From contig OZ024743.1 of NCBI GenBank assembly GCA_964016885.1, positions 253,704,001-253,768,000 of the forward strand: a DNA stretch of 64,000 nt. Direction: 5' to 3'. Both the position numbers and the translations under genes were made by a program. Shown here in pieces: positions 1 to 64,000 of the stretch (position 1 is the stretch's first letter; each line of letters opens with the position of its first letter). The notes beneath the pieces were generated by a model. It made no database searches and was not told where the DNA came from. It saw nothing but the letters and a program-made list of their open reading frames with translations. Source of the DNA: Eledone cirrhosa (lineage: Eukaryota).

Positions 1-1360
1 ATGCATGGTTACATAACCACCGGTGATTTCGTCACTCCAGGTGATTTTTGTGTGGCTCTATCACGCTGTAGACGAACATAAATAAACAAACAAACAAACA
101 GGTAGAAAAAAAAGAAACAAAAAAGAAGAAGCTTAAGTTTCATTGTAATGCAATGTTTGAATGTCTGACTTAGAATTTCTACTCCCTTCTCTGTCCGTCT
201 GTTTGTTTATCTTTTCTTTTCTTTTCATTTTTCTTTTCTTTACGTTTTTCGTTGTTGCTGTGCTGCTTCGATTTTGATTTTTGTTTTTTTGATTTTGATT
301 TTGACCGGGTCATCAGATCAGTCTATTTATATATTTTGATGCCTTCCTCTTTTAGTGGGGACACTACGATGTAGCAGGAGGTAGTGGGAGAGAATAGCGG
401 CGGTAGTGATAATGAGGCAGTGGTGGTGGTGGTTCTGGTGGTGCTGTGCTAGTAGTACTTAGCAGAAGGTAGTGGGTGAGAATAGCGGCGGTAGCGATAA
501 TGAGGCAGTGGTGGTGGTGATGTGATCGTAGTACTGTAGCGATGGTGTTGAACTTGAAGTAGCATTTTTTAGCGTGGTAGTGGTGGAATTATCTTCTCTG
601 TCCACCTAGTCATTTATCTATTTAGCTATTTAGTCATTTTGTCATTTTCCTCCTTTTTGACTCTAACATTCCTGATCCAAAATTAAATATTAATATTGTT
701 TATTAATATTGTCTAGTGATACCGCCACCTTCCCCTTTCGTAAGTTAACAGAAGGTAATGGGGGAATAGCGGTGGTAGCAATGAAGGAGTGGTGGCGGCG
801 GTGATGGGATAGTGGTAGCAATGATGGATGGAGTGGTGGCGGTGGTGACTATAGTGATGGCGTTGTCGTTACTGAGTTTTGTTGAATAGACTGTAGTTGT
901 TTGATCGTTTGATCGGCGTATCTATGCGGTTAGTCGCGTATGTTTAATATATGTGTTAACATATTCCCTTAATATTGGATTTAAACATTTTGTGAAAACT
1001 TGAGACAATAATAATAGTAATTATTATTATTATGCTGGGATTGGTGGTGGTGGTGGTGGTGGTGAAATTGCCGTTATCTGGCTGTTATATTTAGTGTATA
1101 CAGAGGGTGATGGGGTAGGTGGTGTATCTAGTTTGTGTTGTTGGTGAAATTGCTGTTATTTGGCTGTTCTGTATAGTGTAGACAGAGGGGGTTTTCTTCC
1201 ATTTATAACCATTTTCTTTTTTGAATATAAAATGTATAATACAAAATTAAATATTTGAGTGATATAACAGAATATTATGGATCCGAATTTTTTTGATAGT
1301 TGAGTCTGTGCTTTATGCATCATTTGTACTAAGAATTATTTCACAATTGATTTAAATATG
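1..1360 (-). mobile_element. 5' UTR portion of an R4/Dong-like non-LTR retrotransposon (body runs off the window's left edge)
   Basis: 1-560 aligns by eye with 62911-63495 (atgcatggttacataaccaccggtgatttc..., ttgaccgggtcatca..., gagaatagcggcggtag), the upstream region of the Dong-like element. 1318-1360 matches 63578-63620 and is followed by (TTA)n. Confidence 0.7.
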
Positions 1361-1504
<144 letters not shown>

Positions 1505-1944
1505 TCATTCACATCTTCAGCACTGTCTTTATCTCAACCATTCTCACTGATGTCACCACCACCACTATCATCATCACCAGTTTTAATAGATTCCTTAAAA
1601 CCTACATTCAAGACAACCAGGCATAATTTGAATTGTTACCAAAATATTACACTAATAGATTCACTTCAAAAATATAAAAGAAATGCAGATGAAAAAAATT
1701 GGAATATTCTTGACAGATATTCGGTTGCAAAATATAATTGAAACAATATATAAAATATAAAAAGTGAACATAAGAAACATATGTGAGCAACGTTATTTAG
1801 AATATCATTTCAAGATATTTCTTCTTATGTTAATGCAGACTTGTTCTAAGTGCAAAAAATGATAAATTGTTGTAAAGAAATGCAATCAATTGAATCAACC
1901 ACAATATATAACTGGTACTTATTTCAACGAACTATCATGGAAGA

Positions 1945-2660
1945 GGAGGTGCATGGCATAGTGAAGTGTTCAGCTCACATTTGGAAAGTTGTGATATGAA
2001 TACCTGGTGTCATATTGTGTTCAAGAGGAAGGTCTTTTATCTCTAATTACTCCAGCCCACTCAAATAAAGTCTGTCTTAGCCCAGAAGGCTCATTACGCT
2101 GGTGCTTATCCTGGTTTTATGAAGTAAAGTGACTGAAAGTACAAGTCTCCCTCATGGACAGGACAACAGTCTATCTAAGGTTTAAATCCCCAGCTATTGC
2201 TGGTACACATATTAAGCTGAGAATATTGGAGAAATTTTAAATGAAGTGTTTTGCTAAAGAACACAACATACAACCCAACTCAGGAATCAAACCCACAACA
2301 TTATGATTGTAATCCAACAGCCTTACCACTATGCCACGTGCCTCCACTAGCTCACAGTCCAGCTCATAATTGTAAGGTTGTGAGATTAATACCTGGTGTC
2401 ATGTCTTCATGAGGAAGACACTTTATTTCAAATTATTCCAGCCCACTTAAGGAGCAAAAAAATAATTGTATTTGTAATTTAAAGGGCCAGTCTTGTAACA
2501 CACTGCCACAAACTGAATCTCCCTGATACTTACGTTGAGGGTTACATTCAGGGTTGTATATGTTTGTGAAATGCTCAGTCACGTGCACAATCATTTTACA
2601 AGCAGGTTCTTCTGTTTCTCAAACAACTGAAACACACATCATCAGAGCTGACTGATATCC
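1945..2660. mobile_element. cluster of old tRNA-derived CORE-like SINE copies in both orientations
   Basis: Pieces homologous to the SINE at 3267-3570: head ggaggtgcatggcatagtg at ~1945; reverse-oriented head caggaatcaaacccacaac...ccactatgccacgtgcctcc at 2281-2345; body tgtaatttaaagggccagtcttgt. Confidence 0.55.
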
Positions 2661-3266
2661 AACAAGTTATTGTTGAAATACAATGTTAATATCTCCAGAA
2701 CAGAAAACTATGAATATACAGGGATGAGACTATATTGCAATACATTAAGATGGTAGTAAAAGAATCAATAAAAAAAATAGCGAATTAGGAAACCAGCAAC
2801 ATTATACAAGATACACATTAAATCAGAATTTAAAGAGATCAAGACCATACTCAACAGGAAAACAATGGTGAGATAGCTTCATTTACAATTCTAGAAGACA
2901 ATGCTTATAGTATATCTGGAGGATATCAAGGATGCAGAGATGTGAATTGCTAAATTTGTTAAAGTGTTTTCTGAAGGATTATTTCTGGGCTGGCAGGGCT
3001 ATGGAATGAAACACATCTGATTACTTACCATAGAAGTAACTACACAAATATACAAACATCTTGAAGCTGCTCTTTAAAAAACTTCCAAGATTGGAGGTAC
3101 AATATATTGTCAAATCAACCACCTCAACTATGTATATTAAAAGATGGAATATTCACAGATGAAATGTATCTGTTGATCAATAGCAGGCTGCCCCAGGGTT
3201 AAGCAGCAACACCTACAAAGAATCTGATATGAATGCTGTATTGATACAAATATAGATGTTAGTCAT

Positions 3267-3570
3267 GAAGATGCGTGGCTTTGTGGTTAAGATCTTTGAC
3301 TCACAATCTTAAGGTTATTAGTTCAATTCCTGGCAGTGCATTGTGTCCTTGAGCAAGACAATTTAATTCCCATTGCTACAGCCCACTCAGCTTACAATAA
3401 TGAGTTGTACCTGTAATTCAAAGGACCAGCCTTGTCACGTTCAGTGTCATGCTGAACCTCCCACGTTAAAGGTACATGTTTCTGTGGAATGCTCAGCCAC
3501 TTGCATGTTAATTGCACGAGCAAGATGTTCCGTTGATTGGATCAATTATAACACTCCTCATAACTGACAG
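3267..3570 (+). mobile_element. tRNA-derived SINE with CORE-like central domain
   Basis: A-box-like gtggctttgtggttaa, B-box-like gttcaattcc, then tgtgtccttgagcaagaca (CORE/V-type central motif). Homologous reverse copy at ~56330-56590. Confidence 0.65.
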
Positions 3571-3990
3571 AGTGACTCTTTTTTTCAGATGAATACTGAG
3601 TAAGAATTCAGTTGGTTAGACAACAAAATGCTCATCGTAGAAACTGAAGAAGGATCCACTAACAAAGCGGATTAAATTTTCTATAGGAATGCAAGAGATA
3701 AGATGTATTGTTGAGATACATTCAATGTGTTAATCGAGTTTTACACATGCATATCTATATATACACACACACACATACAAATGCATAAAAGCATAGAAAC
3801 ATATGCACATACACATCAACTCCTCTGCATTCTCCTACTACTGCCATCGCCATTACTACTACTAGTAACCTCTCCAATACTACTAATGTTAATACCAACA
3901 CTACCACCATCATTACCCCTGCTACTACTCGTACTACTACTACTGCCAGCAGCAGCAGCAGCAGCACCAGCACCACCACCACCAACACTG

Positions 3991-4045
<55 letters not shown>

Positions 4046-4492
4046 AACTACTGTTCACAATAATCAACATTTGGTATATAATCATTTCAGACATAAGCAG
4101 ATTGTGGCTGTATTACCTAACAAAAACAAACAAAACAAAAACCACAATAATAACAGTATCCATTTTAAAAGTTGAGATAAAATTGAATAAATAAATAGAT
4201 GAATAAAACAAATATAAAGAAAGAAAATTCATAAGTTTTCTAAATTATGAATTTAAATCTAATTTCTCAATTTAATTTTTGAGTGTAAAATATCTGTTGT
4301 GCCAGTAATTTGTCAATAAGATTATATATAACAATGATATTATCAGATTAATACATTTAGAAACAGTGCTGTAAATTTAATGGAAAATTTATATTGTTTC
4401 TTAATCACTAGTTTCTTTAGATATACACACACATATATAGATACAAACAACATACACGCCGATACGTACGCACACATATTTATATATACACG

Positions 4493-4621
<129 letters not shown>

Positions 4622-4703
4622 TTATATATATATATGAATTTATATATATATTTATTTATTTTATATATATATATATACGTATATATATATATGTATATAT
4701 ATG

Positions 4704-4743
<40 letters not shown>

Positions 4744-4745
<2 letters not shown>

Positions 4746-5319
4746 TTGTAATAAAATGAAAACGAAATTTCATTTCTCACTCTTAGTACGGCACTTACTT
4801 AAATGTAAGTATGTATGTATACGTACATACATAACTGTATGCAGACGTACAGTAGCATGCATATATATATATATATATATATATACATACAGGTACACAT
4901 ACATATATGTACGTATCAGTTTAGCGGACGCTTATTATAACGCCCGCTTTGTTCGTTTGTAAACAAACTGAACAGCCTGAATTTATGCCGTACGGTGTTA
5001 AGGCAACCACGTCACCTTTTTGTTCAACACTGACACAGGAACGATGTACTAGTTTCAAGCTTGTTAGCTGTCATCAACACCGTATACCCTTCTGCCAGAT
5101 GGTTGAACGTTCGAAAGTATATACTTTCCTTATGAAAATTAACGGCTGAGCAGCCTAATTTGCATATCGAGTGAGTTGAGTCGGCCAGGCGTACCGAAAA
5201 TCGTAAGTTGTAATAAAATGAAAAAGAAATTTCATTTCTCACTCTTAGTACGGCACTTACTTAAATGTAAGTATGTATGTATACGTACATACATATATGT
5301 ATACAGACGTACAGTAGCA

Positions 5320-5374
<55 letters not shown>

Positions 5375-5412
5375 GTACACATACATATATGTACGTATCA
5401 GTTTAGCGGACG
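4744..5412 (-). mobile_element. hammerhead-bearing ~460-bp repeat, about 1.4 tandem copies in a (TA)n tract (family A)
   Basis: agttgtaataaaatgaaaa..gaaatttcatttctcactcttagtacggc at 4744 and 5206 (offset 462). Homologous to 38054-39270 and 59848-60430. Confidence 0.8.
5041..5083 (-). ncRNA. minimal type I hammerhead ribozyme motif (core UUGAUGA, possibly decayed)
   Basis: Reverse complement acggtg-TTGATGA-cagctaacaagctt-GAAAC-ta-GTA-catcgt: stem I acggtg/catcgt, stem II agct/agct, palindromic stem III ACUAGU. Confidence 0.65.
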
Positions 5413-5453
5413 TCTGTATACATATATGTATCTACGTATACATACATACTTAC

Positions 5454-5506
<53 letters not shown>

Positions 5507-6129
5507 CATATACACACATTATATGCCTGTATAGACATATATATATACACACCACATGCACTCACACCCACATATGCACACACACAACTAGCAGTTCTAT
5601 TACAAAACCAACTACAACCATCAGCAATAACAACACAGCTACTACCACCTCCATTACTAATTCTAAAAACACGAACATCATCACTATCTACAACATCACA
5701 ATTTCCAGCCTCCGTTGAAGCTTCTACATGGCCACTAAAATCTGCAAGATACGGCAGCCAAATTTTCATCATCTTGAAGAAAAGACATTAGATAATGCGG
5801 TCATAAGTCCTATGCCCATAAGAGAAAGGCTGGATGTTCACTGTTGGGATGATTTAAATCATAAGTTTGCTCAATCAGGGCTGACCTGAGGCTAAATAAC
5901 ATCAATTATAATATCAACCTCACTCTTACAACCACCACCACCACCACCACCACCACCATGAACACTACCACCATCAACATCATAGTCATCACCGCTAACA
6001 CCAACCACATCATTGCCACCAACTACACTATTATCCTCAACACAACCAACAGTACCATAATCATTATCAACACCAACAACATCACTATCAAAGAAAAACT
6101 TAACAACCTCCTATCAGTTACAACAATGG

Positions 6130-6428
6130 AGCTAAAAGGAAATGAAGCACTGCCCGCTGCAGCAGATACAAACTATGCTGTGTGGAAATGTCTAAACAGA
6201 TTAATATCTGGTGTTGGACATGCAAAAGTCACTCTTGCAAAATGGGGATTTTTAAAGAATGTGGATGTCATGTGTGACTGCAGCATCGAACCACAGACTA
6301 CACAGCACCTCCTGATATGCCCTCTGCGAGAACACACCTGCACAGTATTGGATTTGGCAAAGTTTAATGAGAAAGTACGGCAATCTGTTCAGCTGTAACT
6401 GACACTCTTGTGGACAACAAGAAGAAAA
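6130..6428 (+). mobile_element. 3' fragment of a non-LTR retrotransposon (Vingi/Ingi- or RTEX-like C-terminus)
   Basis: Translation WKCLNRLISGVGHAKVTLAKWG...CDC...QTTQHLLICP...C..LDL is a C-terminal CCHC region of APE-type LINEs, followed by a gaagaa-type tail. Clade assignment is uncertain. Confidence 0.65.
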
Positions 6429-8089
6429 ACTATCAACATCATCATCACCAACCCCACCAACACCATCATCATCACCACCAATACGAACACACTCTAATCA
6501 CTAGTACCATCAGCAACAACATCAAGACTATCCACACCCTCACCACTAACAACATCTGAACCCTACCAACACCATCAACACCACCACTCTCAATACCAAC
6601 ATCAGCAACACCCACATACATAATTACACTAGCAACACTGCCATCAACAGTATCACCAACACCACCACCTTTACACACATAAACATTATTATAAGAATCT
6701 CACAATATTTAACAACCATCGCTTTCTTTATCTCCTCCTAACCTCCCATTTTCCTATTTTTTACTTTGAATTTGACTTGTTTTTATTGTCTGCTTTCTTT
6801 CATTGTTGATTTTTTAATATTTTTATATACCCCACCCACCCCGCCATACACACACAAGCTCACACTTGCACACACACTTTCACCAAATTCAGAAACTTTG
6901 GTGATACTAAACTGCTGGGGTAAGTCATATATTTGTCCAACTAGAATTGTGAATATCTATAATTTTGTTATACTTGAATAAGACACGATTCATTAGAAAA
7001 ATTTAACATGAACTGAATAAAGCAAAGAAAAAAATGTATATTAATGTGTGTATGTGTGATTGTGTGTATGTGTGTGTGAGTGTGTGTTTGTGTATGTGAG
7101 TGTGTATGTGTGTGAGTTTGTGTGTATATGTGTTATCAGCATACATAGAGACAGTCACACATTAACTGAATGAGCACTCAATATGGAATGAACATATAGA
7201 GTTTGTTATGATATGGAACAGGTTAACAAAGCTTTATGTGGTCAGCTTCATCATATGGCAATGTGATGAATGTGGATGAGCTAAGGCTCAATAGTTAACT
7301 TCCGAGTAATGGGTGGATGAGTATTCAGGGCCCACCAGTATCCCTTTTTACTCGATGAAAATTATGGACATATAGCATCATGTAGATTAGCATTGGTATC
7401 GTTTTCCATGGTATTTGAACCTCGACAATTGGGATGAGAGCAGAGCAAACCAAATGCTGTTAACATACTTTCCTATACATTAACTGTATAGGTATCAATT
7501 CATCAACTGAATAGGTACAAAAGTACACTCCTGTACATGTGTATAACAAAACTTTTGAGGTCATAATCCCTGCTATTGCAGGGAATAATATTCCTTGTTT
7601 TGTTTTGTTTATAGTAAGTGCTCATTACTAAGCATATGGGTATAGGCTTATAACCACTGATGAATTTATAGGTGCGCAGTTGTGGCATATAACATGTCTT
7701 GGGCACTTTAACGCCGGTGGAATCCAACTCCTCCACTGGTCTGTACACAGCCAATTTCTTCCAGAGAAGGAGAGAGCAAATGAGAGGAGGTGAGAAAGGG
7801 ATATACAGAAAGAATTGACATAGTACTGGAAAAGGATAAAAGGAAATGTTGGCCTTGGAATTTGATCTCAGAGTTTTCTCCCTTCCTCAAAATTGTTGGC
7901 CTAATGCCTAAATCACAAACCATTATTATTCGCCCTGGGTGGTTCTTCCCCCTATTAGAGAATTCTGTTGCTTTTATTTTTATTGTTTATTGTTATTGTT
8001 TATTTACATTTTTTGCATGCATTTCTTTTTTGTAAACCTCCACTGTCCCTGTCCATGGTATTGTCCCCTGTAAAGAAATTATTATTATT

Positions 8090-8740
8090 TACAGTATTGG
8101 TAGGGCGCCGGACACTATACTTTGCAGCACAGAGATGTGGCCCTTTACTTTTTTGAGTTCAAGCTTTGCTTTTAATCCTTATGGGGGTCGATAAAATAAA
8201 GTACCAGTAATGCACTGGTGTCAATTAAATCGACTTTCCTCTCCCCTTAAAATTGCCAGCCTTGTGCCTAAAGTAGAAATAATTATTATTATTGGTCGGC
8301 AGATTAGCAGTTTCAGTAGAGCGTCAGACACTCTGCTCTGCAGTATAGAGTTATGGCCTTTTACGTTCTGTGTTTGAAATCCTGCCAAGGCTAGTTTTGC
8401 CTTTCATCCTTATGGGGTCGATAAAAAAAAGCACCAGTAATGCACGGGGGAATGGGTGGGTGATTTAATCAACTTTGCCCTCCCTTTCAAATTGCTGGCC
8501 TTGTGCTTAAAGTAGAAACCATTTTTATTGGTGGTGGATTGGCAGAATTGTTAGAGCATTGAACAAAATGTTTCGTGACATTTGTTTTTCTGAGTTCAAA
8601 TCTCAACGACATCATCATTGTCTTTCATTCTTCAAAAATCGATCAATAAATAACAGCCATATACTTGTGTTGATATTATTAGCTTCCTCTCCCTGCAAAA
8701 TTAAAGAATATGCACCTAAATTAGAAACCATTATTATAGT
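8090..8740 (+). mobile_element. three head-to-tail copies of a tRNA-derived SINE with Meta-like central domain
   Basis: Repeated units ttggcag..tagagcgtcagac..gagttcaaatc..tttgcctttcatccttatggggtcgataaaataaagtaccag..gccttgtgcctaaagtagaaac(att)n, starting at ~8090, ~8295 and ~8530. Confidence 0.75.
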
Positions 8741-10189
8741 AATTGTTACCATCCTCCTCATGAATGAATCATCATCTAATTTCTTGTGCCAATTTTGTCT
8801 ATCAGTATAATGTATAGTGTCAAGGAAAAATTAGAATTACTTCGGTTAAAATTCCAAATTATTTTTTCCTCTCAACAGAATAAATTATTTAGTTCTTATA
8901 AATTAATTAAACATGGTGACTTCATAGAAAAAGCTAATTAATTAATATAAAATACATTTAATGTAAAGTTACTCTAGATAGAATGATTTTCATTTGTTTA
9001 CCTAATTAGTTTTCTGTTTTTATTTCGTGGCGGTATATATTTTATTATATTGCTTTTGCGTATACGTTTGTATGTTTATTGTATATAAATATATATATTA
9101 TATATAAATATATATATATATGTATGTATGTATGTATATATATATATATATTTATATGTGTGTGTGTGTGTATTAGTGAAGGAGTGAGTTAAATTATTTA
9201 CACCATCATCATAATGTTATACGTTCGATTTCTGACTGGGTTCCGTGCTGGATCCTTGATTATGATGCTTTATTTCATATTCCATGTGTTTCATTAGCTG
9301 ATAAAAACAGACAAGAATTCTTCTCACATGCATCTACTGAACAAATAGAATAAGTGGGACAGTGAGTGCCTACTCATATATCTGCAACCAATTCTACCAG
9401 TACATGCTGCAAAATCGTTGGCATTAGAAAAGGCATCCAGCCAAAGGAACCATGTCTAAAACGAAATTTATTAGCTAGATGTTGTCATCTGACTGGTCTA
9501 ACTTCAAAATGAGACAAAACACATCTAACCCATGGTAAATAGATGTTAAACTATGATGATGATGATGAATGCAATATGTGCAGAAATTTCCATAATGTCC
9601 TGAAGAATATATATACTTTGCTATCTATATTCTTCAAATGGTAATGTTTTCCTCTATAAATGACTCTTCATACTAAATCATCCATCAGTATTTATTCTCT
9701 CTTTGCTTCTCCCATTATTTGAACTGCAGATTTAATTTCTCACAGAAAACTGCAGGAAATCTCTAAAGATAGTTTCTCTCTATCTGTATACCATATATAA
9801 TAACATATTGCAGATGTGAAATGTCTTATTTTTGCTTTTATGTATTCTACATTTTATTGTATTTATTCATTAGTATTCTTGTGCTATGAAACATCACACC
9901 TAATTCAATCATATTTATTAACAGTACTTTCCGTTTTCCTGTCAATTTTCTTCACTTTTCCCTGTGTTCCTTCTGAGCCTGTTTTGTTTAATCTGTGATT
10001 TCTGTCCTATTACTTTATGGAAATATCGAAAATTATATAGAGAAGATCAATTATATAAGAAGATCGATGCTTACAAAAGCAAGAAACAGCTATCAGATCT
10101 CTGAAAGAATTTGGACGTATATAAGAGGCAATAGATATCTATCCACTAAATTGAAATTCAAATGTATGAAAGAGATATAGGTGACTACT

Positions 10190-10785
10190 GCTGTTGTCAT
10201 GATAAAATGCACCCAGCATACTCTCTAAAGTGGTAATGCTGGTGTCATGCTGGTGTCATACACCAAGTTCATTCTGTCAAGTTGTAGAGATGGTGACACA
10301 ATAAAATGCACCTGGTGCAGTATGTAAGGTTTGTGTGATAGTGTCATGATAAAATGCACCCAGGCCACTCTGTAAAGTGGTTGTAGTGGTGCCATGATAA
10401 AATGCAGTCAGTAGATGCTGTCAAGTGGTAGTTCTGATATCATGATAAAATTCCCCCATTACACTCTGTAAAATTGTACTGATGTTGTTACTATAAAATG
10501 CATCCACTACCCTATATTGTAGTGCTGGTGTCATGATAAAATACATCTAGTCTTCTCTGTAAAATAGTAGTGCTGGTGTCATGATGAAGTGCACTTGATA
10601 CACTCTGTAATGTGGTAGTGATTATGTCATGAAAAAATGTATAGTTGTGGACATTAAGAATGGTATCCAGCCAAATAATTAACGTAAGAGTCAAGATGTG
10701 GTTATTCAAACACTTTCATTTGATACCGTGATGAGCATTCCAACATTTGCAAGCATGAAAAGCAGAAATAAACTGATGATGATAG
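10190..10785 (+). repeat. degenerate 48-bp minisatellite ending in an RTE-type 3' tail
   Basis: Unit gtcatgataaaatgcacccag..actctgtaaagtggt recurs at 10343, 10391 and 10439 (period 48). The array is followed by tggtatccagcc and gcaagcatgaaaagcag..(atg)n, like the RTE tails at 24160-24300. Confidence 0.7.
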
Positions 10786-11375
10786 ATAGGTGTATGTTTT
10801 AATAAGAACTTTCCTTAATGCAGTCAATGATGACGTAGTTTGGATGACACAAACATATTTTGATTATATCATCATCATTTGATGTCCAAGGCAAAAGCGT
10901 TTAGCTAACCCCCTCTTGATCATATGTTTCACATTTTGGCATGGGTTCTACAACTGGATAGGCTTCCTAACACTTGCCACATTGCCATTTTCATGTGGCA
11001 CTAGTACTATTAATTTAGAGAGTGCAATGGATACATTTTATTATGGTACCAACACTGGAAACTTCAGCAAGTCTGAAGTTTCATCTGTACCCTATATCAT
11101 ATATGTTTAATTAGTAGACATTTTGGCAAGGTGTACTAGGTGCATATTGACATAGCACTAATGCAAAACAGATTGTCAAGTATTCAAAAAAAGAAAACAA
11201 AGGCATTGCATAATCTGTTGACTTGGTTCATTTGTCAATCAATTTATGGGGTATACTGGTGCTTTATAATTGATAAACCTGTGATTAATTCTAAAGTAGC
11301 ACTTAAACATGGTGAATTGTTGGTGTATCTGTTTATCAGATTTTAAGGCGAAAACATGAAGCTACATGTGCAAGG

Positions 11376-11572
<197 letters not shown>

Positions 11573-12357
11573 TGAACAAATAGCCAAGACAAAAATGTGA
11601 CATTTTATACTTCTAGCTCATCTATCTTCAAGAATAAGCAAAGGAAATACAAGTCAGAAACACAAACGTTGAAAAGCTTGGCTCAAGCTCTGTTATAAAT
11701 ATATAGATTATACATTATAATCAGACCATTTACTCATGGAATTTAGTATCAATATTAAACATTAAACATATATACGCATATTGCGTTCGGTTTGCCAAAC
11801 TTAGAGGATAGATTAGTAGGAATCATGAGTGCTGGGTGGCGTTCAGTTTAGGGCGTTTGGTGAGTTTGCGGACTGATTGGAGCAATAACTTTCTCATTTA
11901 TGTGTTTATATATATATATACACATTTGTTCCGGTTGTGTTTCATAATCTATAATTGACTGTTAGTTGTACGTTTTGATCAAATAACACTTGTGTACTCA
12001 GGATTTAGTAATCAGTGTAGTATACTTTCCAGACTAGGATATAATCACAAAGGTTTATGTTCAATGCAGTTTTTGTACAAAAATGAAGAATTACCTCATT
12101 GCTGTTATTTGCATTTTGATGGCATCAATTGTGTAATAGTATTGTCAAACGGGCAGAAAAGTACCTGCATCAAATTACTGTCGCAGGGCATATCACGGTA
12201 TATGAAATTACATATTAGTTGTCTGATAAGGTTGTATGAATTATATAATTGAAGCCATCGAAATGAGTATAACAGCAATGATGTAGTTACTAAAATGATG
12301 TAAGATTCCAGCACACTGCCTTTTTTCTTCATTTATATATATTTATATATATATATA

Positions 12358-12831
<474 letters not shown>

Positions 12832-13655
12832 AAATGTGTGTGTACGTGTAAATACACAATAGCATGTTTTTATAAATATAGACATACATATATATATTTC
12901 CTCAATGTATATCCATGCATGTTTGCCAATTTAAGGAAAAAATATATTTCTCTCAAACATTTCAGCACAATTCTGTTAACTGAAATACTTTATTCTTCGT
13001 AAATTCATCAATAGAATATTTTCTTTTCTTTTATATTTCTTCCTACCACTTCTGGCAAAATAATGTACTAAGAATACTTTTTGTATATTCCAGTAAGATT
13101 TGAAAGATGAATCTGTAAATCAATTGTGAGTGAATAGAAAGATAAATACAGACAAAAATTAAGGGAAAAGCAGAACAAATATGATAAAATAGCCTCAGAC
13201 TCACTTGTGGTGATCTATGTATGTCTAGATAATAGGTGATAAAAATTGAGTTATGTCCCTTGTTCTTTTATCTCAATGAGATAATCCTGTGTGTTGGAAA
13301 GTGTTCAGTTAGTTTATGGATCAATACGAGAATCTTTCTGTTAGATACAACATTCTTTCAGAGACACACATAAACAGACACCTCTACATCCATTTTTCAT
13401 CTTTTTTTTCTTTCTGTGTTGATAATTCAGGTAGGTGGAAGATATGGTAACATTTTCATTTATTGAATTGATATTTATTTACCTCTGAGCTGAAGAAGAA
13501 AAATAAAAAACTTAACAGCAATTAATGGGAAATTTCAAAGGTATCAAAAGAGAGAACATTTCGAGAAATTAAGAATAAATTTCATAACAAATGTAATTTT
13601 CATGTTTTAGGTGAGCAAAAAACAGCTGTGTGTCAGTAGTTAGAATTAGAGAAAG

Positions 13656-13824
13656 CAATGCTGGATTTACCATCGTGCTTACAAGGCCCATTAGCCAGGG
13701 TGGCCCAGCGTCACACCAAAAATGTTTTACAATAAATTTTTCATATGTTTTTCAAATGTCAAACTTTAAAGAGGTGTCATAACTTAACTAACACAGGGCC
13801 TCATTTGTTCTAGATCTGGCACTG
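13656..13824. mobile_element. short hAT-type MITE
   Basis: Imperfect TIRs caatgctggattta / tagatctggcactg; flanking 8-mers agagaaag / agagcaac match at 6 of 8 positions. Confidence 0.45.
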
Positions 13825-14460
13825 AGAGCAACACATGTTTTAGTCATATATGATCTCATCAGTGAAGCACAGATTTTTTAAGCCTGACCTACAGAACAAT
13901 TGAACCCAAATATCTTTCAACAAGTATAGATGTAATAAAGTAAAATTTGGGTCAATAATTATGTCTGAAACCTGAAGGCAAATGGCACATTATGGTCACA
14001 GTCAAATGACAGAAACATTTAAATGAAAGGAAAGGATATATTATTTGCATAGTCATGAAATATATGAGCTCCAGTATGGCCACAGTCAAATAAGAAAAAA
14101 GCAGTAAATGAATAAAATAATAGTATGTTTGCATAATTACAAAATCTGAGCGCCCCCAGCGTGGACGTAGTCAAATGACAGAAACCAGTAAATGAAGAAA
14201 ATAATAAGAAAATGTAACTCAAGTGGTCTAGTTTACAAAGCTCTTTATTGTTATAGTATTATGCATGGTATATTTTGGTTTGGTTTATAGTATGTATCAT
14301 AGATATCACAAATGATATGGGGAACACAATCTTTGATATTCTTTCTATTACATATCACTAAATCTAAACATAAAAATCATAATATTTTAAACAAGAAACA
14401 TTATGCTGTGAATCACTTTACCAAATGCTCTGAGATATGCCTTGTGATATGCTTTGTTAC

Positions 14461-14491
<31 letters not shown>

Positions 14492-14507
14492 CATATATAT
14501 ATATATT

Positions 14508-14601
<94 letters not shown>

Positions 14602-14616
14602 CATATATATATATAC

Positions 14617-14706
<90 letters not shown>
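14461..14706. repeat. (TA)n microsatellite, followed by (TG)n at 14820-14938
   Basis: Directly visible. Confidence 0.97.
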
Positions 14707-14709
<3 letters not shown>

Positions 14710-14832
14710 ACATATACATACACAGTTAGCACACATACATACACTAGTATCTTTCTGATAATATCACTCTGATGATATCACTAAATGTTCTGGTATTCAT
14801 TTTGATATATATAAATATATGTGTGTGTGTGT

Positions 14833-14901
<69 letters not shown>

Positions 14902-15870
14902 GGTGTGTGTGTGTGTGTGTGTGTCCATGTGTGTGTGTAATTCTTTTGATATCGCAACATGTGTTATCGTTTTTCGATTTCCATTTCAAAACCGCATTTT
15001 TTTTATTTCATTTTTATTTATTCTTCTTTTTATTTCATACTATTTTACCATTTCCGATAAGTGTATAATGTCACTTATCTTGATTACATCTTTGATATAT
15101 TACCACTTTGATGGCGGTGCAGGGGCAGAGGTATGTAGAACAAAACAAAAACAAAAAAATAACAACAAAAAACAACCCTGTTCCTTCCGACATCACTACA
15201 CTATTTTATTCTATTTTTATATGAAAGAACAAAAGCTAAGCCTAAAAAAGAAATCCCTTCGAAAAAATAAAAATAATAATAATAATAAACCTATGCCAAA
15301 TTCTAAAACAATCAGATATTGTGAAGAATCCGCCTCCCCCCAGAAGGAATATTAGTCTACTACCATGGTCTGTAATCTCATCATGATGTTTCTGATGCAC
15401 CAATTTGATTTCTAGTTTACTTACTTCATCATCTATACTTTTTACTTTATCCCCTCACCTCTTTTACTTTTGTTGCTTGGTTTTCATCTATTATATATAC
15501 TTCATCTGGCTCATTCTTTTTGTTGTTTTATCTATACACTCCCGGTCCAGTTTTTCTTTTCAATTTTCCTTGTTGTTGGCTTTCATATAGTATATGTATT
15601 TTTTCTCATTTAGTTTTTATTTCAGCACTCCACTCCTAGCTTTTTTTTGTAGTGCGTATGTGTGTGTGTGTAGGGGGGGGGGACTGAGGAAGTTATTATA
15701 TGTGATATATATTCCATATATTCTTTATCCAGCTTCTTTGTTGTTGTTTATTTATCTCTGCACTCCTCTCTTTTTTCTTTCCTTTGTTTCTTCTATTTTT
15801 ATTAATTATGTATATATCGGTGCCCCAGCATGGCCTCAGCCGGATGGCTGAAACAGGTAAAAGAGATATG

Positions 15871-15924
<54 letters not shown>

Positions 15925-16273
15925 CTTTCTCTGCTAATAATTGTTTCTACTTTCGGCACAAGGCCAGACATTACCCAGTACATTACTGGTACTTTATTCT
16001 ATCAACCCCGGAGGGATGAAAGGCAAAGTTCTAATAATAACATCACCTTGGTACACGCTATCATCATTGATTATTATTGTCATACGAATGTGTGTTACCT
16101 CACTTTTTAATCCTTGAAATATATACTTTTTCAGTTTTTGTAATTTTAGTTTGAGTTTAAAATTAGTTTTACAGATGAAATCAATAAATATTTCCTTCTG
16201 CTTCTCATCCTAATCTTTGAGTAATGGTGGAACACTTCATTATCGTTATCATGTTTTTCTTCATGATTGGGAA

Positions 16274-17045
16274 TAACATCAACCTTAGCATTATCACCAT
16301 CCCCATCCCCATCCCCATCCCCAACATCAACCTTATCATTATCACCATCCCCCTCTCCAACATCAACCTTATCATCAACCTCATCCCCAGCCCCATCCCC
16401 ATCCCCAACATCAACCCCATCCCCATCCCCAACATCAACATTATCCCCATCCCCATCCCCATCCCCATCCCCATCCCCATCCCCAACATCAAACTTATCA
16501 CCATCTCCATCCCCATCCCCATCCCCAAAATCAACATTATCACCATCCCCATCCCCATCCCCAACATCAACCTTATCATTATCACCATCCCCATCCCCAA
16601 CATCAACCTTATCATCAACCTCATCCCCAGCCCCAGCCCCATCCCCATCCACAACATCAACCCCATCCCCATCCCCAACATCAACCTTATCACCATCCCC
16701 ATCCCCATCCCCATCCCCAACATCAACCTTATCACCATCCCCATCCCCATCCCCATTCCCAACATCAACCTTATCACCATCCCCATCCCCATCCCCATCC
16801 CCAACATCAAACTTATCACCATCCCCATCCCCATTCCCAACATCAACCTTATCATCATTCCCATCCCCAACATCAACCTTATCACCATCCCCAACATCAA
16901 CCTTATCACCATCCCCAACCCCACCGCCAACATCAACCTTATCACCATCCCCATCCCCAACATCAACATTATCACCATCCCCATCCCCATCCCCATCCCC
17001 AAAATCAACATTATCACCATCCCCATCCCCATCCCCAACATCATC
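16274..17045. repeat. compound minisatellite built of (CCCCAT)n and CCCCAACATCAACCTTATCACCAT blocks
   Basis: Directly visible; stop-free in several frames, giving the low-complexity ORFs across 16146-17156. Confidence 0.9.
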
Positions 17046-17130
17046 GTTATTCTCGTCATTATGATTATTAAGGACATCACCATTATTGTTATTATTATTA
17101 TTACTAATATTACTATTGCAAATAGACTAA

Positions 17131-17330
17131 GGCCGGTGGATTGGCAGTATCAATAGAAGGTCGGACGCCTTGCTTTGTAGCATAGAGTTACGCTCCTTTA
17201 CGGTCTGAGTTCAAATCTCACCCAAGTTAACTTTGCCTTTCATTCTTACAGTGTCGATAACATAAAGTACCAGTAATGCACTGGATTAATTGCTGGCCTT
17301 GTACCAAAAGTAGAAACAATTATTGTTATT
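17131..17330 (+). mobile_element. tRNA-derived Meta-like SINE
   Basis: Near-collinear with 41888-42072 (ttggcagtatc...tctgagttcaaatc...gttaactttgcctttcat...gtcgataa...gtaccagtaatg...gtagaaacaat). Confidence 0.75.
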
Positions 17331-18854
17331 AGTGACTGACTTGTAAAGATATGGTATTGTTAGCTCCGAAGGGTTTGTAGTTTTAAGTTGTTTTGAATTG
17401 TAATTTGTTAGATGTTTTTGTTAAAACTGCCAATAGGGTGCCCTACTTTGCTCTCTGAAAATGTAACCCAATAATATTTGTGGTTGCATAATATGTGATG
17501 CTTTGGCCAAAATATTTAAACTTAAAATTTATTCCTCCAGCCCTGCAAGCATAAAAGAATGAAGGAGACACACCTCCCGTGTTGTGCCAGCTATCATGTG
17601 ACACAGTCTTAAAGGTTGGCACTATCGTCATTGCTTCCAATAAAACCAACATCGGGTGTTTTATTGGAGGCAGTTGTTTTGTTGTTCTGTAGTGGTGATA
17701 GTGTTATCACTATCACCACTACAGGCCACTGTCGCCAACAACAACAAGAACAGCAACAATGGCAACACAAAAACAGCAAAAACAACAACAGTGGCAACAG
17801 CGACAATGACAATAAAAACAGCAGCAGCAATGGCAACAGCAACAACAGTAATAGAAACAATGGCAAAAACAGCAGCACTACTAACAGCAACAGCAATAAC
17901 AATAACAGAATCCCATTCACAGCTATGGCTGTGAAAACCACAGAACTACTTAATGTGGGCATCATTACAAGTGATGGGTGTTTGGCTGAGGCAGCTAAGT
18001 AAGTAAAAGTGGATAAAACCTTGGTCAACATAAATCTTCCTGCTGAAGTATTGACAGCAACGGGTAGACAATCTCTGATGTATTGGCATTAACTCCAAAA
18101 CGTCAACTTGAGTATTATAAAAAGGAGATGCATAAATTTTCGTGGCGAGGTGGGCCTGGAATCAAGGTTACTTGCTGAACAACCCAGTTCACTAGATCTA
18201 GATATGACTGGGATCAGTGAGAACTGCATGCACTAGCCCCCAATTTTTATGACTGGGAGATCTTCACATCTCATAGTCCGCCTGAATGGGAGGCGGGTTG
18301 GTAGTGCTGTTTAGGTAAGGCTTGGATCTCAAGGTATGGACAAGCTTCTTGGATCTAGATGGTAAATTGCTATTCATGAACATGATTAAGAGCAAAGTGG
18401 CACCTTTAGACTCATGGCCATCAACGAACCGACTAGGACTGGACGGCTGAATTTCTTCAGTTGTCTGGAAGTCTTTATATGAGCATCTCGTTCTTCACTG
18501 TCAGTGGGGCATGGAAACAACATCTTGGACGTATGCTGAGATTGTTTGGGAATAGCATATAGAATTGAGGGGGTAGTTTGCAAAGCCTCAAGAGCCTGAT
18601 CAGGCATCTCCAACTCTCTGACCAGTACTGACTAAATTTCCTGAATGCAACAATGTGGATCAACTGCATAGTGTCATCTAGAATAGATGATATAAAAGTA
18701 GGTCTTTCATTATGTTAGCAGATAGGGATAGCATAGATTGTCCACATTTCCAAACAGTCACCTATTCAGACGACAAATGTGTGATCTACATGGTTGACAT
18801 AGTAATAATATATTTTTTTTTCTTTTGTAAGTTTTCTCTAGAAATCAGTTGCTA

Positions 18855-19360
18855 GGTGAAGTGTATTAATTGGCATGCTTGTGCAGAGGGAATATAAAAG
18901 GAAGGGTGTCACGATAAAATATGCTTACACCTCTATTGGTCTTGATGCAAGAAATATTAGTTTGCAACCACTGAAAAATGTTATCAGCACAAACCAGAGA
19001 GTTCTTAGAAAATTAGACTGTGAAACTAGTGGGGCACTTTACAATCCAGACAGATAAATTTCTGGGAAATACAAGGCCAGACATAACTTTGGTGTAGAAA
19101 TGTACTGAAAAGAGGTGTTTGTTTATCGATGTAGCTTGACCAGGAAAGCTTTACATCTATGGTAAAGAAAACAAGAAAATTGTAAAGTATTCCTACTTGA
19201 GAATAGATTTAGGCAGAATATGGAATATGAACGCAGGAATAGTACCAACTGTGATTGCAGCTCTTGGGTTAGTGATAGATAATCTCCAGAAAAAACCTTG
19301 AAAGGATTGGAGTCAGTGCCGGCATTATAACATAGCAAAAAAACAACACTTTAGGAACAT
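18855..19360 (+). pseudogene. decayed restriction-like endonuclease (RLE) domain of an R4/Dong-type non-LTR element
   Basis: Hand translation from 19068: NTRPDITLV*KCTEKRCLFIDVA*PGKLYIYGKENKKIVKYSYLRIDLGRIWNMNAGIVPTVIAALG, matching the PD..D..K RLE of 62054-62425. Upstream LVQREYKR. In-frame stops explain its absence from the ORF track. Confidence 0.75.
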
Positions 19361-20219
19361 GAAAAAACAACGGAAAGTATTGTCTATCTGAGGTTACATA
19401 ATTTTATGTTGAGTCAATTAAATGATTTAGTGTTAATAAGATCATCACTTTGCAAATGAATAATACTGATAATGATCTAGTAATATATAATATGCTTGTG
19501 TATTTGTCTGTCACAATCGATGACTGAGGAAATAAGGGGTGATGACAAACTGAGAAAGGAAGAGGTGATAATGTCGATTGAGAATGGAAAGGGTGAAATT
19601 ATGTTGACTGAGAAAGAAAGGGCTGATAATGTCAACTGAGAAAGGAAGAGGTGATAACGTCAACATAGGAAGGAGAGGGTGGCAACATCCAATATTCATT
19701 ACATTTGTGTGTGTCTATATGTACGGTGAGTTGGCTACACGCATTGGCTGTTATGATTATGTGTGTGTTTGTGTGTTTTTCTAAATTATATTTATATATA
19801 AAATTTGTGTGAGGGTATCTGTGTTTGTGTGTGTTTAGATAGAAAGGTACATAGACAATAGAATTATAAACACAAACGAATCTACATACACATATATATA
19901 AACAGACACACTTGGAAAAAATAACTATTATATACACACACATCTATGTGATGACTGACGAAGGAGGAGGCGAGAAACTATAGTAGTCCAACGTTATAAG
20001 ATTCGTCACAGTTGTGTGTTTGTATGTCAAGGGATTTGGCTACACACATTGACTGTGCGTATGTATGTTTGTATCACTTGTGTGAGTGAGCGCAAAGGAA
20101 CTAACCAACCAACAAAAATATGAAAAAATAATATTAAAAAATCTCTTTTATTATATTATGTATACTTATTACAATTAGTCATCATTTTTGATTGGGCAGG
20201 CTAGAAATAATGATAATAA

Positions 20220-21170
20220 TGTTTTCTTTATTAACCACATTAAGGGCGGTACAAGACAGTAGAAAATGGGTTTCTGCATGTATGAAAGAAAAAGAAAACA
20301 GATGATGTAACTAAAAAATTCAAACCAATGGAAAATTCTACAATAGAGGGAAGAATTCTGAGGATCCCGCAGTGAGAGAGCCCACAAAAGCCACAGTGAC
20401 ACTGACTACAAGGGCAAATACCCTCTCGCAGTTTTCAACCTCCACTCTACAGGTGCATAGTCAGAGCAGGCCATGATCACCTCTCTCACACATCTTACAA
20501 CAAATTGCTGCAAACAGAACATTTCCCTCTCCACCCTGATTTTCCTTTTCAAATTTGAAAAAGTTAATCAGGGCTTCACCAAAGAGGTAGTACTTGTCTT
20601 CAGTCTTTCCAAACGTGTCCACCGCACTACCTTTCTCGCCATGGCCGTGAGGCAGATAAAAACTGCCTGCTCTTCCCAACAAAAGGAAGTCATCGGAGCA
20701 ATCCTCACGATGGACTCAGTTGATAACAGTATCCATCTTACATGTGACAGCAGGTGTTCGACATAAACCCACAAGTTAGCAATGCTTGGACACTTGATGA
20801 GTGCATTCATTACCCTATGACATCTTTGACAGGTCTGGCTGATGGCACTTCCATGCCTATGGAGTTTATCCCGAACTAGCCAAGCTCCTCGGTAGCACAG
20901 GAAATTGTCCTTGGGCCCAGCCCCCAAATTCTCCTGAAGAGATTAGCTAGTTGATTTTCATCGACGCCCATGGTCTTTCCAAATACATTGTTGCTCTTAT
21001 CCTCCACTAACCCTTTATAGAACACCAAGGTGTAGTTTCCTCTGATTCTAGTTCCCAATTCTCTGAGGGCTGTGTGTGCCTGAAGACATTCCAGTCTCCA
21101 AGTGTTCCCTCTCAGTATTCTTCCTCCAATTTAGAAAAGCATAGTCAGAGTTTGACCGTTCAGCCATGTC
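20220..21170 (-). mobile_element. 3' fragment of a Tx1/L1-clade LINE (zf-RVT/CCHC C-terminus), frameshifted
   Basis: ORF 20568..20927: CYRGAWLVRDKLHRHG...CQRC...ALIKCPSIANLWVYVEHLLS resembles the L1/Tx1 C-terminal zinc-binding region; aataaa near 20227 on the minus strand. Confidence 0.6.
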
Positions 21171-22655
21171 CTACTCGCCACTCTTAGCCTACCATCACCA
21201 TTAAAATCCACGTTGTAATCATCATTATCAACACCATCATTATAATGATCATGATCGAGCAGTAATCATCCTCATCATCATCATCATCCTCATCATTTCC
21301 ATAACCACCATTATCATTCAAATCCTCATTGTGATGATTATTATTATCACCATTCTAGTCACCATCAACTGCACCATCATCATTTTCCCCATCTCTATCC
21401 ATGCCATCACACATTACATATGAATTCTCTATATTGATATGGATTGGAAAGGCTTGTAATAAAGCAATCCTACCTCTAATTCTCAACCCCATCACACCAC
21501 TTTACTGTACTCAGGTGACTCATATCATGTTTTGTCCTTCTATACAATTTAGATGAACATTTCGGCTGCAAATTTTTTTGTATTATATGAGTTGACTTTT
21601 GTATCGGTAGACATTGTGGTGAATGGAAATATTTCTCATAATCATTGCTATTTACACTTAAATCATCCACACAAACACAAAATCACTCACACACACCCTG
21701 ACATAACCACAACTAGACAGGGACACACAACCACAAACATACACAGACATACAGATACTTACATAACCACAACCACAACCACACTCATACACAACTAGGC
21801 AGATACACAATGACACACAGACAGACAATGAAACATGCAAAATTACACACAGATGCATAATGTGCCAACTAACAGACAACCCCTCCCCCCACACACACAC
21901 ACGCACACACACATAGACACAACTGCATACTTCCACAACCACTCACATAATATAAGCCAAACAACCACAGAAACACACTCATGCATAAACTTACATATCT
22001 ACATTAACATATATGCATAGAGGCATATTCATTGAAGGCGACATACTCATAGACACAACTTTACAGGATCACATCCATGCACAGATGAACAAACAAACCT
22101 ACACACATATTCACATCCACACAGAAGCCTAATCTCGTGCAAACAGGCCTATACACCCCAACACAACCCCATTCACACTGAGGCCCAATCTCAAAGACAC
22201 AAATACACACAGATGCACAAATGAACTTATACGATCCACATCAACACAAAGCTGTACACAACTACCCACACTCACACATTCACACTAAGCTGGCTATATA
22301 AGCCTACTTTATACCTGGCAGTAACTGAGGCATAGTTGTGTCATTGAGCTCATGATTTCAGCCAGCACCCTTCTAATGACAACTTTTGTCAGCCTCATAT
22401 AAATATCATCATCATCGTTTAACATCTATTTTCCACATTAACATGGGTTAGACGAGATTGTCCCATTAGACGCAAGGTGGATCAGGTGACCATGCCTTAC
22501 TCATATAGGACAGTTTCTGGCTGGTTTTCTATGGGTGGATGCCCTTCCTAATGCCTACCAAATTTACAGTGTGTGCTAAGTGCTTGTTGCTGTGTCACAT
22601 ATACGACAACTTTACAGCGTGGGCCAGGTGCTATTTGTCGTGACACAAATAAACA

Positions 22656-22742
<87 letters not shown>

Positions 22743-22743
<1 letters not shown>

Positions 22744-23165
22744 ACCCAACGTTAAACAAGGTTCATTGATTATTCAATGAATACAGTTTTACAATAGATT
22801 AAAAGCACCCAACTGTGAAGTTTTCCGGAGTTATTAATATTATTCAAAATATTGATAAATGGTTCCATTCACATAATCAAAATATGTTTTATTGTATATA
22901 TTTCGGAGGTACTGTGTTGTTTTTTCAGTACGTCCTCATCAGATAAAAAACATAAATTGATGCATGACATACCTCAACTGTGCTGATCATTCAATTCCAG
23001 ACTGGAATTGAACCATCAGCACAGTTGATGTATGACATGCATCAATTTATGTATTTTATCTGATGAGGACATACTCATAAAATAACACAGTACCTCCGAA
23101 ATATATACAATAAAACATATATTTTGATTATGTGAATGTAACCATTTATCAATATTTTGAATAAT
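22743..23165. mobile_element. fold-back insert in (TA)n with hammerhead motifs in both arms (family C)
   Basis: Arms ~22838-23000 and 23002-23165 centred on caattccag-a-ctggaattg. Plus arm 23054-23115 reads ttttat-CTGATGA-gga..tcc-GAAA-tat-ATA-caataaaa; tail 22743-22837. Confidence 0.8.
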
Positions 23166-23187
23166 ATATATATATATATATATATAT

Positions 23188-24300
23188 AAACAGAACCCAG
23201 ATCCCCTCAGGGAAATGGCCTTACTCAGTATAGGTAGGAACTCCATTCTCTGCCCCAAATGCAAACAATCGGTACACAAGAGATATAGCGGGATCTCAGG
23301 AAGCTTAATTAACAATGTAATCTTCACATGCAGCAGCTGTACTGGGCCAGCATGCAGCAAAGAGCCACAGGATACAAGTACCACACATCTCTGGGAGGGC
23401 TCGGTAGAGACAGTAGACAGCTTCTGCTACCTTGGTGACCGAATTAGCAGCGGAGGTGGGTGTTCAGAAAGTACAATAACTAGGATAAGAACGGGATGGA
23501 AGAAGTTCAGGGAACTACTACCACTGCTAGCTGCAAAAGGCTTCTCCCTCAAAATGAAAGGCAGACTGTATGATGCGTGTATCCGAACAGCAATGTTACA
23601 TGGTAGTGAGACCTGTGAGCTGAAAGTGGAAGACTTACGTAGATTAGAAAGAAACGAAGCCTGCATGCTCCGATGGATGTGTAATAGTAATATACGCGAA
23701 CGACAAAGCATAAATGAATTGAGAGAGAGACTGAGCATAAGAGGAATCAAATGCTGTGTGCAGGAGAGGCGGATTCGTTGGTATGGACATGTGATGCGTA
23801 TAAAGGGTGACAGCTGCATAAAAAAGTGCAGAGTACTAGAAGTCGATGGAAACCGCGGAATGGGGAGACCTAAGATGACCTGGGATGAGGTGATAAAAGC
23901 CGACGTTACCCAATTACACCTCTCAAAGTCTATGACACACGACCGTGACCTCTGGTGTCACGCAGTAATACAGAGTACCCGACCTCCCATGGGTACAAGC
24001 TGAAGCATATAGACAATATGCCCCCACACACCCCACCGCAAGGTGGTCGTGGAGGTGCCACGATAAAAAAAAGCATGCAGCCCACACTGTAAAGCGGACG
24101 TGTAGGGGCTACGAAAAAGCACCCAGTACTCACTGTAAATGAGGTTGGTGTTAGGAAGGGCATCCAGCTGTAGAAATCAACCCAAATCAGTTCCTGTATG
24201 AGCAAGGCATGGTCAGCCGACCAGACACTGCCCACAACAGGACAACCCGTCTAACCCATGCTAGCGTGGAAGAACGGACGTAAAACGGTGATGATGATGA
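23188..24300 (+). mobile_element. 5'-truncated RTE-clade LINE (RT C-terminus plus 3' UTR and (ATG)n tail)
   Basis: ORF 23215..24003: VDSFCYLGD..SSGGG..RIRTGWKKFREL..KGRLYDACIRTAMLHGSET..LERNE..MLRWMC..RWYGHVMR..GRPK.TW, typical of RTE; Cys-rich insert at the N-end; ends gtgatgatgatga. Confidence 0.9.
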
Positions 24301-24377
24301 TATATATATATATATAGGAACCAGTAAGACCCCGACGGCTGAGCTGGTCCACCTGGTTCCTTACCACATTTCCTTCG

Positions 24378-24413
<36 letters not shown>

Positions 24414-25510
24414 TCATTATCATCATCATCATCATCATGTCATTTAGCATCCAATTTTCCATGATGTATGTATATAAATGTATGTGTGTGTATGGCTCTG
24501 TGTGTGTGTACATATATATATATATATTATCCCTAGCATCTCTCAGTGTCAAGAGTTTAATTCCATAGAATATATCCTATGTGTTCTAAGTATGAACCTA
24601 TATTTTTTTACCTAATGATACACTATGTATGATAAAGAGATGGGAAATGGGGGAGCAGCTGGCTTCATGAACCCTTCTTCAGCCTCATGTTTTTCAAAGA
24701 TATCTCTTACAATTTTTTTTAAATACTTTCAAAGTCGTCCAGTCCAGTATAGCTATGCTCATCCGTTCTCAATGTTGACCCACAACCTTCTAACAGCTGT
24801 TTATCTTGACCTCCCTTTAACAGTTACTTCCAAAGAGTCCTGTCTAGCAGAGTATTTTCTCCTGTAGAACGGATGATCAGCTATCCACACGAAATATTCA
24901 ATATTTAAATAAAGGTTGTGAATGTTTACTTTCAATGATCCTTTTTCTGTCATTACAGAGTTCCTACTCAATAATGCATTCCATTTCCTAATAAGACTGA
25001 TCATAAATCAGAGATATGATAAACAAGTGATGTAAAATCACTCAACTATAAACAAACCTTCAATATAAATTTATTTTACCAATGACTAATCTCCAGATTT
25101 TACAATATGTGTATGATATATATAAATGCATGCAACATTATATAAAACATGCCGTTGTTTATAGCGTTGTTTCTACTGCTACTACTACTACTATCATTAT
25201 TATTATTATTATTAATATTAATATTGTTGCTGCTGTTGTTGTTGATGTTGCATTTCTTGATAATTATGCTACTGGTGCTGGTGATGCCAGTGTCGGATTT
25301 TATTATCTAACCAGTCAATTTCCGAAAAAGTTTTTATCTTCAAAAATTTTGTTTGGAAAATTTTGGTTTCAAAAATCAATATTTGCGATAGAATTTCAAT
25401 CTTAAGATATTGGTTTCTGGGTCAAAGGTGAAAATAAAATAGAAACTTCATGCAAATTATCAATGCCATGTTAATTAAACAATCGTTATTTTCTATATAT
25501 TGTCATTCTT

Positions 25511-25529
25511 CTTCTTATTCTTCTTCTTC

Positions 25530-25614
<85 letters not shown>

Positions 25615-25616
25615 CG

Positions 25617-25693
<77 letters not shown>

Positions 25694-25707
25694 GTTATTA
25701 TTATTAT
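25511..25707. repeat. (TCT)n/(TAT)n/(TGT)n compound trinucleotide microsatellite
   Basis: Directly visible. Confidence 0.95.
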
Positions 25708-26103
25708 ATTTGTTTCTATTTCTTCTATCTTTCCCTCTTCATTCATTCTCCCTCTCTTTTTCTTTCTTCAGTTGCTATGTTTAATCTAATTTTATGCATT
25801 TTCAGAGAATTTACCAATTATTTCTTGAAGAATCTTCTCATCTATTGTTGGTACATAGACATTTTGTAAGAAACGGTAAACTTCCAGAACATTCTCATAG
25901 CATATATTTGTTTATAAATCCACTTCATTATTTCTCAGAGTAATTATTCTTTCATACACCATTAATTTCCCAGTCATTGCATTTTTTCTAACTGTTTTAT
26001 AAAGGAAAAGTTTCTTTATATTTTTCAAATTGGAAGAATAAACAATATTTGCAGGTGTTTTGTTTTCTAAGTTTTCAGATTTCATGTTTGTGGGAATACA
26101 TAC

Positions 26104-26134
<31 letters not shown>

Positions 26135-26138
26135 CATG

Positions 26139-26185
<47 letters not shown>

Positions 26186-26191
26186 ATATAT

Positions 26192-26525
26192 GGAGGCACA
26201 TAGATTAATGGGTAGAGCATTGGCCTTGCAATTGAAAGGTTGTGAGTTCAATTCTCAGACTAATGATGTGTTGTTTCCTTGAGCAAGATATTTATTTCAC
26301 ATTGCCCCAGTTTACTCAGCTGTAGAAATAATATTATAGGACCGGGGTCCCTATCAATCCACTGTAAAGTGGTCGTGGAGTTGCCACGGAAAAAAAGCAC
26401 ACAGCACTCACTGTAAATGAGGTTGGTGTTAGGAATGGCATCCAGCTGTAGAAATCAAGCCAGAATCAGGTGCCATCCCACCCTTGCAAGCAGGGAATAG
26501 CGGACGTAAAATGATGATGATGATG

Positions 26526-26527
<2 letters not shown>
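26192..26527 (+). mobile_element. full-length tRNA-head / CORE-like / RTE-tail SINE
   Basis: tRNA-like head ggaggcacatagattaatgggtagagcattggccttgcaattgaaaggttgtgagttcaattctc; ttgtttccttgagcaag core; 3' part matches the RTE 3' UTR (cactgtaaatgaggttggtgttaggaa.ggcatccagctgtagaaatcaa) and (atg)n tail. Second copy at 61175-61521. Confidence 0.8.
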
Positions 26528-26582
<55 letters not shown>

Positions 26583-26586
<4 letters not shown>

Positions 26587-27394
26587 TCATCATCATCATC
26601 ACCGTTTTATGTCCGTTTTTCCATGCTAGCATGGGTTAGACGGGTTGTCCTGTTGTGGACAGTGTCTGGTAGACTGACCAAGCCTTGCTCATATAGGAAC
26701 TGATTTTGGCTTGATTTCTACAGCTGGATGCCCTTCCTAACACCAACCTCATTTACAGTGAGTGCTGGGGGCTTTTTTCGTGGCGCCTACACGTCCACTT
26801 TACAGTGTGGGCTGGATGCTTTTTTGCCGTGGTACCTCCACGACCACCTTGCAGTGGGAGGGTGTGTGGCATATTGTCTATATGCTTCAGCTTGTACCCA
26901 TGGGAGGTCGGGTACTCTGTATTACTGCGTGACGCCAGAGGTCACGGTCGTGTGTGATCGCCTTTGAGAGGTATAATAGGGTAAGGTCGGCTTTTATCAC
27001 TTCATCCCAGGTCTTCTTGGGTCTCCCGCGGTTTCAATTGACTTCTAGTGCTCTGCATCTTTTTATGCAGCTGTCATCCTTCATACGCATCACATGTCCA
27101 TACCAACGCATCCGCCTCTCCTGCACACAGCATTTGATTCCTCTTATGCTCAGTCTCTCTCTCAATTCATTTATGCTTTGTCAATCGCGTATATTTCTAT
27201 TACACATCCATCGGAGCATGCAGGCTTCGTTTCTTTCTAATCTACGCAAGTCTTCCACCTTCAGCGCCCAGGTCTCACTACCATGTAACATTGCTGTTCG
27301 GATACACGCATCATACAGTCTGCCTTTCATTTTGAGGGAGAAGCCTTTTGCAGCTAGCAGTGGCAGTAGCTCCCTGAACTTCTTCCATCCCGTT
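26583..27394 (-). mobile_element. 5'-truncated RTE-clade LINE, same family as 23188-24300, opposite orientation
   Basis: ORF 27181..27444 shares TGWKKFRELLPLLAAKGFSLKMKGRLYDACIRTAMLHGSET; 3' UTR and (cat)n tail at 26583. Confidence 0.9.
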
Positions 27395-28513
27395 ATATAT
27401 ACACTCCATTTCTTTTCTTTATACACACATAAACACACACACACACATATATATATACGTGCACATAAACATACACATTCAAGAGTGCCAAAGTGATTAG
27501 GAGTCCAAGTGTGAGAGAAAAGAGAAATTCATAATATATATGCTCCCATGTGCAAGTGTCTATGTTTAATTGTCAATTAAGTGTGTATGTATGTGTTTAT
27601 ATGTGCATCTATATGTAATTTTCAGTTACATGTATATATATATATATGTAAGTGCTTATGTGTGAGTGAATATGAGCATGTATTTTGTGTTTATAGTAGT
27701 ATATATTATAGGCAAGTAGGTGTGTATCGTTGTATTACATGTGTATACATATGAGTATATGTAAGTGTGTATAATTGGAGGTAAGAGAAAATCGTATGGC
27801 TGAGTATTTCATAGATATGCATACCTTTGATGTAATTTCTTTTAGCAAAATAACTCTGATATAATGTGTATTTTACAGGTACAATCGATTTTGTATTAGA
27901 GTGTAAGTGGGTGATCAATCCACAAACATGTGTACCCTTAACATTATTCTCGGTTTAGATCTTTCAATAACAGGTACAATCATTCTTGTAATATAGTGAA
28001 AATAGCAAAAGGCAGTGGATTGGCAGTATCAGTAGAATATCAGACAACATGCTTTGCAGCATACAGTTATGACTACCTAATTTCACATGTAAGACTTAGG
28101 CTCACTGGAAACATATGTCCAAATTGCCAAACAGTATAACGAAAACTCAGAATTTAATATTTTCAACCATAGAACACTTACCTGATGTCTCATGAAATAA
28201 TATACCAGCAAGTTGCATTATGAGTACAATATATTTTCTTTCACATTATGTGCATTTTCAATAGAAAGATAGTATACATCCAACATATGACAACTAAGAT
28301 AATATTGGTGTAAACCATGCTAGATTCATTTAAACTTAGAGTTTTTTGGTTATTAGATTTGATTATTGAGATGGTTTTTTACTTTAAATATATTCTACCC
28401 ATATAATACACTACTGCCTCAAGGCATGACATAACTCAAGACAAGATATATGTATGCATATATATGTATATACAACGGGGTCCTACTTGTTCCTATATAT
28501 ATATATATATATA

Positions 28514-28830
28514 AGTGGTTACACAACAGTTAGTTCACCATACGGAGAACAATTGTTTCACCTTAGCGGATCCCCAGCTCGTAATGGACATGGTTATACG
28601 GAACAGTAAGGACAACCATACGAACGCGCATGCGCAGAATCCATCGCATGCGCATTCGTATGGTTGTCCTTCCTGTTCCGTATAACCACATCCATTACGA
28701 ACTGAGGATCCGGTAAGGTGAAACAATTGTTCTCGGTATGGTGAACTAACTGTTATGTAACCACGTCTACCTAACTCGTCCCATGGACTGAGTGCTCTAC
28801 CATTACGGATATTACCTTCCAGTGTTCTAC

Positions 28831-28833
<3 letters not shown>
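28514..28833. mobile_element. fold-back insert in (TA)n with hammerhead motif and one-sided tail (family D)
   Basis: Arms ~28515-28634 and 28645-28764 are reverse complements; tail 28765-28833. Plus-strand 28698-28735 reads cgaa-CTGAGGA-tccggtaaggt-GAAAC-aatt-GTT-ctcg. Homologous to 33610-33792. Confidence 0.85.
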
Positions 28834-28878
<45 letters not shown>

Positions 28879-29386
28879 TTGGCGTAACAATAAAGTCTTT
28901 AGAATAGGAGGCTGTGTGACATATATTTCAGTAAATGTAGTTAATTTTAGTTGGAATTTGAGCTTTGTTGTAGGCATCTGATATTCTGTATGATGCTGCA
29001 TTTTGTCAGGCCTATGCATAATTATTTTGATCTCATTCTTAGGGGTTTATAATACATACATTGAATTGCTCATATCCACAAATGATCAAACAATCCCCCT
29101 ATAGTCCAAACCTAAACATACACATACAGAGATATATAGAGCTAAATATCACAGATAAGATGATGAAGGAATTCTAAAAATGGAGGGAGACTGTGGTGGA
29201 AAGGACCTGTCTAACCCTTGCAAACATTGCAAAACAGACATATGATGATGATTATATATATATATATATATATGTATATTTACATTTGTGTATGCACACA
29301 TATATGGAAAACTGCTTTTTTCAACATATTGAAAATGCCATGTTTCCAATACACCACAGGCATGTAATCATGTATGTGTCTGTGAG

Positions 29387-29502
<116 letters not shown>

Positions 29503-29596
29503 TATATGCAGAGTTATATTTAATTTGTTGGGATTCAACAAGCTTAAACATTTCATAACTGATATAAAGCACTCAACAAGTTAGTGGAGTAAATAC

Positions 29597-30001
29597 ACAA
29601 TATATTAATAAATGGAAACTATATTTATAAAACCATAATTATTTTATTATACATATTTCAAGGGCAACCAAGGTAAATTATGGTGCGCTTTCATCAGATA
29701 CAATGCAGATTTGTTTTATAAATAAATATTGACATACCCGGGAAAAAAAAAGACAACCTTAACAGTTGGAGCTTCCTGGATAATGGAGATAGTACATTTA
29801 TTGATGTACTATCTCCACTATCCAGGAAACTCCAACCGTTAAGGTTGTCTTTTTTTTCCGGGTATGTCAATATTTATTTATAAACCAAATCTGTATTTTA
29901 TCTGATGAAAGCGCACCATAATTTACCTTGGTTGCCCTTGAAATATGTATAATAAAATAAATATGGTTTTAGAAATATAGTTTCCATTTATTAATATATT
30001 G

Positions 30002-30002
<1 letters not shown>
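29597..30002. mobile_element. ~400-bp fold-back insert with hammerhead motif in each arm (family E)
   Basis: Arms centred near 29800 (gagatagtacat..atgtactatctc). Plus arm 29896-29957 reads ttttat-CTGATGA-aag..ctt-GAAA-tat-GTA-taataaaa. Homologous to 44375-44560 and 59382-59767. Confidence 0.85.
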
Positions 30003-30038
<36 letters not shown>

Positions 30039-30370
30039 AGCATACGTATGATGATGATGATACAAAAAATGCACTAGGCAGTGTTTTGAATAATACTGAA
30101 TTCTGATATATTGAAATACACAATTACCCTTGCCCTATATGTTTAGTTTGTGAAGCAAAAAAGTATTTGATAATTCATGTTGCTTAATAATATTATATAT
30201 TGGTTTCAAATGTTATCTCTCTTTCTTATTCTGACTGCCTGCACCTCTCTCTCCCTGCTTCTAGTTATCCCACAGAATGTTACGTGTCTTGTAGAATGTA
30301 GTACAAAATGTAGTAAAAATTAAACAGACACACACACATGCACACATGCATGCACAGACACACATATATA

Positions 30371-30468
30371 TAGCGTGACCCAAAAACTGTATACACACTT
30401 TGATTACCTGTACAGACAATATTTATTAGAATGTTGTTGAGGTGTGTATACATTTTGGGGACAACCTA
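30371..30468. mobile_element. Tc1/mariner-type MITE
   Basis: TIRs tagcgtgacccaaaaactgtatacacac / gtgtgtatacattttggggacaaccta, flanked by TA. Confidence 0.55.
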
Positions 30469-30714
30469 TATATATGTGTGTGTGTGTGTGAGTATATACA
30501 CACACAGATACATATATGTATTTAATTATATATAAACATACATGAGAGTGTGTAGAGTGTGTGTCTTTTGACTCTAAATATGTTGCAAGGGAGTTTATGT
30601 CAACTTGGTTACCTACTGATATGACATATTACAGAGTTTTAATAAAACTCGATATGTTTGGTTTTCCAATTTAAAATATATATTTGCAGCAATCATTTTC
30701 TATATAATATTATA

Positions 30715-30895
<181 letters not shown>

Positions 30896-31014
30896 TGAAG
30901 AATTACATTAAATTATTCGTAGCTACAGTTGGAATTATTTTTTATATATATACTTTTACATGAAATTCGAACAAATTTAGGAAATGAAATTGACATATGT
31001 GTACTAACACACAT

Positions 31015-31094
<80 letters not shown>

Positions 31095-31639
31095 GTATAT
31101 GTGTGTCGATTTGGGTGTGTGTGCACGATTGGGATTATTTCATTTTGTTCTGCAATCTAATCATGCACATATCTAAAAAATATATATAGATTAAAAACAT
31201 AGAATTGATGTGAGGTTAGGATTTTGGATAAGTAATTATATACACACATAGGTTCAAATCTAGCTAGCCTACCTTCATAAAACCTATATAACTATATGTG
31301 CATCATTTTGCTTGAATGAAATATATTTCATAAGCATTTAATGTTTGTATATTCAGCTATGAAAAGTGGACATCAAGTGATGATAATGGCAGTGGTAGTG
31401 GGGCTGCTGCTAGTGGTGATGGTGGTTGTGGGGATGATGATAAAAATAGATGTATTTAGAACTTTACCAACAATTGGTCACATGAAACAGACATACACAC
31501 GCACACACATGTTTATTGATATATATATATATATATATGTATATACATGCACGTAGCAATCAACTCTTCACAGTTGCTACTCCTGTACTGAGATTCCTAC
31601 AGTTTTATGCAATTCATATATTCATATATATATGAAAAT

Positions 31640-32275
31640 GGCGACAACAGACCGAGAAACCATGTTGGAGAATATTTGTCCTAAGTCAACTGGATTATTT
31701 CTCCCACTGTTGGTCACTCCATAGAGCCAAACTAACCATCGAGCTTGAAGCAAACTAGCGAAGCTACACCAAGAGAATTGGTACAATGAAAAAGATAATC
31801 TACTGGGATAGGCTAAAAGACCTAAATCTCTACTCTTTGGAATGAAGGTTGAAGAGGTACATGGTGATACACACATGGAAGAACCTGGAAGGACTAGCAC
31901 CAAACTTTGGCATTGAGAACTGGAACAGCCCTAACCTTTAGTGCTAAATGTCCCGTCTTTCACATCTAGAATAAGGAGCAGATATTGCAATAGCCTGTCG
32001 TTCAAAGGCCCCAAATTCATTCATAAGTTGCCATGAAACATGAGAAATCTACATAGTGTGAATGTGGATGTTTTCAAGAAATAACATGATAGTTTACTAA
32101 CAAAGATCCCAGATGATCTACAGCACAGAATGAAAATAACCTAAAGCAGCAGCAATGAACTCCCTCCCACATCAATGGCCAGCCAACCCAGACTTGGTAT
32201 ACAAAGTGAAGCAATAAGGGTGGGGTCCCAGCATGGCCCCAGTCGAATGGCTGGATCATGTAAAAGAGTAAAAAA

Positions 32276-32276
<1 letters not shown>
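31640..32276 (+). mobile_element. decayed 3' end of a CR1/L2-group LINE
   Basis: Hand translation IYWDRLKDLNLYSLE*RLKRYMVIHTWKNLEGLAPNFGI ... NSLSFKGPKFIHKLP*NMRNL..VDVFKK*HDSLLTKIPDD. The tail ggtcccagcatggcc..gctg..gtaaaagag is also seen at 15818-15868. Confidence 0.75.
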
Positions 32277-32312
<36 letters not shown>

Positions 32313-32316
<4 letters not shown>

Positions 32317-32519
32317 AAAAGAGTCAAGAGCCGATGGGTGAGCTCCGGCCGTTTCAACAGCTAGATCCGAACTAAGCCAGAGTTCTGGCATAGTTCTAGT
32401 TTTCGAAATGGCCGGAACTCAGCCGTCGGGATCCTGACTCTTTTCTTTATACCCACTCTACTACCCTAAGTATCGAGTACTCTGGTGCGTCTTCTCGGTT
32501 TCTTACCACACATTCTTTG

Positions 32520-32521
<2 letters not shown>
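32313..32521. mobile_element. fold-back insert in (TA)n (family F), with tail
   Basis: Arms gaaaagagtca...gagctccggccgtttc / gaaatggccggaactcagccgtcgg...gactcttttc. The tail acccactctactaccctaagtatcgagtac is the reverse complement of 55552-55581. Relatives at 24315-24380, 55505-55699 and 61531-61580. Confidence 0.75.
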
Positions 32522-32574
<53 letters not shown>

Positions 32575-32739
32575 TTTTAACTAAGAAACATCGGAGCTAT
32601 CTTTTCCTTTATACACACATATATATATAAAGGAAAAGATACCTCCAATGTTTCTTAGTTAAAATAATTGTGTTACATATGTCCTACCCTTGCAAGCAGG
32701 GAAAGGTGGACGTAAAATGATGATGATGATGATGATGAT

Positions 32740-33792
32740 GTCATTTAATTCTAGAATTTACTTTCAAAAAAATATACAATTAAGATATATGCAGAATATA
32801 AGTAGAAAAATGTTATATATTATTTTGTATATGATTATAAGGTATTTTATATTAGATGTTTTCAAAGATGAGAATTCTTTTATATATGTATTTAGATAGT
32901 ATTATCAACATGAATGTATGTGTTAAATTCTAAGTAGTGAAAAAATATGATTACAGACATCATAAGTATATTTAGAAACATTATCAAAATTATCACAAAA
33001 AATATATATTTCAAAATATCATTGAAAACCATTAAAAAGAATATCATTTGAAAACTATTAGATAAAAAGAAAAATATCATTTATAAATCGCCACAAAATC
33101 TCGACAAAAACACAGTGAAGGCATATGAAATGAAAACGAGTGAAATATATTCTATAGATTAAAGATACTTCTGAAAGTCATTCTTTGTCGATGTCTACAA
33201 GAACTGAATAATTCTTTCTTTTTGTTAATAGAGTTTTGGCAGGTAAGTATATAAAATATTTCTTCAATACACAAATGACAAATTCTTGAGAGGGCTATAT
33301 TTCGGTGTGCGATCGCTTTCAAAATCGTTCCTCAAGAGATTGAATAGTCAATATCATTGTCTTTTAAGTACCAAATTAGATGTGAAAGTGATTTAGAAAA
33401 GTTTTTATCGGTTCTGTTAAAAGTATGTTTGTGATTATACCAGCGTTCTTTAAATTTTGTGGAAACACCTCTTGCATAACTACAAAGCTCCGGGTTGAAT
33501 AGCAACAACATTCTAATTTTCTAATCAACTTGAACAATTTATTCCGGACATTCGCAATTATCTCCCTTACATCTTACGTCCGTAGGTGAAGTGACCGTTT
33601 CTACGCTTGTGCGTTTATACGGTTGTACTTCCTGTTCCGGATAACCATTACCAGTCCGAGCTGAAGATTCGCTTAAGATGAAACAATTGTTCTTGGTATG
33701 GTGAATTAACTGATTTGTTACTACTTCTACCAAACTCGTCCATGGACTGAATGCTCTACCTTTACGATTTTACCTTCCAGTGTTCTACCACT
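32740..33792 (-). mobile_element. decayed Penelope-like element: GIY-YIG C-terminus plus inverted pseudo-LTR
   Basis: Minus strand ~33285-33188 translates CHLCIEEIFYILTCQNSINKKKELFSSCRHR, like the ends of the PLE ORFs at 45450 and 51980. A plus-strand family-D pLTR with hammerhead lies at 33610-33792. Confidence 0.7.
33656..33696 (+). ncRNA. minimal type I hammerhead ribozyme motif
   Basis: ccgag-CTGAAGA-ttcgcttaagat-GAAAC-aatt-GTT-cttgg; stem I ccgag/cttgg, palindromic stem III ACAAUUGU; stem II weak. Confidence 0.6.
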
Positions 33793-33799
33793 CTCTCTA

Positions 33800-33853
<54 letters not shown>

Positions 33854-33857
33854 TATA

Positions 33858-34125
33858 CTAGCAGTGGTACCCGGCGTTGCACGGGATAAGGTATTTTGGA
33901 ACGCGGTCCACCAACATACCCAATCGTGGAAAAACTGCATGCCAGGAAATATGTAAAGAAAATGAACCGAATACTCTGATGGCTGGATAATCTTTAAGAT
34001 TTTCCTCGATGAAGCAGGAAAAGTGCAGGTTTTTACCTAATGCGGGCCCTAGGGGATCAGGAAAATGAATTTTTTTAAGTGCATAATATGCCTTGAAATT
34101 TCGGGCAATTTCGGGAAAATCAGTT
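33858..34125 (-). mobile_element. Helitron-like 3' end fragment
   Basis: Minus strand ends cccgtgcaacgccggg (hairpin)-taccactg-CTAG|T, the canonical Helitron 3' signature. Confidence 0.6.
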
Positions 34126-34144
34126 ATATATATATATATATATA

Positions 34145-34306
34145 TTAGAAAGTGAGGTTAGTTTTACAAAATGAAAAATAACCCAGGTGTCTTACACTAG
34201 TGAAAGTATAAAGAAAAAAGATGAAATCGAAAATGCAACTAGAGTCTTATTTTTAAAAAAATATATATATTTTTTTAAATAAGACTCCTGTTGCATTTCC
34301 GATTTC

Positions 34307-34313
<7 letters not shown>
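34145..34313. mobile_element. short fold-back insert, family B
   Basis: Same tail and left arm as 12358-12480 (tagaaagtgagg...ggtgtc.tacactagtgaaa...atgaaatcgaaaatgcaact.gagtctt), but it folds back earlier, at atatatatat 34261-34270. Confidence 0.8.
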
Positions 34314-34361
<48 letters not shown>

Positions 34362-34872
34362 TCTTTGTTAAAATAATCTAATTAAATTAATTCAACAGTT
34401 AAACACACATAGGAATAATAAGGTTTTTACCAAGGAGCCAGTAGATTGACAAGTCGATCCTAAATATGATTAATAGCTCTAGGAAAGCCAAGAACAACAC
34501 CACAACATTTTAACTTTGATTTTGAAAGTATGGTTTATAATTATTAATTTTCAGTATACTTTTGTAGCTCTCTCAGCGGCCTAGTTGGAGGAAGCATAGA
34601 CGGTGGAGATCCTGCTTTGAAGTTTGATCATGAGAGGGAGTAGTATTCCTGGTAAAGCTTTGCAGTTTTTTACTATGGCAAGTAAAATAAAAACTGAAAA
34701 AGATTATATGTACCTCTCGGCCAGGTTAGAACACAAGACCAGGATCTCCAACGTCACTAGCACCTACAGCTAGTCCACTGAGACAGGTACAAAATATTAT
34801 GAAAATGTATACTGACAAAACTAATTTCAAAATTTCAATAATGACCATTTGGTCTTTCACACTCACTCAGTT

Positions 34873-35004
<132 letters not shown>

Positions 35005-35822
35005 TATATGGAGTGTATATGTGTACATGTAAATGTGTATATATAGATTTTTATATATGCATACATGACATGTTGGCAACTTGTGCAAAAATCCCTAGGG
35101 ATTTTTGTACAAGTTGACAATATATATATATAAACAATATATTAATAAAAACAATGAAGTAAAATCAACGAACAGGTTTCTTATATTGAAAAATTCATCA
35201 TTTTACGATCGTTTCTGGGATATATGTGTGTGTTGGTATGTATATCATGTTAAAGATCTATGTAAAAAAATTACAGATGATCCGAGGAGATAAACATCCC
35301 TTCACATATACAGGCCATCTTCATACGGATTGGACACTATCGGGAATCTCACTTTATTAACAAATACGGACCTCGTCGAAACATTTCTCCCTAAGACGAA
35401 CCCACAACATACACACGTCCACATACATACCTACATCAACATACATCCTACATACATTTCTATCCACAAGTATCCAATACGGCAGGGCCTAATGGATTCC
35501 CTTGCAGTACGTACAATCTCGACACACTCACACACACCTTGGTGTTATGATAATACTATACATCATTTCACCTCTTTTATTATTGAACATTCACATAACT
35601 TCTACCGACCAATCAAAATTATAGTGCTTATTCACGTGACATTCAACAACCAACCAAATCACGAACGCTCTATCTCACAATTATTTTTGAAAAGCATTTG
35701 AAATGCGCAACCAGTGAAAATCTTAAAACTAACACTGAATACTAACCATTCCTTATTTATACTTATTCCTAATTAAACTATTTTTCACTGGAAAAAATCT
35801 GTCAGCATTTTCTTTTCCTTTT

Positions 35823-37830
<2,008 letters not shown>

Positions 37831-37848
37831 TATATATATATATATATA

Positions 37849-38023
37849 TAGATGAGATTCTACAGGACTAGAACTGCTTCATTCTTTAGAAATCATCTGT
37901 TGATTTCTAAAGAATGAAACAGTTCTAGTCCTGTAGAATCTCATCTATATTAAAACTTTTATACTCTGCAATGTATTGAGTACCTTACTTACTATGGTTA
38001 CCTCCGATTCAACCCGGAATAAC

Positions 38024-38024
<1 letters not shown>
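37849..38024. mobile_element. fold-back insert in (TA)n with tail
   Basis: tagatgagattctacaggactagaactg.ttcattctttagaaatca-tctgt-tgatttctaaagaatgaaacagttctagtcctgtagaatctcatcta; tail extends to 38024. Confidence 0.8.
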
Positions 38025-38053
<29 letters not shown>

Positions 38054-38055
<2 letters not shown>

Positions 38056-39270
38056 CGGAAAAAATGAAACGAAATTTCATTTCCCACTCTTAGTACGGCT
38101 GTTACTTAAATATAAGTATGTACACGTACATACATATATGTATACAGACGTACAGTAGTATGTATATATATATATACATACATGCAGACATATATATATA
38201 TGTACGTATGGATTCAGCGAACATTTATTATAATGCTCGGTGTGTTTGTAAACAAACATCCCGTATTAAGCCGTAGTGTCTAGCAACCTTCGTTGCTCGT
38301 TTGTTCAACACTGACAAAGGAACGCTGTACTAGTTTCAAGCTTATTAGCTATCGTCAGAAACGTATACCTTCCTGCCAGATTGTTGAACGTATATACTTA
38401 CCTTATGCATATTAACGGCTGAGTAGCCCAATTTGCATATCGAGTAGGTTAATCGGCCGGGTGCACCGAAAACGATTAACGGAAAAAATGAAACGAAATT
38501 TCATTTCCCACTCTTAGTACGGCTGTTACTTAAATATAAGTCTGTACACGTACATACATATATGTGTACAGACGTACAGTAGTATGTATATATATATACA
38601 TGCACACATATATATATGTACGTAATGATTCAGCGAACATTTATTATAATGCTCGGTGTGATTGTAAACAAACATCCCGTATTAAGCCGTAGTGTCTAGC
38701 AACCTTCGTTGCTCGTTTGTTCAACACTGACAAAGGAACGCTGTACTAGTTTCAAGCTTATTAGCTATCGTCAGCAACGTATACCTTCCTGCCAGATTGT
38801 TGAACGTATATACTTACCTTATGCATATTAACAGCTGAGTAGCCCAATTTGTATATCGAGTGTGTTAATCGTCCGAGTGCACCGAAAAAGGATTAACGGA
38901 AAAAATAGAACGAAATTTCATTTCCCACTCTTAGTATACGTTAGGTATACGTTGCTGCCGATAGCTAATAAGCTTGAAACTAGTACAGCGTTCCTTTGTC
39001 AGTGTTGCTAGACACTACGGCTTAATACGGGATGTTTGTTTACAAACACACCGAGCAGTATAATAAATGTTCGGTGAATCCATACGTACATATATATATG
39101 TGTGTGCATGTATGTATATATATATATACATACTACTGTACGTCTGTATACATATATGTATGTACGTGTACATACTTATATTTAAGTAACAGCCATACTA
39201 AGAGTGGGAAATGAAATTTCGTTTCATTTTTTCCGTTAATCGTTTTCGGTACCCCCGGCCGATTAACCCA
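38054..39270. mobile_element. family A array: two direct ~416-bp units plus an inverted unit, each with a hammerhead motif
   Basis: aacgctgtactagtttcaagc at 38321 and 38737 (offset 416); a third unit starts at ~38894; inverted copy at 38945-39270. Confidence 0.9.
38738..38780 (-). ncRNA. minimal type I hammerhead ribozyme (intact core); sister copies at 38322-38364 (-) and 38949-38991 (+, A6 to C)
   Basis: Reverse complement acgttg-CTGACGA-tagctaataagctt-GAAAC-ta-GTA-cagcgt: 6-bp stem I, stem II agct/agct, palindromic ACUAGU stem III. Confidence 0.8.
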
Positions 39271-40140
39271 ATCGGAAGGTTGTTAATTCGATTCTCAGAC
39301 TGGGTGATGCATTGTATCCTTGAGCAATACCCTTTATTTCACGTTGCACTAGTATACTCAGCTGTAGAAATGAGTTGTGACGTCATTGGTGTCGAGCTGT
39401 ATCAGCCATTGCCTTTCTCTTGGACATCATCGGTGACGTGAAGAGGAGTGACTGGTAGGCATGGGCGGCTGCTGGTATTCCACAAACAACTTTGCTTGGA
39501 CTTGTGCCTTGGGAGAATATGTCTAGGCACAAATCCCATGGTCATTCGTGGCCGAAGAGAGTCTTTACCTTACCTACCCTATATATAAACACATACATTT
39601 TAAAAAACAGTCTTTATTATATACAGATATGTAAATTCATATCAGTACATAAACAGCATAAGATGTAACCAAAGCTACTGGAAATGTGTGTATAAATACT
39701 CTCAATTATATATGAAAACATGTATACATATGTACACATAGAAATATACGTTTCTCCATAGATTGAAAAGATGAACAACTTGATCTAAGTTTAAGTGTTT
39801 CTTCACCCTATGATGAAATATGTAAATAATATATGTTTGCATTTTAAATATATAAATATGTGTTTATATACACATATCTCATGGTTTATGTAAAGCCCTC
39901 TAGTGTGTGTGTGCATATGCCAGATTCTAGTATACTTCAGCTGCTTTGTGCATAGATGGTTGGGTAAGTAGATAGGTGGGTAGGTGGGTTTAGATAGGTA
40001 GATACAGAAATAGATAAATTGATTGATAAGTTTATGTAAGCTACCTTGAAGGTGTATGTCGTACAGTTTATGTGATGTGGTGAAATCTCTTGTATATACA
40101 GACACACAAACATGTGCACATTATCATTTGAATAATTATG

Positions 40141-40281
40141 GAGGATAGACAGATAGATAGATACATACATACATACATACATAGATGCATATATAAATAC
40201 ATACATAAAGACATACATATATACATACATACATACATACATACATACATACATACATACATACATACATACATACATACA

Positions 40282-40310
<29 letters not shown>
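40141..40310. repeat. (ATAC)n tetranucleotide microsatellite
   Basis: Directly visible. Confidence 0.95.
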
Positions 40311-40312
<2 letters not shown>

Positions 40313-41530
40313 TTCTAAATATGTACCTTGAAGGTATATGTCATATAATTTCTGTGAGTTTGGTGTAACAAATTCTAATTAATTTAATGGTATCATCTGT
40401 GTTCTTCAATTCTAATTCCACCTGATGGCAGTGAATAGCTTTGCATCATAATTACTTCAGAGTTACTCCAAGAATTAAAGAACAACAATATGCAGGAATG
40501 AAGCGTTTCCATTGTAATCCTATTAGTGGCTTAAAGCAGCAGCTAAATCTTCACCAGAAACATTTCTTATGTTTCTTCTGCAAGGAATCCATAGATCCCT
40601 TGGCAAAGGAAAACAAACATGCTTACATTCTTCAGAATTTCTCTCGTCTCCAGAGAAATGCAGTACATACAGGACCTGTATAAAAGTCAGTGTAGTGAAG
40701 TATGTTGTGGTTTTTATTGGCTGGAAGTGAGAAAGCAGGAGAGCCGAAGGGACTTCTTTCAAGTGGGTTTGAAAGGTAAGGTGTATGTGTGTGTATGTGT
40801 GTGTGTGTGTGTAAGTGTGTTCATGAGTACATGTGTGAGTGTGAATAAGAAACTGCCAATCTCTGTTGTGACTGTTTCATAAGTGTGAGGCATTCCAAGT
40901 TGATTGAGAGAGCATAAAAGAGCTGAGGTTAAAAATTCCCCAAGTGCATTCCAGAAGAGAGATATACGATTTATATAATTTTAAGCACAATAAATTAAGA
41001 TCCTCTGCTGTGGACTACAAAAGAGTACTCTGCTTGGAATATAATTGGAAAAGAATTATGTTTGCAGCATCAGAATTTATAATGTTTTATTAATTTATTA
41101 TCTATATTTTGTCTTTGTAGACTATCACAGCCATCCTCAGACTAGTTTTTGTTTAGTTTCTTTTTTCTTTTTTTAAATATTTATAATTTAGTTAGTGAAT
41201 ATGTTTAATTATGAAATCAAAGTGTTAATCATACATTCTTAAAAACTGGGACTACATTTATTACCTCATCATTATTATTATCATTTTGTGTTTTCTTGGC
41301 TTGCATGGGTTAGACAGCTTGTCAAATTTTAATGCTAGACAGGTCAAATGACTGCATTTTGATATATATATTAGGGTGTTCCAGAATCCCACATTTTACA
41401 CAAAAGTGTTTTTTTTCTTAGCTCCCTATGCATTGTCTCATGCCATTTTGTATATTATCAATTTATAATGTAATTTTGATTATTTCAGACTAATTTAAGC
41501 ATCGCCTAATAGTTACAAATTGGCAGAATA

Positions 41531-44037
41531 ATGGCGGAAACCAGTGGGCCTTGTTTTAGCTACACGCTCCGTTGTGATGATCGAGAAATATGGTTCCTGG
41601 GGCAATATGTTACATCCTTTTCACCAAACAAAATACCAACAAAGGAGGATGTTCTAAGATATTTCTCCTACCTGAAAGATGGTGCTATGAAACACGAAAA
41701 GCATGTGAGCTTCAATGGTGCTATTGCGGATCGGCTTGTGATGAGAGTAGTTAGTCAGTGGGAAAAAGCTGGTGTGGCGACTCAACGAAAAGACAAAGTG
41801 AAACTGAAAATTATGAACATGTACAGTGAATACAGAAATTTACAGAAAAAACAAAGTTTCTAAGTCAAAGAAAGAAAAGGAAGCATTAATTGGCAGTATC
41901 GGTAGAGGGTCGGACGCCATGCTTTGCAGCAAAGAGTTACGGCCCTTTATGATCTGAGTTCAAATCCCGCTGAGGTTAACTTTGCCTTTCATCCTTACGG
42001 GGTCGATAAAATAAAGTACCAGTAATGTACTTGGTAATTGCTGGCCTTGTGCCAAAAGTAGAAACAATTATTTATTTCTAAATTGGATTTGTATTTCTAC
42101 ATTGCACATACTGATGTTGAAAAGAAAATTTTGAAAGACCGTCTTCGTAATAATGAACAGAAAATGGAAAATGCTACATTTCTCGAAGCCCTGTGTTGCC
42201 AGTAAAAAGTATCTATGGGTACTGAAGACAAGGGTTACCAGAAAAAGGTATTTTCAAAATTTAAGCGTGATCAGGTTTCTGTGACTCGTCGAGAGTCAGA
42301 GAACCATAGAAAGCGTTTCTCAGGATCTGTAGCAGCACAACTTTCACGTAATGAACTGAATGATTGGAGTTCAACCAATGATGAAACTGAAGATGAACAG
42401 GATCCTGAATTTCAGTCCTCAAACTCACACAGAGACAGCTCAAAGTCAGACAAGAAACGAAAAATCCAGCTGGAACTCCCAAAGAATCCATTTGAAAGTC
42501 CCAAAATTTCTCTAATGGATGATCGTTTAAACCTGACACTGGGCCAGAGAGCAGCATTTGTGGCATCGATTATTTCTGAGGGTGGGACTGACATAGACGC
42601 CACAACTCTCTACAGCAGCTAAGAAGATCAGAACTGTAATCTTCTTAGCTGCTGTTCCATAAAGGGACAATTTCCTGTACCAGACTTTGTTACCTTGCAT
42701 TGGGATGGCAACATAATTCCTGGTGACCACGAGAGGTTAGGTGTGCTAGTTGCTGGAACTCCGGACTTCAGAGAAGGTAAACTCCTCGCTGTTCCCATAA
42801 TTCCTGATGGCACTAGAACCACCCAAGCCAAAGCATCATTTGATCTTGTTAAATATTGGAATGTTGATGGGTCTGTGGTGGGCTTGGTCTTCGACACTGC
42901 TTCGAATTCTGGATGGAAAAATGGTGCCTGCGTGAAAATATAAGAGATGCTCAACAAAAAGGTGTTTTATTTGCATGTGTGCACCATGTCATGGAGCGTA
43001 TCTTGTGTGCAGTGTGGCAAAAACTATTCGGAGCAATGACCAGTCCAGACACCCCAGAGTTCAAGGAGTTCAAAAATGATTGGGTGTCACTCACGGACAA
43101 GAACAACTTTAAAACATTGAACATTGTCAACCGAGACTCAAACGTCTGTGTTCTGAGAACATGAAGTTCCTCCAAGATTTACTGACATCCGATGATAGGA
43201 AAATGAGTTCTCTTCCACGGGACGACTACCGAGAATGTGCCGATTTGATGTTGATCTTGCTTGGTGTCACCCCTCCTTGTGGAATTCATTGGATGCTGCC
43301 TGGTGCACATCATAACGTTCGGTGGATGTCCACAATCATCTATAGTGCAAAGATGTAAGCATTTGGTGAGCGACTCAATTACGATCAAGCTAAAAGGGAA
43401 AAGTTGCGCTGGATCTGTATGTTCAATGCTCTGTTCTACGAGCGATACTGGCTGACAGCAGTCAAGTGTGCTGATGCACCATCCAATGACCTTCAATTCT
43501 ACGTGGAGTTAGTTGACACAGTACAGTAAGGTTGACAGAGATCTCTCGCAGGCAGCCACTACTGCTCTGCGCAGGCATCTTTGGTACCTGACGGAGGAAG
43601 CCATTGCGTTAGCGCTGTTTTCAAGTCGGGTCCAAGAGTCCGAGAAGAAACAAATAGCCCAACGTCTTGTCAAAACTAAAACGTCTGGGCCTCTCGACTG
43701 TGGTGCTCCAGTATTTCCCGAGTTGAAGTCGTCCACAAAGCTGCCTCATCTAGTTGAGAAGAAATCAAGGCTTCTGTTCGATATCCTTGGTCTCGACGAT
43801 ACTTGGCTTGGGCTGTCACCTGCAACTTGGTCATCGCAAGCGTCATATCAAAATGCCTGTGCTGTTGTTCACAGTATCAAGGTAGTAAACGATCTGGCGG
43901 AGAGAGCAGTCAAGTTGATAACTGATTTTGTTGCTATCACCAAGAATGAGGAGGAGAAGCAGTGTGTTCTTCAAGTAGTCGAAGCTCATCGTCGCAAAGT
44001 CCCATATTTCAAAAAAGAAACTCTGAAAAAAATATAA
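41531..44037 (+). pseudogene. disrupted DDE transposase (hATm-like)
   Basis: Successive ORF pieces carry HWDG, VFDTASNSG..GAC, FACVHHVME, PRDDYRE, PGAHHNVRWM, RRHLWYLTEE..ALALF and KVVNDLAERAVKL; split by stops, frameshifts and a SINE. Confidence 0.8.
41888..42072 (+). mobile_element. Meta-like tRNA SINE nested in the transposase gene
   Basis: ttggcagtatcggtagagggtcggac...gagttcaaatccc...tttgcctttcatccttacggggtcgataaaataaagtaccag. Confidence 0.8.
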
Positions 44038-44330
44038 CTGGAGTTAACTTAACTGAACTTGTTTCTTCCTTGTACGCCTTTATATTCAAAGCTGGTTACT
44101 AAATATAATGGATTAATAAAATAAACAATTATTGTATGGTCATATTTGGTTTCCCATTTTCATGATTTGATGCAACATAATCACACTTTCCACTATAATC
44201 ACCATGATATAGGCAAGGCTCAAACTAATTTATTTGATAAGAAATATGTTTTATATTACCAATGGGGGCATTTATAATGGGCAAATACACAGGGAGCGTT
44301 ATTATTGTGACCTTGCTTTTTATGGCACAC

Positions 44331-44374
<44 letters not shown>

Positions 44375-44377
<3 letters not shown>

Positions 44378-46592
44378 AATGTGTTTTGGTACCCTTGAAA
44401 TATATATAATAAAATAAATATGGTTTTATAAATATAGTTTCCATTTATTTAATATCATTGGTACGCTTTCCTCAGATAAAATACAAAGTTTGTTTTATAA
44501 ATAGAGACATACCCATGAAAATCATACCTTATCGGTTGGATATTTCCTGGATAGTGGATATGCAAATGAATATGTAAATAATTGCAAAACAATCGTTTAT
44601 TTAAACGACTATGGAGAGAGAGAAGGATAAAATAGTGCGAGAGAGAGAAGAAAGAAAAAAAGGGAAGTTGAATAAAAACTCATATAACGTTAATTAGAGG
44701 GAAATATATTGTAAGTATATATCTTAATAGTACGTGTATTTACGATTATTAGTTTTTAAAATGTGTTTATAATATATTTTTCTTCTGTTATAAGTAGATA
44801 AATAAATAAATTTATAAATACATAAATAGATAGGTATATCATGTTATAGATAATTATTCTAATGAGTTATGAGGGATATTGGTTTTGTATTTTATGTAAA
44901 TAAATATTAAGTTAAATTAAATTAAATTAACTGAGTTAAGAAGAATATTTATAGGTATATGATTGAAACATTGGAAATCGGAAGATACGGAGAAAACTCC
45001 GGTTTAATTTATTTCTTCGTTAGTTTGAAACTATTTAGTCAAAATAAGTATAGATGTTGAAGATACATTTAGCCATAATCAGTTAGTGGTTATAAATTTA
45101 TTGAAAAAATATTGAAAAGGTATTGAGAAAGTATTGAAAAAAATATTGAAAAAATATTGAAAGAATATTGAAAAATTTGAGAAAAGTTGTTTTTAAAAAT
45201 AATTTATAAGAGATAAGTGATTTAAAAAATTAAAAATTATTAAAATAAAAATGTTATAAAATTAGAATTATACACATTATATACATTATTCATTTTATGA
45301 AACTTTAAGAAGCGGAATTACAGAAAATGTTATAGATATTATGATTTAGAGATATCAATATATTAAAACCAAGTGGATGAGATGGTTATGGAAATTAGTA
45401 GGAATATTATAAGTATAATTATAAGTTATATATAGTTCTGAATGTTGAAATCTGGCGATGTCTACAACAATTAAATAAATTCGTTCTTAGATTAATAGAG
45501 TTTTTACATTTAAGTATGTAAAACATTTCCTCAATACATAATTTTCAGAATCTAGATACAGCTGTGTTTTGGTACGCGGGTGCTTTAGAAACTGTTTCCC
45601 AAGCTAATGAATAGTCCATATTCTTGCATTTTAAGTTCCATATCAGGTTTGAAAGAGAAGTTGAAGATTTGTTATCAAATGTTCGGAAAGAACAATTGTG
45701 ACTTTTAAATTCTGTAGAAGTTGCACCGACATAGTTAAATATATTATCACTAGTTTTAACTGTGCATTTATAGACCACGTTTTTATCTAAATACTTATTT
45801 TGTAAAGGACAGTTTGATTTAATTCTAGAGTTACATTTTGCGGAGTTGTTGTTGTTCGGAACGGTACTATTATGTTGGATATTGCTAGAGATATTACTGC
45901 TATTTTGGTTATTTTGGTTAGGGTTTAAATTTCTATTATTTATTATATTTATATGTTGTGCTATGTTCATAGTAGTAGAGTAGGATAGTTTTATAGTATG
46001 TCTGTTAAAGATTGAGTGGTATCTGTGGGCTTTAGGAAATAATTTATCAAGTGCTTTAAAGAATAGCTTTGCTAAAAGTGTTTTTATGCTTAATGAGAAT
46101 GGGGGTGAGTACCAAATAATATTTCTAGTTCTAGTTCTTTTGTTAGTTTTAGAGTTTAAGTTAATTTTATTATTATTATTACAATTAATAGTAGGGTGAT
46201 TTGCCTTATTACTGTTGTCGATGTATTTAATCTTATTTGTATACACTACTCTATTTAAAGCTTCATTATAATATTTCAGCATTATCGTCAATATTGTTTT
46301 TATTAGCGGAGATGAGTGAAATCCGTTGTTGAACAGAATTGACAATAGTGTTCTTGATAGAGTAGGATGATTAGAGTTAAAACTTACATAGTTTAGATTC
46401 TCATTAATTTTATGGAATGGATAGTAGAGCCCTGTGTAAAGGTTTAATATTACGTCTAAAAAGTTAACAATTTTATAGTTATTCTCTATTTAATATCATT
46501 GAATATTTACTCCAGTTACCAGTTGAGTGCTCTAAATCAGTTATAAACATTTATATTTATCGGACTTCCAACAAATTAAATACCCCTTCTAC
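44375..46592 (-). mobile_element. 5'-truncated Penelope-like element (RT C-terminal end, linker, GIY-YIG, AT-rich 3' UTR, family E pLTR pieces)
   Basis: 46488-46360 (-) reads IENNYKIVNFLDVILNLYTGLYYPFHKINENLNYVSFNSNHP. ORF 45545..46345 has RNIIWYSPPFS..FPKAHRYHSIFNRHTIKLSYS..CPL..NVVYKC..YVGAT. The ends match family E. Confidence 0.85.
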
Positions 46593-46742
46593 TTATATAT
46601 ATATCATAAAACCATGACAACCTCCAGCAGTTGACTGATGAGAAGAGAATGTACTGTGTATATTCCATTTTCCTGTTGTCTTCACCCACCATGTTTGATT
46701 CATTGCATGATCATAACAACACAGGACACGTTTCCAAATACA

Positions 46743-46850
<108 letters not shown>

Positions 46851-47199
46851 TGTGTGTATGTGTGTGTGTGTGTGTGAGAGAGAGAGAGTATATATATATA
46901 TATATATATTGAAGGCAGAATTCACTGAAATTTGCCACCAAACTTTCTAACAGCAAGTATGGATTTGCATTGATTTACAGGAAAACTGACCACCTACTCC
47001 AACAAAAAGAAAATAATTATAATATGACTAATAATAATAATTACAATTATTTGATTGAAGGAATAAATGGAAGAATGGTATAAGTAAATCATTGAAAAAT
47101 TCTATATTAGTATAGAATTTGGTTTTGTCCTAGAAATAATGAACAAAGTGGGACGTTATTTGGTTAAGCTGTCAGATTAAATATGTACAATTTAGTGTG

Positions 47200-47297
<98 letters not shown>

Positions 47298-47640
47298 TAT
47301 GCATATATAGCATATATATTTATATATATATATATATAAAGAAATTAAAATTTAGCTTTCACTCTAACATAGTAAATGCATAAATGTACTAGTGAGTTTT
47401 ATATCGAATTTATTATAATATTTGATTCATTTGCAAGCAAACAGCTTTATCACATTATGTTCTTTAGATGACTATTGTTATCTAATAATCATAAAGAGAT
47501 GTGGCTGTTTGCTTGCAAATGAATTGAATATTATTACCATTCAATATAGATTTAACCAAAGCACACACTCAATCACACATATATACACTCACTCACACAC
47601 ACATATGCATATCTTTATACATAAATACAACCTTAAATAT

Positions 47641-49251
47641 CTGGAAAAAGCCTTTGACAGAGTCCCCCGCTCCATTATCTGGTGGGCTCTTAGAAAACTA
47701 GGTGTAGATGAATGGCTTGTGAGAGCTATACAAGATATGTATAATAAAACAGTCAGTAAGGTTAGAATTAACAATGAATATTGTGAAGAATTTAGTGTAA
47801 AAGTTGCTGTTCACCAAGGCTCTGTCCTTAGCCCCCTGCTATTTATTATTGCCCTTCAGGCTATAAAATAGGAGTTCAAGACCGGCTGCCCATGGGAACT
47901 CCTATATGCAGATGATCTAACGCTCATAGCTGAATAAATGGCTGAACTAGAAAAGAAACATGGAAGCATAGCCTAGAATCAAAAGGCCTTAGAGTTAACT
48001 TGTCTATGACTAAAATCATAGTTTGTAGAAAGGAAAATAAGGCACAGGTACCCTCAGGGAAATGGCCTTGCTCAGTGTGTAGGAAAGGAGTAGGCAGAAA
48101 TTCAATTTTATGTCCCAAATGCAAAGTATGGGTACGTAAAAGATGTAGTGGGATCACAGGTAAACTATCTAAGAACGTAGACTTTATATGTGTCCGATGC
48201 TCAGGAGCAATAGGTAGCAAGTGTCCACAGGATACTAGCCCCTTCTATTGCCCAGATGGTTCTATAGAAATAGTAGACACTTTCGGTTACCTGGGTGACG
48301 AAATCAGCAGTGGTGGAGGGTGTTCTGTAAGTACAGTAGCCAGAGTCAGAACGGGATGGAAAAAGTTCAGAGAGCTTATACCACTGTTGGCCACAAAGGT
48401 TTCTCTCTAAAAATGAAAGGCAGATTGTATGATGCCTGTATACGAACAGCAATGCTACATGGCAGTGAGATATCGGCATCGCGTGCATAGGACCTGCGTA
48501 GACTGGAAAGGAACGAAGTATGCATGCTCCGTTGGATGTGTAAGAGTAATATACGTGAACGGCAAAGCATAAATGAACTAAGTGAGAAATGATGAATAAG
48601 AGGGATCAGATGCTGTTTACTCCAGAGAAGATTACGTTGGTATGGCCACGTGATGCGCATAAAAGACGACAGCTGTATAAAAAAGTACAGGGCGATCAAA
48701 ATTGATGGTAGTTACGGAGTAGGTAGACACAGAAGAACCTGGGACGATCTGATAAATTCCGCCCTTACACACTTGCACCTCTCTAAGCCAATGTCACAGG
48801 ACCGAGATCTTTGGTGCTACGCAGTAATACAGAATATCCGCCTTGCCTATGTACAAAGCGAAACCTACAGTCAGTAGCCACCTCTTAACCAAATATACAC
48901 CCCAACCCTATCCTCCATCTCTCACCAACACCACACCCTCTCTATAAAGTTGTTACAACAACATCCAGTCCAAATAAATAAGATAAATGAGATCGAGATC
49001 GTGTAGGTGTTAAGAGAAAGAAACACACAGTCCACGCTGTAATGTGGTCGTGTAGGTAACACGGTAAAAAGTTCCCAGTTCCACACTGTAAATGTGGTTG
49101 GTGTTAGGAAGGGCATCCAGCCATAGAAAACCTGCCAGAATGTCCTATATGAGCGAGACACTGTCACCCGACCAACCTTTCCTCAAGTGGGACAACTCCC
49201 GTCTAACACATTCTAGCGTAGAAAGTGGACTTTAAACGAGGATGATGATGA

Positions 49252-49252
<1 letters not shown>
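47641..49252 (+). mobile_element. 5'-truncated RTE-clade LINE with decayed RT
   Basis: LEKAFDRVPR..WWALRKLGV..HQGSVLSPLLF, LYADDL (47901-47919), PHD-like Cys cluster WPCSVCRKGVGRNSILCPKC, FGYLGD, RWYGHVMR; 3' UTR and (gat)n tail. Confidence 0.9.
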
Positions 49253-49329
<77 letters not shown>

Positions 49330-49482
49330 TAAGATGTATGGTAGGACGTATGTGAATCGCGATGATCACGTCTGACTTACCAAATATGTGACGGTAGCTA
49401 GTTAAGCTCTATGCGTATACGCAGAGCAGAAATATTAGTGAAAAAGAACAAAGGAACTATTATGACATTATAACAAGTTTAT

Positions 49483-49529
49483 TGCCGACAGCCGTTTCGT
49501 CCGACCCCATGGTGGGACTTATCAAGGCA
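49483..49529 (-). ncRNA. hammerhead ribozyme motif (U3-A8 variant) in the sense pLTR
   Basis: Exact reverse complement of 53815-53861. Confidence 0.75.
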
Positions 49530-50449
49530 TATAACATGTGATTGCAAGATCATTGTTTATATCAACGTATCACTCAAGGCTAGCAGTTTGAAATTGTTGT
49601 ATACATCAGCAACTCCGCTTTAAGGGGGGCTCTTTTATATTAGTTGTCGGGGTCAGGGATTGAAGTTTAAAAATTAGACAAAAATATATAATTCACGCAT
49701 CAACATTAAACCAAGAGACTTGGGGTCCCGCAGAAGTACCTCAGAAAATCCCTCAATGAGTGAATAAAGCTTACAGGCTCCAATACACCTATTAGTCTAG
49801 AAGAAAATTAAGAGGCTAATAAAATAAGAAAATAAAAATATAAAGTTTCCCTAAAAAATATATAGAGTTCCTATGAAATTTCTTCTAGAGAAAAAAAATT
49901 TTTCCGAAAGAAAAAAACCTTCTTCCCCCGAGATCACGTTTACAAAATTCAGAAAACTGAATTGAAAACTAGGTTGAAAGAAACTAATCAATTAGAGGTT
50001 AATACAGAGAGCCTTCCATAAATCTCTCAGAAAAGGCCCCTTTACTATTTCCAGTAGGAACTTCTTCCGAGAGACCCTTCGAAGAATTAAAATTTTAGAG
50101 AGCCTTTGAGGATAAATATAAAAACGAATTGAGGAAAATTATACATTAAAAGTTAAAAATAAAAAATTACGTTATTTGGGATATCCAAGGAATTTTCAAA
50201 GGGTTTCTTCAACAGATACAACTTAGGCATAATAGGTACAATAATCTAAGCAATTTAAGCAATTTAATTATGTAGCAATTCAAGGAGTTTATCAAGTTGG
50301 GCAAGTTTAAAGAATGTGGTAACTAAGAAAATACATAAGCAAAAAAACAATAATCATAAAATGTATCTTTAAGAAGGTACAAGGTAGCTTAAGTGATCTA
50401 ACCCCGCATTATCACAAAAAAACATTCCAAAATTATATATACAGGATTA

Positions 50450-50600
50450 AAAATTATTACAAAATCATTACAAAATTACCACAAAATCATTACAAAATTA
50501 TCAAATCATCACAAAATTACCACAAAATCATTACAAAACCATCAAATTATCATAAAATTATCGCAAAATTATTACAAAATTATCATAAAATTATTGCAAA
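50450..50600. repeat. 11-12-bp tandem repeat (AAAATYATYAC) inside the PLE 3' region
   Basis: Directly visible. Confidence 0.85.
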
Positions 50601-51934
50601 AATATAACAGGATGAACATTACTGGTGACCGTGTGGGCGCGATATCCATTCTGCCTATGCAGTCCCCTGCACAGCTCCAGGCACGATATCCACTAGGCGT
50701 AAGCAGTCATCTGCCTAGCTCCAGGCGCAGCTGGTCATGTTTAAACGTTCATAGATCACCTGGGGTTCACTATTATCTGCGTGGACTCTCTGGGAGATGT
50801 ACCTGTGGATCTAATAGCCAGTGGTTGCCGGATGTGGTCCGTTCGATCCTTTATTTTCAGGGGTTGAACGCTTTCGCGATAGAAGAGCCTGCTGGTTCTA
50901 AGTCCAAGGTTTCGCCACGCATGATGTATTGGTCCACATGCTATATCGTTAAAAAACCAGTGTGGATTTGACTGGGGTGGTATATTACGAACTCCAAGTC
51001 CGCACGCGACTGGTCAAAAGCGAAGGGCTGTCCTCTCTTTGTTTGCTGTATGGGTCGTTCTCAGCTTAGATGGTGGTCGTGTTATCCATATTCCGTCAGC
51101 CCTGTATATTGAAGACAGATCAGGGTATGTATTTGCGGGTATGGTCCTGCGTCTACGTTATCCAGAGGGTCTCGCTTGTGGTATTTTCAAGTTCGCATGT
51201 CATCTCCCGGTTAAGACTGCGCATGCTTCGGTGAATCTCAAGCATGGAATCTTAGGGTATCATATTACACGGGGTGACCAGCAGAAAATATACATTCTAT
51301 GCTATCGCGCACGCGCTGGCCTGTGGCTACGACCGTGTCCAATCTCGGGTAGTAGCAGACAGCAGGTAGACCAGCTATACACACCCCTGATCAAGGGGCA
51401 AAACCCCTAACTTATCGAGTGGTCAGACTTCAAGGGAGTCAACTCTCCAAGCCCATTATGTCAACCGTGGTGAAATACAAAAAAAATCCTATTAGTAAAG
51501 AACTAATCACTGATAATAAAGAACCAGCTCAAAAGAATGGGGGGGGCATCTATTTGTGCGGGGGTTTACTAGGGGAGGGGGTGGGGTGAGTTGCTATAGG
51601 CAGGGAGCGGCCGCCATATTGGGTGTTTTGTTACTGTTTCCCTAGGCAGTTCTCGAGTTTGTTGACATACATCTCCGACGGCACCCTCTCAGATTAGTCA
51701 ACGTGGTTCCAGGCCCTCACGATGTCCTGCATCGCAGGCATCAGCTGCCCCCCGGTTGCCCAGCAACAGTGTTGCCACCAATCCCAGGTTGGCAATTGGG
51801 ACACAGGGTCGTCTGTTCCTCACCAGAGTCCCCATCGCCAATCGGGGAGCCGAGGCATCCATGCGGCCGGGGTTACCACAGAGCACCCTGTACGCCAGCG
51901 GGGCCGCCAAGTGCAGGACTGGGTGGTGCCATGG

Positions 51935-53047
51935 CTATGTGTCCGGTCTAAAGAAAAAGAAAGAGCTAAGTATTGTATGGGGGCAGGACGAGAAGATTTC
52001 TGATCTCCTGTTGAGCAAGTTGAGCCCTGAGAATACTATGGCATGAGATTCAGATAGGCACAGGCTACAACACCTGCTCAACGAGCTATATGGAGGAGCT
52101 TTAGTAAGGCATCTCCAGCTGAGTGTGTAGGGGGTTTTTGTTTGTTTTAAGCTATGTATATGCCCCGCTAACGACGTGGTATTTTTAAGCTTCTCATATC
52201 GGAAGCTATGCTGGTGGGCGTTGAACCTCGTCTTGAACTCATTAGCGGTTGATCCTACGTACGTCTTAGTATACGTGCCTGTGGTTACGTTACAAGCATA
52301 TACCACGTTCCTGATAAGGCAGTGTCCAGCTAGTGGGCATTTGTCCTTCTTTCTGCAATTACACTCTTTAGTAGGGACATGCCCCTCAATCAGGGGTGCA
52401 TGTCCCTCCAAGCGGCCGCGGGGCTGCCTAGTGGGACCGGTTCTATTGCCTAATATCCCCCTGGGTCTTTCACTCAGTGGGTTGGTCCCGTGTTGTCGTG
52501 TGTGCTGGCGTGGTTCACTATTTCGGATGGCCTTAAGTCCCTCTTTGATCTTACTCTTATTGGTCTTAGCTAGGTGTGAGGCCAGATTAGGGGTTGTAGA
52601 GTACGATAGCTTGAGAGTATTCTTATTGATGACACTACCGTACCTACTACCCGGGGGGAAGTTCTTATCTATTAAAGAGAAAAAAGATTTGGGGAGGTCT
52701 GTAGTAACATTAGAGTTGAAGGGCGGGTTAAAGAAGGTACTATCACGTCTTCTATTCCTTCCACTGCATTTCCTATCCCCTATGCAGTTTGTCCTCTCTT
52801 CGTCTATATTATCACTGGTTCTACCAGGTGTGGTTGCTGTACACCCAGTGGTATGTGCGTTGGTCTCAAGTCTCCTAGGCCTCTGTCCCCCGTTTTCACT
52901 GTTGGACTTGCTCGGGGCGGCATAGCGTTTACCAGGTGTGCGGGCCCTGTCCGTGTCTGCGTTGCGAGTGTTGCTGTTCTTATCTAACTTCCTATTGTCC
53001 CTATTCGTCTTTCTAGCTCTCCCTCCACTTTCTTTAAACTTGCCCAA
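51935..53047 (-). CDS. GIY-YIG endonuclease domain of a Penelope-like retroelement (5'-truncated, no RT)
   Basis: FFNPPFNSNV..FPPGSRYGSVINKNTLKLSYS..CNCRKKDKCPLAGHC..NVVYAC..YVGST..FKTRFNAH..W..Y..CSLCLSE..LNRRSEIFSSCPH. The annotated start lies within the inverted repeat, so it is an artefact of truncation. Confidence 0.85.
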   Translation of the reverse strand: MGKFKESGGRARKTNRDNRKLDKNSNTRNADTDRARTPGKRYAAPSKSNSENGGQRPRRLETNAHTTGCTATTPGRTSDNIDEERTNCIGDRKCSGRNRRRDSTFFNPPFNSNVTTDLPKSFFSLIDKNFPPGSRYGSVINKNTLKLSYSTTPNLASHLAKTNKSKIKEGLKAIRNSEPRQHTRQHGTNPLSERPRGILGNRTGPTRQPRGRLEGHAPLIEGHVPTKECNCRKKDKCPLAGHCLIRNVVYACNVTTGTYTKTYVGSTANEFKTRFNAHQHSFRYEKLKNTTSLAGHIHSLKQTKTPYTLSWRCLTKAPPYSSLSRCCSLCLSESHAIVFSGLNLLNRRSEIFSSCPHTILSSFFFFRPDT

Positions 53048-53814
53048 CTTGATAAACTCCTTGAATTGCTACATAATTAAATTGCTTAAATTGCTTAGAT
53101 TATTGTACCTATTATGCCTAAGTTGTATCTGTTGAAGAAGCCCTTTGAAAATTCCTCGGATATCCCAAATACCGTAATTTTTAATTTTTAACTTTTAATG
53201 TATAATTTTCCTCAATTCGTTTTTATATTTATCCTCAAAGGCCCTCTAAAATTTTAATTCTTCGAAGGGTCTCTCGGAAGAAGTTCCTACTGGAAATAGT
53301 AAAGGGGCCTTTTCTGAGAGATTTATGGAAGGCTCTCTGTATTAACCTCTAATTGATTAGTTTCTTTCAACCTAGTTTTCAATTCAGTTTTCTGAATTTT
53401 GTAAACGTGATCTCGGGGGAAGAAGGTTTTTTTCTTTCGGAAAAATTTTTTTTCTCTAGAAGAAATTTCATAGGAACTCTATATATTTTTTAGGGAAACT
53501 TTATATTTTTATTTTCTTATTTTATTAGCCTCTTAATTTTCTTCTAGACTAATAGGTGTATTGGAGCCTGTAAGCTTTATTCACTCATTGAGGGATTTTC
53601 TGAGGTACTTCTGCGGGACCCCAAGTCTCTTGGTTTAATGTTGATGCGTGAATTATATATTTTTGTCTAATTTTTAAACTTCAATCCCTGACCCCGACAA
53701 CTAATATAAAAGAGCCCCCCTTAAAGCGGAGTTGCTGATGTATACAACAATTTCAAACTGCTAGCCTTGAGTGATACGTTGATGTAAACAATGATCTTGC
53801 AATCACATGTTATA

Positions 53815-53861
53815 TGCCTTGATAAGTCCCACCATGGGGTCGGACGAAACGGCTGTCGGCA
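53815..53861 (+). ncRNA. minimal type I hammerhead ribozyme motif with U3-A8 covariant core
   Basis: tgcc-TTGATAA-gtcc-caccatggggtc-ggac-GAAAC-ggct-GTC-ggca: stem I tgcc/ggca, stem II gtcc/ggac, GUC cleavage triplet. Confidence 0.75.
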
Positions 53862-53929
53862 ATAAACTTGTTATAATGTCATAATAGTTCCTTTGTTCTT
53901 TTTCACATATATATATATATATATATATA

Positions 53930-54895
53930 TTTAATACGTTAACAGAGAAAGCTTTAAGCTATACTCTGACTGGCTTCCATCTCACTCAACAAACATTAGG
54001 ATATACCTTAGTATAATCCCAATTTTACGTTTGGGGTGCTAACTATATGTATTTTGCGGATAGTCAGTTGTATTATTTTATATGAGACATAATTAAAATA
54101 TATCTCCCTTTCCAAACAATTGTTTCATTATAAGTTTTCTACAAATTGGTAAAAATGTGTCAAGGTTATGTAGAAGCCTGCACATATTCCGTAGGAATAT
54201 ATGCAGGTGGGCACTTATAAATCATCAGTGGATGCCCGTCAAACATCGATATAAAAAAACTTTCTTTCCGATATCCAATCTAATGTTAGCGATGGTCCCT
54301 CTCCGTATCAGAATGACCGCCAAATTTGAAATTCCAGCAGTCTCAGAATAAGAAATTTCACACTGTCATCAAGAGGAAAGGGGAGGTCATCGCGAAACAT
54401 TAGAAAGTAAAATAATATACACACGGGTCAATTAATTTTTTCAATAATTTTAACCTTGCGTGTGAAGAACTCAATTAGATTTTTTAAAAATAAATATATG
54501 CATGTATTATTTATACACGCATATAGGTATTTTCTTAGGCTAAAAACAGAGATATGATACCAGAATAACAATCAATATTTCATAGTAATAATAAATACGG
54601 AAAGTTACACTTAAAAGGTATCTGGAAATATTCATCTCTGGCCAAATCAAGAGTATAATATTTAATACGTTAACAGAGAAAGCTTTAAGCTATACTCTGA
54701 CTGGCTTCCATCTCACTCAACAAATATTAGGATATACCTTTGTATAATCCCAATTTTACGTTTGGGGTGCTAACTATATGTATTTTGCGGAGTTGTATTA
54801 TTAGCCAGTTGTATTATTTTATATGAGACATAGTTAAAATATATCTCCCTTTCCAAACAATTGTTTCATTATAAATTTTCTACAAGTTGGGAAAA

Positions 54896-54899
<4 letters not shown>
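53930..54899. mobile_element. element with ~230-bp direct terminal repeats in (TA)n (partial tandem)
   Basis: 53930-54157 is repeated at 54661-54899 (ttaatacgttaacagagaaagctttaagc...ccaaacaattgtttcattataa); unique spacer of ~500 bp. Confidence 0.8.
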
Positions 54900-54956
<57 letters not shown>

Positions 54957-54958
<2 letters not shown>

Positions 54959-55422
54959 TGTATATATAGTGTATTTGGTAATACACTGTATGCTTAATTA
55001 AACGCATTTTTGAAGACCTTACGCTACTCTCTTAAAGTATTGACTATGTCACTTACTTTTTTTTTCAACAAACAAAGGGAGATAAGCTGACAGATCTCTG
55101 TTTCATATTGTTGGTATTCCTCAGAGCACCAATTCTAATTTTCAAATTTTGCTGGACCGACAACCGCTTGGTATAATTAGTTCCTGATTATTACTGGAAT
55201 ACTATAAGAATCCAACATTCATAATCTTTCAACAGACAAGGGGAGTGCTAAGCTCTGAGGAATACCAACAGTATGAAACAGAGGTCTGTCAGCTTATCTC
55301 CCTTTGTTTGTTGAAAACAGAAGTAAGTGACATAGTCCCTACCTTAAAACAATAGCTTAAGGTCTTCAAAAATGCTTTTAATTAAGCATACAGTTTATTA
55401 CCAAATACACTATATATACATT
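54957..55422. mobile_element. fold-back insert with ~170-bp arms and a hammerhead in each arm (family G)
   Basis: 54957-55127 is the reverse complement of ~55252-55422; spacer ~125 bp; TA-flanked. Confidence 0.85.
55249..55296 (+). ncRNA. canonical type I hammerhead ribozyme
   Basis: taagct-CTGAGGA-atac-caaca-gtat-GAAAC-aga-gg-tct-GTC-agctta: all core nucleotides present and all three stems paired. Antisense sister at 55083-55127. Confidence 0.88.
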
Positions 55423-55455
55423 CATATATATATCGCTATTTCAAAGCACCAATTC

Positions 55456-55504
<49 letters not shown>

Positions 55505-55506
<2 letters not shown>

Positions 55507-55695
55507 CGAAGGAAATGTGGCAAGGAACCAGGTGGACCATAATGCACCAAAGTACTCAATACTTAGGGTAGTAGAGTGGGTAATAGGAACGAGTAGGACC
55601 CCGACGGCCGAGCTCAAGCCGTTTCGACGGCTAATTCTGTGTCCAGAATTAGCCGTCGAAACGGCTTGAGCTCAGCCGTCGGGGTCCTACTCGTT

Positions 55696-55699
<4 letters not shown>
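55505..55699. mobile_element. fold-back insert, family F
   Basis: ataggaacgagtaggaccccgacggc.gagctcaagccgtttcgacggctaattctg-tgtc-cagaattagccgtcgaaacggcttgagctcagccgtcggggtcctactcgttcctat; tail 55505-55581. Confidence 0.85.
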
Positions 55700-55789
<90 letters not shown>

Positions 55790-57082
55790 TATATATATAT
55801 ATATTTATTTATTAAAATAACAGATTAAAGTTTAAGCAAAGAATCGCTGCTTTCACCCTTAACAGGATCTTCTGAAACTAACAAAGTCAATCTGTGAACG
55901 CAGAAGTGAATATTTCAAAAAACGTTGCAATCGGAGGAAGACAGGAAGACGATACTTTGGTTCGTGGAAACCTTCCCTGGCAAAGGACGGGAAAAAACGA
56001 ATATAATACGTCATTATTTGGACCGTTGAAAAACATTTACACGTAAAGACAAAACCACGTTTATCGTATAAAAGAAGTCGTAGACTAATATTCTATTATA
56101 TATCAAGAGACTGAACACAGAAATTTACAATATGCAGAAATATTGATGAATTGATACCACATCAGTTATATTGTCTGTTTTTGGCATAGCTGTGGTACAC
56201 AATTATTGGATCTGATTCCCTCTATAGGCACATATCCATGTCAATGTTGCCAAAAATATTTTTTATGATTGAGTATTTACTGGACCTATGATGGCCCTGA
56301 CAAATTGTCCCGTTGTTTGAACAATGATACAGCCTACTTCTGAAAATGAACATGCAAGTGGCCGAGCATTCTAAAGACACATGTACACTCAATACTGTAC
56401 ACAGGGAGATTCACCACAACACAGTGTGTGGTAATGTTGGCCTTTTCAATTACACGTACAACTCAATTTTTAACAGATGAGTGAAGTGCAACAATCTGAA
56501 ATAAAGTTTCTTGCTCAAAAATACAACCTGCAGCTGCGAATCAAACTCATAAACTTACAATTGTACATCAAATACTCTAACCACTAATTCACCTGCTTTA
56601 AATAGGAATGTAAGGAAAGGAGCCAATAATAAGATTGAACCAAAGAAACTAGGTTTTCATTGGTCTTTTCCTCTTTCAGTCACAATTCGTGACAAAATTG
56701 CCTCCAATTATCGGAGAGAGGAGGCAGATTTTGAACGCAAAACAAACTGGCCAGAACAGATACCACCAATCATCTCCCCCTTTCGTTTTAACTATCCTAC
56801 TAAACTACCATGGACTGGTAACTTATTAATCTACTCTGAAGGGATAAAAGGACCAACTGTACTCACTGAGATTTACTTACAATGAATTATGTCTATTTCA
56901 TTCTAAACTGGCTCTAAAGGTTGTAGGACCAGCTTCATTAAAATACACAATATATATGTATAGATTTTTATGTATTAATTGTCCTTTTAAATATGTCTGT
57001 CTTCATACCTATTCATAGTTACATGTATATTCAGATGCATATATCCGCATACAAATAGACCCACATATACATATATATATGT

Positions 57083-57114
<32 letters not shown>

Positions 57115-57175
57115 TCATACATTCCTATATACATATGTATACTTAGTTATGTATGTAAGTAGATATATGTATATT

Positions 57176-57176
57176 T

Positions 57177-57238
<62 letters not shown>

Positions 57239-57248
57239 TATATATATA

Positions 57249-57315
<67 letters not shown>

Positions 57316-57317
57316 TA

Positions 57318-57377
<60 letters not shown>

Positions 57378-57390
57378 TTATTATTATTAT

Positions 57391-57451
<61 letters not shown>
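57176..57451. repeat. (TA)n microsatellite
   Basis: Directly visible. Confidence 0.97.
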
Positions 57452-57453
<2 letters not shown>

Positions 57454-57993
57454 CATACACACAAATATAAAGCAGTTAAAAAAAAATCAATTATTAACTG
57501 GCGTGTTTAAGGGGAAATGCGTTATCGATCAACTGGTGTGTGTTTCTTTCTTTATTCAGGTCTGAAAACAAAGGAGGAAAAAATGCACCAACTGACATTA
57601 GGTGCTTTTAAATATTCAATTTATTGCAGCTAATTTTCTTTTGAAAGTCCTTTGTTCAGAATGTTCTAGAAATTGAAGATAAATGGTAAAATAGAAAAGA
57701 AAAATAAATTTTTGTTGAGTTTTATTTATTGTAACATTGGCTTTGATGGTGAAATTATTTTACCTTAGTTTGTTAGGTCAAACTATTTCATTTCATTTCC
57801 AGTTGTGTTTGGACTATTTTTTATATTTGTATATTATTGTTGTGATTGTGTCTGCTCCTGGCTCTGGTATATACCAAAGTTGTCGCAAGTACATCATCGA
57901 TTGCCTAATAAAACAAATACAATTTTGCACTCTGTTTCACATTTCACTTAGGTATAGAAAATTGGTGATAGATCACATCATATCATATTAAAT

Positions 57994-58036
<43 letters not shown>

Positions 58037-58074
58037 CAAGTAAGTATGTTTTGAAACAGTGACCAGGTTTAAAA

Positions 58075-58293
58075 TTAGAAAATAGAATAGCTTTCACCGT
58101 ATTTTTGACTAAAGAAAGTTTAGCCTGATAATGGGGTTTAGAACCCTCAGATAAATGGAAAAAGATGAGTATTGACGTAGATGGGAGTAGGTCAATACTC
58201 ATCTTTTTCCAATTATCTGAGGGTTCTAAACCCCATTATCAGGCTAAACTTTCTTTAGTCAAAAATACAGTGAAAGCTATTCTATTTTCTAAT
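58075..58293. repeat. fold-back insert (~100-bp arms) in (TA)n
   Basis: ttagaaaatagaatagctttcac...gatgagtattgac / gtcaatactcatc...gtgaaagctattctattttctaa; the ORF track shows the same peptide on both strands. Confidence 0.85.
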
Positions 58294-58294
58294 A

Positions 58295-58420
<126 letters not shown>

Positions 58421-59381
58421 TATACCATATATATGTATATGTTTTGAGAACTTGATTTATTCGTATATTCAGACTCACACACATACAAATATATATATAA
58501 TTATAGGTGCAGGCATGGATGTATGGCTAAAGACTAATTTGTAGCCATTTGATTTCAGCTTCAGTGATGTTAGGCATGGCTATGTACAGGTCAACATCTA
58601 TCCATCTTAGTGTTATGTATACTGTTTTCTATCCCATGATACATGACCTAATACAAAAAATACATGCTCTAAAGCGGTTGGTGGAAGGAAAGGCATCTAG
58701 CCATCGAAATGTTGCCAAGGAAAGGGTTGGAATGATCCTACAATTGTGTCAAAGACCTGGCAATATCTCCAGTAATGGCATTATGATAAAATGAACTCTT
58801 CAGAGTCCTTGAATATGGCTTGTGAAGATTTGTCAAATACTAGCTAGAAGGGAACACAGACATTAAGTTATGATGATGAATCATCGTTTAACGTCTATCT
58901 TCCACGCTAGCTGTGGGTTTGTCTCACGTCAGGCAAGATTGGTTGTCATGCTCAGAACTGTCTGGCGGGTTTTCTACGGCTGGATGCCCTTCCTAACACC
59001 AACCACGTTTACAGTGTGGACTGGGAGGTTTTTACCGTGTTACCTACATGGCCACATTACAGCGTGGACTATGTGTTTTTTTTTTGTCGTGACACCTACA
59101 CGACCTCATTTATTTAGGACTATTGTGAGATAGCTGGAAGCTTGTCAAATAGTAAGGCATGAAGAGACAGATTTCATAAAACCTGCTCAATGTTCTGTTT
59201 GCTTAAAGAAATTAGCTTTAGCTGACCCAAAACAGTGTGGATTTATTGTTGAGTACAAGCTACCCTTTGCTATTTTTGATCATTTGCCTGATCTTATTAA
59301 CATATGCTGTCATTAAATATATATTTATTGAATATATATGTATTAAATATATATATATTTATTAAATATATATATACAATA

Positions 59382-59767
59382 ATATTAAATAAATGGAAAC
59401 TATATTTATAAAACCATAGTTATTCTATTATATATAGTTCAAGGGTACCAAAAGCTTTGGTACGCTTTCATCAGATAAAATACAATAGTTTTATAAACTA
59501 CCCAGGGATATTCAACTGATAAGGTATGATTATCCTTGGCTATGTCAATATTTATAAAACACTCTTTGTATTTTATCTGATGAAAGCGTACCAAAGTTTT
59601 TTGGTACCCTTGAAATATATATAATAGAATAAATATGGTTTTATAAATATAGTTTCCATTTATTTAATATCATTGAATATTTACTCCAGAAAATCTGTCA
59701 AGTGCTCTGAATCAGTTATAAACATTTATATTTGTTGGATTTCCAACAAATTAAATATCCCTTCTAC
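59382..59767. mobile_element. fold-back family E pLTR with hammerhead and tail
   Basis: Arms ~59382-59497 and ~59551-59670. Plus-strand 59571-59629 reads ttttat-CTGATGA-aagcgtaccaaag-ttt-tttggtaccctt-GAAA-tat-ATA-taatagaa. The tail matches 46490-46592. Confidence 0.85.
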
Positions 59768-59847
59768 TTATATATATATATATATAATCATATATAAACA
59801 TGAATATATATATTTAAAACCTGAGTGAACACACAAATATTTTTCCT

Positions 59848-60430
59848 GTATAAGTATGTATACGTACATACATATATGTATACAGACGTACAGTAGTATG
59901 TATATATATATACATATATGCACACATATATATATATATGTACGTATGGATTCACCGAACATTTATTATAATGCTTGGTGTGTTTGTAAACAAGCATCCC
60001 GAATTAAGCCGTAGTGTCTAGCAACCATCGTTGCTCGTTTGTTCAACACTGACAAAGGAACGCTGTACTAGTTTCAAGCTTATTAGCTATCGTGAGCAAC
60101 GTATACCTTCCTGCCAGATGGTTGAACGTCTGAAAGTATTTACTTTCCTTATGCATATTAACGCCTGAGCAGCCTAATTTGTATATCGCGTGTGTTAATC
60201 GGCCGGGGTACCGAAAACGATAAACGGAGAAAATGAAACAAAATTTCATTTCTCACTCTTAGTACGGCTGTTACTTAAATATAAGTATGTATACGTACAT
60301 ACATATATGTATACAGACGTACAGTAGTATGTATATATATATATATACATGCACACACATATATATATACGTATGGATTCACCGAATATTTATTATAATG
60401 CTCGGTGTGTTTGTAAACAAACATCCCGTA
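59848..60430 (-). mobile_element. family A repeat, partial tandem, hammerhead core mutated (CUCACGA) at 60060-60102
   Basis: Collinear with the 38054-38893 units. Confidence 0.8.
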
Positions 60431-61069
60431 TTTTCTTCTTTTCACTCTCCACTGTCTGTCTATTCATTTATTTCTCATTTTATCTTCTGATGAGGGAGTA
60501 GTCTCCAAAATGTTGAGACACTTATCATACTTTAAATTAATATATATCGTCATTTTAATACATTATTTGTTTTGTTGTTTTCCTTTTAATTTTAGTACAG
60601 ATACGTACACACACACATAGATATTATACTGCTCATGAGTGACAACATGTGTATGTATATGTCGATATGTATGTACATGCTTATGAACTCAAATATCAGG
60701 TATCAGGTGTCTTTATACATTATTAATCACAAAGTAATAAAGAATCTGACTGGTCCTTCTTGCAACTTGAACCTGTAGTTACAGTTGCATATGGCAATGT
60801 TTGTTATTTGGCTCCCTACAGGATTTTGAGATCTTTAGTACCCTGTGGTCACTCCTGTGTTACTCTAATTGACGTGCGGTAGACTGAGGCATGTCTATCG
60901 CTACAGAAACACAATCTCACATCTAAAAAACAGTGATGGTGTGGTGATGGTGGGGGTGACTTGTACGAAGACGAGGAGAGGAAAATCATGATGTTATTGA
61001 TAAGGGAGGTGCTAGTGACATGAATTATGTTTATTATACACAAACATATCCTATATGCTTCCATATACA

Positions 61070-61521
<452 letters not shown>

Positions 61522-61576
61522 ATATATATATAGCCGTCGAGACGGCTTCAGCTCTGCCGTCGGGGTCATACCTTTT

Positions 61577-61626
<50 letters not shown>

Positions 61627-61803
61627 TATTGAAGTTTGCTTGAAGCATTGTGGATCAATAAGTAAATATCTATAAGTCGTTTGGAAGCCTCGACAATGCA
61701 AGTGGGTAAATCTCCGGGTAACAAGGTCCCGTGGTGGAGAGAGAGATGTAAGTGGGTGTACGTTGAGATGCGTGGTGTGTATAAGATGTGTGAGATGTGT
61801 AAA

Positions 61804-61930
<127 letters not shown>

Positions 61931-61984
61931 TATACATGTATACACAAATATTACTATCAGCAATATTATTATCATTGTTTTTTG

Positions 61985-63684
61985 CGTCTCAGTCATTGAT
62001 GTTATTTAACTGGAAAGTTTGTTGAAATGAATATCAAGCCGCTACCTGCAGCCTCAGATATTCAGGGCGTATCGGAGGGTTCTTGCTGTTCCCAGCAAGC
62101 ATGACTTTTGAAGTGTTCCATAAAGCGGGGCTGGACTAATTTTCTTTAACCATCTTTGGAAACTCTTTGAGATGGTACCTAGTGCGCCTATGACAATCGG
62201 GACGACTCTGACTTCATGGCAGTTCCAAATCCTTTTTACCTCCCACTTTAAGTCCTGGTATTGGTTAATTTTCTCCCTCTCCTTTTCTTGCACTCTCGTG
62301 TCAAATGGGCAGGCTACATCTACAATCAGGCACGATCTGTTTTCCTTGTCCAAAAGCACCAGGTCAGGCCTATTGTGTTCCGGTTTCTTGTCCATCTGTA
62401 TCCTAAAATCCCATAGCACCTTCACCTGATCGTTCTCTCAACCTCTTCACCTTCATCTCCCTTTGGCTCGTTTTCCTAGCATACTCCACTCTCCATTTCC
62501 AACCTAATCTCTCTGCTGAGTTCCTCCAGTTCCAGCTCGCTTATCCACCCATTAGTTCTTATTACCCGAGCCTGCCCGGCCAATTTTTGTTCATCTAATT
62601 TAAATAGACCAATCTCGTTCCAGATGCTATGCATCCGTTTCCTATAGCTTTTTTTCTTGGGGTTACTCTTCAGGTAACATTGCATAACAGTTCTATTCAA
62701 TTCTTTCGTCCAATTGGTTCTGGTCCCTTTCCTTCTTCTTCTTCTTCTTCCTCCAACACTAACAGTATTTGGATGACAGCCTGTTCCCTGCTGCTGGGCC
62801 ATGGAGCACCTGCTGGGTGAGAGTCTGTCACATGACATTCCAGTCTCCATTTCACCGTTATCCGAACTGTTTAGGTTCGACATTTAAACACTCATATCGA
62901 GGATTGGTGAATGTATGGTTACATAACCACCGGTGATTTCATCACGCCCAGTGGTTTGATCACCTTCGGTGATTTTAGCATGGCACTATCACGCTGTAGA
63001 CGAACATACTAAATAAACAAATAAATAGGTAAAAAATAAGCATAAGTTTAAGTTTCATTGTAATGTAATGTTTGAATGTCTGACTTAGTTTTATTGTTTG
63101 TTTGTTTGTTTGTTTGTTTGTTTGTTTGTTTGTTTGTTTGTTTGTTTGTTTGTTTGTTTTTCTTTTCTTTTCTTATTTCTTTTATTTACGTTTTTCGTTG
63201 CTGGTGTGATGTTTTGATTTTGATTTTTGATTTTTTGATTTTTTGACCGGGTCATCACATCAGTCTATTTATATCTTTTGATACCTTCCTCACTTAGTGG
63301 GAATACTACGATCCCTCTGTCTTAGCAGGAGGTAGTGAGAGAGAATAGCGGCGGTAGCGATAATGAGGCAGTGGTGGTTTTGTGAGAGTAGTACTTAGCA
63401 AGAGGTAGTGGGAGAGAATAGCGGCGGTGGCGATAATGAGGCAGTGGTGGTGGTGGTGATGTGATCGTAGTACTGTAGTGATGGTGTTGAAGTTGAAATA
63501 GAAATAGAAGATAAAGTTTCAGTCAAAACTGTAATCTTATGTTTCTTGCTGAGAGTAAAAACTGTAATCTTATGTTTCATTTGTAATAAGAATTATTCTA
63601 TCACAGTTGTTTTAAATATGTAAAAATCAAAAACTTACGTCAGCGATTCCATAACACTATAATCCACCACGTGCGTATCTTCCC
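61985..63684 (-). mobile_element. internally deleted R4/Dong-like non-LTR retrotransposon (5' UTR, N-terminal domain, RLE, 3' UTR; RT missing)
   Basis: ORF 62476..62883 (WTKELN..MQCY..YRKRM..W..EQKLAGQARVI..GWISELELE, Dong/R4-type N-terminus) lies ~50 bp from ORF 62054..62425 (VLWDFRIQ.D..HNRPDLVLLD..IVDVACPFD..KEREKI..Y..VPIVIGALG). TAA-like repeats on both flanks. Confidence 0.85.
62054..62425 (-). pseudogene. restriction-like (PD..D..K) endonuclease domain of an R4/Dong element
   Basis: RPDLVLLD...IVDVACP...KEREKINQY motif. Confidence 0.85.
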
Positions 63685-63749
63685 TATTATTATTATTATA
63701 ATTATTATTATTATAATAATAATAATTATTATTATTATTGTTATTATTG

Positions 63750-64000
63750 TTCTTTGAGTCTGAGTCATTGAAGTTAGTTAACTGGAAAGTTTGTTGAAAA
63801 GAATATCAAGCCACTACCTGTAGCCTCAGATATTCAGGACGTATCGGAGGGTTCTTGCTGTTCCCAGAAAGCATGCCTTTTGAAGTGTTCCAAAAAGCGG
63901 GGCGGGGTTAATTTTCTTTAATAATCCCTGGACACCTTTAGAGATAGTTTCTAGTGCGCCTATAACAATCGGGACGACTCTGACTTCATGGCAGTTCCAA
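63750..64000 (-). mobile_element. 3' end of a second R4/Dong-like copy adjacent to (TAA)n
   Basis: 63762-64000 aligns with 61990-62228; preceded by a (TTA/TAA)n tract at 63685-63750. Confidence 0.85.

Follow-up and report, generated by a model that had tools for sequence, protein, structure and literature searches.

The element located at 38054–39270 of the window (the whole stretch of 64,000 nucleotides of Eledone cirrhosa DNA that was analyzed) can be interpreted, with a probability of about two in three, as one insertion of a high-copy, non-coding tandem that works as a non-LTR retrozyme. Judging from their sequences, family A, to which this insertion belongs, and its sister family B would constitute a new member of the animal non-LTR retrozymes. 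The sequence features by which retrozymes are recognized were found together: tandem non-coding units with hammerheads, a GC content below 50%, a self-paired monomer, and Penelope-like elements (PLEs) in the genome.

Layout of the locus and extent of the families

The locus consists of a direct arm with its RNA sense on the minus strand (38054–38936) and a head-to-head inverted partial arm on the plus strand (38943–39270). The direct arm contains two full units (38054–38477 and 38478–38894) and a third, 5′-truncated piece (38895–38936, minus strand). It was recognized by TRF as a tandem at 38053–38936 with a period of 416, 2.1 copies and 94% matches, the start-to-start spacing of the units being 424 and 417 nt. 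The tailed 3′ end abuts a (TA)n target tract (38025–38053, no strand assigned) and is followed, always on the minus strand, by a tail of ~57 nt with a hairpin (38054–38110), which lies between two fixed 3′ ends, S (~38110) and T (38054), and by a self-complementary TA-rich hairpin ending at S (38111–38210), which is the site of most of the length variation between copies. Next come a downstream type I hammerhead with an extended helix I (38296–38388; C3 at 38358, predicted cut after 38328) and the promoter-like module of unit 1 (38391–38439; TATGCAAATT at 38439–38430, TATA at 38396–38391), and then an upstream, consensus-like type I hammerhead (38712–38804; C3 at 38774, predicted cut after 38744) and the promoter-like module of unit 2 (38807–38855), the motif of which is mutated at one position. 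The two minus-strand cores, CUGACGA..GAAACUAGUA, thus have predicted cuts exactly 416 nt apart. The inverted arm bears an A6→C substitution and a 22-nt deletion, extends ~34 nt beyond T, and has its right end outside (TA)n. The three units of the locus have one common change that is absent from all the other sampled loci.

Two other copies occur in the window on the minus strand. One belongs to subfamily A2 (4744–5412); it has a period of 462, a C3→U change in its core and a tailed end that lies in (TA)n, and it shows, at 4753–5363, 78–87% identity to the unit of the 38054 locus; the other is a partial tandem (59849–60432, core G5→C) with 91–94% identity. Just to the left of the 38054 locus there is a near-perfect 103-nt palindrome (37847–37949) and, at 37805–37832, a hairpin followed by CTAG, which we take to resemble a Helitron 3′ end.

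The first-pass annotation of this DNA had described two direct hammerhead units on the minus strand, 416 nt apart, then an inverted unit, and partial tandems at two other sites of the window. TRF and the core positions agree with the direct units, the inverted unit is present as a partial arm, and decayed copies were found at both other sites. Three of its statements held in part. The cores that it gave as intact in the two direct units are so, but pair 1.1–2.1 is broken in the downstream one, and the core of the inverted arm is changed (A6→C); the TA-rich setting applies to the insertions in (TA)n but not to the right end at 39270; and the unit of 416 nt applies to this locus, most copies of its subfamily ranging from 414 to 424 nt. 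The locus is an ordinary, damaged copy of the family. It is probably a poor source of RNA and, being damaged, it is a poor construct for the dimer cleavage assay that had been suggested.

The search of the genome (3.0 Gb in 1,796 contigs) with a 256-nt unit query returned 993 candidates, and all 40 that were scored were 97–100% identical. A 32-nt core pattern gave 24,525 exact matches, compared to none with the reversed control, which indicates that the hammerhead motif is not due to chance; in the copy-number check proposed at first pass, the family is thus very abundant. Thirty-three cut-to-cut monomers were recovered, 18 of 414–424 nt (subfamily A1) and 15 of 460–538 nt (A2). None of the 33 contains an ORF, in agreement with the lack of coding capacity and the non-autonomous character claimed earlier. 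A pattern with the G10.1–C11.1 core and the helix III of family A gave 9,541 matches (control, 1), and the 100 listed all corresponded to the sister family B, with a unit of ~466–470 nt (e.g., loci L181–L210, L219–L224 and L327–L340). Families A and B are ~66% identical over 180–240 nt, the helices being kept by compensatory change. With at least 34,000 intact cores, dispersed across many contigs, both families make up a sizeable part of the genome. The longest array of family B has 31 units and is heterogeneous, with patchy variants along it. The unit has a GC content of 37.5% and the monomer, folded as a circle, reaches −127.9 kcal/mol (z −7.0, 40 shuffles); the antisense monomer gives a z of −5.5, so the strong self-pairing comes partly from the TA hairpin. 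A splice-donor-like AGGTAAGT upstream of the ribozyme is found only in subfamily A1.

Class and conservation of the hammerhead

The motif folds into a helix I of 6 bp with a UAU/U loop and a long extension, a helix II formed by a U.U and three pairs around UAAUAA, and a helix III reduced to one A-U pair closed by CUAG; the fold z of the hammerheads is −2.5 and −2.3. The palindromic helix III stretches (ACUAGU) of two copies pair with a computed energy of −6.8 kcal/mol. In this fold, helix III is like that of axolotl HHR_Amex1 (a single pair with a palindromic tetraloop) and the base of helix II, with its U.U, is like that of axolotl HHR_Amex2. The available part of PMC4209133 defines the canonical metazoan type I hammerhead and the minimal one of PLEs, the latter by a helix II of 7–8 bp, a short helix I with an ill-defined loop 1, and an extra base after position 9. 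The motif studied here has a four-pair helix II and a 6-bp helix I with a conserved loop and an extension. So, by these definitions and from its predicted fold, it is a canonical-size metazoan type I hammerhead, not a minimal one. The first-pass annotation was therefore right about tandem type I hammerheads with a palindromic stem III, with which fold and motif agree, and mistaken in the class named, ‘minimal’.

An Rfam scan gave no hammerhead among the 150 matches listed of 159, and its miRNA matches were discarded as noise from the TA hairpin. The hammerhead call rests thus on motif, covariation and copy number. In an alignment of 19 sequences (11 of family A and 8 of family B), 95.3% of the helix cells were paired and 8 of 19 pairs were changed on both sides. 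The covariation score was 0.466 versus 0.221 in shuffled alignments (0/500 as high), with a maximum of 0.110 when the alignment was slid. The number of pairs with two-sided change was not above the shuffles (177/500), most changes being a single A/B split. Pair G10.1–C11.1 is G-C in family B and is replaced by U.U in family A, which leaves it unpaired in 11 of 19 rows. The loop-2 UAAYAA and the helix I extension are kept across the families despite their ~66% identity. Public runs consisting of contigs of unrecorded kind (X1, X4, X5 and X6) were taken for variant positions only, as such contigs are not informative on RNA ends or levels. Within 38740–38780, the variants of at least 2% in X1 and X4 were limited to N7, N17, a single base of loop 2 and the two partners of pair 1.3–2.3, leaving the core free. 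The helix covariation, together with this core-free variant pattern, argues for a ribozyme under selection.

Concerning the downstream hammerhead of the 38054 locus, a U at position 2.1 (38359) eliminates pair 1.1–2.1 beside the cut, while G occupies this position in 99.9% of the X1 depth. If two hammerheads paired, cleavage at the upstream site would be the one impaired by this mismatch. The change G2.1→U was considered as the mark of a lineage and discarded, because it affects only one unit per array and the 10 loci had been picked with a query bearing it.

Further hammerhead-like cores occur in the window at 22942, 23060, 29697, 29902, 44475 and 59577, as well as at 28702 and 33661 and at 55124 and 55255. 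They belong to at least three more families, some as inverted pairs.

Insertion ends, mobilizing machinery and template

Two fixed positions serve as 3′ ends of the copies: S, at the base of the TA hairpin, and T, ~57 nt beyond S (~75 nt in family B). These ends almost always enter (TA)n. The 5′ ends are scattered, with no pile-up at the cut or, as judged by eye, at the predicted transcription start. Considering the 89 head-to-head junctions counted in 141 loci, 55 combine S and T (40 in family A and 15 in family B), one is S+S and one T+T, two run off the locus, and 30 have a non-standard end, which in some of them is a microsatellite alignment artefact; the 38054–39270 locus is among these 30. 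S+T was then the combination in 55 of the 57 classifiable junctions (p ~1e-14 against 0.5). Other features of PLE mobilization are also present: 5′ truncation, head-to-head inversion and an AT-rich target. According to the portion available of PMC11167929, the reverse transcription of a PLE can begin at either of two internal sites, which delimit the tail; according to those of PMC8557442 and PMC3846280, it is common for just one of the ends to have a tail. It seems reasonable to interpret that S and T are reverse transcription start sites. The S+T ends, taken with the start sites of PMC11167929, support well the action of PLE machinery in trans, and we consider mobilization by this machinery very likely. 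PLE reverse transcriptase had also been proposed in the first-pass annotation, and it is supported by the finding of two fixed 3′ ends, each used by one of the arms.

The comparison can be extended to what the accessible parts of these papers (PMC11167929, PMC8557442, PMC3846280) describe for endonuclease-positive PLEs, including Anolis PAc. Families A and B are like them in their partial tandems, head-to-head arms and AT-rich targets, and in having a pair of 3′ ends with a hairpin tail between them, the tail being carried at just one end. They differ in that they have no ORF, their hammerhead is canonical and not minimal, and their tail is longer (~57–75 nt versus 30–40 nt). As S and T are strictly divided among the two arms, twin priming may be proposed, each strand having its own start site; for PAc, the strands did not differ in vitro (available text of PMC11167929).

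The same inverted layout, with a tail of ~105 nt, is displayed between 49327 and 53907 by an ORF-bearing PLE of the window (49327–53912). This PLE is 5′-truncated and has 888-nt inverted arms; both its ends lie in (TA)n, one of them tailed and the other short. It contains a C-terminal endonuclease-type frame (51935–53068, minus strand by sequence) and, near 53819, a motif resembling a hammerhead, the core of which is a U3/A8 variant. A second PLE 3′ fragment (44475–46489) has a frame at 45545–46489 on the minus strand and a hammerhead-like core downstream at 44475. Pfam gave no match for these two fragments, and their assignment is based on the genome endonuclease query, the likeness of an 877-aa frame to PLE-type clusters, and visible motifs. 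There are also three stretches that we assume to be LINE-like reverse transcriptase fragments (23161–24003, 26820–27394 and 47419–48410), two of which are inverted arms ~3 kb apart.

Since PLEs themselves combine a tandem-plus-inverted layout, a tail and (TA)n targeting (PMC8557442, in its available part), the units could be the 5′-truncated pLTR ends of an autonomous PLE outside the sample. The genome is rich in such elements. A GIY-YIG family search gave 10,595 candidates and an endonuclease query 64,531; open frames of 840–970 aa occur in near-identical copies, one 877-aa frame resembles PLE-type clusters, and autonomous PLEs are present, as are PLEs with minimal hammerheads. When the A and B units were compared to 104 PLE loci, representing few families among tens of thousands of candidates, no sequence parent was found, the unit matches being only inserted copies and low-complexity matches; one hairpin match (L071) turned out to be an inserted family B copy. 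Conversely, 29 of the 141 family loci had a PLE protein match nearby, but, by coordinates, an endonuclease end ran into the unit in none of the 141, and an ORF with reverse transcriptase and GIY-YIG between the repeats, as in autonomous PLEs, was absent from family loci and monomers. Beyond the tail, the sequence re-enters the same unit and never an ORF, both in the 33 monomers and in arrays of up to 31 units. At one locus (L351:2171), a PLE ORF, C-rich and of high copy number, is represented by its 5′ half, which is fused to an A2 unit at the 5′ end of the latter, both having the same orientation. This junction would be either a template switch or a deletion, and in 14 loci the PLE family concerned has a minimal hammerhead of its own and no homology to the unit. 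Two more loci considered as chimeric junctions (L352 and L353) were single head-to-head neighbours and not decisive. An ORF-bearing parent is thus unlikely, as far as a PLE sample covering few families goes, and the derivation of the units from truncated pLTRs is very improbable. The possibility that the copies were simple pLTRs attached to autonomous PLEs had been named at first pass as contrary to a non-autonomous family; it was looked for, and what was found agrees with the latter.

Concerning the template, the units of one insertion resemble each other more than those of different loci, as would result from a single template per insertion. In subfamily A1, divergence was 1.9% within loci for direct pairs (n = 71) and 1.7% for inverted ones (n = 42), versus 4.2% between loci (4,815 pairs); in A2, the values were 1.3% direct, 2.8% inverted and 5.7% between loci. 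In a 9.3-kb head-to-head insertion of family B (L221, G000:C1:30831600–30840900), the 18 full monomers, 6 and 12 per arm, are all identical, as would be expected from copying round a circle, although this identity may be exaggerated by assembly polishing, which could homogenize repeats. Private variants are in part common to the inverted arms of one insertion, but in multi-unit loci they mostly affect a single unit (119 versus 16 common in A1; 62 versus 8 in A2), and a family A array (L212, G000:C1:19314200–19317800) displays an ABAB higher-order pattern. These single-unit variants and the ABAB array indicate that later mutation and local duplication also act. The ABAB array might even be taken, with the patchy variants of the 31-unit array, as a sign that the families grew as satellites, mainly by duplication of the DNA through unequal exchange after a few seed insertions. 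This is scarcely probable and is largely refuted as the main route by the dispersal of copies over many contigs, by the fixed 3′ ends in (TA)n with scattered 5′ ends and the S+T rule, and by the private variants common to inverted arms.

Out of 202 arms, 166 cross the cut site, 125 exceed one unit and one begins at the cut site; the share crossing is inflated, as loci were chosen for having a hammerhead or a near-full unit. The arms that cross the cut site indicate that cut linear monomers are not the template, which should be either a circle or an uncut multimer. The second option would mean a PLE-mobilized element copied from uncut multimeric transcripts of tandem sources, with a hammerhead that trims transcripts or is a passenger, and with circles absent or irrelevant. 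It agrees with the fact that, in vitro, cleavage is dispensable for insertion, ribozyme mutants insert normally and uncut RNA is the main template (available part of PMC11167929). The retrozyme interpretation also has against it the low activity of PLE hammerheads and the failure to cut of 8 of 9 Xenopus dimers tested (as stated in the accessible portions of PMC4209133 and bioRxiv 10.64898/2026.07.22.740005, respectively). Helix III is weak, the base of helix II is a U.U, and arrays of at least 30 units exist as possible sources, of which a homogeneous one would likewise yield identical arms. On the other hand, families only ~66% identical have preserved the full ribozyme, down to the extension of helix I and the UAAYAA of loop 2. 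Moreover, it would be awkward for a 9-kb transcript to stay uncut when it carries 19 intact ribozymes, and the 31-unit array is heterogeneous while L221 is uniform. On balance, copying from uncut transcripts is unlikely, though clearly less so than the pLTR and satellite explanations, and a circular RNA intermediate is somewhat favoured by the genomic evidence.

Candidate promoter, proposed cycle and relation to known retrozymes

When A1, A2 and two B variants were aligned, 219 of the 495 columns proved invariant. Two of the invariant stretches exceed all others in length, and TATGCAAATT (10 nt), which has a TATA-like box downstream of it, is one of these two. Its octamer is intact in 146 of 161 A units. 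The 10-nt run alone is unsurprising, and its weight comes from its identity with a host motif, TATG(C/G)(A/T)AAT(T/G)AG, located at −76 to −78 with a TATA at −30. Host motif and TATA are present in 6 of 9 distinct U6 upstream regions (of three unrelated types), and also at the best of 8 U6atac loci and at the single MRP gene; within 150 nt of the start, the motif was found in none of 11 U1, 8 U2 and one RNase P regions. With a four-site host matrix, the units scored above 300/300 base shuffles (A2, B and B3) or 298/300 (A1). The PLE loci, which amount to 488 kb, contain a single instance of the 12-mer, inside an inserted copy. The motif-to-TATA offset is 42–43 in A1, A2 and B, 4–5 nt closer than in the host (46–48); such spacing is tightly kept in insects, according to the part available of PMC1761439. 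Every subfamily contains T4–T6 runs, so read-through by Pol III would be hindered. The position TATA+30 precedes the cut by 39–58 nt and belongs to the 5′ strand of helix I, in its extended form. Compared to a type 3 (U6-like) Pol III promoter of the host, the module has both the upstream motif and the TATA box, but not the spacing between them. From the sequence evidence, the chances that the motif-plus-TATA module functions as a promoter are about even; presumably, it could also be a plain octamer-plus-TATA Pol II promoter.

The units of newt satellite 2 and Schistosoma alpha repeats likewise have a promoter ahead of a hammerhead and, from the portions available of PMC6765202 and PMC2220036, their promoter is handed on only when units are in tandem. 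If the promoter of A and B lay outside the transcript, the need for tandems would be explained in the same way. The newt promoter is of snRNA type and used by Pol II and the Schistosoma one is a Pol III promoter, while the candidate motif of A and B is of the type of host U6, U6atac and MRP, not of U1, U2 or RNase P, and has a shorter spacing.

Several observations were made on the host genes in passing. The RNase P RNA gene (L350, G000:C24:12936134) has an ATCAGT-type upstream element like that of U1/U2 and not the U6/MRP motif, a sequence feature that hints at Pol II-type transcription. A TTACCTCCCT-like motif is found ~255–290 nt upstream of many U1, U2 and U6 genes (L231–L281), and also in several PLE 3′ regions (L076, L079 and L175). 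Promoterless U6atac/U6 copies lie beside (TA)n or other repeats (L343, L344, L349 and L264) and are possibly retrocopies.

Considering all this, the cycle proposed is that a multimeric transcript is cut by paired ribozymes to give a ~420-nt circle, which is copied into (TA)n by a PLE reverse transcriptase. Transcription might start at the motif-plus-TATA module, ~40–60 nt upstream of the cut, and read into the next unit, a step to which we give even odds. Two hammerheads would then pair through ACUAGU before cutting, which is quite likely, and the monomer would probably be closed by a host ligase. A PLE protein acting in trans would nick both (TA)n strands, and the PLE origin of this machinery is the firmest point of the scheme. 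One cDNA would begin at S and the other at T, giving the head-to-head arms, and long arms would arise, somewhat more probably than by other means, from repeated passage round the circle. The more detailed version is put forward tentatively: a retrozyme lineage without a pLTR parent would have captured a host U6-type motif, and its insertion would proceed by twin priming from S and T on a rolling circle.

As to known retrozymes, excerpts of PMC7229834 (Cervera and de la Pena 2020) describe retrozyme circles in coral, mussel and axolotl and PLEs as a strong candidate mobilizer, and those of bioRxiv 10.64898/2026.07.22.740005 (Li, Clavereau and Pollet 2026) link Xenopus retrozymes to pLTRs, leave the mobilization mechanism open and also discuss local amplification. 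Families A and B are like metazoan non-LTR retrozymes in their tandem non-coding units with a canonical-size type I hammerhead and without LTR features. Their units (414–538 nt) are at or above the range of 150–450 bp given in the text available of PMC7229834; the 2026 preprint gives, in its accessible part, 51–972 bp. Unlike 24 of the 57 Xenopus families in that part of the preprint, they had no pLTR parent among the 104 PLE loci, which cover few families, and unlike the metazoan retrozymes with demonstrated circles, they are known here from genome sequence alone. The fixed S and T ends, the rule of one of each, and the U6-type upstream motif are absent from the parts of the retrozyme descriptions compared, and no description of the S+T rule or of a U6-type motif in a retrozyme was found in the literature searched. 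On retrozymes or Penelope hammerheads of cephalopods or octopus, that literature, subscription papers being mostly outside its scope, yielded only PMC8557442. The supplements of PMC7229834 list further invertebrate retrozymes, and the family may already be recorded in such supplements.

For animal retrozymes, the mode of transcription and the machinery that copies them into the genome are still hypothetical. Here, the signature of PLE start sites can be counted in two young families, the insertion of identical monomers can be checked against circles, and a concrete promoter candidate is offered, so the family makes the questions of mobilization and transcription directly testable. If the detailed version of the cycle were true, the lineage would have lived as a non-coding parasite for long enough to form families 66% identical, and a PLE reverse transcriptase dimer acting on circular RNA could lay down 19 identical units per event. 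This would provide a rule for the splitting of PLE start sites between strands, and the passage from circle to genome in the retrozyme cycle would be directly documented by genomic data.
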